Below are positions 1-64,000 of a stretch of DNA of 64,000 nucleotides, piece by piece. The notes under the pieces are model-generated. The model was not told where the DNA came from. It did no database searches and saw only the letters and a list, made by a program, of their open reading frames with translations. A program made the position numbers and the translations under genes. Numbering within the stretch: the first letter of the stretch is position 1; every line of letters begins with the position of its first letter. Origin of the DNA: an uncultured delta proteobacterium (lineage in GTDB: Bacteria > Myxococcota_A > Polyangia > Haliangiales > Haliangiaceae); contig CAWKDB010000010.1 of NCBI GenBank assembly GCA_963848295.1, positions 320,001-384,000 of the forward strand, written 5' to 3'.

Positions 1-1675
1 CCTCGTCCTGACGGTGGTGCTTCTTGACCTCGGCGGTGCCGGTCTTGCCCATGACCGGCACGACGTCGGCGTGGCCGTGCGCGTATGCGGTGCCGCCCGG
101 CTCGTTCGTGACCTTCCACATGCCGCGCTTCCACGTGTCGAGGGCGTCCGCCGGAGTCTTGATCTTATGGGCCACGGTCGGGCCGTAGGTCGCGATCACG
201 TGGCCGTCGTTCGCTTCGATCCGCTCGACGACCTGCGGGACGTACAGCGTGCCGCCGTTCGCGATCGCGGCGTAGGCCATCGCCATCTGCAACGGGGTCA
301 CCTCGACATCGCCTTGACCGATCGCGGCATTCATCGCGTAGCCGACCTTGTAGCGCGTGTGTTGCTCGTACCAAGCCTTCGTCGGCACGAGCCCGGCGGA
401 GTCGCCGTTGATCCCGAGGTTCGTCGGCGAGCCGAGGCCGTACTCGCGAGCGACCTCCGCGATGCGATCGAGGCCGACGTTTTCGGCGAGATGCCAGAAG
501 TAGACATCGCACGAGTGCTGGATCGCGCCGAGCAAGTCGAGCTTGCCGTGCGTGCCGTCACAGTGGAAGTGCGTGCCCGAGATCTCGTACTCGCCGTTGC
601 AGAACACGGTGTCGGTCTCGGCGACCTGACCGTCTTCGAGAGCGGCGAACGCTGTCGCGAACTTGAAGATCGATCCGGGCGGATAGGTCGCGCGCAACGC
701 CTTGTCGATGAAAGGCTTGCGCGGGTCGTCCGTCAGCAGCGTGTACTCGGCCTTCGTCAGGTGGCCGGTCATCACGTTCGGATCGAACGACGGCTTGCTG
801 ACGACCGCGAGGAGCTTGCCGGTCGAGGGCTCGACGATCACGACCGCGGAGGCCTGGACGTGCGCGACCGCTTTCTCCGCGATCTTCTGGAGCTCGCTGT
901 CGATCGTGAGCACGAGGTTCGCGCCGGGGGTCGCTTCATCGACGCGTTGGCCGTCGATCAGCCCCGCGGCGGTCTTCTCGTCGAGCCGTTGCCCGCGCGC
1001 GTCGACCGCGTAGTGCTCCTTGCCCTTCTTGCCGCGCAGGTAGTTCTCGAACGCCGCTTCGAGCCCGGCCCTACCGACGAGCTCGCTCGGATCGTAGTTT
1101 TGCTGGGCCAGCCGATCGACCTCGTCGGCCTTCATCTGCGTCATGTAGCCGATCAGGTGGGCGGCGAGCTCGCCTTGAGGGTAGTACCGATACGGCTCGT
1201 GCCGGACCTCGACCCCGGGCAACCGGCCGAGCGCCTGCTCGACGAGCGCGGCGCGATCGCGACCCTGATCTTCGAGGACGAGCACGGGCTGCTTCGGGTC
1301 TCGCTTCGTCCCGACCTCGAGCCGAGCGTCGATCGAAGCGACCTCGTCGTCGGACAGCCCGAGCATCCGCGTCAGATCGGCCTCGACGTCTTTCGTGAGC
1401 AGCCTCGGCGTCGCGTACAGGTTGAACGCCGGCCGATTGTCGGCGAGCGGGACGCCGTTGCGATCGAGGATCTTGCCGCGCACCGACGGCAAGTAGCGCT
1501 CCTTGACCACGTTCGACACGGTGCGCTCGAAGTAGCTGTCGCCGCGGATGACTTGGAGTTGCCACAGCCGGCCGACGAGCAGAAAGAACGTCACGACCAC
1601 GACGAGCGCGACCCAGCGCAGCCGGCGCCGCAGCTCCGGTAACGCAGGTCCACCGCGCGACGACTCGTGCAGCAT
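1..1675 (-). CDS. mrdA: Penicillin-binding protein 2 (partial, runs off the left edge)
   Basis: Minus-strand frame starts at ATG 1675, overlapping the mreD stop (TGATG). Translation has an N-terminal TM, the catalytic YPPGSIFK (SxxK) and HSCDVYF motifs, and lies directly after mreBCD. Confidence 0.93.
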   Translation of the reverse strand, partial: MLHESSRGGPALPELRRRLRWVALVVVVTFFLLVGRLWQLQVIRGDSYFERTVSNVVKERYLPSVRGKILDRNGVPLADNRPAFNLYATPRLLTKDVEADLTRMLGLSDDEVASIDARLEVGTKRDPKQPVLVLEDQGRDRAALVEQALGRLPGVEVRHEPYRYYPQGELAAHLIGYMTQMKADEVDRLAQQNYDPSELVGRAGLEAAFENYLRGKKGKEHYAVDARGQRLDEKTAAGLIDGQRVDEATPGANLVLTIDSELQKIAEKAVAHVQASAVVIVEPSTGKLLAVVSKPSFDPNVMTGHLTKAEYTLLTDDPRKPFIDKALRATYPPGSIFKFATAFAALEDGQVAETDTVFCNGEYEISGTHFHCDGTHGKLDLLGAIQHSCDVYFWHLAENVGLDRIAEVAREYGLGSPTNLGINGDSAGLVPTKAWYEQHTRYKVGYAMNAAIGQGDVEVTPLQMAMAYAAIANGGTLYVPQVVERIEANDGHVIATYGPTVAHKIKTPADALDTWKRGMWKVTNEPGGTAYAHGHADVVPVMGKTGTAEVKKHHRQDE

Positions 1676-2217
1676 CAGGGCGCCAAGCCTTCGAGCGCCG
1701 CGTCGCGCTCGCGATGCGTGCGTGCGTAGGCGGCGTCGATCCGTTTGAATACCCGCCATACGAGCGGGCCGATCACCGCCGTCGCGATCGTGACGAGTGC
1801 GGCGTGGCGCAGCTCGACCGACCAGCTCGCGCGCGGGACGTGATAGAGCGCGCGGATGACGAGCGCGAAGATCGCGGCGACCAGCGCGACGAACGCCGAG
1901 AACGCCATCGTCATCGCCGTGCCGCGGACGTAGATCCGCTGCTGGACGCCGCGCGCGACGAGGCACGCGAGCCCGAGCACGAGCGCGCACAAGCCGGGAG
2001 GCGCGCCCGAGACCAGGTCGATGAAATAGCCGAGCAGGACCGAGCCCGCGACCGCCGGCGCGACGCCCCGCCGCGCGGTGAGCCCGAGGTAAGCCGCGGT
2101 GAGCGCGCCGAGATCCGGCACCGCATCGTAGATCGGCCCGAACGCGACGAGCCGCCACGCCGCCGCGACGACCACGCACAGCGTGTAAGCGACGAGCACG
2201 ATCGTCGCGTTGCGCAC
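1675..2217 (-). CDS. mreD: Rod shape-determining protein MreD
   Basis: 180-aa multi-TM protein with LLGYFIDLVSG motif, between mreC and mrdA. Confidence 0.88.
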   Translation of the reverse strand: MRNATIVLVAYTLCVVVAAAWRLVAFGPIYDAVPDLGALTAAYLGLTARRGVAPAVAGSVLLGYFIDLVSGAPPGLCALVLGLACLVARGVQQRIYVRGTAMTMAFSAFVALVAAIFALVIRALYHVPRASWSVELRHAALVTIATAVIGPLVWRVFKRIDAAYARTHRERDAALEGLAP

Positions 2218-3122
2218 TACAGCGCCCTCGCGCCGAAAGCGGGCTCGCTGCGCTTCTTGGTCTTCGCGTCGGGATCGACCGGCGGCAGCGGCGCGAGCAG
2301 CACGAGCGCGGTGCGGACGCGTGAGACGTCGACCGCCGGCTCGACCTCGACTTGCTGGAACATCCCGTCATCGCGCGCGACCTTGCTGACCTTGCCGACG
2401 ACGAGCCCGGGCGGGAAGCTCGCGCCGAGTCCGGAGGTCACGACCTCATCGCCGACCTTGATCTTGTCCTCGGGCTTGGCCTGGCGCTCGAGCCATTCGA
2501 TCGCGCACGCATAGGAGTCGGGCCGGCCTAGCCCGGTCAGCATGCCGCGACCACCGGTGCGCGGAATGACGACCTCGATCGACGATGCGGGGTCGCTGAT
2601 CAGCGTGACGTCGGCGTAGTCGCTGTAGACCTTGTCGATGCGACCGACCGGTCCGGTGCCGACGATCACCGGCATCCCCGGCGCGACGTCCTTGTCGCCG
2701 CGATCGATGCGAATGCGCAGCACGCGAAACTGCGGCGACAACGGCGCACCGATGACGCGCGCGCCGACGGTGTCAGCCGGTGTCTCGCGCTTGACGACCG
2801 CGAGATCTTCGAGCGCGGACGCATCGAAAGCGCGACGCGACATCGTCGCCAGCTGTTTGCGCAGGTCGTCGTTCTCGGCGCGCAGCTCGCGATTCTCGCC
2901 TTCGACGTCGACGAGCGCGACGTAGCGCGACCAGATCCCGCCGATCCCACCGACGACCCAGGTCACGCCGGCCTCGAGCGGGGCGGTGATCCGCAGCAGC
3001 GCGCGGTCGATCCCCGACGGCTGACCGCGCGACAGGCTCGCGCGCAACACGAGCGCGGGCATCACGATCAACAGGCCGACGAGCGACCAGTCGACCAACC
3101 GGCGCTGGAGGGTCATCGCCAT
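2217..3122 (-). CDS. mreC: Rod shape-determining protein MreC
   Basis: N-terminal TM, coiled coil ENRELRAEN, IDRG..GMPV, GDEVVTSGLG..FPPGLVVG, VEVEPAVD motifs. Confidence 0.95.
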   Translation of the reverse strand: MAMTLQRRLVDWSLVGLLIVMPALVLRASLSRGQPSGIDRALLRITAPLEAGVTWVVGGIGGIWSRYVALVDVEGENRELRAENDDLRKQLATMSRRAFDASALEDLAVVKRETPADTVGARVIGAPLSPQFRVLRIRIDRGDKDVAPGMPVIVGTGPVGRIDKVYSDYADVTLISDPASSIEVVIPRTGGRGMLTGLGRPDSYACAIEWLERQAKPEDKIKVGDEVVTSGLGASFPPGLVVGKVSKVARDDGMFQQVEVEPAVDVSRVRTALVLLAPLPPVDPDAKTKKRSEPAFGARAL

Positions 3123-3129
3123 CCGGTGG

Positions 3130-6408
<3,279 letters not shown>

Positions 6409-6442
6409 GCAACCAGTCGAGCTTCTTGGTACCTTCGTAGCC

Positions 6443-9400
6443 GTGCTCGAGGCGACCGCCGGATCGCGGCGGCTACCATTTACTTTCCAGGCGCCCGGAG
6501 GGGTCGGTCGGCTCTCGCTGACCGACCTCGATGTCGGCGCGCTGACGATCGATCAGCTCGAGCTCGAGGTCTCCGAGCTCGGAACCGCGCCGGGTCCGAC
6601 CACAGCGGCCGAGCGCTTTCAGCGGCGACGCACCCGGCTGCGCGCGCTCACCATCCGCACGAGTGCCGCGGCGATCGACGCGCGACTCGACGCGATCAGC
6701 CGTCACCTCGCCGGGCTCGGCATCACCGGCGCCGCCGCTCGGCTCGGCGATGGCTTCGTATCGATTCGCGCGCGCGCGGCGGACGGCTTGGCGACCGCGG
6801 ATGTCTCGTTCCGGATCGAGCTCGTCCCCGCCGGCGTCCACCTCCGCGCGATCGCGAGCCACATCCGGGTCCACGGCCACCTGCCCACGCCGGGCCCGGT
6901 GATCGCCGATCGCATCCTCGTCGCGTTGTTCGCCGCGACCGATGTACCGGGGATGGCCGAACGCCCGCACTCGCGCGGGCTGTGCGACATCGAGGTCGAT
7001 CTGATCGGCGCGCTGCTGTGGCACCTGATGCCGCCGGCCGGCTGGCGGCTCCCGGCGACGAGCGATGTCGAGCTCGTGCACCTGCGCATCGCGCGGACCG
7101 GGATCGAGGTCGGCTTTGGCCCTTCGGGATCGCGAACCGGCGAGCTCGGCGTGCGCGCGCAGGCGTTGCAGCTCGCGTCGACTCACGACCTGATGCATTC
7201 CGCCGACGATCAAGTGCGCGCCGGTCACGTCGAAGAGGCGATGCGCGGCTATCGCGCGCTGTTGGCGGCAGGCGGTCCGGATCAGCCGCTGTTGCTCGAG
7301 CGCATCCTCGCGCTCGCGGCGGCGCGCCCGGCCTGGTATTTCGACGGGCTCGAGCTCGCCCGCCAAGCGCTGCGCCGCTGGCCGCAATTCGGCGCTGCGC
7401 ACGCGGCGCTCGGCTCGATCACGCTCGCGCAGGGCGATGCTCGCGAGGCGGCGCGCCACCTGACCGAGCTCGCGCAGCTCGCGAGCGCCGAGGTCGACGA
7501 CGATCAGGCCGCGCTCGCCGCGCTCGCCGGCGCACGGTTGCTCCGCGTCCTCGATCCGCGCTCCGCGACCGCGTTGTACGAGCTCGCGCTCGAGCACGAT
7601 CCGAGCTCGGCCGAGGCCGCGGATGCGCTCGCCGATCGGCTCGGCGACGAGCAACGTTGGACCGAGCTCGTGCGGTTGTTGCGATCGCGAGCGGTCGAGG
7701 CCGACAACGTGCGCGCGGTCGAGCTGCGGTTGCGCCTGGCCGACGTGCTCGTCCACCGCCTCAACGATCCCCTCGGCGCACATCACGAGCTCGATACCGC
7801 GCGATCGCTGGCACCGAACGACCCGGCGGTGTTCGAGATGACCGCGATGATCCTCGCGGCGAGCGATCCGAAAGCTGCGGTCGAGGCCTGGCGCGATGTG
7901 GCTCGGCTCGCCGCCGATCGCGAGGACCATCGCACCGGGGCCCGCGCGTTCGCGATGATCGGCGAGCTGCTGTCCGCCGATGAAGCGACCGACGAGGCTA
8001 TGTCCGCGTGGACGCGTGCGCTCGAGCTCGATCCGCTCCAGCACGCCGCGATCGCGGGGCTCGCTGGACTCGCCGCGGCCAAGGGCGACCACCTGGTCGC
8101 GGCCGACCTCTATCAACGACTGCGCGGCACCGGGCTCGCGCAGAGCTCCGCGGCGCGCTACGAGCTGCTGCTCGCGCGCTCGCTGGTCATGCTCGGCCTG
8201 ATGGACGAAGCGCGCGCGAGCCTCCGGCGCGCGACCGTCGGTGGTGGCGAGACCGCGGCTGAAGCGCATGCCGTGCTCGCCGAGATTGCCGAGGCCGGCT
8301 TCGATCGCGATCACGCGGTCGGCGAGCTCGACACCGCGATCGGCTCGCTCGTCGAGCTCGCGCGCGAGTCGATCGCCGAAGCGGAGCTCGGTGGCGGTGC
8401 ACCGGAGGCCGACCGGCTCTATGCCCGCGCCGCCGAGCTCGCGATGTTGCGCGCGACGTTGCTCGATCAGGCCGGTCACGCCGATCAAGCCACCGGCGAT
8501 TGGGCACGCGCGCACGAGCTCGCGGGCAGCCACGCTCCGCACATCGCACGCGAGGCGGCACGGACGATGTTGTCCCGCGCTGCGGGAGGCCACGCCGAGC
8601 GCAAGTGGATCGACGGCGTGCTCGCGACCGAACCGCCGGCTCCCGAGCGCGCCGCGCTGCTCGTCCATCGCGCCGACGTGCGACGCCACGAGCCGACGCC
8701 GGATCTCGTCGCGGCGGTCGCCGATCTGCGGGAGGCGATCGCCGCGATCGAAGGCCTCACCGACGACAGCCCGAGCCACACCCGCCGCCGCGCCTACCAG
8801 CTCGAGGCCGAGCTGCTCGCGCTGTCGGGCGATCGCCGCGCTCGTGCCCAAGCGCTCGCCGCGCTCGCGCGCATGGCCGATCGAGCGATCGACAAGGTCG
8901 CGGTCGAGACCGCCGCCGCCGCCGCGTGGCTCGAGGCCGACGAGCCGACCGCCGCCCTGCCCCACGCAGCGCGCGCGCACGCCGAGCTCCCCGTCGATGC
9001 GTCGCCGGCGCTGCGTCGCGATGTGCTGGTGACGCTCGGGGAAGCGGCGTGGCGACAGCGCGCGTGGCCCGATGTGATCCGCGCCTATCGCGGGCTCGTC
9101 GCGGACGCAGGCGTCGAGCCCGTCGATCGCGGGACCTATCGCTATCGGCTCGCGGTCGGAGCCGATCGCAGCGGCGACGCCGAGCTCGCGCTCGAGTCGC
9201 TGCGTGCGCTCGTGATTCCGGCGAGCGACGACGACGCGCGCGCGACGCCGCCCGAGATCCGCGGCAAGGCGTTACGGCTGTACGCCGACCTGGCCGAGCG
9301 GTCCGGTGACCTCGGCGCTGCAGCGACCGCACTCGAAGCATTCGCGAACGTCGCGGCAGAGTCGACGCCGAGCGCGCGCGCGGACGCGATGTACCGCGCG

Positions 9401-12400
9401 GGCGAGCTATTCCGGCGCGCGAACCGCCCGGACGATGCGGTGCGCTGTCTCGAAGGCGCGCTGCGGATCTCCGAGACTCACTTGCCCGCGCTCGATGCGC
9501 TCGAGCTCGCGTGGCGCGAGCGCGGTGATCTCGAACGCGTCTCGGTGATCCTCGGCCGCAAGGTCGCGGCGACGGCGCGTCATCCGCAGCGCCAGAAGCC
9601 GCTGCTGTCGCGCCTCGGCGATCTCCAGGATCAACTCGGCCGGCCGGAGGTCGCGCTCGCGACGCACCAGCGCGCGCTCGAGATCGACTCGACATGGCGG
9701 CCGTCGCTGCGCTACGTGACGAGCCGGCTCCAAGCAGACGGGGCGATCGTCGCGGCGGTCGAAGGCGTGGCCCAGCTCGCGGGCGAGCTACCAGGTGATA
9801 GCGGCGCCGACGGTGCGGTCGTCGGACGCGAACGCCAGCTCGCGGCACAAGCGCTCGCCGAGCTCGTCGGCCGGCTCGATCCCGGTCAGCTGGCGGCGGT
9901 CGGTCCGTTCGCTCGCCCCGCGCTCGAGCGCGCCGCCGCCAGCGGCGCTGACGTCGCGAGCGCACTCGCGCGCTTGCGCGGCGAACCGGCACCGCGCGCA
10001 CCGACCGGCGACTCCGAAGAAAACACGCAGAGCGGCCGGTCGCGCGCCGCCGCTGGTGGCGCGCTGTCGTTGCGCGATGCCGCCGCGCGCTCGCGCGCCG
10101 CGGGCAAGCTCGACGATGCGCTCGCATCGCTCGAGACCGCGAATCACGTCTCGCCCGGTGACGTCAGCGTCTTGCGCGAGCTCGTCGACGTCGCCTCCGA
10201 GGCCGGCGACTATCGCGCCGCCGCTCGCCACATCGCCGCGCTCGCGGGAGCGCAGTCCGGGGCCCGCCGCGCCGATACGTTGCTCGAGCTCGCGGATCTA
10301 TTTTACGACCAACTCGACGACGCCAGCGCCGCGCGCAGCACGATGCGCGATGCCGCCGACGAGCTCGGCCCGGGGGCGCGACGCGACGCGACCCTGCGCA
10401 TGCTCGCGAGTGAGTCCGCGACCCATCTCGCCTGGGATACCGCGGTCGATGCGCTGGGCGCGATCGCCGATGATCGCCGCACGGCCGCCGATATCATCCA
10501 ACTCGCGACTGCGTTGTTGCGCGCAGGGCGACCGCTCGATGCCGCGATGCTCGCCGAGCAGAACGCCGAGCTGCTGGCCGATGACGGCATGCTCGCGCGC
10601 GACATGCGTGCCGAGGTCGCTCGCCGCGAATCGCTCGAGCGCAACCCGACGCACGACTTCCCCGCCCCGGTCGTGCTCGACGCCGCCGCCCGGGAGCTCG
10701 AGTCCGCCGATCTCGAGCCCGCCGACGAGCCGGTTGACCGACCGGGCGGTTCCTTCGACAGCGTCGCCGCACTCGAGGACATCGCGAGCACCGCGACCGG
10801 GCGCGAACAGGCGGCCGCGCTTCACGATCTCGCGCTGATCGCGCGCGGCTCGCGCGATCCGATCCGCGCCGCGGCGTTGTGGACCAAGGCGCATCGCGTG
10901 GACCCGGATTACCCGCCGGTGTGGATGCCGCTTGCCGACGCGCTCGTCGGTGCCGACGATCTCGACGCGGCGCGCGAGCTCTACGAACGGATCGCGGCGT
11001 CCACCGCGTACGATGCCGAGCGTCGCGCGTTTGCCGCCGATCGCGCCGAGGCGCTCGGGCATGACGACTCGATCGTCTCCGGCGAGGTCCGCAGTCGCGC
11101 CGGCTCGACCGCGCCCGAGCTCGAAGCCGCGCGCGAGCTCGCCGAAGCCGACGACCTGCAAGGCGCGATCGCCGCTGCCGAGCGTGCGGCCGCCGAGGCG
11201 CCTGACGACCCATCGGCGCTGCAATTGCTCGAGGTGCTCTACTTCGAGGCCGGCGACATCACCGCGGCCTCCGAAGCGATCGGTCGCCAGCTCGTCGCTG
11301 CCGAACAGCCCGAACAACGCGCCCTGCTGTGGCGGCGACGCGCGAAGCTCTATCGCGACGCGCTCGGCCGCGACGCCGAGGCGTACCGCTGTCTCAAGGA
11401 GGCGCACGCGTGCGCGCCGGCGGATCCAGAGATCGCGTATCAGCTGCGCACCGCGGCGATGGTGCGCGGCGAATGGGCGCTCGTCGCTTCGCTGCTCTAT
11501 CGCGAGATCGCCGCGGCCGGTAGCCCGCGCGATCGCGGCGCGCTCCACCTCGAGCTCGCGTTGATCTACGCAGAGAAGCTCGACGACCCGGCGCAGGCAC
11601 AGGTCAACTTCGAGCAAGCGCTCGCGTTCGACCCGACGATCCCGGCGGCGCGCGCACCGCTCGCCGCGCGTTACGAAGCGATCGGCCGGTACTTCGATGC
11701 AGCGCGCTTGTACGAAGAAGCGGCCAGCGCCGCGCGCCCGTCGGATCGCGCGCAACTCCTCGCGTCGGCGGCTCGCTGCCGGAGCTCCGCAAACAACGCC
11801 GCCGGTCAGTCCGAGCTCGCATCGAAGCTCGCCACCGCGGATGCCGCTGGCGAGCTCGACGCCGCGACCGATCTCGCGCACCAGCTGTGGCGCGCCGAAC
11901 CCGGTCACCCCACCGCGTTCCGCGTCCTCGCGAGCCGGCATCGCGCGGCGGGTGATCTGCCAGCGCTCAGCGAGATCACGAGCGCGTACGCGGCCCGTAG
12001 CGCCGATGCGCCGAACGCCGAACGGCTTGCGCTCGGCGGTGCGCGTGCCGCCGCCTGGCTCGATGTCGCGCGGCTCGCCGACGATCTCGGCGCGCTCGAG
12101 CAAGCGGCGCGTGCGTACGACCTCGCGCTGATCGAAGATCCGGGCCACACGCGCGCGCTCGACGCGCGCGGCGGACTCGCGTTCCGACTCGGGGACTACG
12201 CGACGGCCGATCTCATCTACCGCGACCTCAGCCCGGGCGAGAGCGAGCTCGGTGAAGACGACCTCGCGCTGCGCCGCTCGTTGATCGCGGAGCACCTCGG
12301 CCGCGACAGTGAAGCGCTCGAGCTGGCGCGGATCGCTGCGGCAGCCGCCCCGGGCCGCATCGACCTGCTCGCTCGGTTGCAGAGCCTCGCGGCGCAGATC

Positions 12401-13174
12401 GGCGAGAGCGAGGTCGCGCTGACCGCGGCGCGCAGCGTGCGCGATCTGATCTCGATCGACGACTACGAAGGCCAGATGCGCGCGAATTTCGCGCTCGTCG
12501 AGCTCATGCGCCAGAGCGGAGATCTCGGCGGTGCGATCGCGCTGCTCGAGGAGGTCGTTCGCGACCATCCGCTGCATGCGGTCGCACTCGATCAACTCGC
12601 CGAGCTCCACATCGCGCGCGACGAGTGGCAAGCGGCGACGCGCTATCTATTCCAGCTCGTCGCCCTCGCCCCGACGCCGGCGCAGCGCGCCGAACGCCTG
12701 TTCCGACTCGGCGAGGCGGTCGATGTCCACCTCGGCGATCGCGAGCGCGCCGACGACGTGTTCCTGCGCGCGTCGGACCTCGACCCCAGCCACGTCCCGA
12801 CGTTGCGCCGGTTGCTCGACGTCTACTGGCGCAACGACGATCCCGCCGCGCTCGTCGAGGTCGCGACCGAGCTCGCGTCCGCCGGTGGCCTCGTCAAGGG
12901 ACCGGTCGCTTCGAGCTCGCTCGCCCACGCACTGATCGCCGCCGCGCTCGTCGGCGACACTCCGCTCGCGACTCATCTCCTCGGCGCGCTCGGCGATGAC
13001 GCGGCCCCCGGGATCACCGGCGCGCTCGACGAGCTCTCGGATCGGCAAGGCCGGTTCGAGCTCGCGAGCGCATCGACCGCGATCGCCGAGCTCGCGCGCC
13101 GCGGCCTCGTCGACCTGGCGAAGCTGCGCGCCGCTGCGTCCGGCACGCCGGTCGCGCGCATCCTGCGCTCCTAG
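6443..13174 (+). CDS. Very large tetratricopeptide-repeat protein (~2240 aa)
   Basis: Uninterrupted ORF with many TPR-like units (ALELDP, ALEIDS, ALAFDP, ALIEDP, ASDLDP). GTG 6443 chosen as start because it follows the upstream stop and a TACCTT -10 box. Confidence 0.85.
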   Translation: MLEATAGSRRLPFTFQAPGGVGRLSLTDLDVGALTIDQLELEVSELGTAPGPTTAAERFQRRRTRLRALTIRTSAAAIDARLDAISRHLAGLGITGAAARLGDGFVSIRARAADGLATADVSFRIELVPAGVHLRAIASHIRVHGHLPTPGPVIADRILVALFAATDVPGMAERPHSRGLCDIEVDLIGALLWHLMPPAGWRLPATSDVELVHLRIARTGIEVGFGPSGSRTGELGVRAQALQLASTHDLMHSADDQVRAGHVEEAMRGYRALLAAGGPDQPLLLERILALAAARPAWYFDGLELARQALRRWPQFGAAHAALGSITLAQGDAREAARHLTELAQLASAEVDDDQAALAALAGARLLRVLDPRSATALYELALEHDPSSAEAADALADRLGDEQRWTELVRLLRSRAVEADNVRAVELRLRLADVLVHRLNDPLGAHHELDTARSLAPNDPAVFEMTAMILAASDPKAAVEAWRDVARLAADREDHRTGARAFAMIGELLSADEATDEAMSAWTRALELDPLQHAAIAGLAGLAAAKGDHLVAADLYQRLRGTGLAQSSAARYELLLARSLVMLGLMDEARASLRRATVGGGETAAEAHAVLAEIAEAGFDRDHAVGELDTAIGSLVELARESIAEAELGGGAPEADRLYARAAELAMLRATLLDQAGHADQATGDWARAHELAGSHAPHIAREAARTMLSRAAGGHAERKWIDGVLATEPPAPERAALLVHRADVRRHEPTPDLVAAVADLREAIAAIEGLTDDSPSHTRRRAYQLEAELLALSGDRRARAQALAALARMADRAIDKVAVETAAAAAWLEADEPTAALPHAARAHAELPVDASPALRRDVLVTLGEAAWRQRAWPDVIRAYRGLVADAGVEPVDRGTYRYRLAVGADRSGDAELALESLRALVIPASDDDARATPPEIRGKALRLYADLAERSGDLGAAATALEAFANVAAESTPSARADAMYRAGELFRRANRPDDAVRCLEGALRISETHLPALDALELAWRERGDLERVSVILGRKVAATARHPQRQKPLLSRLGDLQDQLGRPEVALATHQRALEIDSTWRPSLRYVTSRLQADGAIVAAVEGVAQLAGELPGDSGADGAVVGRERQLAAQALAELVGRLDPGQLAAVGPFARPALERAAASGADVASALARLRGEPAPRAPTGDSEENTQSGRSRAAAGGALSLRDAAARSRAAGKLDDALASLETANHVSPGDVSVLRELVDVASEAGDYRAAARHIAALAGAQSGARRADTLLELADLFYDQLDDASAARSTMRDAADELGPGARRDATLRMLASESATHLAWDTAVDALGAIADDRRTAADIIQLATALLRAGRPLDAAMLAEQNAELLADDGMLARDMRAEVARRESLERNPTHDFPAPVVLDAAARELESADLEPADEPVDRPGGSFDSVAALEDIASTATGREQAAALHDLALIARGSRDPIRAAALWTKAHRVDPDYPPVWMPLADALVGADDLDAARELYERIAASTAYDAERRAFAADRAEALGHDDSIVSGEVRSRAGSTAPELEAARELAEADDLQGAIAAAERAAAEAPDDPSALQLLEVLYFEAGDITAASEAIGRQLVAAEQPEQRALLWRRRAKLYRDALGRDAEAYRCLKEAHACAPADPEIAYQLRTAAMVRGEWALVASLLYREIAAAGSPRDRGALHLELALIYAEKLDDPAQAQVNFEQALAFDPTIPAARAPLAARYEAIGRYFDAARLYEEAASAARPSDRAQLLASAARCRSSANNAAGQSELASKLATADAAGELDAATDLAHQLWRAEPGHPTAFRVLASRHRAAGDLPALSEITSAYAARSADAPNAERLALGGARAAAWLDVARLADDLGALEQAARAYDLALIEDPGHTRALDARGGLAFRLGDYATADLIYRDLSPGESELGEDDLALRRSLIAEHLGRDSEALELARIAAAAAPGRIDLLARLQSLAAQIGESEVALTAARSVRDLISIDDYEGQMRANFALVELMRQSGDLGGAIALLEEVVRDHPLHAVALDQLAELHIARDEWQAATRYLFQLVALAPTPAQRAERLFRLGEAVDVHLGDRERADDVFLRASDLDPSHVPTLRRLLDVYWRNDDPAALVEVATELASAGGLVKGPVASSSLAHALIAAALVGDTPLATHLLGALGDDAAPGITGALDELSDRQGRFELASASTAIAELARRGLVDLAKLRAAASGTPVARILRS

Positions 13175-13266
13175 CGCGCCCGAACGCGCGACCTAAATCA
13201 GCTCTCGCTGTAATCGATCAAGCGATGCGGATCCCGAGCGGTGTGTCTGCCATTGCGCGAATGTTA

Positions 13267-14202
13267 CTATCGGCGCAGCTCGCGCACCCCGCGGCCGGTG
13301 ACCTTGCGGATCAGCGTCCGTAGCGTGACCGCATCGCGATAGCCGACCGCGGTCGCGACATCGTCGACGCTCGCATCGGTGCGCCGCAGTCGATCGATTG
13401 CATACTGCACGCGGAGCTCGCGCACGAACGCGACCGGTGACTTGCCCAGCACGCGTTGCAACCGGCGCTCGAGCGTACGCTCACCGGCGCCCACCGCGCG
13501 CGCCGCACCCGAAAGCGAGAACTGCGCGAGATGCCCCTTCGCCCATGCTTCGAACTTCTCGACCATCGGGTCGCCATGGGCGACGAACTCTTGGAGCACG
13601 AACTGCGCCTGCGACGTCCGCGGATCGTGCGCGAGGTGGTGCGCGGTGGTGCGCGCGAGCTGCGGGCTCGTGCGGGCGATCAGGAACACCGCGAGATCGA
13701 GATGGGCGAGCGCCGCGCCCGCCGTGATCACGCCGCGCGCATCGACGATCATGCGCGACTCGTCGAGCTCGACCTCGGGATAGCGCGCGCGAAACGTGGG
13801 AGCCAACCACCACGTCGTGGTCGCCCGCTTGCCTGCGAGCAGGCCGGCCTCGGCGACGACGAACACGCCCGAGCACGCGGCCGCGATCGTCGCGCCCGCC
13901 GCACGCCAGGCGTTCAGCTGTTCGCAGGCATCGGGGAGGTCGCGGCGCGCGAGCCGCGCGGCGATCGCATCCCCGGACAGCGCCGCGAGCCCGGGCACGA
14001 TCACGAGATCCGGTCGCTGCCGAGACCTGGGCGCGACCGGGACGGCGAGCCCGAGGCCGGTCGTGACCCGCCGCCGCACCGCGATGCGCTCGATCTCGAA
14101 CGTGCGAGCGCCGGCGAGCGCATTCGCGACCTCGAGCGTGTCGTGCAGGGTGGACAGCCCCGAATCGAACACACCGTCCAGCACGAGGATGGCGACGCGC
14201 AT
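13267..14202 (-). CDS. GlxA-family transcriptional regulator (DJ-1/PfpI + AraC HTH)
   Basis: AAACSGVFVVAEAGLLAGKRATTTWW, ITAGAALAHLDL, C-terminal ERTLERR..VATAVGYRD AraC HTH. Confidence 0.92.
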   Translation of the reverse strand: MRVAILVLDGVFDSGLSTLHDTLEVANALAGARTFEIERIAVRRRVTTGLGLAVPVAPRSRQRPDLVIVPGLAALSGDAIAARLARRDLPDACEQLNAWRAAGATIAAACSGVFVVAEAGLLAGKRATTTWWLAPTFRARYPEVELDESRMIVDARGVITAGAALAHLDLAVFLIARTSPQLARTTAHHLAHDPRTSQAQFVLQEFVAHGDPMVEKFEAWAKGHLAQFSLSGAARAVGAGERTLERRLQRVLGKSPVAFVRELRVQYAIDRLRRTDASVDDVATAVGYRDAVTLRTLIRKVTGRGVRELRR

Positions 14203-14272
14203 GTCGGAAACGGTACCATCGTTGTCGATTCCGCCTCTAGAGCAATCGCGAGGCCTTGGCTAGGTTGTGGTC

Positions 14273-14575
14273 ATGCTGAAAACCGCTCTCGTCGTCAAAG
14301 TCGTCGCGAAGTCCGGAAAACAAGAAGACGTCGCGAAGTTCCTCGCGGGCGCGCTGCCTCTCGCCAATGCCGAGGCGTTCACGCCCGTGTGGTTCGCACT
14401 GCGGGCCTCGACCGATACGTTCTACATCGTCGATGCGTTCGCGGATGACGCCGGCCGAACCCGCCATCTCAACGGCGAGATCGCCGCCGCGCTGATGGCC
14501 AACGCGGACGCCTTGTTGGCCCAACCACCGACGATCGAAAAGGTGGACGTTTTGGCGAGCAAAGTCACCAAGTAG
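14273..14575 (+). CDS. Antibiotic biosynthesis monooxygenase (ABM)-domain protein
   Basis: 100 aa, [37 protein letters not shown]; divergent from the GlxA regulator. Confidence 0.85.
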
Positions 14576-14589
14576 CGCGGTCCGCCCCG

Positions 14590-14617
14590 TTGACGGTCTT
14601 GTAAGCGTGGTTACGCT
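14590..14617 (+). promoter_or_regulatory. Putative sigma-70-type promoter of clpB-dnaJ-lon
   Basis: TTGACG (14590-95), 16 nt spacer, TACGCT (14612-17), 10 nt before the clpB ATG. Confidence 0.5.
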
Positions 14618-14627
14618 AGCTCCAGTC

Positions 14628-17227
<2,600 letters not shown>

Positions 17228-17228
<1 letters not shown>

Positions 17229-17971
17229 TGGCGCAACAGCAGATCGATTTCGATCCGGGGGTCGATTACTACAAGGCGCTCGGCGTGCCCCAAGGCGCGA
17301 CCGCTGACGAGATCAAGAAGGCCTATCGCAAGCTCGCGAAGGCCAACCATCCCGACTCGACCGGCGGCGACAAGGCGAAGGAGTCGCGGTTCAAGACGAT
17401 CTCGGCCGCGTACGACGTGCTCGGTGATGTGAAGAAGCGCGCCGCGTATGACCAGATTCGCGCGTCGGGCGGCCTGCGCGGGTTCCCCGGCGGCAGTGGG
17501 ACGTACACGACGCAAGGCACCGGCCCCGGCGTATTCGATCTCGGTGACTTGTTCGGGCAGTTCTTCGCCGGCGGCGGCGGCCCCGCCGGTCGGCGCGGTG
17601 GGCGGGTCCGAGTCGAGCCGGTCGAGTTTGACACCGACGACGCCGAGTTCGAGAGCAACGTCAAGGCTTCCGACGGCAGCTGGTTGCGAGTCGAGGGCAA
17701 TGACTACCACTCCGACGTTCGGATCTCGTTCGATCGCGCGATCCTCGGCACGGTCGCGACCGTCGCGACCGTCGACGGTAGGGCCGAGGTCAAGGTCCCG
17801 CCCGGCACTTCGAGCGGCAAGAAGCTGCGGCTCAAGGGCAAGGGCGCCAAGGCGCGGGGGGGACGCGGCGATCACTACGTCACGGTCCAGATCGATGTCC
17901 CGGGCGACCTCGACGAAGACGCGAAGAAGCAACTCGTTCACCTCGTGCAACGGCTGCGCAAGAAAGGCTAG
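17228..17971 (+). CDS. Short DnaJ-family co-chaperone (J domain + C-terminal domain, no zinc finger; CbpA-like)
   Basis: [25 protein letters not shown]-rich linker, [17 protein letters not shown]. Start overlaps the clpB stop (TAATG). Confidence 0.92.
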
Positions 17972-17988
17972 TATCCAGGGAGTAAGCG

Positions 17989-20445
<2,457 letters not shown>

Positions 20446-20464
20446 GGCACGCCTCGAGCGCTCG

Positions 20465-20953
20465 CTAGCCCGCAACCTGCGCCGGGGCCCACTGCACTGC
20501 GTGCGGAGCGCGTGCGCGAATCAGCTCGACGACGCGCAGCCAATCAGCCATCGCGAGCTCGAGCCGACGATGATCCGCATCGATCACCAGGCACTTCACC
20601 TTGACCACGAACCACCGCGTACGGGTCACGACAAACGCATTGGTCACAAGCTCGGGTCGCGAACGCAGCGCCTCGAGCACCGCAGTGACGCTGCCCGGCC
20701 CGAGCTGGCGCAAGCGCGAAGCGAACTGCATGCCGACCAGCACGATCCCGGCGAGCACCAGCAAGCCCGGAAGCGCCAGCATCAGCTCGTCGCCGCGACC
20801 ACGCGTCGCGACTATCGCGATGTAGTAGACGACGCGCCCGGCCAACGCGAGCATCGCGAGCACCGCGACCGCGGATACGGCACGCGCCATCGCGATCGCG
20901 TACTTCAGCCGGTCCACTAACTCGCGAACATCGGCGCCGTCGGTGGATTGCAC
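20465..20953 (-). CDS. Hypothetical membrane protein
   Basis: 162-aa ORF with two hydrophobic segments, filling the gap after lon; TAAGCT 6 nt before the GTG start. Confidence 0.6.
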   Translation of the reverse strand: MQSTDGADVRELVDRLKYAIAMARAVSAVAVLAMLALAGRVVYYIAIVATRGRGDELMLALPGLLVLAGIVLVGMQFASRLRQLGPGSVTAVLEALRSRPELVTNAFVVTRTRWFVVKVKCLVIDADHRRLELAMADWLRVVELIRARAPHAVQWAPAQVAG

Positions 20954-21150
20954 CCCACCAGCTTACTAGGGGCGGGGGACCGGCATTCCAGGGTATCGCG
21001 CGCATCCGTTACGAGGCGACGGTGTTCACCCCGTCCAGCGCAGCGAACAGCGATCCCGCAGTTGCCGGTAGCGCTGGCAACTGATGTTGCCATTGCGGAC
21101 GACATGGGGCGCAAGGCCTCGGACTCTCGTCGGCCGAGGCACCATCGCAG

Positions 21151-21166
21151 TGGCATGCCGTGTGCT
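21151..21166 (+). promoter_or_regulatory. Sigma-54 -24/-12 promoter
   Basis: TGGCATGCCGTGTGCT (GG-N10-GC), 24 nt before ATG 21191. Upstream inverted repeat CAGTTGCC..GGCAACTG at 21059-21083. Confidence 0.7.
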
Positions 21167-21190
21167 CATGCCCACGGCAAGGACATCGCC

Positions 21191-21484
21191 ATGTACGCCG
21201 CCGCCCGCCACACCACAAACGCCCCTGACCTGTTGCACTACTTCGAGTATTCGAGCAAAGGGATCGAGGTCGTCGAGGATGGGCTGAAGGAAGTCGCCTT
21301 CGGCGAGTACTTGGTCGAGACCCAGACGCTCGATCGCTTTCAGCTGTTCCGCGCGCTGCAGATGCAAGACCGGTTGCCCGGCGTCCGCCTCGGCGAATGC
21401 GCCGCCGCGCTCGGCTACGCGTCGATCGGCGCGATCGAGAAGCTCTACGCCTCGTTCCAGCGGCTGACGACCGTCACGGTCTAG
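21191..21484 (+). CDS. Small stand-alone MshEN-like protein (97 aa)
   Basis: Tandem motifs FGEYLVETQTLDRFQLFRALQMQ and RLGECAAALGY resemble the MshEN consensus RLGxxLLxxGxxxxxxLxxxLxxQ. AAGGA SD upstream. Confidence 0.65.
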   Translation: MYAAARHTTNAPDLLHYFEYSSKGIEVVEDGLKEVAFGEYLVETQTLDRFQLFRALQMQDRLPGVRLGECAAALGYASIGAIEKLYASFQRLTTVTV

Positions 21485-21503
21485 CTGTCGCCCGCTGGGT
21501 CGC

Positions 21504-22430
21504 CTATCGTTGGGTGATGGTCGGCTGATCGAACGCGCGCGCAAACGCGGCGTCGAACGCCTCGTCCGTCGCATCGAGCTCCGGATCGCGTGACAGGTCG
21601 AGGTCGAGTACGACCTCTTCGACCACCGGGTCGGGCCCGTCGCGGCCGGGAAGGCCCGTGTCATCGATCATCACGACCTCGCCCGTGCCGCGCGCCCAGT
21701 CGTCGTGGAGCGCCATCGGCGCCGTGGTCGAGCGGGTTGCGCGGGACGTCTCGGGTTCGACACCGCGACGCAACGCCACGACGAGCGCTGCGGCCCGTGC
21801 GCTCACCGCAGCGGCGCTCGGGCGGATGCCGGCGGGCACGAGCATCGCATCGGCGAGGGTCGCGAGCTCGCGCGAGCCGCGATCCGCGGCGCCCGCGGGT
21901 AGTAACGCATACGCGACCATCCCCAGTGCCTGAACGTCGGCCGCGCCTTCGATCGCCGGGCCGCGACGGACGCGCCGCCAGTCGATCACGCAGAGCGGGA
22001 AGCCGCGCGTGCCGCGGTCGCGCACGATCGCTTCGAGCCAGAGGTTGCCGTGGATGATCCCGCGCGCGTGAGCGTAGGCGAGCACGTCGGCGACGTCGCA
22101 TAGCATCTCGGCGATCTCGATCGCCGCGCTGGCGGCATCGGGGGGCGTCGCGCCCGCGCCGAGCGCACATCGATCGCCCTCGACCAGCTCGCGCGCGATC
22201 CACGGCAGGCCGTCATCGCTCAGCCCGCAGTCGTAGATCCGTGGCGCGCCCGGGTGGCGAAGCTCGTCGCACAGGCAAGCCTCGCGGACCAGCCGTGCGG
22301 AAGCCGTCGCCGCGGTCGCCACGGTCACGATCGCGCGCCGAGGTAGGACAACGTGCGTGGCCTCGTAGCTCGCCTCGTCATGGGTGGCGGCGAGCACGCG
22401 ATCGACCACGTAGTCTGAAAGGTTGCCCAC
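21504..22430 (-). CDS. Degenerate Ser/Thr kinase-like protein (probable pseudokinase)
   Basis: Kinase scaffold (LRHPGAPRIYDCG, WIARELVEG, LAYAHARGIIH, DVQALG) but HRDLKP replaced by HGNLWL and DFG by DWR. GTG 22430 lies downstream of a sigma-54 box. Confidence 0.7.
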   Translation of the reverse strand: MGNLSDYVVDRVLAATHDEASYEATHVVLPRRAIVTVATAATASARLVREACLCDELRHPGAPRIYDCGLSDDGLPWIARELVEGDRCALGAGATPPDAASAAIEIAEMLCDVADVLAYAHARGIIHGNLWLEAIVRDRGTRGFPLCVIDWRRVRRGPAIEGAADVQALGMVAYALLPAGAADRGSRELATLADAMLVPAGIRPSAAAVSARAAALVVALRRGVEPETSRATRSTTAPMALHDDWARGTGEVVMIDDTGLPGRDGPDPVVEEVVLDLDLSRDPELDATDEAFDAAFARAFDQPTITQR

Positions 22431-22444
22431 GAGCCGCAGGAGAT

Positions 22445-22460
22445 TGCAGCCGCCGTGCCT
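22445..22460 (-). promoter_or_regulatory. Sigma-54 -24/-12 promoter
   Basis: Minus strand AGGCACGGCGGCTGCA, a close match to TGGCACGNNNNTTGCA. Confidence 0.7.
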
Positions 22461-22588
22461 CGACTCCATCGCTCTGCGGGGCGTCGCGAGCGCGATCGGC
22501 GCTGGAGACTGCCGACCCGATGCCGATCAGCCCGTGAACAATCGACCTCAGCGCAGCCTGCGCAGGAGGTACGACTCGCGGCGCGACG

Positions 22589-23605
22589 CTAGCCGAGGTT
22601 GCGAATCACGGCGTCGGTGTACGTCTGCGTGTTCGCCTTGCCGCCGAGGTCGCCGGTGCGCGTCTCGACGTTGCCGAGTGCCGTGTAGATGCCCTTGCGC
22701 AACCGCGCCGCGGCCTCGGTCTGTGCGACGTGATCGAGCAGCAGCGCCGCCGACAGCATCAAGCCGGTCGGGTTGGCGATGCCCTTGCCCGCGATGTCCG
22801 GAGCGGTCCCGTGCACGGCTTCGAACATCGCGACGTTGTCGTCGCCGATGTTGGCGGCTGGCGCGACGCCGAGGCCGCCGACCAGCCCGGCGGTCAGATC
22901 CGACAAGATGTCGCCGAAAAGGTTCATCGTGACGATCACGTCGAACCGCTCCGGCGCGATCACGAGCTTCATCGCGGTCGCATCGACGATCATGTCGTCG
23001 AACGCGATGTCGGGATAACGCTTGGCGACCTCGCGTCCGGTGTCTAGGAACAACCCATTCGACATCTTCAGGATGTTCGCTTTGTGAACAAGCGTGACCT
23101 TCTTGCGGCCGTGGCGCCGCGCGTACTCGAACGCGTAGACGATGATCCGCTCGCTCCCGAACTTCGTGATGATCGCGATCGATTCGGCCGCGGTGCGGCG
23201 CGGATCGATGTAGTGCTCGACCCCGGCGTAGAGGTCCTCGGTGTTCTCGCGCACGATCGTGAGATCGACATCGGTGTAGCGCGACGGCACCCCCGCGATC
23301 GTACGCACCGGCCGGACGTTCGCGTAGAGATCGAACTGCTGGCGCAACGTCACGTTGACCGAGCGATAACCGCCGCCGCTCGGCGTCGCGAGCGGGCCCT
23401 TGAGTGCCAACCCGGTACGCTTGAGCGAATCGATCGTCGCCTGCGGCAGCGGATCGCCCTTGCGCTCGACCGCGCCGGCGCCGGCATCGGCGCGTTCCCA
23501 GATCAGCGAGCCGCCCGCAGCCTCGACCGCGCGCACCGTGGCGCGCGCGATCTCCGGCCCGATGCCATCGCCTTCGATCAACGTCACGGTCGGCTTCTTC
23601 GTCAT
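22589..23605 (-). CDS. Isocitrate/isopropylmalate dehydrogenase-family enzyme, probably NAD-dependent isocitrate dehydrogenase
   Basis: VTLIEGDGIGPEI, SVNVTLRQQFDLYANVRP, VRENTEDLYAG, VHKANILK, NLFGDILSDL, FEAVHGTAPDIAGK. Confidence 0.92.
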   Translation of the reverse strand: MTKKPTVTLIEGDGIGPEIARATVRAVEAAGGSLIWERADAGAGAVERKGDPLPQATIDSLKRTGLALKGPLATPSGGGYRSVNVTLRQQFDLYANVRPVRTIAGVPSRYTDVDLTIVRENTEDLYAGVEHYIDPRRTAAESIAIITKFGSERIIVYAFEYARRHGRKKVTLVHKANILKMSNGLFLDTGREVAKRYPDIAFDDMIVDATAMKLVIAPERFDVIVTMNLFGDILSDLTAGLVGGLGVAPAANIGDDNVAMFEAVHGTAPDIAGKGIANPTGLMLSAALLLDHVAQTEAAARLRKGIYTALGNVETRTGDLGGKANTQTYTDAVIRNLG

Positions 23606-23613
23606 GGCGCTCC

Positions 23614-23943
23614 TTAGAACCCGCGCAGCGTGCGCGGCGCGGGATCGATCTCGATATCCTCGCCGGTGACGCGCACCGGATAGCTGACGAGACACACATC
23701 TGATGCTTCGTCGTGGCGTCCGGTCGCGGTCGAAAACCGCCAGCCGTGATTCGCGCACACGACGTGGCCACGCGCGATGATGCCGTCGACCAGGTCGCCG
23801 CCGCGGTGCACGCAGCGCCGCTGGACCGCGAAGTAGCGATCACCATCCCGGCCGAGCGCGATCTCTACGCCCTCGACCGCGACCGCGACGAGATCGCCGG
23901 GCTCGAGGTCGCCGACCTTTGCGACCGGGTGCCACGCGCTCAT
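23614..23943 (-). CDS. Rieske-type [2Fe-2S] ferredoxin
   Basis: CVH..VVCANHGWRF ligand motifs, 109 aa. Confidence 0.92.
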   Translation of the reverse strand: MSAWHPVAKVGDLEPGDLVAVAVEGVEIALGRDGDRYFAVQRRCVHRGGDLVDGIIARGHVVCANHGWRFSTATGRHDEASDVCLVSYPVRVTGEDIEIDPAPRTLRGF

Positions 23944-24039
23944 CGCCTGCACTCTTGCACGCCCGTCAGCGCGGGTCGAGTCGGACCTTGCCGGTGTCGC
24001 GACCAGCGGTTGCCTCGCGCGGCGCGCGCATCGCGTCGA

Positions 24040-25492
<1,453 letters not shown>

Positions 25493-25502
25493 CTCATCAG
25501 TC

Positions 25503-25617
25503 TGTCTAGATGTCTAGACTCTGTCCACCTTCCTGGACGGCGGGCCTGCCTGGAATCAACTTAACTATCAGTAATCACGTGTCGTAATTCTTGGACAGAC
25601 CTGGATCTCGATATGCG
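25503..25617 (+). promoter_or_regulatory. Three palindromic activator-binding sites plus sigma-54 promoter of the ECF sigma gene
   Basis: TGTCTA-N6-TAGACT (25503-20), TGTCCA-N6-TGGACG (25522-39), TGTCGT-N6-TGGACA (25580-97), and CTGGATCTCGATATGCG (GG 25603-04, GC 25615-16). Confidence 0.6.
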
Positions 25618-25641
25618 TAAGGGAAACGCAGGAGGGCGAGC

Positions 25642-26151
25642 ATGAACACCCCGCTGGACCTCGACCGGACCCGCACGTACGTACGATCCGTAGCGCTCAA
25701 GTACGTCCACAACGAGTGCGACGCCGACGACGTGACCCAGGACGCGATGCTGCTGGCGCATCGCTACCGGGCGTCGTTCCGAGGCGACTCGCGCTACACG
25801 ACCTGGCTGTACCGCATCACCGCGACCGCCGCGCTGATGTTCCTGCGCCGGCAACGCCGCTACGCGCGCGAGCTGCCGTCGAGCGAGACCGTCGATCCCG
25901 ACGGCGGGTCGTTGCTCGATCGGGCCGCTGCACCGACCGACGTGCGCGCCGAGCTGATGGCGCGGACCGAGCTCGGTGACATCGCCGACGCGGTCGCCGC
26001 GCTCGGTGCGAAGTATCCGGTCGTATTCTGGAAGCGCTACGGCGAAGGTCGGACCGAAACCGAGATCGCACGTGAGCTCGGACTGTCGGTCGCCGCGGTC
26101 AAGACCCGCGCGTTCCGCGGTCGGCAGGCGGCGTTGCGGATCGCCGGTTAG
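25642..26151 (+). CDS. ECF-type RNA polymerase sigma factor
   Basis: DADDVTQDAML..SFRGDSRYTTWLYRI (region 2), EIARELGLSVAAVKTRAFRGR (region 4). GGAGG SD. Confidence 0.92.
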   Translation: MNTPLDLDRTRTYVRSVALKYVHNECDADDVTQDAMLLAHRYRASFRGDSRYTTWLYRITATAALMFLRRQRRYARELPSSETVDPDGGSLLDRAAAPTDVRAELMARTELGDIADAVAALGAKYPVVFWKRYGEGRTETEIARELGLSVAAVKTRAFRGRQAALRIAG

Positions 26152-26178
26152 CTCGAGATTGCCTGCTAGAGTGCCCCG

Positions 26179-27027
26179 GTGGCTCGCCCCGATCCGCTCG
26201 CCGATCCCGATGTCCCCCGCGGGATGTCGATCGAGCTGCTCAAGGACCTCCACCTGCTCACTCGCGACGGCCAGCTCAACGCCGATGCGCGCCGCAAGCT
26301 CAAGCAGATCCGTCACCTCGTCGGTCTGCTGAAGCCGGCGCTCGACGACGCGTTCGCGCGGTCGACCGAGCCGCTCGTGGTCGACTGTGGCGCTGGCAAG
26401 AGCTACCTCGGCGCGCTGCTCCACGAGCTCGTGCTCGGCCCGGCCGCACGCGGCTCGCTCGTCGCGATCGAAGCGAGGCCCGAGCTCGCGGACCAGGCGA
26501 CGGCGCGCGCGGCGCGGTTCGGCCACTCGCGGTTTCGCGTCCACACCGGCGCGATCGCGGCGGCGGACCTCGGCACGCGCCCCAGCGTCGTCACCGCGCT
26601 GCACGCGTGTGACACCGCGACCGACGATGCGATCGTGCTCGCGATCGCGGCCGGCGCCGATCACGTCGCGGTCGTCCCGTGCTGTCAGGCCGAGGTCGCG
26701 CGCCAGCTCGAGGCGAACCCGCCCGCCGAAGCCGCGCTCGCCGCGTTGTGCGAGCACGCGTTGCATCGCCGCGAGCTCGGATCGCACCTGACGAACGTGG
26801 TCCGCGCGCTCGCACTCGAGGCCCACGGGTACAAGGTCACGGTCACCGAGCTCGTCGGCTGGGAACACTCGGCGAAGAACGAGCTGATCATCGCCAAGCG
26901 CGTCAATCGCTTCGATCGCGCGGCGCGCGCGCGGTTGCGCGAGGTCCTCGATCGCTGGGGGATCGAGCCAGCCGTGATCCGCGAGCTGACCGCGCGCGAT
27001 CTCGACCCGCGCGCGGTCGTCCAGTAA
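26179..27027 (+). CDS. SAM-dependent methyltransferase (Methyltransf_32-like)
   Basis: VVDCGAGKSYLG, ALHACDTATDDA, VPCCQAE, ELVGWEHSAKN. Confidence 0.88.
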   Translation: MARPDPLADPDVPRGMSIELLKDLHLLTRDGQLNADARRKLKQIRHLVGLLKPALDDAFARSTEPLVVDCGAGKSYLGALLHELVLGPAARGSLVAIEARPELADQATARAARFGHSRFRVHTGAIAAADLGTRPSVVTALHACDTATDDAIVLAIAAGADHVAVVPCCQAEVARQLEANPPAEAALAALCEHALHRRELGSHLTNVVRALALEAHGYKVTVTELVGWEHSAKNELIIAKRVNRFDRAARARLREVLDRWGIEPAVIRELTARDLDPRAVVQ

Positions 27028-27126
27028 CGGTGGGCTCGCGCACCGCGCGAAGCACGTCCAGAACAAGATCGTCGCGCCGATCGGCGTCAGGACCCACGAC
27101 AACACGGCACGCATGGGTCGACGCAT

Positions 27127-27142
27127 CGCAACTCGCGCGCCA
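27127..27142 (-). promoter_or_regulatory. Sigma-54 -24/-12 promoter pointing antisense into the methyltransferase gene
   Basis: Minus strand TGGCGCGCGAGTTGCG. Upstream 27192-27230 is bounded by TGTCCG/CGGACA and contains AAACCG three times. Confidence 0.55.
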
Positions 27143-27231
27143 CGCCCAGCGCAAGCGATCTCGCCGATCTACGCCGTGCCCGTCCGCCTCGTGTCCGAAA
27201 CCGCCCGGGACAAACCGGCCAAACCGGACAG

Positions 27232-28788
27232 CTACAGCGGCGCGGTGATCTCGGCGAGCACGCGCGCGAGCGCATCGGCCGCATACGGCTTCGCCATGAA
27301 CGCGCGCACGCCGCCGTCGAGCAGCGCCTGGGCATCCACCGCGGTCGCCGATCCCGACATCCCGAGCACCGCGACCTCGGGATCGATCGCGCGCAGCGCG
27401 GCATACGTCGCCGGGCCCGTCATCCCGGGCATGATCATATCCAGCACCACCGCCTGGATCGCGGCGGGATCGCGGCGGTAGACCTCGATGGCTTCCGAGC
27501 CGCTCGCGGCAACCACGGCTTCGTAGCCGAGGCTGCGCAACATGCCGGCGAGTGCGCGCAGCGTGAGCTGGTCGTCATCGACCACCAAGATCCGCCCGTT
27601 GCCGCTCGGCCGCCCGGTGCCCTCGCCGACTGCCGTCGCCGGCCGCTTCATCTTCGCCGGGAACGTCGCGGCGGGAAACCGCAAACGCATCGTCGTGCCG
27701 CCAAGGTCGGGGCCATCGTCGATCGCGATCGTGCCTCCATGCCCCTCCACGATTCCGAGCACGGTCGCGAGGCCGAGCCCGGTCCCTTGCTGCGCGCCCT
27801 GCTCTTTCGTCGTGAAGTACGGTTCGAACACGCGCTCGCGCAACTCGATCGCGATGCCGGCGCCGTTATCGATCACCTCGAGCACGACGTGGTCGGCGTC
27901 GCTCCGGGTTCGCACGACGACCGCGGTGCTGCCGGCGTCGCGCGCGTTCACCACGAGGTTCATTACCACCTGCTCGAGCTGCGATTCGTCTCCGACGATC
28001 GCGCCGCCCTGTTCGGCGCCGAGCTCGAACGTGATCGCGATCTCGGACAGCGTCCGCTCGAGTAACGCGCGCATCTGGCCGACGACGTCGTCGACCATGA
28101 CCGCAGCCGCGCGGTGCCGGCTCCGCCGCGCGAAGCCCAACAGCGAGCGGGTCAACGCCGCGGATCGCTCGGTGATCCCGTCGATCAGCTCGAGCTGAGC
28201 GCGGCGTTCGGGGTCGGGTTCGCTGTTAGCGAGCTCGGCCGCGACCAGCTTGACGCCGAAGATCAAGTTGTTGAAGTCGTGCGCGATGCCGCCGGCGAGC
28301 GTACCGATCGCCTCGAGCCGTTGCGCCCGGTGCAGGCGGAGCTCGCTGGCCTTGTGAGCGTTCTCGGCGGCGACCTCACGCGTGATGTCGAAGAAACAGA
28401 TCACGACGTGGGTGATGTCTCCACCTTCGCCGGTCACCGGCTGCGCGAAGGCGCGGACATCGACCTTCGTGCCATCCGGTCGATGGATCGACAGATCGTC
28501 GACGACCACGACCCGTTGCTCTTGCAGCGCCCGCACGAACGGCATCCGGTGCTCGGGATACGGCGCGCCGTCGCGGGTCATGATGCCGTAGGGCGCGGAG
28601 TATTCGCCCACCGCGACGTCGGCGCGCCCGGTCTGGCCCATGATCTCGGCGAACATCCGGTTCGAGTAGACGAACTCGCCGGTCGGCGCGCGCGCGACCC
28701 ACAGCCCGACCGGTAGGTTGTCGGCGAGGGCGTGGATGATGTCGTGATCGGAGGGCGGTACTGCTGGACCCGACACGCCCACCGTCAT
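27232..28788 (-). CDS. PAS-domain hybrid sensor histidine kinase / response regulator
   Basis: PAS/PAC, AGGIAHDFNN H-box, NLVVNARDA, FEPYFTTK, GTGLGL, C-terminal REC (ILVVDDD..LDMIMPG..KP). Confidence 0.95.
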   Translation of the reverse strand: MTVGVSGPAVPPSDHDIIHALADNLPVGLWVARAPTGEFVYSNRMFAEIMGQTGRADVAVGEYSAPYGIMTRDGAPYPEHRMPFVRALQEQRVVVVDDLSIHRPDGTKVDVRAFAQPVTGEGGDITHVVICFFDITREVAAENAHKASELRLHRAQRLEAIGTLAGGIAHDFNNLIFGVKLVAAELANSEPDPERRAQLELIDGITERSAALTRSLLGFARRSRHRAAAVMVDDVVGQMRALLERTLSEIAITFELGAEQGGAIVGDESQLEQVVMNLVVNARDAGSTAVVVRTRSDADHVVLEVIDNGAGIAIELRERVFEPYFTTKEQGAQQGTGLGLATVLGIVEGHGGTIAIDDGPDLGGTTMRLRFPAATFPAKMKRPATAVGEGTGRPSGNGRILVVDDDQLTLRALAGMLRSLGYEAVVAASGSEAIEVYRRDPAAIQAVVLDMIMPGMTGPATYAALRAIDPEVAVLGMSGSATAVDAQALLDGGVRAFMAKPYAADALARVLAEITAPL

Positions 28789-28818
28789 ATCACGCGGGTC
28801 GTCGGGTACGATAGCCGC

Positions 28819-30144
28819 GTGCTACGCTGGCCAGGCAACTTCGTCCACTTGGTGTTCTTGGTGGTCGTGCTGCTCGGGTGCGGCCTCGCATACCTGTTCG
28901 GCCGGCTCGCGACGTTGTTCATGTGGGGCCCGCGCCGGGTGCGTGCGGTCGGCAAGTTGCGCGGCGCGATCCTCTACGCGGGCATGAGCACCGCGGGCGC
29001 GACGTTCATCAAGCTCGGCCAGGTGATGAGCACGCGCCCCGACTTGTTCTCGCCCGAGGTCATCGCGCGGCTGCGCAAGCTCCAGGATCAGCTGCCGCCG
29101 TTCTCGTTCGGCAAGATCAAGCAGACGATCGAGCAAGACTTCGGTAAGCCGGTGACCGAGCTGTTCGCCGAGCTCGACGACAAGCCGGTCGCCGCCGCGA
29201 GCGTCGCCCAGGTTCATCGCGGCCGGCTCGCCGACGGCCGCGAGGTCGCGGTCAAGGTGCTGCGGCCCGGCGTCCGCCGCCAAGTCGAGCGCGACGCCGC
29301 GATCCTCATCGGGTTCGCTCGCATCATCGGGCTACGGCCCGCGTGGCGACGGTCCGATCCCGTCGGCCATACCCGGCATTTCGTCGAGGCGATCGCCGAG
29401 CAGACGGATCTGACGATCGAGGCCGCGAACTACACGCGGTTTCGCGCGAACTTCGCGAACTCGCCGCGCGTCACGTTCCCCGAGGTCTATCCCGAGCTGT
29501 GCAGCAAGCGCGTGCTGACGATGGAGTTCGTCCGCGGCACGAAGATCGACGCGCTACCGCCGGGCTCGTATCCGAAGCTCGCCGAGATCGTGCGCACGAC
29601 GATGTTCCGGATGTGCTTCGAGCACGGCTTCGTCCACGCCGACCTGCATCCCGGCAACATGGTCGTCCAGGATCTCGAGCGGCTCGTGATCTTCGACGTC
29701 GGGCTCGCGAAGCTGCTGAACGAGGACGTGCTGATCCAGTTCATCGACATGACCAAGTGCATCGCGATGGGCACGCCGGACGACATCGTGGCGCACCTCA
29801 AGCGCTTCCACACGTACGTCGGCGATGTCGACTGGGCGGCGCTGCGCGTCGACGTCGAGGCGTTCGCGAAGAAGTTCCGGGCGCAGGACATGTCGCGGCT
29901 CGAGTACGGCGAGCTGATCGGCGAGATGTTCGCGATCGGCCGCAAGTACGAGGTCCGGCCGATCACCGACATGATGCTCGTGTTCGTCGCGCTGATCACG
30001 GCTCAGGGCATCGGCAAGATGCTCGAGCCCGACCACAACGTATTCGGCGCCGTCGCGCAGTTCCTCATCCCGATCTTGATGAAGCGCAACGAGCACGTGC
30101 CCGACACCGCGGAAGCCAAGCGCGCCGCCGGGGCTAGCGCGTGA
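28819..30144 (+). CDS. ABC1/AarF/UbiB-family atypical kinase
   Basis: GATFIKLGQVMSTRPD, AAASVAQVH, VAVKVLRPG, HADLHPGN, IFDVG. Confidence 0.93.
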   Translation: MLRWPGNFVHLVFLVVVLLGCGLAYLFGRLATLFMWGPRRVRAVGKLRGAILYAGMSTAGATFIKLGQVMSTRPDLFSPEVIARLRKLQDQLPPFSFGKIKQTIEQDFGKPVTELFAELDDKPVAAASVAQVHRGRLADGREVAVKVLRPGVRRQVERDAAILIGFARIIGLRPAWRRSDPVGHTRHFVEAIAEQTDLTIEAANYTRFRANFANSPRVTFPEVYPELCSKRVLTMEFVRGTKIDALPPGSYPKLAEIVRTTMFRMCFEHGFVHADLHPGNMVVQDLERLVIFDVGLAKLLNEDVLIQFIDMTKCIAMGTPDDIVAHLKRFHTYVGDVDWAALRVDVEAFAKKFRAQDMSRLEYGELIGEMFAIGRKYEVRPITDMMLVFVALITAQGIGKMLEPDHNVFGAVAQFLIPILMKRNEHVPDTAEAKRAAGASA

Positions 30145-30162
30145 CGGCAGCGCGCGATCCGC

Positions 30163-30303
30163 TCAGCAGATAATGACGTGCTTGACGCCCTCAGCCCCGC
30201 CGGCGCTACTACGGAGGTCGTTGTCCTCGAGCCGCACGAGCTTCACCTTTTGAACGCCGAGCTTCTTCGCTTCGCCCTGCTTGTCTTTTTTGGTGCGCTT
30301 CAT
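30163..30303 (-). CDS. 46-aa putative RiPP precursor peptide with double-glycine-type leader (not in the ORF track)
   Basis: Manual translation MKRTKKDKQGEAKKLGVQKVKLVRLEDNDLRSSAGGAEGVKHVIIC*. Basic leader with KKLxxxKxxLxxL, LxxxDLxxxAGG cleavage-type motif, TAAGAT 6 nt before the ATG, RiPP rSAM in the same cassette. Confidence 0.72.
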   Translation of the reverse strand: MKRTKKDKQGEAKKLGVQKVKLVRLEDNDLRSSAGGAEGVKHVIIC

Positions 30304-30403
30304 AGGACCATCTTAGGCGTTCGGCTCCGTCGACGATATGGGTTTCGGAGATCGTTCGACAGGACGCTGCGGGGCAAGTGTGCAACGATCCCGCCCGTCT
30401 CCG

Positions 30404-33400
30404 ATGGACACAGAAGGCTACATCGGGCGGGTTGTAGGTGAGTTCGTTCTCGACGAGCACATCGGCGGAGGCGGAGGCGGAGCGGTGTGGCGCGCGTCGC
30501 AACCTGTCCTGCAACGAGACGCCGTCATCAAGCTGCTGAACTCGAACGGAGAGCGCGAACGGATCGATCGTTTCCTACAAGAGGCCCGTCTGGCCTCGCG
30601 GCTCGATCATCCGTTCGCGGCGCACGTCTATGCGTTTGGGGTCGAGTCCGACGGCCTGATGTGGATCGCCATGGAGTTGGTGCGGGGGACCCCGCTCTCC
30701 ACCGTCCTCGAACACGGGCCGCTAGACCGCGGCTTGGCCTTCATCGAGCGCGTCTGTGAGGTCGTCCAGTCAACTCACGACCTCGGGATCGTCCATGGTG
30801 ACTTGAAGCCGTCGAACGTCATGGTGATCTCGCGGGTCGGAAATCAGTTCCCGAAGCTGCTCGATTTCGGAATCGCGCGCGAGCTCGCCGACAACACGAG
30901 CGGCGGTGCCGGAACACCGATGTACATGGCCCCGGAGCAATGGGTCACCGGACGCAAGCTCAGTCCCGCAACGGACGTCTATGCGCTCGGCGCGCTCGCG
31001 TTCGAATCCTCTCCGGCAATCCGCCGTTTTCTGGATCGACGCGACTGGAGCTCGCGAAACACCACGCCCGCACTCCGCCCCCCTCTCTCCCGGGCGGCTT
31101 TCCCGATCGAGTCAACGCCGCCATTGCCAAGGCGATGGCGAAGGCGCCCGGTGATCGGTTCGCCTCTGCGTCCGAGCTCGCGCGCGCGCTCGCGGGCAGC
31201 GAGTCTCTCGGCACGCTGAATCTCCCCAAGCTCGACGACTTGACTCTGGATGCCGCGTTGCTCGAGGCGCCGGAGCCGATCGCCGAGGCGGTCGTAACTC
31301 TCGACGCGGCGAGTGACGCGGAGACTGCCTACCGCGCCGCATGGCGAGTCGTCGATACGCTCGCCCACTATGTCGGCGCGATCGCGCTCGGCTGTCGCGC
31401 GCGCATTCGCGGTGTCGACACCGAGCCCCTTACCGAGCATCTCGTCGCGCTACGTGCACGCGGACTCGATGCAAGAGGTTGGTGGCACCTCGCACGCGAG
31501 ATCGCTCGACCGTTCGCGACGATCCGCGATGCCTTCCCGGTCCCCGAGTTGATCGGCGTGTTCTTCGACGGCCACGCCGAGCTCAACACCGCGCTGGATT
31601 TGGTGTTCGCCGAGGGCGCCGCACGGATCGAGCAACCAAACCGCGAGGTCGCGTCGACCGAGCTAACACGGTTGATCCCGACCTTGGGAAGCGCACTGCG
31701 GGCGTTGCGGTGGCTCGACGACTACCGGCTCGTCGTGCCGAACAAGGGCGGAGCGCAACGGTGGATGGGCGCCAGGCGCAGCGATCGGGCGACGATCGCG
31801 ACGAAAGCGCCGATGTTGTCGCCGGCATTGGTCAACGCAGACGGCGAAGTTGTTGTCGACCTGGATCCGGTTGCCGAGCTCCATGCACCGGTACCGGGAG
31901 CGCCACGCCAGCTGTTCTTCATCGACGGGCCTGGCCGCCACGGTGCACGCCTGCGCGCGTTGCCGACCGATCTCGAGCACGAGGTTGCGGATGGGTGGGG
32001 ACGCCTCGCGATCACCGGCGGATCCGACGACGATTCCACCGACGAGGTCGCGTCGCCGTACATGGGCCTTGCTACGTTTACCGAACAACAATCGTCACTG
32101 TTCTTCGGGCGCGAACGAGAGCTCGAAGAGCTGCTCAACCGGCTCCAAACGCAGAGCCTCATCGCGATCGTCGGCCCTTCGGGTGCAGGTAAGAGCTCCT
32201 TCGTACGCGCCGGGCTGTTTCCCGCGCTGGGACCGAGTTGGAGGCAGATCTCGCTGCGCCCTGGCCCGAACCCGCTTGCGAGCCTGACTGCGGCGATCGC
32301 CGCCGCGGGCGGTGGCGAGGTGCGGGCAGTCGACCTCTTGCATGCCCCCGAGCAAGCCGCCGCGCGGCTTCGCACACTTGCCGAGCAAAGCCGTCTGGTG
32401 GTCTTCGTCGATCAGTTCGAGGAACTGTTCACGCTATCTGCGGACGCCGAGCGCCAGCTCGCGTTTGCCAATGCGCTCGTGTCGATCGCTGAAGCAGGCA
32501 ATCGCATTCGCGTCGTCCTGACGCTCCGCGACGATTTCTTGGTCCGGGCAGCCCAAGTCCCTGCGCTCAAGTCGATCGCCAGCTGGCTCCAGATCCTGAC
32601 GACGCCAGCTCCAGACGATCTGCACCGGATCCTGGTCGAGCCTGCACGACGCAGTGGTTTCGCTTTCGAAGACGCCGAGTTCTCACAACAGATCGTCTCG
32701 GAGGTCGCGAACCAGCCCGGGGCGTTGGCCCTGCTGTCGTTTACCGCGTCGCAGCTATGGACCTTGCGCGATCGCCTCACCAAGCAGCTGATCCGGCGTG
32801 CGTATCGCGCGCTCGGTGGCGTCGGCGGGGCGCTCGCACAGCACGCCGAGAAGGTGCTCGGCTCCATGCCACCGGCGGGCCAGCGCATCGTACGAGAGCT
32901 GTTCCGTCACCTGGTGACCGCCGAAGGGACGCGCGCGGTGCTCAGCCGCGAGGAGCTCGCGCAGGTCGGCGGCGGCCCCGACGCCGCCCCAGTGATCGAG
33001 ACCCTGATCACGGAACGGCTGTTGACGGCCATGGAGGCGCCGACCGGAGAGAGCATCGAGGTCGTACACGAGACGCTGCTCGTGAGCTGGCCGAGGTTGG
33101 TGGGGTGGCGTAGCCAGGACGCCGAGAACGCCCGTCTGCGCGATCAACTGCGTCTCGCGGCGCGCCAATGGCAAGACGGGGGGCGACCACGCGGAATGCT
33201 TTGGCGCGGCGAAACCCTCGCCGAGTACCAGGTGTGGCGCGCGCGCTACCCCGGCACCGTCACCGCGAGCGAGGACGCGTTTGGAGCGTCGAGCGTCGCC
33301 GAGGCGGACCGCAATCGCCGGATCAGACGGAGCCTGCTTGTTGCCACGATCGCCGCCCTGGTCGTCGCGTTGGTCGTGTTCGCGCGGCTGCGCTCTGCGG

Positions 33401-35616
33401 CGGACGCCAGCCGCGAGGTGGCGCAGAGCCAGTTGTTAGGTTCGTATCTGCAACAGGCGGAACGCTCGCTCAGCGCGGGCGACGCGTTCGGTGGGTTGGT
33501 GTTCGCCGATGGAGCGACCCGACTCGGGGCCGACTCGTTTGCCCAGCGCTTCTTGATCGCCCGAGCGCTGGACTCGATCTCCCCGGAGGTCGCCACCATG
33601 AGCTCATCGCCCGGCATCGCGCCTTTCGTCGGGTTTCTCCCCGACGGTTCGGTTGCCGCCATCGGCAACGATGCGATTCTTCGGCGATGGTCGGCGACGG
33701 GCGCGCTGTTGTGGTCGACGAGTCCGGGCGCCACCGGCGGAAACTGGTGGCTCGCCACCGATCCCACCGGCCATTGGATTGCGACCGCTGCGGAGGACTC
33801 GATCGACTTGTGGACGCTGGACGGCCATCTCGCTCGACAGCTCAGAGGTCACCATGGGCAGATCGCGATGCTCAAGTTCTCCGCCGATGGGCGCAGCCTG
33901 CTCTCGACGGGATTCGATGGTACGGGCCGGATTTGGGATCTCGGCTCCGAACGCGTCCGCGTGCTGGATACGAAATTCGCCGGTCGGGCGGCAGGCGATC
34001 TCGTCGGAGATCGGGTCGTCGTGGTCGGCTCCGACGACATCGGATCGGCGAACGTGGTGATCGGGTCGCGCGGTAGCGCCGCGCCGGAGCGCGTCGCTCA
34101 GCCTCTCGGCCAGTACATCCCTATCTCCGTGGCGATTTCCGCCGACGGGCGTCGCGCCGCGTTCGGTTCCGCCGACGGTCCGATCCACGTCTGGGATCTC
34201 GAGACTCGATCCGAGATCGCGACGTTGACCGGGCACGAGGGAGCCGTGACCGCGCTGGCATTCTCCAAGGACGGCCAGCTCGTTTCGGGAGGCGTCGATT
34301 CCACCGTCCGCGTGTGGTCGATCTCGGCCGGGAGAATGGTTCGGTCGCTCGTAGGCCATCACGGTCAGCTCAAGATGATGGTCTTCGCCCCCGATGGACG
34401 GCTGCTTACCGGCGCCGCCGATGGGACCGCACGTCTCTGGGATATTTCGAGCGGCTCTAATCTGCGGACCTTCACGCACGGCGGTGGAATGATCGACGTC
34501 GCCGTCAACAAGGATGCCAGCCGGATCGCCACCGCGAGCGGGCTGGGAACCGTCAAGATCTGGCGCACCGACAGCGCGGTCGGGATCGACCCGTTGGCGG
34601 AGGCGGCCCCCGATCCGACCATGACGAATCCTTGGGTCTCGACCGACGGGACGCGGTTGCTCCGCGCAAGCTCGGCAGGCTGCGAGCTGTGGGATCTGAC
34701 GACGCGACGGCTGGTGACGAGGCTTGGCGGTGGCAAAGCGCTGTGCGCCGCGACCGACGAGCATGTCTATGTCGCCGACGGTGCCGCCCTCACGATCGCG
34801 AAGCTCCGAGACGGTGCGCCGATCACGCAGCTCAGCGCGCCGTTCGGCGTTGAAGAACTGTGCATCGATCCGGCCCATGACTGGATCGTCGTCGGCGGGA
34901 AGCTCCCCGGCCCGCTCGCCGTGCTCGACGACACCGGCCGCGTGCTCGGCAACGGTACGGCTGACGAAAGCGCGACGCTGATCTGCGAACCGAACGGAGT
35001 CGCCGCCTTCGGCGACCGGGTCACCTTCTTCGCGTCGCCCGACCTCGCGCGGCGAGGCAGCGAGCAGCTGCCCTCGTACGGCTTCGCGAGGTTCTACCCG
35101 GGGCTCGGCATCGTCAGCCAATCGGCGCGGACCGACCTCGCTGTCTGGCAAAGCGGGGTCCGGGTCGCCACGATCAAGTATCCCGGTCTGATCGGAGCGA
35201 TCGCTGTTAGCGACGGGAACCTGGCGGTCGGCCTCTATGACGGCGCGATCGTCGAGCGACAGAGGCCGGCACTGGTAGCGCCCGAGACCTTCAAGGCCCA
35301 TGGGGCGGCGGTACGCGCGCTCGCGAGTGACACGAGGATGCTCGCTTCGATCGCGCTCGACGGGACCCTCCAGATTCGCGAACACGGCGTGGCTAATCCG
35401 ATCTACGAGGCCCACGTCTCGCCCCTCACCTATTGGGCGGCGTTTGCCGGTGACTCGCTCGTGACGACGGATGGCGACCACGTCGAGCTACAACATCTCG
35501 ATGTCTATCATGGGACCGCCGACGAGCTAGCGCGCCTCGCGGCGTGCAAGGTTCCCGACCAGGTGCGCGCGCAACTCGCCGGGCCGCCCCCGGCGGCTCC
35601 CTGCGCCGATAGATAG
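30404..35616 (+). CDS. Ser/Thr kinase - STAND (nSTAND1-like) NTPase - TM - WD40 repeat protein, with an apparent 1-nt deletion near 31005
   Basis: Kinase (IGGGGGGAVW, HGDLKPSN, LLDFGIA, GTPMYMAPE) continues in the other frame as ILSGNPPF. Then SPYMGLATF..FFGRE, GPSGAGKSS, VFVDQFEELF, YRALGGVGGAL, a TM after RRIRR, and GH..WD repeats. Confidence 0.9.
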
Positions 35617-35668
35617 TCGGTGGACGTGGTGACTCGCGTAGTAGAATACGTGAAGTGAGGGCCGATCA

Positions 35669-37612
35669 TTGACCTACGACATCGCGCTCGTCACGATGCC
35701 TTGGTCGAGCCTGTCTTTTCCGTCGATCCAACTCGGCACCGTAGCGAGCCTCCTCGCTCGCGACGGCATCTCGACTCGTAGTTTTCACTACAACCTCAGG
35801 TTCGCCGAGTTCGCGATCGGGCGGACTGCGAGCTTGCCGCCCGCGGAGCGAGTGACCCTCCAGATCCTTCACCAGATCGCGGAGAGTCAACACATCGGCG
35901 AGTGGATCTTCGCGGTACCACCATTCCGCGAACGCGACGACGCATCCGACCAAGCGTTTCGCGAATTGACCGAGCAACGATCCATCCCTGGCGGCCGGAT
36001 CGAGACTCTCTACCAGCTCCGCGAGCTCGCCGAACCGTTCCTCGCTTCATGCGCAGACGAGCTGATCGCCACAGGTGTACGCGTCGTTGCGTTCACCAGT
36101 AGCTTCAATCAGAACGTCTCGTCGCTAGCGCTCGCCAAGATGCTCAAGCAACGGTCGCGAGAAATCTCGATTGTATTCGGAGGTGCGAACTGCGACGGCG
36201 TCATGGGAGCTGCCCTGCACGCCCTGTTCCCCTGGGTCGACGTTGTCGTGCGCGGGGAAGCGGAGCGGGTCGCGGCCCCGGTCTTTGCGGCCCTCCTCGC
36301 GCGACAGCCGGTCCCCGTACTTCCTGGCGTGTGCGTGCGCAACGACGGCGTGTCGGTCGCCCATCCTCTCCCTAACGACACCGTTCCGATGACCGATGTA
36401 CCGGCTCCCGACTACACCGACTACATCGCAGCGGTCACCGAGAGTCCGCTTGCCGGGGAGCTCGTTCCTTCGATTCGCTTGCTCTACGAGAGCGCGCGAG
36501 GTTGTTGGTGGGGCGAAAAAAATCACTGCACGTTCTGCGGGCTCAACGGTTCGACGATGAAATTCCGGAGCAAGCCGCCGAGCCAAACGTTCGACGAAAT
36601 GGTCGACATGGCACAGCGCTATCACTCGCTGCGCTTCCAGGTCGTCGACAACATCATCGAGATGGGGTACCTGCGCGAGCTACTGCCGCGGCTACGCGAA
36701 ACCGGCTGGAACTGGGATGTGTTCTACGAGACAAAAGCGAACCTCAAGAAGGCTCAGCTCCGACTTTTCCGCGAAGCAGGGGTGCGCACGATTCAACCAG
36801 GGATCGAGAGCCTCAGCACCCCGACGCTAAAGCTGATGAACAAAGGGGTCACCGCGCTCCAGAACATTCGTTTGCTGAAGTGGTGCGCTGAGCTCGAGAT
36901 CCGACCGGCGTGGAACTTGATCTTTGGGTTCCCCGGTGAAGACCCCGCGGAGTACGAGCGCATGGCGCAGGTGATCCCATCGCTCGTGCACTTTCGCGCG
37001 CCCGCGGCAACTCCGCTAGCGGTCGAGAGGTTCAGCCCGTACTTCAACGAGCCGGCTCGGTACGGCATCGAGATCGTAGGACCAGCGGCGCGATACCCGC
37101 TGTTTTACCCGTTCACGAGAACACAGCTCACGGACCTCGCATACGCATTCGAGTATCGCTATCTCGACGGCCGGACGCCGACCAGTTATGCCCAGCCCAT
37201 GCTCGCCGCGGTCACAGCATGGAACGCCGCGTCGAACACCGGAGCGCTGATCTTCGAGAAGGGCCCCGGCTTCATCACGATCGACGATCACCGGACGACC
37301 GTCGATCCCGCGCACTATACGTTCGAAGAGGAAGAAGCGGCGATCTATCTCGCGTGCGACGCTGGCGCGACGCCCGCCCAGGTGCGCGCCACGCTGATCG
37401 CTGATGGCCACGATGCGTTCTCCGAAGACGAGATTCGCGAGTTCCTCGATGGGTTGGTCGAGTCGCGCCTCGTCTACGAAGAGCGCGGCCGCTACCTCTC
37501 TCTCGCGATCGATCGCGATCCGCTGCGTGCGCTTCGCGGCGACGCGGAGGCAGCCGACGAGGCAGAGCCAGCGCCCGGCCTGATCGCGATCGGCCGCAAG
37601 CGCGCCAGCTGA
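35669..37612 (+). CDS. Cobalamin-dependent RiPP-maturation radical SAM C-methyltransferase (TIGR03975-like)
   Basis: LVTMPW..PSIQLG, FTSSFNQNVSSLALAK, FGGANCDG (B12-binding), ESARGCWWGEKNHCTFCGLNG (Cx7Cx2C), FYETKANL, QPGIES, WNLIFGFPGE, C-terminal wHTH/RRE-like segment. TTG start. Confidence 0.93.
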   Translation: MTYDIALVTMPWSSLSFPSIQLGTVASLLARDGISTRSFHYNLRFAEFAIGRTASLPPAERVTLQILHQIAESQHIGEWIFAVPPFRERDDASDQAFRELTEQRSIPGGRIETLYQLRELAEPFLASCADELIATGVRVVAFTSSFNQNVSSLALAKMLKQRSREISIVFGGANCDGVMGAALHALFPWVDVVVRGEAERVAAPVFAALLARQPVPVLPGVCVRNDGVSVAHPLPNDTVPMTDVPAPDYTDYIAAVTESPLAGELVPSIRLLYESARGCWWGEKNHCTFCGLNGSTMKFRSKPPSQTFDEMVDMAQRYHSLRFQVVDNIIEMGYLRELLPRLRETGWNWDVFYETKANLKKAQLRLFREAGVRTIQPGIESLSTPTLKLMNKGVTALQNIRLLKWCAELEIRPAWNLIFGFPGEDPAEYERMAQVIPSLVHFRAPAATPLAVERFSPYFNEPARYGIEIVGPAARYPLFYPFTRTQLTDLAYAFEYRYLDGRTPTSYAQPMLAAVTAWNAASNTGALIFEKGPGFITIDDHRTTVDPAHYTFEEEEAAIYLACDAGATPAQVRATLIADGHDAFSEDEIREFLDGLVESRLVYEERGRYLSLAIDRDPLRALRGDAEAADEAEPAPGLIAIGRKRAS

Positions 37613-37756
37613 TCGTTACGAGCTCGCCGGCCCGCGATCGGCGGTACGGGTCCGTGTAAGCCCGTTTGTAAACACACTCCCTCGCATCGATTCCTGGCGC
37701 CCTACTGACACGCAGGCATCGATCGTATACCGTCGGCGACCTCAAGGAGGTTCGAG

Positions 37757-38854
37757 ATGCGAGAAGGCTTGTTGGTCGTATTGGTGGGCGCCGCGCTCGC
37801 AGTCCCCGTTGCGGCCGCCGCCGCACCGCCGCTCCCAGGACTCCAGCACTCCCCGCCGATCTTCATGGACGAGGCGACACCGTTCGTCCAACTGATGAAC
37901 CAGTCGAACGGGTACTGGTTCATGGTCCATGCGCAGGTCGCCGGCATGCCTCCGAAGTCGCCGGTGCGCCTCGACTGGACCTCGGGCGGCAAGGTCGTGG
38001 CGAGCATCAAGTGCGACCTCCACCAAGGCATCTACCGCGACACGATCGGCGTGCAGTGTGACTACCGCGACAAGCCGCTCAAGGCCGCGGGCGCGATCAA
38101 CGCCAAGCTGATCGTGACCGACGACGCGGACGACAAGGAGTACTTGATCCGCGATCTGAAGGTCAACGCGACGCCGTATCGCGGCGACGCGAACGGGCCG
38201 ATCTGGCAGATCGTCCCCGACGACGTCCTCGGCGCCGGTTACGCGGTGCATATCCATACCGGAGAGCAAACCGCGCGCGAGGGCGAGATCGGCTTCAACT
38301 TCTGGATCAGTGGTCCGCTGCAGCACCCGCAAGGGCAGCTGCGCTGCTCGATCGATGGCAAGCAGCTCCAAGACGACTTCGAGGGCGAGTTCGAAGACAT
38401 GGGCCACGGCGAGGAGGAGGAGATCTCGACCAAGATCATCCCGAAGCACGGTAAGGCGACGTACTACTACTGGAAGCACGTCCAGTTCCTCGTGGGCCAG
38501 CTGTACTTCGGCAAGGACAAGCACGGCGATCACTTCGTGCTCGGGGATCATCCGGGCGCGTGGAGCTGCGACCTGCGGCTCGACCACCAGGTGCTCCGCA
38601 CGTTCGTGTTCACCGTCGACGACAAGGGGCGGATCCAGTCGGGCGCGATGCAGCAGGCCAAGGATTCACCACCGCTGCCCGCGGATGTCGCGTGGATCGA
38701 GATGCGCTTTCCCAAGTCGAATTCGGTGGACACCCGGATCAGGCCCGCGGCCATGAAGCACAGCCGCGGCTTCGGGCTGCCGTGGCCGAGCGATCCGAGC
38801 GTGAAAGCGCTCCATGCCATGTTCCCGGCCTCGGTCGGGCGAGGAGAGCCGTGA
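37757..38854 (+). CDS. Secreted hypothetical protein (paralog A)
   Basis: AAGGAGG SD, signal peptide, strong GC3 coding bias, similar to the next gene. Confidence 0.85.
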   Translation: MREGLLVVLVGAALAVPVAAAAAPPLPGLQHSPPIFMDEATPFVQLMNQSNGYWFMVHAQVAGMPPKSPVRLDWTSGGKVVASIKCDLHQGIYRDTIGVQCDYRDKPLKAAGAINAKLIVTDDADDKEYLIRDLKVNATPYRGDANGPIWQIVPDDVLGAGYAVHIHTGEQTAREGEIGFNFWISGPLQHPQGQLRCSIDGKQLQDDFEGEFEDMGHGEEEEISTKIIPKHGKATYYYWKHVQFLVGQLYFGKDKHGDHFVLGDHPGAWSCDLRLDHQVLRTFVFTVDDKGRIQSGAMQQAKDSPPLPADVAWIEMRFPKSNSVDTRIRPAAMKHSRGFGLPWPSDPSVKALHAMFPASVGRGEP

Positions 38855-39939
38855 TGCGCGGCTCGATCGTCGTCGCGATGACGCTCGCTGCGTCGGTGGC
38901 CCACGCCCATGGTCCGCTCGTGCCCGGCACGCAGCACACCCCGCCGCGGTTCGTCGACGAGTCCCACGTGCTGTTGCACCTGACCTACTCGCAATCGACG
39001 ACCAAGGGCTATCGCTTCTACTTGAAGGCGAACGTCGCCGGCTACACGTCGAACGCCGACACCATTCGCCTCGATTGGAAGAGCCACGGCAAGGTCGTCG
39101 CCAGCGCGAAGTGTGTCGGGACGGGCGAGCCGGCGCCCGCGGGCGTGTCCGAGATCAGTTGCGACTACGGCGACAAGGGCATCCACGCCAAGGGCCCGAT
39201 CGACGCGCAACTCGTCTACACCGACGACCACGACGACAAGGACTACCTGTTGCGCGACTTCAACGTGACCGTCGCCCAGTGGCCGAGCTTCGGCGACGAG
39301 GTCTGGCAGATCATGGGCGACGACCTGCTCGGCGCGGCGTACGCGAGGCATCTCGCGGACGGCAACGCGGCCAGCGCCCACAAGGTGGCGTTCTCGTTCT
39401 GGACGACCGCGCCCGACAAGGGTCACGACTGGGAGCTCCGTTGCACGGTCAACGGCACCAAGATCCCCGACCTCGATGCCGCCGGGATCGAAGGCGTGGG
39501 CTCGATCCAGGCGGATCAGGTGAAGAAGGGCACCGGCGCGCATACGCTGTATTCGTGGGTCCAGCTGGTGGTCGTGCCCAACATCTACTGGGGGCCGAAG
39601 AAGGAAGACAAGCACCCCAACGCCGCGTGGCTGATCGATCACGCCGGCGATTGGGTGTGCAACCTGCGCACGGATGCCAAGAACGTGCGCGAGCTGCGGT
39701 TTCACGTGAACGATCAAGGCATGGTCGAGTCCGATCCGATGGCCGCGGCCGGTCCGCCACTCGCCGACGGGACGGCCCTCGTCGACGTTCGCATCCCCAA
39801 GGATTCGAAGTTCGATCTGCGGGTGCGCCCAGCCGCGATGACGAAGAGTCGCGGCTACGGCCTTCCGTGGCCCAAGCATCCGAACGTGAAGGCGATCCTC
39901 GGCTCGCTGCCGCCGTCCAGCGGCCTGCCCGACCCGTAG
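38854..39939 (+). CDS. Secreted hypothetical protein (paralog B)
   Basis: TGATG coupling to paralog A, signal peptide MRGSIVVAMTLAASVAHA, shared motifs. Confidence 0.85.
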   Translation: MRGSIVVAMTLAASVAHAHGPLVPGTQHTPPRFVDESHVLLHLTYSQSTTKGYRFYLKANVAGYTSNADTIRLDWKSHGKVVASAKCVGTGEPAPAGVSEISCDYGDKGIHAKGPIDAQLVYTDDHDDKDYLLRDFNVTVAQWPSFGDEVWQIMGDDLLGAAYARHLADGNAASAHKVAFSFWTTAPDKGHDWELRCTVNGTKIPDLDAAGIEGVGSIQADQVKKGTGAHTLYSWVQLVVVPNIYWGPKKEDKHPNAAWLIDHAGDWVCNLRTDAKNVRELRFHVNDQGMVESDPMAAAGPPLADGTALVDVRIPKDSKFDLRVRPAAMTKSRGYGLPWPKHPNVKAILGSLPPSSGLPDP

Positions 39940-40003
39940 CCTGCTGCACCGCTCCGCCGTGCGATCGATTTCGAGTCGATCGCCGAACCGCGCACGCGAT
40001 CGT

Positions 40004-40294
40004 TCAGCCCCTCGGACTGCGATCCAGGCTCGCCTGCAGCACGCGATCGAGCGCGCTGATCTGGCGCATGAAGCGTTCGCGCTTCGTCGGGCCGTCGCTC
40101 ATCAACGACGCCATCGCATTGCGCGTCTCGAGCACGCGCATCCACGCGTGAGCCGGGTCGCCCGCTGCGAGCTCGTCGATCGCGACCAGGCGGAAGCATG
40201 CGAACCCGAGGTTCGTCACGCTCGGATCGCGCATGGGCTTGCGGCGCGCGACGGGGGGCCGGTTGCGGTAGCTCAGGCCATAAGAGCGGGTCAT
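40004..40294 (-). CDS. Small hypothetical protein (96 aa)
   Basis: ATG 40294 just downstream of the sigma-54 box CTGGTCCCGGGCTTGCT (40323-40307). Confidence 0.55.
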   Translation of the reverse strand: MTRSYGLSYRNRPPVARRKPMRDPSVTNLGFACFRLVAIDELAAGDPAHAWMRVLETRNAMASLMSDGPTKRERFMRQISALDRVLQASLDRSPRG

Positions 40295-40421
40295 GCCAGC
40301 TGGATGAGCAAGCCCGGGACCAGCGGCGATGTGTGCGTAACCTCGTCGTACGGCACCTGAACCGACGCCGGTTCGCGCCACTTAGGCAGACCGCGCCGCC
40401 GGGCGGTGCATTCGCGGCAGA

Positions 40422-41516
40422 TCAACGCTCGCAGCCGACCAGGGGGCCGCCGTTCGCGACTCCGATCTCGGCCGACGATCGGCGAATCGAGAGCTCGACC
40501 GCCCCGCCCGTGGTCGACAGCGAGCGCGCGATCACGGCGACCGGGCAGTGCGCAGCGGGAATCGTCAGGTCGGTGACGCCGTCCACGGTCGCATGAGCGA
40601 GCGCCGTGATCGCGGGAAGCGCGGCGCCGGCGAGATACGCGCGCGCGATCGCCTCGGCGTCGTCGCGACACGCGAGCGCGACGTCGATCGGTTCGGCACC
40701 TCCAGCGGCTCGCTCCACGTGGACGGTCATCCCGTTCTGTGCGCGTTGCGGGCCGAGCATCAGCACGCCGCCCGGGTGCAGCTCGAACTCGGTCGTCGAT
40801 GGCTCGATGACGTCGGGTGGCGCGAGCTGGCCCTTGGGCGTGTGACCGACCGTCGTGCGCGCGAGGCCGGTACACAGATCGACCGTGATCGTCAGGCCCT
40901 CGGCGAGCTCCGCCGTGAACTGCGCGGTGCCTTCGCGCTTCGCTTCGCTGACGCCCTCGCGTGCGGGCGAGCGCAACAAGGCAGTCGCGACCCCGCCGAC
41001 CACGGACGACCACGCGCCGCTGTGACCGACGTCGACCCCGCCGATCGGATCGAGCGCGACGACCGGCTCGCGCGATGGCGAGAACCACAGCGAAGCGACG
41101 TGCGTCTTGCCGTCGTAACCGAGATCGAGGACACCGGCGATCGTCGCGTGGGCGTCGAACCGGACGTACTGATGCACCGCGAACGTGCCACCTACCTTGT
41201 GCATCGTCTTGTCGACCCACTGCCAACCACTCCCCGACAGCTTGAACGTCACGTTCATCCCGTCGTGCACGCTCGTGCAGTCGCGGAACCACAACACGCC
41301 GGTCACGACGTCATGGCGACCAGCCGCGCGCAGCGCGTGAAACCGGTCGCGGATCCGATCGCACGCCTTCTGGGTCGCGATCTCGGTGACCAGCATGCGG
41401 ACATCGGCGTCGCCGACCGCGTCGCGTACGGGCGCTGCCACGAGCGCGGGCCCCGCAGCGTGACCGCATCCGATCCCGGCCGACAACAACAACAGCCACG
41501 ATCGGTTCACCCCCAC
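40422..41516 (-). CDS. Hypothetical lipoprotein
   Basis: Signal peptide with lipobox-like GIGC, 364 aa, coding-like bias. Confidence 0.7.
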   Translation of the reverse strand: MGVNRSWLLLLSAGIGCGHAAGPALVAAPVRDAVGDADVRMLVTEIATQKACDRIRDRFHALRAAGRHDVVTGVLWFRDCTSVHDGMNVTFKLSGSGWQWVDKTMHKVGGTFAVHQYVRFDAHATIAGVLDLGYDGKTHVASLWFSPSREPVVALDPIGGVDVGHSGAWSSVVGGVATALLRSPAREGVSEAKREGTAQFTAELAEGLTITVDLCTGLARTTVGHTPKGQLAPPDVIEPSTTEFELHPGGVLMLGPQRAQNGMTVHVERAAGGAEPIDVALACRDDAEAIARAYLAGAALPAITALAHATVDGVTDLTIPAAHCPVAVIARSLSTTGGAVELSIRRSSAEIGVANGGPLVGCER

Positions 41517-41575
41517 AGAGTCTCATCGCCGCGGCGCGAACCGACATGAAGATGTGTTTCAGCAAGCCGAGCGAG

Positions 41576-42238
41576 TCACAACGCGAACAAGCGGACGCCG
41601 AACGATGCGCCCGAGAACCACCCGTCGCGATAGATCACCGGCGCGACGTAGACGCACGCCGCCGAGCTCCGCCCGAGCACACCACCGAACGCGCTGTACT
41701 GCGTGCACGCTTGGAAGTCGGCCGACATCATGTAGAAGTGATCGCGACCGCTGATCGGGGCCTCGCCGTTGTGGAATTCTTCGCTGATCCATTCGATCGC
41801 CGGCACGAGCTGCGCACCGACCAGCCACTTCTGCGTGCGATAGCCGTATCCCGGTGACGGCAGCTCGATCGTCGCGAGCTGGGCACCGGTGAGCATCGGC
41901 TCGCCGGCCGACATCGGCTTGCCGCCGGCGATGCCGGCCTCGAAGCTACCGCCGAGCGAGTAGTACCCGAACCGCCCCATGTGCCCGCCACCGATGTAGG
42001 TGCGAAACCCGATGCCGGCGAACACCTCGGACCGACGTGACGAGACGAGGCCGTTGCCGAGATCGAGGGGCGGCAGCGACGGGATGTCGACCGCGTCGAC
42101 CGACACCACGAGCAGCGATGGACCAGCCATCGCGGGATATGCGCTCGGTGCGGGTAACGGGGTGCCGAGATCATCGGACGGATCGGCCCGACCGACGAGC
42201 GGCGCGGCAACGACGGCAAGCACGACGAGCCGCTTCAT
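41576..42238 (-). CDS. Secreted, possibly outer-membrane beta-barrel hypothetical protein
   Basis: Signal peptide MKRLVVLAVVAAP, alternating beta-strand pattern, C-terminal SFGVRLFAL. Confidence 0.7.
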   Translation of the reverse strand: MKRLVVLAVVAAPLVGRADPSDDLGTPLPAPSAYPAMAGPSLLVVSVDAVDIPSLPPLDLGNGLVSSRRSEVFAGIGFRTYIGGGHMGRFGYYSLGGSFEAGIAGGKPMSAGEPMLTGAQLATIELPSPGYGYRTQKWLVGAQLVPAIEWISEEFHNGEAPISGRDHFYMMSADFQACTQYSAFGGVLGRSSAACVYVAPVIYRDGWFSGASFGVRLFAL

Positions 42239-42328
42239 TGCAGCTCGAGGCTGCCGGTCAGCCTCCCCCTGCTCGGCGTTAAGGCTTCGTTGCCGCGACG
42301 GCGACCACCTTCGCAGCGAGGCGGTGAG

Positions 42329-42940
42329 CTACTTGCAGCTCGCGAACGTCTCGGTCGCACACGTGCAGCCGCTCGAGTCGCACGTGCAGTCCATGCCGTT
42401 GTAGACCGCATCGCAGTCGTTGCGCGCGAGGCACGCAGCCTCGGTCGTCAGCGTCGCGCACGCGGCCTGCGCGACCTCGGGCTGGCAGCTCTCGAACGAC
42501 GGCACGAAGTTCGGCGGCTGGTTGACCGGCCCGGTGTAGAGCGACGTGCAGTTGTCGTGCGCGACGCAGGTCGCTGCGTCGAGCCCGGTGCAGCTGCCTT
42601 CGACCGCACCGCTCGGCGGCGGATCCCAGCAACCCCAGAACACCGGCTTCGAGGCGCTGTCGTCTTGATACGCGGCGTGACAGCTCGGCGTCGCGAGGCA
42701 CGCGGTCTCTCCGAGCGATTCACACGTGCCATAGCACTGCGGCCAGTTCGGTGGCGGCTCGGTTGCGAGATCGTCACACGGGCCGCATGCCTGTTCGCAC
42801 GGCGAGCTGAACGATTCGCACTGGCCGGTGCTCGGATCGCGATACTCGAGCGCGATGCCGGGCGTCGCATAGTCACATGGCGGAGGCGTGGTGTCGGTGC
42901 AGCCGGCGAGCAACGTGATCAGCAAGGCGAGGCTCTTCAT
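42329..42940 (-). CDS. Cys-rich lipoprotein with three internal CxxL-x4/5-C-x5-CxxxY repeats
   Basis: Lipobox LAGC, 23 Cys in 203 aa. Confidence 0.85.
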   Translation of the reverse strand: MKSLALLITLLAGCTDTTPPPCDYATPGIALEYRDPSTGQCESFSSPCEQACGPCDDLATEPPPNWPQCYGTCESLGETACLATPSCHAAYQDDSASKPVFWGCWDPPPSGAVEGSCTGLDAATCVAHDNCTSLYTGPVNQPPNFVPSFESCQPEVAQAACATLTTEAACLARNDCDAVYNGMDCTCDSSGCTCATETFASCK

Positions 42941-42955
42941 AGGCAATGGTTAGTA

Positions 42956-42972
42956 AGCAAGGCTCAGACCAG
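42956..42972 (-). promoter_or_regulatory. Sigma-54 -24/-12 promoter
   Basis: Minus strand CTGGTCTGAGCCTTGCT upstream of ATG 42940. Confidence 0.65.
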
Positions 42973-43114
42973 CCCTAACCATCGACGATCGCCTCGCGCA
43001 TCGTCAGATTCCTGAGGCGCTCGCCGGCCGAAACCCAGGAACCCGAGGCGGTTGGAGCCCCCGGGTAGCACGCGCGTAACATCCGCCGCCCCCGTCTTTT
43101 GTTATGACTCCAAC

Positions 43115-44722
43115 GTGATTCGGCTCGCGATCGGAGCGCTGTGTGTCGCGGCCTGTGCTCGGCACTCGACCGCGACGCTCGACGCGGTGGGCGACGGCTC
43201 GGTCGATGCCGCTGCCGACGCTGGCTCCGGCGAGGTCTCGACGCTGACCGCGCAGACCGCACCGAACACCTCGGCAAGCCCGTTGTTCGCCGACGACTAT
43301 CGCAACTACAACGCGAGCGCTCAGACCGGCAACGGCAACGGCGACCTCGTCCCACGTGCGATCTCGACGGTGCCGCTGACGACGGTCGCGCGCCAGCTCT
43401 ACGTCGAGACCCAGACCTGGTTCTGCCATCTCGCGGCGAACGAAGCCGGCGCCCGGCTCGCTCCGAACGCGCGCTGCGGCTCGCACATCGACGTCGGCTA
43501 CAACGCGGACGATCCCGCGCACGTCCAGCGCGCGATCGCGGATCTGGAGGGCCGCGGCGTCGCCGGCATGATCATGGACTGGCCCGGCAAGGACTCGAGC
43601 CACGACGCCAACGCGGCGTTTTACCCGACCGCGACGAGCAGCGACGAGATCCACGCGCGCGCATCGAACGAGATCGGCACGAACGCGATCTACGCGGTGG
43701 CGGCGGCCGCAGATCCCACGACGTTCCACTTCGCGGTGATGGAAGACGAAGGCATCACGAACTGCCGCAACGGCTGGTCGGGTGGATGCGCGTGCTGGCC
43801 GGCCTACGGCGCGACGTGCAACGAGACGAGCCAGGTGATCAGCGACCTGTCCTACATCCGCGACCATTGGGCGCAATCGCCGGCTTATCTGCGCATCGCC
43901 GATCAGCCGGTCGTGTTGTTCTTCGCACCCGACTACAACGCGTGCCCCGACTCGACCAAGACGCCGTGTCAGACGATCGATTGGACCGCGGTCCATCAAC
44001 TCGTCGGCGATCAGCTGTGGATCTTCGAGGGCAAGGGTGGCTACGGCCACGTGTTCTCCGCCGGCGGCTTCAACTGGTTGTCGACGACGCTCTACCCCGG
44101 CTCGGACGCGTCGTCCGGCGACAACGAGGTCGAGGACTACGATGCGTTCGTCACCGCCACGGGCAACGTCGGCGCGAGCCAGCACGTCGTGGCCTCCGCG
44201 TTCAAAGGCTTCGACGACGCGGTCACCGACGGCTGGAACTACGGCGACGGCTCGCACACGCGCTACATCGATCAGCGCTGCGGCCAGACCTGGCTCGCGA
44301 CCCTGGCGCAGGTCGCCCGTGACTTCGCGCAAGGCGTCGAGGTCCTGCAGCTCGTGACCTGGGACGACTACGAAGAGGCCACCGAGCTCGAGACCGGCAT
44401 CGACGCGTGCGTCACCGCGATCGCGGCTCGGGTGTCGGCCGGCCAGCTCACGTGGTCGGTGACCTACGGCGAAGATCTCACCGGCGCGACGAGCGGGAGC
44501 GAGGCTACGATCGATCACTTCGCGATCTGGGCGTCGCCGGACGGCGAGCAGCTCGTCCGGGTCGGGCCCGACCTCGGGCGCGACGCGAACGGCGACCTGC
44601 CCCACGCGCTCGATCTCGGCCGCTATCGGCCACCGCCGGCTGCGACGATGCTGTTCGTGCAAGCGATCGGCAAGCCGTTCCTGACCAACGCGATGTCGCC
44701 GGCGATTCCGCTGACGCCGTGA
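43115..44722 (+). CDS. Glycoside hydrolase GH71/GH99-like lipoprotein
   Basis: Lipobox VAAC, GYNADDPAHVQRAIADLEGRGVAGMIMDWPG, YLRIADQPVV, QLVTWDDYEEATELETG. Confidence 0.65.
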   Translation: MIRLAIGALCVAACARHSTATLDAVGDGSVDAAADAGSGEVSTLTAQTAPNTSASPLFADDYRNYNASAQTGNGNGDLVPRAISTVPLTTVARQLYVETQTWFCHLAANEAGARLAPNARCGSHIDVGYNADDPAHVQRAIADLEGRGVAGMIMDWPGKDSSHDANAAFYPTATSSDEIHARASNEIGTNAIYAVAAAADPTTFHFAVMEDEGITNCRNGWSGGCACWPAYGATCNETSQVISDLSYIRDHWAQSPAYLRIADQPVVLFFAPDYNACPDSTKTPCQTIDWTAVHQLVGDQLWIFEGKGGYGHVFSAGGFNWLSTTLYPGSDASSGDNEVEDYDAFVTATGNVGASQHVVASAFKGFDDAVTDGWNYGDGSHTRYIDQRCGQTWLATLAQVARDFAQGVEVLQLVTWDDYEEATELETGIDACVTAIAARVSAGQLTWSVTYGEDLTGATSGSEATIDHFAIWASPDGEQLVRVGPDLGRDANGDLPHALDLGRYRPPPAATMLFVQAIGKPFLTNAMSPAIPLTP

Positions 44723-44767
44723 CACCCGCGCAATCGAGTCGCCACACGAACCGTGTAGCCTAGGCTC

Positions 44768-46048
44768 GTGGCCGAGCCTTCCCCACACCGCCTCACGCGG
44801 TGGCTATCGCGCGCTTCGCCCGGCTTGTTCGCCGCCTATGCCGTGGCGATGGCGTTCTCGACGTACTTCGCGATGTATGCGTTTCGCCGGCCGTTCGCCG
44901 CCGCTTACTACGAGGGGTCGACGTTCGCCGGAATCGATCTGAAGAGCGCGCTGATCATCAGCCAGCTCGTCGGTTATGCGCTGTCGAAGTTCATCGGGAT
45001 CAAGTTCAACTCGGAGATGCCGCCGCGCCGCCGCGCGTGGGCGCTCGTCGTGTTGATCCTGTGGGCCGAGCTCGCGCTGCTCGCGTTCGCCGTATTGCCT
45101 CCGAGCGGCAAGGTGTTCGCGCTGTTCGCGAATGGCATCCCGCTCGGCATGGTCTGGGGCATCGTCTTCAGCTTTCTCGAAGGCCGCCGGACCTCGGAGA
45201 TCCTCGGGGCCGGGCTCAGTTGTGCGTACGTCGTCGCGAGCGGTGCGGTCAAATCGGTCGGCCGGCTGCTGCTCGACACCGGGATCAGCGAGTCGTGGAT
45301 GCCGTCGGTGACCGGCGCGCTCGCGTTGCCGCTGTTTCTTGGCGCGGTCTACGGCCTGAGCAAGTTACCGCCGCCGAGCGCGGAAGACGTCGCGGCGCGG
45401 ACCGAGCGCGAGCCGATGAGTCGCGCCGAGCGCCGCGCCTTCGTGCGCGCCTACTTGCCCGGGTTGGTCACGCTCGTGCTCGCCTATTTCTTGCTCACGG
45501 GGTACCGCGATTTTCGCGACAACTTCGCCGCCGACATCTGGAAGGACCTCGGGCTCGGCGATCGCGCGAGCCTGTTCACGTTGACCGAGATCCCGATCGC
45601 GCTGTCGGTCATGCTCGTGCTCGCGCTGCTCTACCTCGTGAAGAACAACCGGCTCGGGCTGAAGCTGACCTACGTGATCATGGGGGCCGGCGCCGTGCTG
45701 ATCGGCCTGTCCACGCTGTTGTTCGACGCGGGCGCGATCGGGCCGGTCACCTGGATGACCGCGGTCGGGCTCGGTCTCTACCTCGGCTACGTCCCTTACG
45801 GCTGCGTCCTGTTCGACCGAACGATCGCGGGGCTCCGGATCGTGGCGACCGCGGTGTTCCTGATCTACTTCAGCGACGCGATCGCCTACGGCGGCTCGGT
45901 CGGGATCGTGCTGTACAAGACGCTCGGCCAGAGCGCGACGTCGAAGCTGCAGTTCTTCCGGTACCTGTCGTATGTGACGAGCGTCGTATCGATCGTGTGC
46001 CTGGCGACGAGCGGGCGTTACTTTCTCAAGCGAGTGCGTCCCGGGTAA
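44768..46048 (+). CDS. DUF5690-family MFS-like membrane transporter
   Basis: About 12 TMs, YFAMYAFRRPF, GYALSKFIGIK, GMVWGIVFSFLEGRR, RDFRDNF, YLGYVPYGCVLFDR. Confidence 0.8.
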   Translation: MAEPSPHRLTRWLSRASPGLFAAYAVAMAFSTYFAMYAFRRPFAAAYYEGSTFAGIDLKSALIISQLVGYALSKFIGIKFNSEMPPRRRAWALVVLILWAELALLAFAVLPPSGKVFALFANGIPLGMVWGIVFSFLEGRRTSEILGAGLSCAYVVASGAVKSVGRLLLDTGISESWMPSVTGALALPLFLGAVYGLSKLPPPSAEDVAARTEREPMSRAERRAFVRAYLPGLVTLVLAYFLLTGYRDFRDNFAADIWKDLGLGDRASLFTLTEIPIALSVMLVLALLYLVKNNRLGLKLTYVIMGAGAVLIGLSTLLFDAGAIGPVTWMTAVGLGLYLGYVPYGCVLFDRTIAGLRIVATAVFLIYFSDAIAYGGSVGIVLYKTLGQSATSKLQFFRYLSYVTSVVSIVCLATSGRYFLKRVRPG

Positions 46049-46115
46049 CGCGAGTCGTGCTACTCACAGGTTGGTGACAGATTCGTCGCGGCCCGGTAGC
46101 AAAATCACAGCGAGA

Positions 46116-47144
46116 GTGATCTGGTTGGCGACCGCGAGCTTGGTCGTCGCATGCAGCGAGCAGGCACCGCCGTTGACCGATGCGACTTCGTTGCAGTGTC
46201 CATCTCCCGGGGACCTGCCGTTTCGCCTGATCTCCCACGGCTTCCAGAGCTCCGCGAACGAAGCGCTCGTCTCGACCGACACGCGGATCAAAGACGAGGC
46301 CTCGGACTCGTTCGGCAATGCCGACGGCGCGCAGGCCAACGTCTATCTCGTCGACAACCAGGCCCCGGACAACTCGCCGATCGATTATCACGGCGCGAAG
46401 GCGCGCACGATGCCGACGCAGGGCGTGTTCTCGTCGCCGTTGCCCGGCGAGAACGTGAGCCTGTGGTTCTACGACGCCGATCAGACGGCCTGGCAGACCG
46501 TCGGTCGCGGCCAGACCGGATCCGACGGCTACTACGATCTCCCCGACACCGGCTTCGTCGCGCCGAACGGCCAGCCGATCTATTCGATGCTCGAGGCGGA
46601 TGGCACGTGCGCCACTCACTACGACTACTTGATGCCGGGTGGATCGAAGTTCGTCGTCGTCGACATCGACGGCACGTTGACGACGAGCGACGCCGAGCTG
46701 ATCACGCAGGTCACCGACGAGACCTACGTGCCGATGATGATGACCGCGGCGAACACGATGGCGCAGGCGTGGGCGGCGAAGGGCTATCCGATCGTCTACC
46801 TGACCGCGCGCGAGCACGTGTTCGACACCGAGACCCGGATCTGGCTCGACATGATGCAGTTCCCGAAGGGCCCGGTCATCACGTCGAACGGCAGCGGCTC
46901 GACCGCGGACGTCTACAAGACGATGTGGCTCCAGCGCATGATCACGAGCTTCGGCTGGGTGCCGTACGCGGCGTATGGCAACGCGGCCACCGATATCACG
47001 GCCTATGCGAACGCGAGCATCCCGCTCGATCACACGTTCATCATCGGACCCGAAGGCGGCATGGGCGGCACCGTCGCGATCCCGAACGACGACTACACGC
47101 AGCACATCGCGACGTTCATCGCCGCGCAGCCCGACAACAACTGA
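46116..47144 (+). CDS. LNS2 (lipin/Nir2-type) HAD-like domain lipoprotein
   Basis: Lipobox-like VVAC, VVVDIDGTLTTSD, GYPIVYLTAR, AAYGNAATDITAY. Confidence 0.8.
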   Translation: MIWLATASLVVACSEQAPPLTDATSLQCPSPGDLPFRLISHGFQSSANEALVSTDTRIKDEASDSFGNADGAQANVYLVDNQAPDNSPIDYHGAKARTMPTQGVFSSPLPGENVSLWFYDADQTAWQTVGRGQTGSDGYYDLPDTGFVAPNGQPIYSMLEADGTCATHYDYLMPGGSKFVVVDIDGTLTTSDAELITQVTDETYVPMMMTAANTMAQAWAAKGYPIVYLTAREHVFDTETRIWLDMMQFPKGPVITSNGSGSTADVYKTMWLQRMITSFGWVPYAAYGNAATDITAYANASIPLDHTFIIGPEGGMGGTVAIPNDDYTQHIATFIAAQPDNN

Positions 47145-47162
47145 TCGAGCTCGAACGCCAGC

Positions 47163-47948
47163 TCAGGGCGTGCCGCACGGGCGCGAGTCGACGTCGTCGG
47201 CTTTGCCGTAATCGTTGCCATTCGAGCACACGAAGAAGTCGCGGCGACAATCGCCGCTGCTGCACATCTCGAAGCGCTCGTGGCACTCGTGACACAGCCG
47301 CTTCTCGTCGTCGACCTTCGCCTGCGCGGCGAGGTGCTCTTGCGCGACCTCGGTCTCGTGCGCTTCGCGACCTTGCTTGACCTCGAGCGCACGACGCGCG
47401 ACCCGCGCGCCACGGGTCTCGACCGACGAGCCGACGACCACGGCATATTCGAGCAGCTCGCCGTTGACCATCGCGCCCGATCGCGGCACCGAGCCGAACG
47501 TCAGCGTCGCGCCGCCGGTCTTGTCTGCACACACGTCGATGCTGCCGTCGCTGCCCGAGAACCGTCGTTGAAATCCGCCGAGGCTCGCGTCGGTGCCGTT
47601 GTCAAACGACACCCCGAAGCTGAGTGCGGCGTCGAACGACCACGCAACCCCGATGTGATAGCAGTGTCCCGCGGCCATATCGATGTGCCGTGTCGCCACG
47701 ACGCCTCGCTCGGCCACGCGCATCGGGGGGGCGAACGCGGCGGCGCCGGCGAGCTTCGCGAGATCGTGCGCGCGGCCCTCGGCCGCGGTCCACTGCGCTT
47801 CGGTCGCGGGTGCGTGACTGGGCCCCGAAGACGAGGTCGCGACTCCGGCACCCGGGGTGGAGAACATGGCCATCGGGCTACATGCGGCGAATGCGGCGAC
47901 AACGCTGCCCGCCGCAGCAACGAGAATCGAACGAGCGACGATTTTCAT
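47163..47948 (-). CDS. Hypothetical lipoprotein with Cys-rich C-terminus
   Basis: Lipobox FAAC, C-terminal CHECHERFEMCSSGDC..C..C. Confidence 0.7.
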   Translation of the reverse strand: MKIVARSILVAAAGSVVAAFAACSPMAMFSTPGAGVATSSSGPSHAPATEAQWTAAEGRAHDLAKLAGAAAFAPPMRVAERGVVATRHIDMAAGHCYHIGVAWSFDAALSFGVSFDNGTDASLGGFQRRFSGSDGSIDVCADKTGGATLTFGSVPRSGAMVNGELLEYAVVVGSSVETRGARVARRALEVKQGREAHETEVAQEHLAAQAKVDDEKRLCHECHERFEMCSSGDCRRDFFVCSNGNDYGKADDVDSRPCGTP

Positions 47949-48043
47949 GCGCGTCCGGACGAGGCGCCGCGCCGAAAGTCTCATCGGTCACCGCACTGTT
48001 ACAATCGGTCCCCGAGAACCGCCGCCGTCAATCGAAGTTGTCG

Positions 48044-48116
<73 letters not shown>

Positions 48117-48228
48117 GGGGGACCGAGAGACTACACAGGCCGATTGCGGCTGGCAACCGCCAGGCGTGAATCACGCGCGGCGCTGATGGGCTCGACGGGG
48201 GCGCGGTGGCACAATGCTCGGTGGGACC

Positions 48229-50316
48229 ATGGCGGGCAACGATGCCACCGATCCGGCACCTCGGCAGACGCCGGTGCCGCTCGAAGGCGATGGCCGCGAG
48301 CTGATCGGGCTCGTCATCGACAATCGCTACAAGCTCGACTCGACCCTGGGTCGCGGCGGCATGGGGCTCGTGTTTCGCGCGACGCACGTCGGGTTGCGCC
48401 GGCAGGTCGCCGTCAAGATCCTGCACCCGTCGCTCGCCGCGTCGCCGGAGGTGCGCAATCGGTTCGAGCGCGAGGCGCTGTCGGTCGGCAAGATCGATCA
48501 TCCGAACTGCGTGTCGACCTACGATGTCGGCCGCCTGCCCGACGGCTCGCTGTATCTCGCGATGGAGCTGCTCGAGGGCCGCGCGTTGTCCGAGGTGCTC
48601 GAGGGCGAGCGCCAGCTCGCGCCGGGTCGCGCGTTGCACATTCTCCGTCACGTGTTGCGCGGGCTCGGCCATATCCATGCCGCGGGCCTGATCCATCGCG
48701 ACATGAAACCCGAGAACATCTTCCTGATCCGCCAGGGCGACGACTACGACTTCGCGAAGATCCTCGACTTCGGCATCGCGAAGCCGATCGACGGCGAGAT
48801 CGACGACGGCGTGCGGCTGACCCAAGCCGGAATGGCGTTCGGGACGCCGATCTACATGGCGCCCGAGCAAGCGCTCGGCAATCCGCTCGATGGCCGCGCC
48901 GATCTCTACGCGGCGTCGATCCTCGCGTACGAGATGTTGTGCGGTCAGCCGCCGTTCTACTCCGACGACAAGCTCGAAGTGATGGCGATGCACACCGGCA
49001 AGCCGGTGCCGCCGATGCGGTCGCGGCTGATCAAGGGCGGCAAGCCGGTGCCGTCGTCGCTCGAGAAGATGATCGCGAAAGGGCTCGCGAAGAAACCGTC
49101 GGATCGCTATCGCGAGGCGGCGGTGTATCTCGCGGCGGTCGAGAGCGCACTCGAGACGCCGGATGGCGGCGTCACCGAGGTCGAGTTCGAGCGCCCCGGC
49201 ACCGGCTCGCAACCGCTGGTGACCGAAGACGGCACGGTGCGGATCACCGGCAGTAGCGAAGTGACCGGCCAAGCGAGCGAGCACATCGGCCAAGCGATCG
49301 AGGATGCGCTCGAAGACGCGCTGGCGAGCGCACCGACGAAGGTCGCGTCGCCCTCGGGGCCCGCGCGGCTCGCCACGCTTGCGGGCCCGGGCGTGGCGCC
49401 GGATCTCGAGGCGCCCGAGGCGCCCGTGGTCGCGCAAGGCTCGGCACGTGGCCGACCGGCGGTCGGCGGCGTCGGCATCGGCCTGCCGTACACCGGCCCG
49501 AGCGGCGAGCCGATCTTCGGGTTGACGCCGGAGCAGCGACTCGCGAGCGCGAAGCCGCGCAAGCGCACCGGCCTCTATGTCGCGATCGGCGCCGCGGTTG
49601 TCGCGATCGCCGCCGGTATCGCGATCGCGATCGTGACGCGGCCGGCCCATCGCAGCAGTCGCTCGGCGCTCGCCGAGTCGGCGAGCGAAGCGCTCGACCG
49701 CGGCGATCCGGCTAAGGCGATCGCGCTGCTCGAGGCGCAGCCGGCCGCGATCGCGCAGGATCGCGACGCCGAGCTCGTGCTCGGTCACGCCCATGCCGCG
49801 CGGCACGAGAGTGCGCCGTCGCTCGCCGCCTATCGCCGGGCGCTCGAGCTCGATCCGCGGCTCGAGGCCGATCCGGCGCTGCGCTCGAACTTGCGCGCGA
49901 TGGCCGCGGATCGCGATCCCGATGTCGTCCGAAATGCGTTCGATCTATGGGTCGGCCATACCCAGGATCCGACCGCGAAGAAGGCGCTGCTCAACGCCGC
50001 GATCAGCGAGGATCTCGATCGCCGCCGCGCGGCTGCGCCGTTGATCGATCGGTACAAGCTCGGCGACTCGGTCGAATGGCTGACCGCGTATAGCTTCGAT
50101 CTCGAGCAAGACGCGACGTGCGAGCTCCGCCAGCAAGCGGTCGCTCGGTTGCGCGCCCTCGGCGATGCGCATGCGGTGCCGGCACTCCAGCGCGCGCTCG
50201 CTCGCCGCGGCAAGTTCGGGGCGTACAAGGGCAAGCCGATCAACACGTGCCTGGCCGAGGATGCGCGCGCGGCGATCGGTTATCTACGCGGCCTGGTCCC
50301 CGCCGGACACCCGTGA
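48229..50316 (+). CDS. Membrane Ser/Thr protein kinase with C-terminal TPR/HEAT-like helical domain
   Basis: LGRGGMGLV, VAVKIL, HRDMKPEN, ILDFGIAK, GTPIYMAPE, TM YVAIGAAVVAIAAGIAIAIV. Alternative start 48214. Confidence 0.95.
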   Translation: MAGNDATDPAPRQTPVPLEGDGRELIGLVIDNRYKLDSTLGRGGMGLVFRATHVGLRRQVAVKILHPSLAASPEVRNRFEREALSVGKIDHPNCVSTYDVGRLPDGSLYLAMELLEGRALSEVLEGERQLAPGRALHILRHVLRGLGHIHAAGLIHRDMKPENIFLIRQGDDYDFAKILDFGIAKPIDGEIDDGVRLTQAGMAFGTPIYMAPEQALGNPLDGRADLYAASILAYEMLCGQPPFYSDDKLEVMAMHTGKPVPPMRSRLIKGGKPVPSSLEKMIAKGLAKKPSDRYREAAVYLAAVESALETPDGGVTEVEFERPGTGSQPLVTEDGTVRITGSSEVTGQASEHIGQAIEDALEDALASAPTKVASPSGPARLATLAGPGVAPDLEAPEAPVVAQGSARGRPAVGGVGIGLPYTGPSGEPIFGLTPEQRLASAKPRKRTGLYVAIGAAVVAIAAGIAIAIVTRPAHRSSRSALAESASEALDRGDPAKAIALLEAQPAAIAQDRDAELVLGHAHAARHESAPSLAAYRRALELDPRLEADPALRSNLRAMAADRDPDVVRNAFDLWVGHTQDPTAKKALLNAAISEDLDRRRAAAPLIDRYKLGDSVEWLTAYSFDLEQDATCELRQQAVARLRALGDAHAVPALQRALARRGKFGAYKGKPINTCLAEDARAAIGYLRGLVPAGHP

Positions 50317-50993
50317 CGTCCGAGCTCGAGCTCCCCGACCTCCCGCGGTGGGTCGAAGCGCATGGCGTCGCCGAAGATCGGGACGGCTGGCGCGAGCCGG
50401 TCGGCGGTGGGCTCGCGATCGGCCACGACGCGACGCGCGTGATCATCATCGTCGGCGAGGCCGAGGTCGATGCGACCGTGGCGCTGGTCGCCGCTCGGCC
50501 GAGCCACGCCGTCGTGTTCGGCGGCGAGCGCGGCGATCTCGTCGCGGCGTTCGAGGCGCGTGGTCGGTTCGTCGAGCGGGTCATCGTTCACACGCTCGCC
50601 GACGCCGATGCGCTGCCCGATCTCGACGGCGCCGCGTTACTCGGCGAGACCGCGGTGCCCGACGTTCCGCCCGCGCTCGCGGCCGAGCTCGCGTGGGCTC
50701 GCGCGCGCGGCCCGATCTGGGCGGTGTGGGTCGACGACGCGCCGCAGAGCTTCGCCTACGCGCTGTGGCGCAGCGCCGGTTGGTTCGACATCACGATCGA
50801 GACCCTGCCCGGCTATCGCCAGCTCGGGCTCGGCACGATCGCGGTGACCGCGATGATCCGCGCCGAACGCGCCGCCGGGCGCGAGCCGGTGTGGGCCGCC
50901 GACGAGCACAACGCCGCATCGCTCGCGCTAGCGCGCCGCCTCGGCTTCACGCCGAGCGACGAGGTCTGGGTCGCTGCAGGAGCGCAGGGCTGA
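50313..50993 (+). CDS. GNAT-family N-acetyltransferase
   Basis: TLPGYRQLGLG and NAASLALARRLGF; GTGA overlap with the kinase stop. Confidence 0.85.
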   Translation: MTSELELPDLPRWVEAHGVAEDRDGWREPVGGGLAIGHDATRVIIIVGEAEVDATVALVAARPSHAVVFGGERGDLVAAFEARGRFVERVIVHTLADADALPDLDGAALLGETAVPDVPPALAAELAWARARGPIWAVWVDDAPQSFAYALWRSAGWFDITIETLPGYRQLGLGTIAVTAMIRAERAAGREPVWAADEHNAASLALARRLGFTPSDEVWVAAGAQG

Positions 50994-51007
50994 GCCGCGC
51001 GGCCGCA

Positions 51008-51628
51008 GTGCTGGCGACGATCGCGCTCGCGACCCCCGCTCGCGCCGAGCCGTCCGATCGCGACGTCGTGCTCGCCGGGATCGCGATGGCGCCGCCGATG
51101 TACGTCCTCGGCGTGTCGTTGCACGAGGGCAGCCACGCGCTCGCCGCCGAGCTCGTGGGCGCGAAGGTCGACGAGCTCCACCTGTTCCCGCCCGGCCGCG
51201 ATCCCCACGTCGGTGCGTTTCGGTTTGGTTGGACCTATGTCCACGGACTGTCCACGCGGCGGGCCCAAGAATTGTTCTACCTCGCGCCGAAGATCACCGA
51301 TGTCGCGCTGCTCGGCGGGTTCGCCGCGCTCGTGTACTCCGGCGCCTGGCCGCACGACCGCTACGGCTCGGTCGCGCTGACCGTCGTCGGCACCGGGCTG
51401 TGGGTCGATTTCGCCAAGGACGTCGCGCTGTTCTCACCGAACAACGACGTCACGAAGGCTCTCGACCTATGGTGCATGAAGGGCTGGCGGCAGCTACCGG
51501 CGCGGCTGGTCTATGCCGCGGCTGCGGTCGGGCTCGGCTTCATCGTCGCCCATGCCTACCAGCGGACGTTCGAACGCGATCCCGCCCCCGCAAATCCTAC
51601 CGTCCCGGTGTTCGCGGCGAGCTTTTAG
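51008..51628 (+). CDS. Membrane metallopeptidase, M50-like (HExxH)
   Basis: LHEGSHALAA within a hydrophobic segment, FYLAP, PNND motif. Start uncertain. Confidence 0.65.
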   Translation: MLATIALATPARAEPSDRDVVLAGIAMAPPMYVLGVSLHEGSHALAAELVGAKVDELHLFPPGRDPHVGAFRFGWTYVHGLSTRRAQELFYLAPKITDVALLGGFAALVYSGAWPHDRYGSVALTVVGTGLWVDFAKDVALFSPNNDVTKALDLWCMKGWRQLPARLVYAAAAVGLGFIVAHAYQRTFERDPAPANPTVPVFAASF

Positions 51629-51668
51629 TGCGTTGCAGTCGCTCGCCTGGCTATGCGATGGTCCGCCG

Positions 51669-52052
51669 ATGAAGACCATCGCGACCATCGTCCTGTCCCT
51701 GACGCTCGCCTTCGCGGCGTCTCCCGCCCGAGCCGGCGACGCCAAGGACGTCGAACCGGCCTCGGTAAAGAAGTTCCTCGCGTTCTTCGACAAGCTCGCC
51801 GACACGATCGTGGCCGACAAGGACAGCTGCCCGAGGATGGCCAAGGACGTCAACTCACTCGTCGACGCGAACCAAGATCTGCTCAAGATCGCGGCTCAGG
51901 CCGACAAGGACGGCAAGAAGATGCCGGACGAAGCGCAGAAGCACATGAAGGACACGCTGAACAAGATGCTCCCCGCGATGATGAAGTGCAAAGACGACAA
52001 AGAAGTGATGTCGGCGTTTAAGCGGCTCGATGTGAAGCACACCGCGAAGTAG
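51669..52052 (+). CDS. Secreted small helical hypothetical protein
   Basis: Signal peptide MKTIATIVLSLTLAFAASPARA, K/D-rich, two Cys, strong coding bias. Confidence 0.8.
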   Translation: MKTIATIVLSLTLAFAASPARAGDAKDVEPASVKKFLAFFDKLADTIVADKDSCPRMAKDVNSLVDANQDLLKIAAQADKDGKKMPDEAQKHMKDTLNKMLPAMMKCKDDKEVMSAFKRLDVKHTAK

Positions 52053-52982
52053 CTATTGCTTCGCCGCGTGCTTGTCGGCGCGGCGCTGCCCGAACAGCAT
52101 CTGCTTCTCGAGATGCGCGCGCAGCGCGGCGTAGAACTCTTTGAGGAAGCGCTCGTCGTCGCGCACGACCTCGGCGTAGTCGAGCTTGGCGCGGATCTTC
52201 TCGGACACCGTGCGGACCGCTTCCCAGTAGCCGAGGTCGCTGGCGTTCTGGCGCAGCACGCCCTCGAGCACTTGCAGCTCGAAGACGCCGTAGATCGCGA
52301 GCTGCGCGTCGCTGAACGCGAACGCCGGCCCGCGCGGCGCGACCGGCCCGATCTCGGGCGCCTCCGAGCCACCCGTCAAGTCGGGGAGCAGCACGACCTT
52401 GGGTTGGACCACGACGCGCGTGCCGGCGATCAGATCGCCGATCCGCAGCCTGTCCTTGTTGAACAGCGGCATCAGCAAGAACACGAACATCCACGCGACC
52501 GCGACGAGCATCGCCCAGCGCGGTGCATCGGGCCACAGCAGATGGCTGACGAGCAAGAAGCGCAGCGGCGTCCAGATCTCGAGCTCGCGGATCAAGTTGC
52601 GCGCGAGCACCGACGACGCCTCGAGTTGGCCGCCGCGCGCATCGATGACGCGGATGCCGATCCGGCGCTTGCCGGGGGTCTGGCCCTGCCAGCGAAGCTC
52701 GAAGAACGCGAAGTAGAAGTTGACGACGAGAAACGACACGATCGTGACCACCGCGCGCAGCCAGCTCGCACCGCGGCCCGCCGCGGTCGATAACGCGATC
52801 GCGATCGCGGCGACGACCACGAGCTGGAGGATCGCGTCGAGCACGAACGCGGCGGCGCGATCGCCCGCGCCCGCGAGCTTGAACCGCAATGCGATCCCCT
52901 CGGGCGTGACCAGCTCGCGCACGAGCTTGTCGCTCGCGAGGTCGCGCAGGCCCGGCACGAGCGGATCGTCCACGCCGGTCAC
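52053..52982 (-). CDS. RDD-family membrane protein
   Basis: VTPEGIAL..AGAGDRAAAFVLD, GQTPGKR, RIGDLIAGTRVV. Confidence 0.9.
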   Translation of the reverse strand: MTGVDDPLVPGLRDLASDKLVRELVTPEGIALRFKLAGAGDRAAAFVLDAILQLVVVAAIAIALSTAAGRGASWLRAVVTIVSFLVVNFYFAFFELRWQGQTPGKRRIGIRVIDARGGQLEASSVLARNLIRELEIWTPLRFLLVSHLLWPDAPRWAMLVAVAWMFVFLLMPLFNKDRLRIGDLIAGTRVVVQPKVVLLPDLTGGSEAPEIGPVAPRGPAFAFSDAQLAIYGVFELQVLEGVLRQNASDLGYWEAVRTVSEKIRAKLDYAEVVRDDERFLKEFYAALRAHLEKQMLFGQRRADKHAAKQ

Positions 52983-53998
52983 GCGCCGCCTCGCTCGAGT
53001 CGGTCGCGCGCCCGCCCGCACAGGCCGAAGTACGCGAGCCACGACGCGGCGGTGACCGCGGCGACGGCGTAGCGCACCTCGATGTCGGACACGAGCTGAC
53101 GAAAGATGCCCTCGATCAAGCCGGCGACGAACAGCATGATCACCGCGCCGACGACGAGGATCGCGGCGTGACGACCGCGATCGCGCAGCGCCTCGAGCCG
53201 CGGCTGCGCGCCCGGGAACACGAGCCCGTGGGCGAGCAAGAACCCCCCGGCGCCGCACAAGATCACCGCGGTCAGCTCGGTCACGCCGTGAGGCAGGAGC
53301 CATCCCCACAAGTCCCAGCCGAGCCCGCGCGAAGCGTAGAGCGCCGCGAAGGCACCGAGCGTCAGGCCGTTGTAGAACAGCAGCACCAGCGTGGGCAGCC
53401 CCGCGACGAAGCCGAGCGCGAACGCGAGGATCCCGATCCGCGCGTTGTGCGAGAACAGATCGGCGGCGAACGTGCCGAGCACCTCCGACGTGCTCTCGCT
53501 GCGGTACAGACCGTCGCGCAGCTCGGTCGTCGACGACGCCGGCGTCCGACCTTGCGCCATGTCTCCGGCGAACGCGTAGTAGTAGTCGGGGTTGTCGCGG
53601 GTCAGCGAGTACGCCATCGCGGCACCCGCCACGGTGATCGCGCTCGCGAACAAGATGTGCCAGCGCGCGGCGCGCACGCTCGCCGGCCACCGCCAGGTGA
53701 AGAAGTCGGCGAGCTTGCGGCCGACGTGTTGCCGCGTGCCGTAGACCACGAAGTACGCGCGACCGACGAGGCTCTCGAGGTAAAGGACCAGCGCGCGATC
53801 GAGCGAGATCGAGCGCGCGACCGAGAGCGACGACAGCGTCGCGCGATAGAGATGGGGCAGGCGCGCGAGCTGCTCGGCGGTCAGCCGGCGCAAGCCCTTC
53901 GTATCGACGAGCCGGATCAGCTCCTCGAGCTCGCGCCACGACGCTTCGCGCTCGCGCCGGAACTCCACCGATCGGATCGTCGCGCCGGCGCCGGTCAC
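52979..53998 (-). CDS. Stage II sporulation protein M (SpoIIM/DUF95)-family membrane protein
   Basis: FRREREASWRELE, LFSHNARI, LLPHGVTELTA, AGLIEG. Confidence 0.9.
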   Translation of the reverse strand: MTGAGATIRSVEFRREREASWRELEELIRLVDTKGLRRLTAEQLARLPHLYRATLSSLSVARSISLDRALVLYLESLVGRAYFVVYGTRQHVGRKLADFFTWRWPASVRAARWHILFASAITVAGAAMAYSLTRDNPDYYYAFAGDMAQGRTPASSTTELRDGLYRSESTSEVLGTFAADLFSHNARIGILAFALGFVAGLPTLVLLFYNGLTLGAFAALYASRGLGWDLWGWLLPHGVTELTAVILCGAGGFLLAHGLVFPGAQPRLEALRDRGRHAAILVVGAVIMLFVAGLIEGIFRQLVSDIEVRYAVAAVTAASWLAYFGLCGRARDRLERGGA

Positions 53999-55314
53999 AA
54001 CAGCTCCCTGCGCTTGATGTCGAGGTAGCGGTTGACCAGGGCCATCGAGAACTCACCTGGGGTCGCGTCGATGCAATGCGCGCCGGCGCGGCGCAGTCGT
54101 TCGATCACGATGTCGCGCTCGCGCGAGAAGTCGGTCGCGACGACCGCCTGGTGCAGGGCATCGAGCGTGCGCGGTCGGGCGAGAGCGCGCGCCTCGAGCG
54201 ACGGATCCTTGACCGCGACGAACAGCACGAGATGGCGGCGCGCGAGCCGGGTCACGTTCTCGATCATCAGCTCGGCGGTGACCGTGTCCAGAACATCGGT
54301 GAACAGCACGACGAGCGAGCGCCGGTGCAACCGCGTCCACAGCTCGGCGAACGTCAGCGTGAAGTTGGTCTCGACTCGACGGTAAGCGATCTCGGCCGAC
54401 AGCGCCTGCAGCTTGTGGAAGGTCTGCATGCCGCCTGCGGGCGCGGCCCAGGTCCGGATCCGTTCGTCGAACCCGAGCAGGCCGACGCGATCGCCGGTGC
54501 GCAAGCAGAACCAGCCGAGCAAGATCGCCGCGTTGATCGCGTGATCGAGCTTCGGCACGCCCGCGATCGGCTCGTTCATCAGTTGACCGCCGTCGACGGC
54601 GAGCACGACCTGGTGGTTGCGCTCGGCCCGGAACTCCTGACACAGCAGCTTGCGATGGCGCGCCGACGCCTTCCAATCGATCGCGCGGTAATCGAGACCG
54701 GGCACGTAGTCACGCAGTGATTCGAACTCGGTGCCGTCGCCGAGGTAGCGCTCGACCTTGAGCCCGGCCATGAAGTTGCGATCGGCGAACATCCGCAGCG
54801 CGATCGCTCGCACCGCGCCGAGGTTCGGTCCGACCTTGACCTTGCGATCGATGGGGACGGCCGCGGTTCGCTCGACGAGGCCGAGCGGCCCGGTCCATCG
54901 CGCGTACAGCGTGCGCAGCGCGTGCTCGCCGCGCCGGCGCGGCAGCAACGTGAGCTCGACGGTCGCTCTCGAGGGCCGACTCGCAGCGCCGAACCTCGCC
55001 TCGAGCGGCGGCTGCGGCTCGAGCTCGGCGTCGAGCTCGGCGACGAGCTGCACCGGCGTCGGGCGGCGCCAACGCGCGACCAGCGCGATCGTCGCGACTC
55101 CGCTCTCGCCGATGAAGAGCTGATCCGGCAGGTGGGCGGTGATCGCGAGCCTGCGCCGCGGCAAGCCGAGCACGAAGTCGATGCCGGCGAGCAAGATCGC
55201 GGCGCCGAGGAACGACAGCCACACCGTCCATAGCCGAGGCGAGATCGCGACCGCGGTCAAGGACAGCGGAATCCCCGCGAGAAACACGAGCAAGCAGCGG
55301 AGCGTGGGACGCAT
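53995..55314 (-). CDS. DUF58 (vWA-like) domain protein
   Basis: GDGTEFESLRDYVPG..RAIDWKASAR, GDRVGL, LVVLFTD. Confidence 0.92.
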   Translation of the reverse strand: MRPTLRCLLVFLAGIPLSLTAVAISPRLWTVWLSFLGAAILLAGIDFVLGLPRRRLAITAHLPDQLFIGESGVATIALVARWRRPTPVQLVAELDAELEPQPPLEARFGAASRPSRATVELTLLPRRRGEHALRTLYARWTGPLGLVERTAAVPIDRKVKVGPNLGAVRAIALRMFADRNFMAGLKVERYLGDGTEFESLRDYVPGLDYRAIDWKASARHRKLLCQEFRAERNHQVVLAVDGGQLMNEPIAGVPKLDHAINAAILLGWFCLRTGDRVGLLGFDERIRTWAAPAGGMQTFHKLQALSAEIAYRRVETNFTLTFAELWTRLHRRSLVVLFTDVLDTVTAELMIENVTRLARRHLVLFVAVKDPSLEARALARPRTLDALHQAVVATDFSRERDIVIERLRRAGAHCIDATPGEFSMALVNRYLDIKRRELL

Positions 55315-55317
55315 GCG

Positions 55318-56274
55318 TCAGCGCGGCGCTGGGACCTGCTCGATGATCTGGCGCACGACGGCTTCGGTCGTCAGGCCTTCGATCTCGGCGCTCGGCGCGA
55401 GCACGAGGCGGTGGCGCAGCGCCGGGACGGCGAGCGCCTTGACGTCGTCGGGCAGCACGAACTCGCGGCCGTTGATCGCCGCGAGCGCCCGGCTCGCGGT
55501 CGCGAGCATCGTCGCCGCACGCGGGGATGCGCCATACGCGATCGCCGGACGTTCGCGTGTCGTCCGCACGACGTCGACGATGTAGTCGAGGATCGGATCG
55601 GACAGCACGATCGTCGCGACCACGTCGCGCATGGCCGCGATCGTCGCGAGGTCGGCGACCGGCTTGACCTCGAAGTCGGCGAGGTTCGGCATCGTCGTGC
55701 GATGGCCATGGCGCACGACGATCGCGCGCTCTTCGTCGCGACTCGGGTAGCCCATGATGACCTTGAACAGAAAGCGATCGAGCTGCGCCTCGGGCAGCGG
55801 GTACGTGCCCTCTTGCTCGATCGGGTTCTGCGTCGCGATCACCATGAACCCTTCACCGAGGTCGTGGGTCGTGCCGTCGACCGTCGTCGCGCGCTCTTGC
55901 ATCGCCTGGAGCAACGCGGCCTGGGTCTTCGGCGGGGTCCGGTTGATCTCGTCGGCGAGCAGCAGGTCGGTGAAGATCGGCCCCTTCGTCAGCGTGAACG
56001 TGTTCGTCTGAAAGTTGAACAGATTCGTGCCGATGATGTCGCCCGGCATCAGATCGGGCGTGAACTGAACGCGGCCGAACTGCAACGACAACCCGCTCGC
56101 GAACGTGCGGGCGAGCAGCGTCTTCGCGACGCCGGGCACGCCCTCGAACAAGACGTGGCCCTCGCACAACAACGCGACCATCAGCAGATCGATCGCGTGA
56201 TCTTGGCCGACGACGACGCGATGCACCTGCTCGCGCAGCTGGGTGGTGAGATCACGAATGCTTGCAAGGTCCAT
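55318..56274 (-). CDS. MoxR-family AAA+ ATPase
   Basis: [63 protein letters not shown]. Confidence 0.96.
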
Positions 56275-57496
56275 GGATCATCTCCGAACGCCAGCGATAG
56301 ATCTGGTCGGCGAGCTCGAGCAGCCGCTGCGTAGAACCGCCCGCGGCGACGTCGGCTTGCAGGCCAGGCAACGAGATGGTCACGCCGCGCACTCCGCGGA
56401 TGCGCTCGAGCCATGCGGTGATCGCGGCCGGCGTCAGGCCGTCGGGCGCGTGCAACGAGCGGGTCACCGCGGTGACGTTGACCGCGAGGTAACGGCGCAG
56501 CGCCTCGACGTGATGGCCACCGAACCCGAGCAGGCCGGCGGTGTTGCGGATCAAGAAGTCTTTGCCCGGCGCGATCGGCGGCGGCGCAGCGCGCAGCGGA
56601 CCGAACCGAACCAGCGCGGCCCAGATCACGAGCAGCGCGCAGATCATGATCTGCACGGTCGCGAGCACGACCGGGAAGCCGAGCAACACGTGCATCAGGC
56701 TCGGATTCTGTGCGTAGCGCCGGCCGTGGATGCTCTCGTCGATCACCACCGGGCCATCGCCGCGCAGCCGATCGATCAGCGACACCACGAACCGCGCGTT
56801 CTCTGGGTGGCGCAGACCGGCGTTGTTGATGACGTCGGGGTCCGCGAGGATCCACAGCTCGATCCCGTCCACCTTCGCGTGGCCGAGCAGCGCGTGACCG
56901 CCGTCGAACACGTCGCTCGTGAAGTCGGCGTCGCGGGGCACGTCGAGGAACTGCGCGAGCGCGACGGTCGGGCTGGAAAACCCTTCGTCGTTCGCCCACC
57001 GCGCCGGCGGCCGATCGCGGGCGATGCGCGGCGCCAGCGCGAGCGCAGCGAGCACGTCGTCGACCTCGTCGACCGAGACCAGGTGCGCCGAATCGATCCA
57101 CGGCGAGTCCGCGGTCCACCGTCCGTACCACTTCGGCAGCACCACGAGCACGCGCCGCGCGCCCGCGATCTCGCGCCGCAGCTCGGGCACCGACCGACTG
57201 CGCGGCTCGGCGATCACGAGCAGCCCCTCGCTCGCCTGCTCGCCGCCGCCGCGCTGGGTGACCACGACCGGGATGTCGAGCTTGCCGAGCAACTCGACGA
57301 GCCCTTTGTGACCGATCGCCGACACCGAGTACGCGTCGCTCGTCGCCGAGGTCGACTGCTCGGCCGGATCGCGGCTGATCACGGTGAGCACGATCGCGGT
57401 GGCGAGCGATACGACCGCGACGCCGATCACGACCCACAGCGTGACCTTCGAGAACGGGCCGGCACCCTCGAGCGAGTCGACCGGCTCGGGCGTCAC
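56252..57496 (-). CDS. DUF4350-like membrane-anchored protein
   Basis: Two TMs, [37 protein letters not shown]; position in the MoxR operon. Confidence 0.75.
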
Positions 57497-58239
57497 GCGC
57501 GTGCTCCTTGCGCGCGAAACGCCGCCGCGAACACCTGGAATTGCGCTCGGCAGCGTGCGAAGTCATCGGCGCTCGCGACGTCGCCGCCGAAAAACGTCAG
57601 CTCGACCGCGGTGATCAGGCCCGACAGCGCATCGCGCGAATCGGTCAGCAGCGGCACGCGCGCGAGGATCTCGCGGCTGGTGTGTGCGGGCGAGACGCGC
57701 ACCGACGACGCGCGGACGAGCTCCTGCAGCGTCCGCAACAACAGCGCGTGGATCGCCTCGCTATACCGGCCGTCGTTCGCGAGCACGTCGGCATCGTCGA
57801 GTGGGCGGTCGACGACGGCAAGATCGAGCGGCGCTGGTGCCGTCGAGTCGCCCGCGAGCTCGACGTCGTCGCCGCCGTACTTGACGAGCTCGGTCGTGAG
57901 CCAGAACGCGAGCAGAACTACTGCCACCGCGATCACACCCCACATCAGGAAACTGAGGATCCGGCCGACCGGCCCGGAGCTCGCGTCGTCGTCCTCGTGG
58001 CGGCGATCGGGGCCGCGATCGGGCTCGGAGCGATCCGGCTCGTTCGCGCTGCCGCGATCTGCCTCGCTGCGGTCATGACGCGCTTGGTCGGGCCGCGGCG
58101 GCGTCGTATCCGCTGGCAGCTCCTTCTGATAGCGATCGTCGAGCACGGCGGCGCGCGCATGCTCCACGCGATCCCCGTCGGCAGACGCCCGGGGCGACGC
58201 CGCGAGCAGCACGACCGCGATCGGCACCCAAAGCCGCAC
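57493..58239 (-). CDS. DUF4129-like protein
   Basis: Signal peptide, YQKELP, TM, GRYSEAIHALL..TSREIL..VELTFFGG; first gene of the MoxR operon. Confidence 0.75.
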   Translation of the reverse strand: MRLWVPIAVVLLAASPRASADGDRVEHARAAVLDDRYQKELPADTTPPRPDQARHDRSEADRGSANEPDRSEPDRGPDRRHEDDDASSGPVGRILSFLMWGVIAVAVVLLAFWLTTELVKYGGDDVELAGDSTAPAPLDLAVVDRPLDDADVLANDGRYSEAIHALLLRTLQELVRASSVRVSPAHTSREILARVPLLTDSRDALSGLITAVELTFFGGDVASADDFARCRAQFQVFAAAFRAQGARA

Positions 58240-58335
58240 GCCATACCATCGCACACAAGTCCTGTCCGGGACTCCGACAGCTGCCGGGGATCCTGGCAGT
58301 CCAACTGGCCCGAATCGCGCGTCGCCCACCGGGGC

Positions 58336-58473
58336 ATGGCGCTTGCTGGTGAGCGGCCCATGCTGTCCATGGTGTTCGCTCTCGCGCTCGCGACCGCGGT
58401 TGGCAACGTCGCCGCGATCGGGCGACTCATGGGCGTCGCGCGCGCGCTGGACGACGGCCCTACCGTGCGCTGA
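58336..58473 (+). CDS. Possible 45-aa hydrophobic mini-protein
   Basis: MALAGERPMLSMVFALALATAVGNVAAIGRLMGVARALDDGPTVR, preceded by TGGCCCGAATCGCGC (GG-N10-GC, 58306-20) and two palindromes. Confidence 0.4.
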   Translation: MALAGERPMLSMVFALALATAVGNVAAIGRLMGVARALDDGPTVR

Positions 58474-60952
58474 CCGTCGCTGCGCCCGCCACTTTGATCC
58501 ACAAGGTGCCGCCGGTCGCCGGCTCCCAGAACCAGCCGGAGGTCGCCGCGATCGCCGCGGCTCGGCTCGCCAGCTCGGGCACCGCGACACCGTCGACCAT
58601 CACGACGGTCGGCGCTGCGGTCGCGATCACCTCGAATACCGCGCCTTCGCCGAACACCGAGCCCGGCGTGAACTGCAGCGCGAGCGCCCCGCCGACCGGT
58701 TGCTGCTGCGCGATCACCGAGCCGTCGTAGACCGTGAACTGCGAGGGGGTCGCGGCCGGCGCGACCCGCAGCCACAACGCGCCCGGATCGTTCGCGAACG
58801 AATCTATCGGCGAGCTCGCCGGCACCGGCGCGGTCGTATCGATCGTATCGCGCAGCATCGGCACGATCGCGCCTCGGGCGAGGAACAGCGGCAACGTGTC
58901 GAGGTCCGCGTCGATCGTGATGTCACCACCTCCGGCGTACGGCGTACCGGTCCACCAATCGAGCCAGGTCCCCGGCGGCAACAACAAGCTGCGCGACGTC
59001 GCGCCCGCCGCGACGATCGGCGCGGCCACGATCGAGTCGCCGAACAGATATTCGTCGTCGGGGAACTCGCCGAGCGATGGGAACGCCAGCCCGATCGCGC
59101 GCGCGATCGGACGGCCGGTCACCGCGATCGCCTGGGCGTACGTCCACGCGTACGGATAGAGCCGCATGTGCAGGCTCGCGTACTTCTGATACGTGTCGAT
59201 CGAGGCCTGCGTCCGTCCGTTGGCGGCCGTGAGCTCCCACGGCATCTCGCTCGACGCATCGCCGACCTCCATCGCCGCGTTCACCGCGTTCGCTTCGACC
59301 CAGCGCAGCCAGGTCTCGTTGTCGGCCGGCGCGTGACGATAGCCGCCGGTGTCCGACGCGTAGAACGGAAAGCCCGACGCCGACAAGCCGAGGCCCTTGA
59401 CGACCGCCGCCGGCAAGCCGCCGACCGCCGACGTCGACTGACCGGTGATCGTGTCGCCCTGGCGCGCGAAGCTCGCGTCGAGATCGCCGGGCCAGATGAT
59501 CATGCCGCGCGTTTGATCGCCCCACCGGCCGGTCCGGCACAGCAGGAACCCGCCGGCTTGCGGCAGCTGATCGCGATACGCCTGGTGATAGAGCAGCTGA
59601 TAGCGATAGTGCATCGTGTCTTCGTCGCTGCCGTCGGCGAACCGCCACGGCACGCGCTTGCCGTTGAGGCCGACGACGACATCCTCGGCGTAGTCGAGCT
59701 TGTAACCCTCGATGCCCATCGCGGTGTAGATCGCGAGGTTCTGCTGCCACCACGCATACGCGTCGGGGTTCGTGAAGTCGATCGGTTCGCTCCACGGGTT
59801 GACCTGCACGCCGACGATCGGCGGAAAATAGCCGTGCGCCGTGGCATAGGCGTTCTGCACCGGCGCCGGATCGGTGTTGGTGCCAGCGGCGGTGTACGGC
59901 GAGTGCCACACCGCGTAGCGCAACCCAGCGTCGTGGATCGCCTGCAACATCGCGGGCGGGTCATCGAACTTCGCGGCGGAGAAATCGAACGTCTCGACGC
60001 CGGTCGCGTACGGGCGATCGAACCACACGCCGCTGGTCGCGAGGTGGCGCGTCCGGATCTGCGAGATGTCGTCGATCATCTGCGCCTGATTCGCGGTCTC
60101 GTCGCGCCACAACAGCGGCCCGAGCGCCCACGGTGCGGGCAGCCCGGGAAAGCCGGTGATCGCGAAGTAGTGCTTCATCAGATCGAGCGGCTGGTCCTCG
60201 ACGAACAGATGAAACGCGAGCCCGTTCGGTGAATCGGCGCCGGTGCCGAACGCGACGTCGACGAGCGTATCGCTCTGGCGCGCGACGTCGAACGAACCGG
60301 GCCGCATGCTCTCGACGAACAAGCCCCAGCCGGTCGTCCCGAGCAGCAGCGGCACCGGCACGTGGTTCTCGTCGTCGCCACCTTCGGCCGACAGATCGAG
60401 CTCCATCTGCATCGGCCGCAGCTTGCCGCGATGTTGCGCGGTGTCGCCCCACTCGCCGAGGCCGTAGAACGCCTCGGTCGGGTCGCCCTCGGGCCGGATC
60501 CGATAATACGCGACCGACTGGGTGCTCGGCTCGTCGGCGACGAACTTCGCGGCAAACCCGTTCGCGCCTTCGGGCGTGAACGTCACGGTCGCGTGCACAC
60601 CACCGGCCTCGATCGCGACCGTCAGCGCGTCGGCCTGCGCGGCGCCGGCGGGCTCGAGCCGTTGCGCGGTGTGCCAGGTCAGGCCGCCCGGCGGCTCGGG
60701 CGGCGCATCGACGAACAGCCAGTACGGGTCGAAGCTGTCGCCCGCATCGAGATCGTCGACCGTGCCGATCTGAAACCCATCGGCGTGGAACGTGACGAGC
60801 GGCGTGCCGGCGCGGGCGAGCACGAGCGCACTACCATCGGCGGCGAGCGTGAGCGTCGCGTCGCCCGATGCGAGCGGGGGCACGGTCGGGAACGCGTTGT
60901 CGCCGCACGCGACGAGCCATGCAAAACCTGCGAGGACTGCGCGGCGCACCAT
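58460..60952 (-). CDS. Glycoside hydrolase family 31 lipoprotein
   Basis: Lipobox LVAC, FYGLGE, ITGFPGLPAPWALG, IDFTNPDAYAWW, GYKLDYAE (nucleophile), IWPGD (acid/base), YLFGDSIVAAP. Confidence 0.92.
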   Translation of the reverse strand: MVRRAVLAGFAWLVACGDNAFPTVPPLASGDATLTLAADGSALVLARAGTPLVTFHADGFQIGTVDDLDAGDSFDPYWLFVDAPPEPPGGLTWHTAQRLEPAGAAQADALTVAIEAGGVHATVTFTPEGANGFAAKFVADEPSTQSVAYYRIRPEGDPTEAFYGLGEWGDTAQHRGKLRPMQMELDLSAEGGDDENHVPVPLLLGTTGWGLFVESMRPGSFDVARQSDTLVDVAFGTGADSPNGLAFHLFVEDQPLDLMKHYFAITGFPGLPAPWALGPLLWRDETANQAQMIDDISQIRTRHLATSGVWFDRPYATGVETFDFSAAKFDDPPAMLQAIHDAGLRYAVWHSPYTAAGTNTDPAPVQNAYATAHGYFPPIVGVQVNPWSEPIDFTNPDAYAWWQQNLAIYTAMGIEGYKLDYAEDVVVGLNGKRVPWRFADGSDEDTMHYRYQLLYHQAYRDQLPQAGGFLLCRTGRWGDQTRGMIIWPGDLDASFARQGDTITGQSTSAVGGLPAAVVKGLGLSASGFPFYASDTGGYRHAPADNETWLRWVEANAVNAAMEVGDASSEMPWELTAANGRTQASIDTYQKYASLHMRLYPYAWTYAQAIAVTGRPIARAIGLAFPSLGEFPDDEYLFGDSIVAAPIVAAGATSRSLLLPPGTWLDWWTGTPYAGGGDITIDADLDTLPLFLARGAIVPMLRDTIDTTAPVPASSPIDSFANDPGALWLRVAPAATPSQFTVYDGSVIAQQQPVGGALALQFTPGSVFGEGAVFEVIATAAPTVVMVDGVAVPELASRAAAIAATSGWFWEPATGGTLWIKVAGAATVSAR

Positions 60953-60966
60953 GAGCGCGCAGCCTA

Positions 60967-61977
60967 TCAAAACGCGAGCCGCAAGCCGACGTCCACGCTC
61001 TCGTCCGCGGGCGAGATCACGCCCTGGACGTAGACATGTACGTACGGCACGTTGAGCTGGAGCCCGCCGAGCGCGTGCACGGTGACCACCCCGGGGCTGG
61101 CCGACCCGCTCGCGGTCACCGTCGCGGTACCGACGTTCTCCATGTTCGATCGGATGTCGATGTCACCGGCGAGCGCGACATCGATCGTCGCGGGCGCGAC
61201 CGTGACATCGAGCCCGCCGCCGGCGTACAGCGCGAGGTGATTCCACAGCCGCATGCCGGTCGTGACCTCGATCGGCACGGTCGAAGCCTTCGCGACGACG
61301 TTCAGCGTGCCGGTCGCCTCGAACGTGAGGTGCTCGGAGTCGCCGGCGGGGTTGTAGACCTTGAAGTTGATCGGCAGCGTGTCCGCCTTGCCGATCGTCG
61401 AGTACGCGTACTCGAAGCCGGTCGTCGCATCGAGCCCGAGCCAGCTGATCGCGCCGCGCCGCCGCTCGGGCAGGATCTTGTACTCGACGTGGACGCCGCC
61501 GGTCGCGAGGTGGCCGTCGAGCCCGTGGTACGACTCGGATTCGTAGTAGCCGTTCGCGAACACCGACCAGCGCGGATGCCCCCACCGGCCGAGGTTCGCG
61601 CCGGCCATGATCGCGAGGTTGAACACGATGCCGCCGAGCTCGTGACTCGAGTTGCCGAACGATGCATCGGTCGCGAGCGCGCCGTTCGCGACGACACCGA
61701 CCATCAGCTCGCCCGGCAGCACCGCGTAGTCGACGCCGAGCCCATGATCTGCGATCGCGCTCGTCGAGGCGAACGCCTTCAGCAGCTGCGGAATCTGCGC
61801 GGTCTGAAACAGCGTGTCGAACTGGGTCTCGGCGTTCGTGATCAGATCCGGCACGGTCAAGTTCAAGTAGCTCGCGAGCTGCGCGCCGTTCTGGTTGAGC
61901 TGGACCGTGACGGTCGAGTCCGCGCGCGCGCCCGTCGCGCAGCACGCCACGACGATCCCGACGGCGATCGTGCGCAT
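60967..61977 (-). CDS. Secreted/outer-membrane beta-barrel-like hypothetical protein
   Basis: Signal peptide, amphipathic strands, C-terminal VGLRLAF (terminal Phe). Confidence 0.75.
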   Translation of the reverse strand: MRTIAVGIVVACCATGARADSTVTVQLNQNGAQLASYLNLTVPDLITNAETQFDTLFQTAQIPQLLKAFASTSAIADHGLGVDYAVLPGELMVGVVANGALATDASFGNSSHELGGIVFNLAIMAGANLGRWGHPRWSVFANGYYESESYHGLDGHLATGGVHVEYKILPERRRGAISWLGLDATTGFEYAYSTIGKADTLPINFKVYNPAGDSEHLTFEATGTLNVVAKASTVPIEVTTGMRLWNHLALYAGGGLDVTVAPATIDVALAGDIDIRSNMENVGTATVTASGSASPGVVTVHALGGLQLNVPYVHVYVQGVISPADESVDVGLRLAF

Positions 61978-61979
61978 GG

Positions 61980-62855
61980 CTACCAGAAATCGAAGCCGAT
62001 CGCGGCTTGCACGATCAGCGGGTTGACCATGACGTCCATCTTCGCGGTGCCGACCTCGACCGTGCCGAACGCCGGGATGTTCGGCGTGGCGACTTGAATG
62101 TGCTCGGCGGTCGCGTGCGCGTCCATCAGCGCGATGAACTTCACGTCGAGGCGGGCGTAGAACAGCTTCGACAGCCGGACATCGAGCCCGGCTTGCAGCG
62201 CGAGCCCGGGAGCCGGATCCACCGTGAACTTCGGTTGCGATACCGCGGTCAGGATCGGGTTCGTCATCTTCGCGCTCGTCGCGATCAGCATCGCGAACCC
62301 AGCGCCCGCATACGGGCGAAACCGGCCGTGATCGATGAGCTGATACACCGCGGTCAGCACGGGCGGCGCCGCGGTCGCTTCGCCGAGCTCGGGACCGAGC
62401 GCCGGGACGCCGGTCGGAATGCCGAGCGCGGTCGGCGCGATCGATTGGTTCGCGAGCGTACCCGTCGCGCGAAACTTCACGGTGAACGGCGTGCCGAGCA
62501 CGGTCTCGAGCGACAGCCGATCGTGGAGCCACGGCAACACGACACCGACGATCAGCGCGGGAATCGTCGCGCCGGTGACCGAGGCGCCCGAGCCGGCGAT
62601 CGGACCGTCCATCACGGCGAGGCTCGCGGGGCCGTCGACGTCCGCGAGCTGCAGCTCGTTCGACGTTGCGAGCGGCTTGACGAACGCGACTCCGACACGG
62701 AGGTACACCCGATGGCGGCGCTCGGGTCTGAGCAGCGATGGCTGCGGCGCGACCGGCGTGACCGCGACGCCGACCGAGGCATCGGGCGCCGGATCGGCGC
62801 GGACGTCGCCGGCAATCACACCGAGCGCGACGACGATCGCGAGCGCGCGCGTCAC
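61980..62855 (-). CDS. OmpW/AlkL-family outer membrane protein
   Basis: SLETVLGTPF, APPVLTAVYQ, FRPYAGAG, GLALQAGLD, LDVKF, VNPLIVQAAIGFDF. Confidence 0.85.
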   Translation of the reverse strand: MTRALAIVVALGVIAGDVRADPAPDASVGVAVTPVAPQPSLLRPERRHRVYLRVGVAFVKPLATSNELQLADVDGPASLAVMDGPIAGSGASVTGATIPALIVGVVLPWLHDRLSLETVLGTPFTVKFRATGTLANQSIAPTALGIPTGVPALGPELGEATAAPPVLTAVYQLIDHGRFRPYAGAGFAMLIATSAKMTNPILTAVSQPKFTVDPAPGLALQAGLDVRLSKLFYARLDVKFIALMDAHATAEHIQVATPNIPAFGTVEVGTAKMDVMVNPLIVQAAIGFDFW

Positions 62856-64000
62856 TTCAAGCCTCCGCGCAGCGCGGGCGACACGAGCTGGAGCGCCATC
62901 AGGCCCTTCGGGATCAACAGGCCGATCGTGCCGGACGTGCCGAGCGGGCCGCTGATGTTCACCGTGACCGGGATGTCGGCATCGTTGGTCAACGAGATCG
63001 CGATTCGCCCGTCGGGTTGGACGTTGACCGGTCCGCTGAGCGACACGCTGAGCGGCTTGGAGTGGATGTCGTGACTGGCCAGCGTGATATCGAGATCATG
63101 CGCGTCCATGTACAGCGAGAGCGCGAGCTTCATCTGCGGTGGCCCGCCGTTGCCGTCGATGATGTAGCCGAGGATCGGCCCGCCGCCGGCCGGCTCGCGA
63201 ATCCGCAGGACCGACAGCCCGGTGTCGTTGTCGAGCGTGAACAGGTCGTCGAGGATGCCGGCGCTGAGCTTGACCGACGTGCCGTACATGATCTGCGGCG
63301 TCACCGTCACGGGGATGCAGCTCGCGGCGTTCGAGCCGTCGGGCAGCGTGCAGTTCGTCGCGAGCGCGCCGAGCTCGACCGGGGTCGCGCCCGAGATGTA
63401 GATGCAGTTCTCGACCTGGGGTGTCGACGGCACGCAATCGGCGCCGTCGAAGCTCGCGTCGTCGATGATTCCGGACGTGCTGACGACGCGCAGCGCCGCC
63501 TGGTTCGCGGGCGACGGCAGCTCGCCGGCATCGACGAACGCCGAGCCGTTGATGTCGGTGTACGGGTTCGCGGTCGCGACCATGAACGTCGAGCCGCTCG
63601 ACGCGGTCGCGGTGAACGGGATGACGATGTTCGGCCCGCCGCCGTCGCCGGTGCCCGCGCCCGCGAGCGGGTCGAAGCTCGCTGCCGCGCCACTCGGGCC
63701 GCACACCTCGCCGCCCTGGCAGCTCGCGTTGTTGTTGTCCGAGACCAGCGTCAGCGTGTACGCCGAGCCGACGACCCACGGTTGGTCCGGCACGAACGTC
63801 ACGGTGCGATCGTGATGCTCGATCGTGCCGGGCACCGGCATGCACGTGCCGGCCGTATCGACTTGCTCGATGCGCACGCTGCCGGTGCCGCACGTCGCGC
63901 CATCGAGCGTGATCGACGGCGCGTTGACCGGCTGGGTCAAGCCGATCACGACCGGCTCGTCGGTCGCGATCGTGAACGGCCGGTAGAGGTCATCGCTGTT
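62852..64000 (-). CDS. Secreted Ig-like-domain protein (C-terminal part; gene starts beyond the right edge)
   Basis: Frame stays open to the window edge; VTFVPDQPWVVGSAYTLTL is typical of bacterial Ig-like (Big_5) domains; several Cys pairs. Confidence 0.7.
   Translation of the reverse strand, partial: NSDDLYRPFTIATDEPVVIGLTQPVNAPSITLDGATCGTGSVRIEQVDTAGTCMPVPGTIEHHDRTVTFVPDQPWVVGSAYTLTLVSDNNNASCQGGEVCGPSGAAASFDPLAGAGTGDGGGPNIVIPFTATASSGSTFMVATANPYTDINGSAFVDAGELPSPANQAALRVVSTSGIIDDASFDGADCVPSTPQVENCIYISGATPVELGALATNCTLPDGSNAASCIPVTVTPQIMYGTSVKLSAGILDDLFTLDNDTGLSVLRIREPAGGGPILGYIIDGNGGPPQMKLALSLYMDAHDLDITLASHDIHSKPLSVSLSGPVNVQPDGRIAISLTNDADIPVTVNISGPLGTSGTIGLLIPKGLMALQLVSPALRGGLK

What the first reader, a model, noticed from the sequence alone, without database searches (positions are those of the whole stretch)
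30163..37612. Candidate three-gene modified-peptide/receptor system: hidden precursor peptide + kinase-STAND-TM-WD40 + B12 radical SAM methyltransferase
Seen: a 46-aa ORF divergent (100 bp) from a ~1740-aa kinase-NTPase-TM-WD40 gene, followed 52 bp later by a RiPP-type Cx7Cx2C radical SAM enzyme. No ABC exporter/C39 peptidase, YcaO, lanthipeptide synthetase or immunity gene is next to them. Known: this rSAM family (bottromycin methyltransferases, polytheonamide PoyB/C-like) C-methylates aliphatic residues of ribosomal peptides and usually sits in multi-enzyme antibiotic clusters. Inference: a single tailoring enzyme paired with a receptor-like kinase suggests a signalling or self-recognition circuit, where the methylated core is the ligand for the extracytoplasmic WD40 propeller, rather than an antibiotic pathway. 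I do not recognise this arrangement as a described system.
Basis: partly seen in the sequence, partly recalled or inferred. Interest (0 to 1): 0.85.

Follow-up and report, generated by a model that had tools for sequence, protein, structure and literature searches.

The report
Modified-peptide genes with STAND receptor kinases
In a family of soil myxobacteria, one branch of giant membrane kinases with a predicted outward-facing propeller sensor nearly always sits beside a tiny peptide gene and swappable peptide-modifying enzymes (here a methylating enzyme), which likely forms an undescribed make-and-sense peptide signalling circuit.

Summary
The conserved unit is receptor plus peptide; the radical SAM enzyme is one of many interchangeable tailoring enzymes. 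All 7 kinase-nSTAND1-TM-WD40 paralogs in this genome have a double-glycine-leader peptide gene at one end, against 2 of 193 other kinase domains. In relatives, 21 of 32 loci of this receptor branch carry a peptide by tests not trained on them, against 0 of 16 in a sister branch; 11 of 11 further loci do too. Neighbours vary: LanB/LanC, MNIO, MBL-fold, JmjC, methyltransferases, C39 exporters. Of 61 receptor-linked peptide genes, 33 have a sigma54-type promoter, 27 at a fixed distance from the start codon. FHA-sigma54 activators often lie beside the receptors, and peptides co-vary with the sensor half. Best reading (about 0.55): an autoinduction or kin-signal circuit in which the exported, modified core binds the periplasmic double propeller and the kinase drives sigma54 transcription. 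Binding is not shown. I found no description in the open literature searched.

The parts
30163..30303 (-). Precursor peptide, 46 aa: basic double-glycine leader (36 aa, 30196-30303) and predicted core AEGVKHVIIC (30166-30195)
   Evidence: ORF; GC3 0.79, like its neighbours; leave-one-out rank 1; called as a protein in the database, no homolog listed; no NCBIfam or Pfam hit itself, while sister peptides hit NF038153 lant_leader_L1a
30381..30396 (-). Candidate sigma54 (-24/-12) promoter of the peptide gene, 93 nt upstream of the ATG; weaker and farther away than the family's usual -28 site
   Evidence: Score 5.5 on my consensus scale, reached by 1.7% of random 220-bp genome windows; consensus recalled
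30404..31006 (+). Hanks-type Ser/Thr kinase domain, N-terminal part; catalytic loop HGD rather than HRD
   Evidence: PF00069 E 4e-29; motifs
31003..31010 (+). Frame change splitting the receptor gene (assembly error or pseudogene; unresolved)
   Evidence: the runs laid do not cover the site
31222..32034 (+). Conserved linker domain of about 270 aa between kinase and STAND, no named family
   Evidence: Aligned across paralogs; none among the 25 of 46 Pfam families shown; Atlas best score 0.82, uninformative
32056..33192 (+). nSTAND1 NTPase with intact Walker A (GPSGAGKSS) and Walker B
   Evidence: PF20703 E 2e-101
33334..33390 (+). Single predicted transmembrane helix, basic residues mostly on its N-terminal side (N-in, C-out)
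   Evidence: Hydropathy and K/R counts across 58 receptors
33391..35616 (+). Predicted extracytoplasmic sensor: three helices, about 16 four-stranded blades (double beta-propeller), C-terminal helix with a Cys pair
   Evidence: AlphaFold2 pLDDT 84, pTM 0.85; Foldseek hits are double propellers, with Apaf-1 at rank 3 and TM 0.43; Cys pair
35669..37612 (+). B12-dependent radical SAM RiPP C-methyltransferase (TIGR03975), Cx7Cx2C
   Evidence: 59-61% identical paralog beside a second receptor-peptide pair at G000 C10:1940970

Best explanation
This locus is one cassette of a recurring module that pairs a membrane kinase-STAND-WD40 gene with a double-glycine peptide gene and swappable tailoring enzymes, and it likely works as a self-made peptide signal with its own receptor. 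Shown: the pairing, the domain order, the enzyme family, the sigma54-type promoters and the FHA-sigma54 neighbours. Inferred steps: (1) sigma54 polymerase transcribes the peptide gene; (2) the radical SAM enzyme C-methylates Val or Ile of the core AEGVKHVIIC; (3) the genome's single C39 exporter, with HlyD and TolC-type partners, would cut at GG and secrete the core; (4) the core would re-enter the periplasm and bind the double propeller; (5) the STAND domain would oligomerise and the kinases trans-phosphorylate; (6) phospho-Thr would recruit an FHA-sigma54 enhancer-binding protein that raises transcription of the peptide gene and other targets. Seven different cassettes in one genome would be seven private channels.
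For: 7 of 7 receptor paralogs in G000 have a peptide at a gene end, the seventh found by a profile that did not contain it; 2 of 193 other kinase domains do. Relatives: 21 of 32 full loci of the peptide branch against 0 of 16 of the sister branch, by an HMM from G000 only (13 of 32) or a fixed rule (17 of 32); 11 of 11 further loci not used in training (8 by HMM; 3 by rule). RiPP enzyme or C39 exporter within 4.5 kb: 18 of 32 against 0 of 16 (families). Sigma54-type site upstream of 33 of 65 peptide genes examined (33 of 61 receptor-linked, 0 of 4 unlinked), shuffle mean 1.9, opposite strand 1; 27 lie 28-33 nt before the start, against 134 of 4,521 ordinary genes. A sigma54 activator, nearly always with an FHA domain, lies beside 15 of 16 sister-branch and 10 of 32 peptide-branch receptors. 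Core similarity follows the extracytoplasmic part (partial r 0.33, 0 of 1000 permutations), not kinase, linker or STAND. The sensor is the fastest-changing part (27% mean identity against 56% for STAND).
Against: Leaders follow the sensor almost as well as cores do (partial r 0.28), so the co-variation may be physical linkage rather than co-adaptation. The sister branch signals without any peptide neighbour, so the receptor class does not need one. C39-HlyD-TolC export would bypass the periplasm, so the peptide must re-enter. No FHA-sigma54 gene was seen among the ORFs listed for 22-46 kb of the window, and its sigma54 site is weak. This copy is frameshifted, as are 4 of 7 paralogs. Loci are related, so the counts overstate independence (32 loci from about 26 genomes by record title).
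Confidence: 0.55

Rival explanations
1. The receptor is a dedicated switch for the peptide pathway but senses something else (prey, competitor or envelope damage); the modified peptide is the output, such as an antimicrobial or metal chelator, not the ligand.
For: Same linkage, sigma54 promoters and FHA activators. The sister branch has receptor plus activator and no peptide. Many cores look like ordinary lanthipeptide precursors with NF038153 leaders. Export across both membranes suits an effector.
Against: One receptor per peptide, with sensor and peptide inherited together and the sensor diverging fastest, fits cognate pairs better than a shared stress cue. Several cores are only 8-12 residues with a single tailoring enzyme.
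Confidence: 0.27
2. It is a conflict or immunity module: the STAND receptor detects the peptide of rivals, or protects against its own toxic peptide, and triggers defence or cell death as proposed for other nSTAND1 proteins.
For: nSTAND1 was named in putative counter-invader systems (PMC8195603, passage) and occurs in DGR-diversified putative antigen sensors, some related STAND sensors predicted periplasmic (PMC10907252, passages). Cassettes are patchy and polymorphic (0 to 9 per genome). The sensor resembles the Apaf-1 double propeller.
Against: The only effector is a protein kinase, and its recurring neighbours are transcription activators rather than nucleases or peptidases. The peptide genes carry sigma54-type promoters.
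Confidence: 0.1
3. The kinase is a biosynthetic enzyme that phosphorylates the precursor, replacing a dehydratase at loci with LanC but no LanB.
For: Many loci have LanC-like genes without an adjacent LanB; kinase-dependent dehydration is known in class III and IV lanthipeptides (PMC7268733, passage).
Against: The window's core has no Ser or Thr; no lyase was recognised among the neighbours scanned; G000 has a stand-alone LanB beside its exporter that could act in trans; the sister branch has the kinase without peptides.
Confidence: 0.04
4. The pairing is hitch-hiking: receptors and peptide cassettes share insertion hot spots without a functional link.
For: All three genes share a lower GC3 (0.77-0.80) than flanking genes (0.85-0.93), so they arrived as one island; most rSAM homologs sit with peptides but no receptor.
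Against: The pairing survives changes of order and strand and complete exchange of enzymes, is confined to one receptor branch, and peptide subfamilies map onto receptor subclades.
Confidence: 0.04

Closest known systems
Peptide-pheromone three-component circuits (ComC/ComAB/ComDE, nisin NisRK autoinduction); recalled, not read here
   Same: Double-glycine precursor, C39 exporter, cognate membrane receptor kinase beside the peptide gene, probable positive feedback, allelic dialects
   Different: Those use a histidine kinase and response regulator in Gram-positive bacteria; here a Hanks kinase fused to a STAND NTPase and double propeller, with an FHA-sigma54 activator as likely output, in diderm myxobacteria, and with many unrelated tailoring chemistries
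nSTAND1 conflict or antigen-sensor systems (PMC8195603, PMC10907252; passages read)
   Same: Effector-nSTAND1-variable sensor layout; kinase and FHA named among associated domains; multicellular bacteria; some STAND sensors predicted periplasmic
   Different: No RiPP precursor or tailoring enzymes in the passages read (RiPP and lantibiotic: 0 occurrences in PMC8195603); function there proposed as invader sensing and death
PoyB/PoyC and bottromycin C-methyltransferases, TIGR03975 (PMC11285071, passages)
   Same: B12-binding class B radical SAM; PoyC has Cx7Cx2C and methylates Ile and Val; the core here has two Val and two Ile
   Different: Those act in multi-enzyme toxin or antibiotic clusters on longer cores; no receptor kinase is mentioned in the passages read
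LxLxKx5L double-glycine class I lanthipeptide leaders, NF038153 (PMC7268733, passages)
   Same: 6 of 13 receptor-linked or same-genome peptides tested pass the NF038153 cut-off, as does 1 of 2 rSAM-only peptides; removal by a C39 protease
   Different: Described from Bacteroidetes LanBC clusters; WD40 and Myxo occur 0 times in that paper; here the leader serves many non-lanthipeptide enzymes, and the window's peptide itself misses the model
Apaf-1 and NLR-type STAND receptors
   Same: STAND NTPase followed by a double WD40 propeller (3sfz, rank 3, E 1e-26, TM 0.43)
   Different: Apaf-1 is wholly cytoplasmic and recruits caspases (recalled); here a membrane helix separates STAND and sensor, and the effector is a kinase

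Membership tests
TIGR03975 RiPP maturation radical SAM C-methyltransferase | HMM score above curated cut-off | tested here: met
   599.3 bits against 281.85, full length
TIGR03975 RiPP maturation radical SAM C-methyltransferase | B12-binding domain plus Cx7Cx2C radical SAM motif | tested here: met
   PF02310 E 5e-5 (below Pfam's cut-off), PF04055 E 2e-14; CWWGEKNHCTFC
TIGR03975 RiPP maturation radical SAM C-methyltransferase | C-methylation of the adjacent peptide | not testable with these tools
   Needs co-expression and mass spectrometry
Double-glycine RiPP precursor (NF038153-like) | Conserved leader ending in GG with a variable core | tested here: met
   Leave-one-out rank 1; sister peptides pass NF038153; this peptide has no hit at E<=0.1
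Double-glycine RiPP precursor (NF038153-like) | C39 peptidase ABC exporter available | tested here: inconclusive
   None at the locus; one in the genome at C2:792339 with HlyD-like, outer-membrane efflux and LanB genes; substrate range unknown
Histidine-kinase peptide-pheromone three-component systems | Receptor is a histidine kinase with a cognate response regulator | tested here: not met
   Receptor is PF00069 plus PF20703 plus WD40; recurring partner is an FHA-sigma54 activator
Histidine-kinase peptide-pheromone three-component systems | Peptide activates the linked receptor and its own transcription | not testable with these tools
   Indirect only: promoters, co-inheritance
nSTAND1 conflict / NLR-like defence systems | Effector-nSTAND1-repeat sensor architecture with intact Walker motifs | tested here: met
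   (Walker A in 58 of 58 receptors)
nSTAND1 conflict / NLR-like defence systems | Toxic effector, or adaptor domain coupling to one | tested here: not met
   Only a kinase is fused; 98 neighbour proteins scanned show RiPP enzymes, exporters, kinases and sigma54 activators; PADLOC was not searched
Class III/IV/V kinase-dependent lanthipeptides | Ser/Thr in core plus lyase and cyclase | tested here: not met
   Core AEGVKHVIIC lacks Ser/Thr; no LanC at this locus

The most novel reading that the evidence does not exclude
Kofleriaceae myxobacteria carry an expanded family of transmembrane NLR-like receptor kinases whose ligands are the cell's own post-translationally modified peptides: a chemically coded, strain-specific language read through STAND oligomerisation, Thr phosphorylation and FHA-sigma54 activators, a bacterial counterpart of plant peptide-hormone and receptor-kinase pairs.
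Probability: 0.5. Interest if true: 0.92.

Novelty: categorically new. Interest (0 to 1): 0.8.

Why it matters
If true, it gives the first ligands for bacterial transmembrane STAND kinases, a peptide quorum or kin-recognition system in diderm multicellular bacteria that uses no histidine kinase, and a biological role for many orphan RiPP cassettes. Even if the peptide is only the output, the receptor gene is a practical marker for hidden RiPP precursors and new chemistry (zinc-ribbon-like cores with MBL-fold enzymes, JmjC, MNIO, B12 methylation), and each cassette supplies a small, directly testable ligand-receptor pair.

Tried and rejected
Co-folding of a core with its sensor was not available, so there is no verdict on binding. 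Sequencing runs: no RNA holder listed; contigs of run X1 match parts of the locus, 18 of 19 at 99% or more, but none covers the frame change. Homolog search with the sensor gave only generic WD40 proteins at 24-37% identity among the 120 listed; the peptide has no listed homolog; the rSAM has no solved relative; the linker domain gave no Atlas hit above 0.82. The first partial-Mantel result (core against sensor, r 0.45) was downgraded after the leader control behaved alike. 'The rSAM defines the system' was rejected. 'All receptors of this architecture have peptides' was rejected: 0 of 16 sister-branch and 0 of 5 loci of the mostly acidobacterial group, although my tests could miss very different leaders there. 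Frameshift background: 0 in 29 kb of ordinary genes (110 of 125 queries used), 7 in 43 kb of sigma54 domains and 7 in 161 kb of kinase domains, so error and decay cannot be separated. The refined HMMs were trained on found peptides and are not used for the branch comparison; one training row was mis-sliced to three letters. Nine of 20 regions were left out of the 11-of-11 count (8 duplicated loci already held, 1 was an rSAM locus). Of the 80 loci, 27 were left out of the branch counts as truncated or short-flanked.

Full report
Observation. The large gene is not one ORF: the kinase runs in one frame to about 31006, and the remainder (kinase C-lobe, linker, nSTAND1, membrane helix, WD40) lies in ORF 30940-35616. 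The closest paralog is continuous here and has one more base. Four of seven paralogs are split by frame changes. Frame changes also occur in other gene families of this assembly (7 in 43 kb of sigma54 domains, 7 in 161 kb of kinase domains) but not in 29 kb of ordinary genes. Long-read error is my preferred reading (inference, about 0.7); the runs laid do not cover the site. The enzyme is a full TIGR03975 member with Cx7Cx2C. The three genes share a lower GC3 than their flanks.

The module in this genome. G000 (7.8 Mb, 85% complete) encodes seven kinase-linker-nSTAND1-TM-WD40 genes. Six had an obvious basic, GG-ending small ORF at one end. A profile built from those six found the seventh, 119 bp behind the remaining receptor, plus one peptide elsewhere. 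Leave-one-out ranked the held-out peptide first in 7 of 8 trials and second in one. A refined profile finds 11 peptides in all. Of 200 kinase domains, all 7 of this clade have a peptide at a gene end; of the other 193, two do. The cores are unrelated and so are the enzymes: TIGR03975 twice, the second with a methyltransferase and a flavoprotein; JmjC with an MBL-fold protein; a TehB-like methyltransferase; LanC; or none seen. One C39 exporter with HlyD-like, outer-membrane efflux and LanB genes lies on another contig and could serve all cassettes (inference).

Relatives. A scan of species genomes gave 201 relatives, of which the best 80 were kept; titles are mostly Kofleriaceae, with some Myxococcaceae, Polyangia and Blastocatellia. 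In the window's genus, 61 of 91 genomes match, with up to 9 copies (one of these genomes, G010, is flagged unpublished and enters the genome tallies only). A tree of 75 kinase-linker regions separates a long-branched sister group from the group holding the three G000 copies included. Among full-length loci with at least 900 bp of flank, a G000-only HMM or a fixed rule finds a peptide within 3 kb in 21 of 32 peptide-branch loci, 0 of 16 sister loci and 0 of 5 loci of the mostly acidobacterial group. With trained profiles and inspection the figure is 29 of 32, which is not an independent count. Eleven further top-scoring loci from eight genomes, not used in training, all carry one (8 at 12 bits or more, with a reversed control maximum of 7.5; 3 by rule). 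A RiPP enzyme or C39 exporter lies within 4.5 kb of 18 of 32 against 0 of 16; Pfam names LanC, LanB, MNIO, MBL-fold, methyltransferases, a glycosyltransferase, C39 exporters, HlyD and efflux proteins (98 proteins). Peptide subfamilies track receptor subclades, for example the Cys-rich family of L050/051/054/056/057/060. These loci are kin, so the contrasts overstate independence.

The radical SAM enzyme. Close homologs occur in 4 of 147 genomes of the order. The full trio recurs at G000 C10:1.94 Mb, in G017 (receptor, peptide, enzyme) and in metagenome locus L147. Of 80 metagenomic homolog loci only L147 shows the receptor in the DNA held, whereas 20 of 68 with more than 400 bp upstream have a similar basic GG-leader ORF beside the enzyme gene. 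So peptide plus enzyme is a wider cassette that has been plugged into the receptor module. PoyC, which shares the Cx7Cx2C motif, methylates Ile and Val (PMC11285071, passages); the core here has two of each, and a His-Val pair recurs in the G017, L147 and L148 cores. Methylation is inferred, not shown.

Receptor anatomy. All 58 receptors examined keep Walker A. One hydrophobic helix follows the STAND domain in nearly all, usually with more Lys/Arg before it than after, and most end in a Cys pair 20-30 residues apart, which suits a disulfide outside the cytoplasm (inference). AlphaFold2 models the window's C-terminal 741 residues as three helices, about 16 blades and a closing helix (pLDDT 84); the best solved matches are double propellers, with Apaf-1 third. 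This part is the most divergent (27% mean identity against 56% for STAND). Core similarity follows it after removing kinase, linker and STAND (partial r 0.33), but leader similarity does too (0.28). That shows peptide gene and sensor half travel together; it does not prove co-adaptation.

Output side. A sigma54 activator, nearly always with an FHA domain, adjoins 15 of 16 sister-branch and 10 of 32 peptide-branch receptors, and in the four sister loci inspected it follows the receptor directly. FHA domains bind phospho-Thr (established knowledge). Upstream of 33 of 65 peptide genes lies a -24/-12-type site (shuffles: mean 1.9, maximum 6 in 200; opposite strand 1); 27 sit 28-33 nt before the start, which would make near-leaderless transcripts (consensus recalled, threshold mine). 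Ordinary genes of G000 have this at 3% (134 of 4,521). The window's own site is weaker and at -93. Together these argue that receptor, activator and peptide gene form one regulatory path.

Mechanism and rivals. I favour an autoinduction or kin-signal circuit (0.55): sigma54 transcription, methylation, export and cleavage in trans, binding to the periplasmic propellers, STAND-driven kinase activation, FHA-activator recruitment. The main rival (0.27) keeps the regulation but makes the peptide an output. Conflict or immunity (0.10), kinase as maturase (0.04) and hitch-hiking (0.04) fit less well. Binding was not examined.

Comparison with what is known. It works like Gram-positive peptide-pheromone circuits (recalled) but fails their defining histidine-kinase test. 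It shares architecture with nSTAND1 conflict proteins (PMC8195603 and PMC10907252, passages only) but has no toxic effector. Leaders belong to or near NF038153 (PMC7268733, passages). Nine answered full-text searches of the open library showed no description of the pairing: nSTAND1+WD40+kinase, 5 papers, 4 listed, none on RiPPs by title; TIGR03975, 2 listed (one passage read); Kofleriaceae+RiPP, 3; two multi-term searches, 0; searches likewise nothing on it, judged from listings. Subscription papers are not covered and I opened no supplements, where neighbourhood tables could list such loci. An unchecked note of this scan on another genome (e1-7265786) reports the same arrangement; I saw it only after my own counts, and it is not independent support.

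Verdict. Observation partly confirmed; interpretation partly supported and widened from three genes to a family-wide module; undescribed as far as searched; interest 0.8.

Noticed in passing
G000 genome-wide: 134 of 4,521 gene-like ORFs have a sigma54-type site 27-33 nt (peak 28) before an ATG: a large, apparently leaderless sigma54 regulon rich in predicted lipoproteins and secreted proteins. A paper search gave one listing on M. xanthus PexR, not read.
   Followed up: partly
window about 30840 and G000 C10:4158978: The window's kinase and its closest paralog have HGD instead of HRD in the catalytic loop; the 57 other receptors checked have HRD.
   Followed up: no
L050, L051, L054, L056, L057, L060: Precursors with zinc-ribbon-like CxC/CxxC...CPxCG cores and poly-Gly tails, beside MBL-fold enzymes and efflux proteins: a possible new RiPP class.
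   Followed up: partly
L079, L080, L083, L094: Acidobacterial-type relatives end in a different C-terminal domain resembling an FGE/C-type lectin fold (motif recalled) and showed no peptide by my tests.
   Followed up: no
G000 C1:21845-25686: The same leader family beside LanC, a different kinase gene and an ECF-type sigma factor gene (names read from the sequence); other kinase classes may also pair with these peptides.
   Followed up: no
L130, L135-L137, L139, L143, L145, L149, L150, L155, L161, L163, L170: TIGR03975-type enzymes with short Lys-rich GG-leader peptides, many ending in V-K-L-S/T or similar, without the receptor.
   Followed up: partly
window 37757-39939 (+): Two tandem, mutually similar secreted-looking proteins of about 365 aa with no Pfam hit directly after the rSAM gene; their GC3 matches the host background, so they are probably not part of the cassette.
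   Followed up: no
window 24040-25492 (-): A receiver-sigma54 activator gene also appears split by a frame change near 25200.
   Followed up: no
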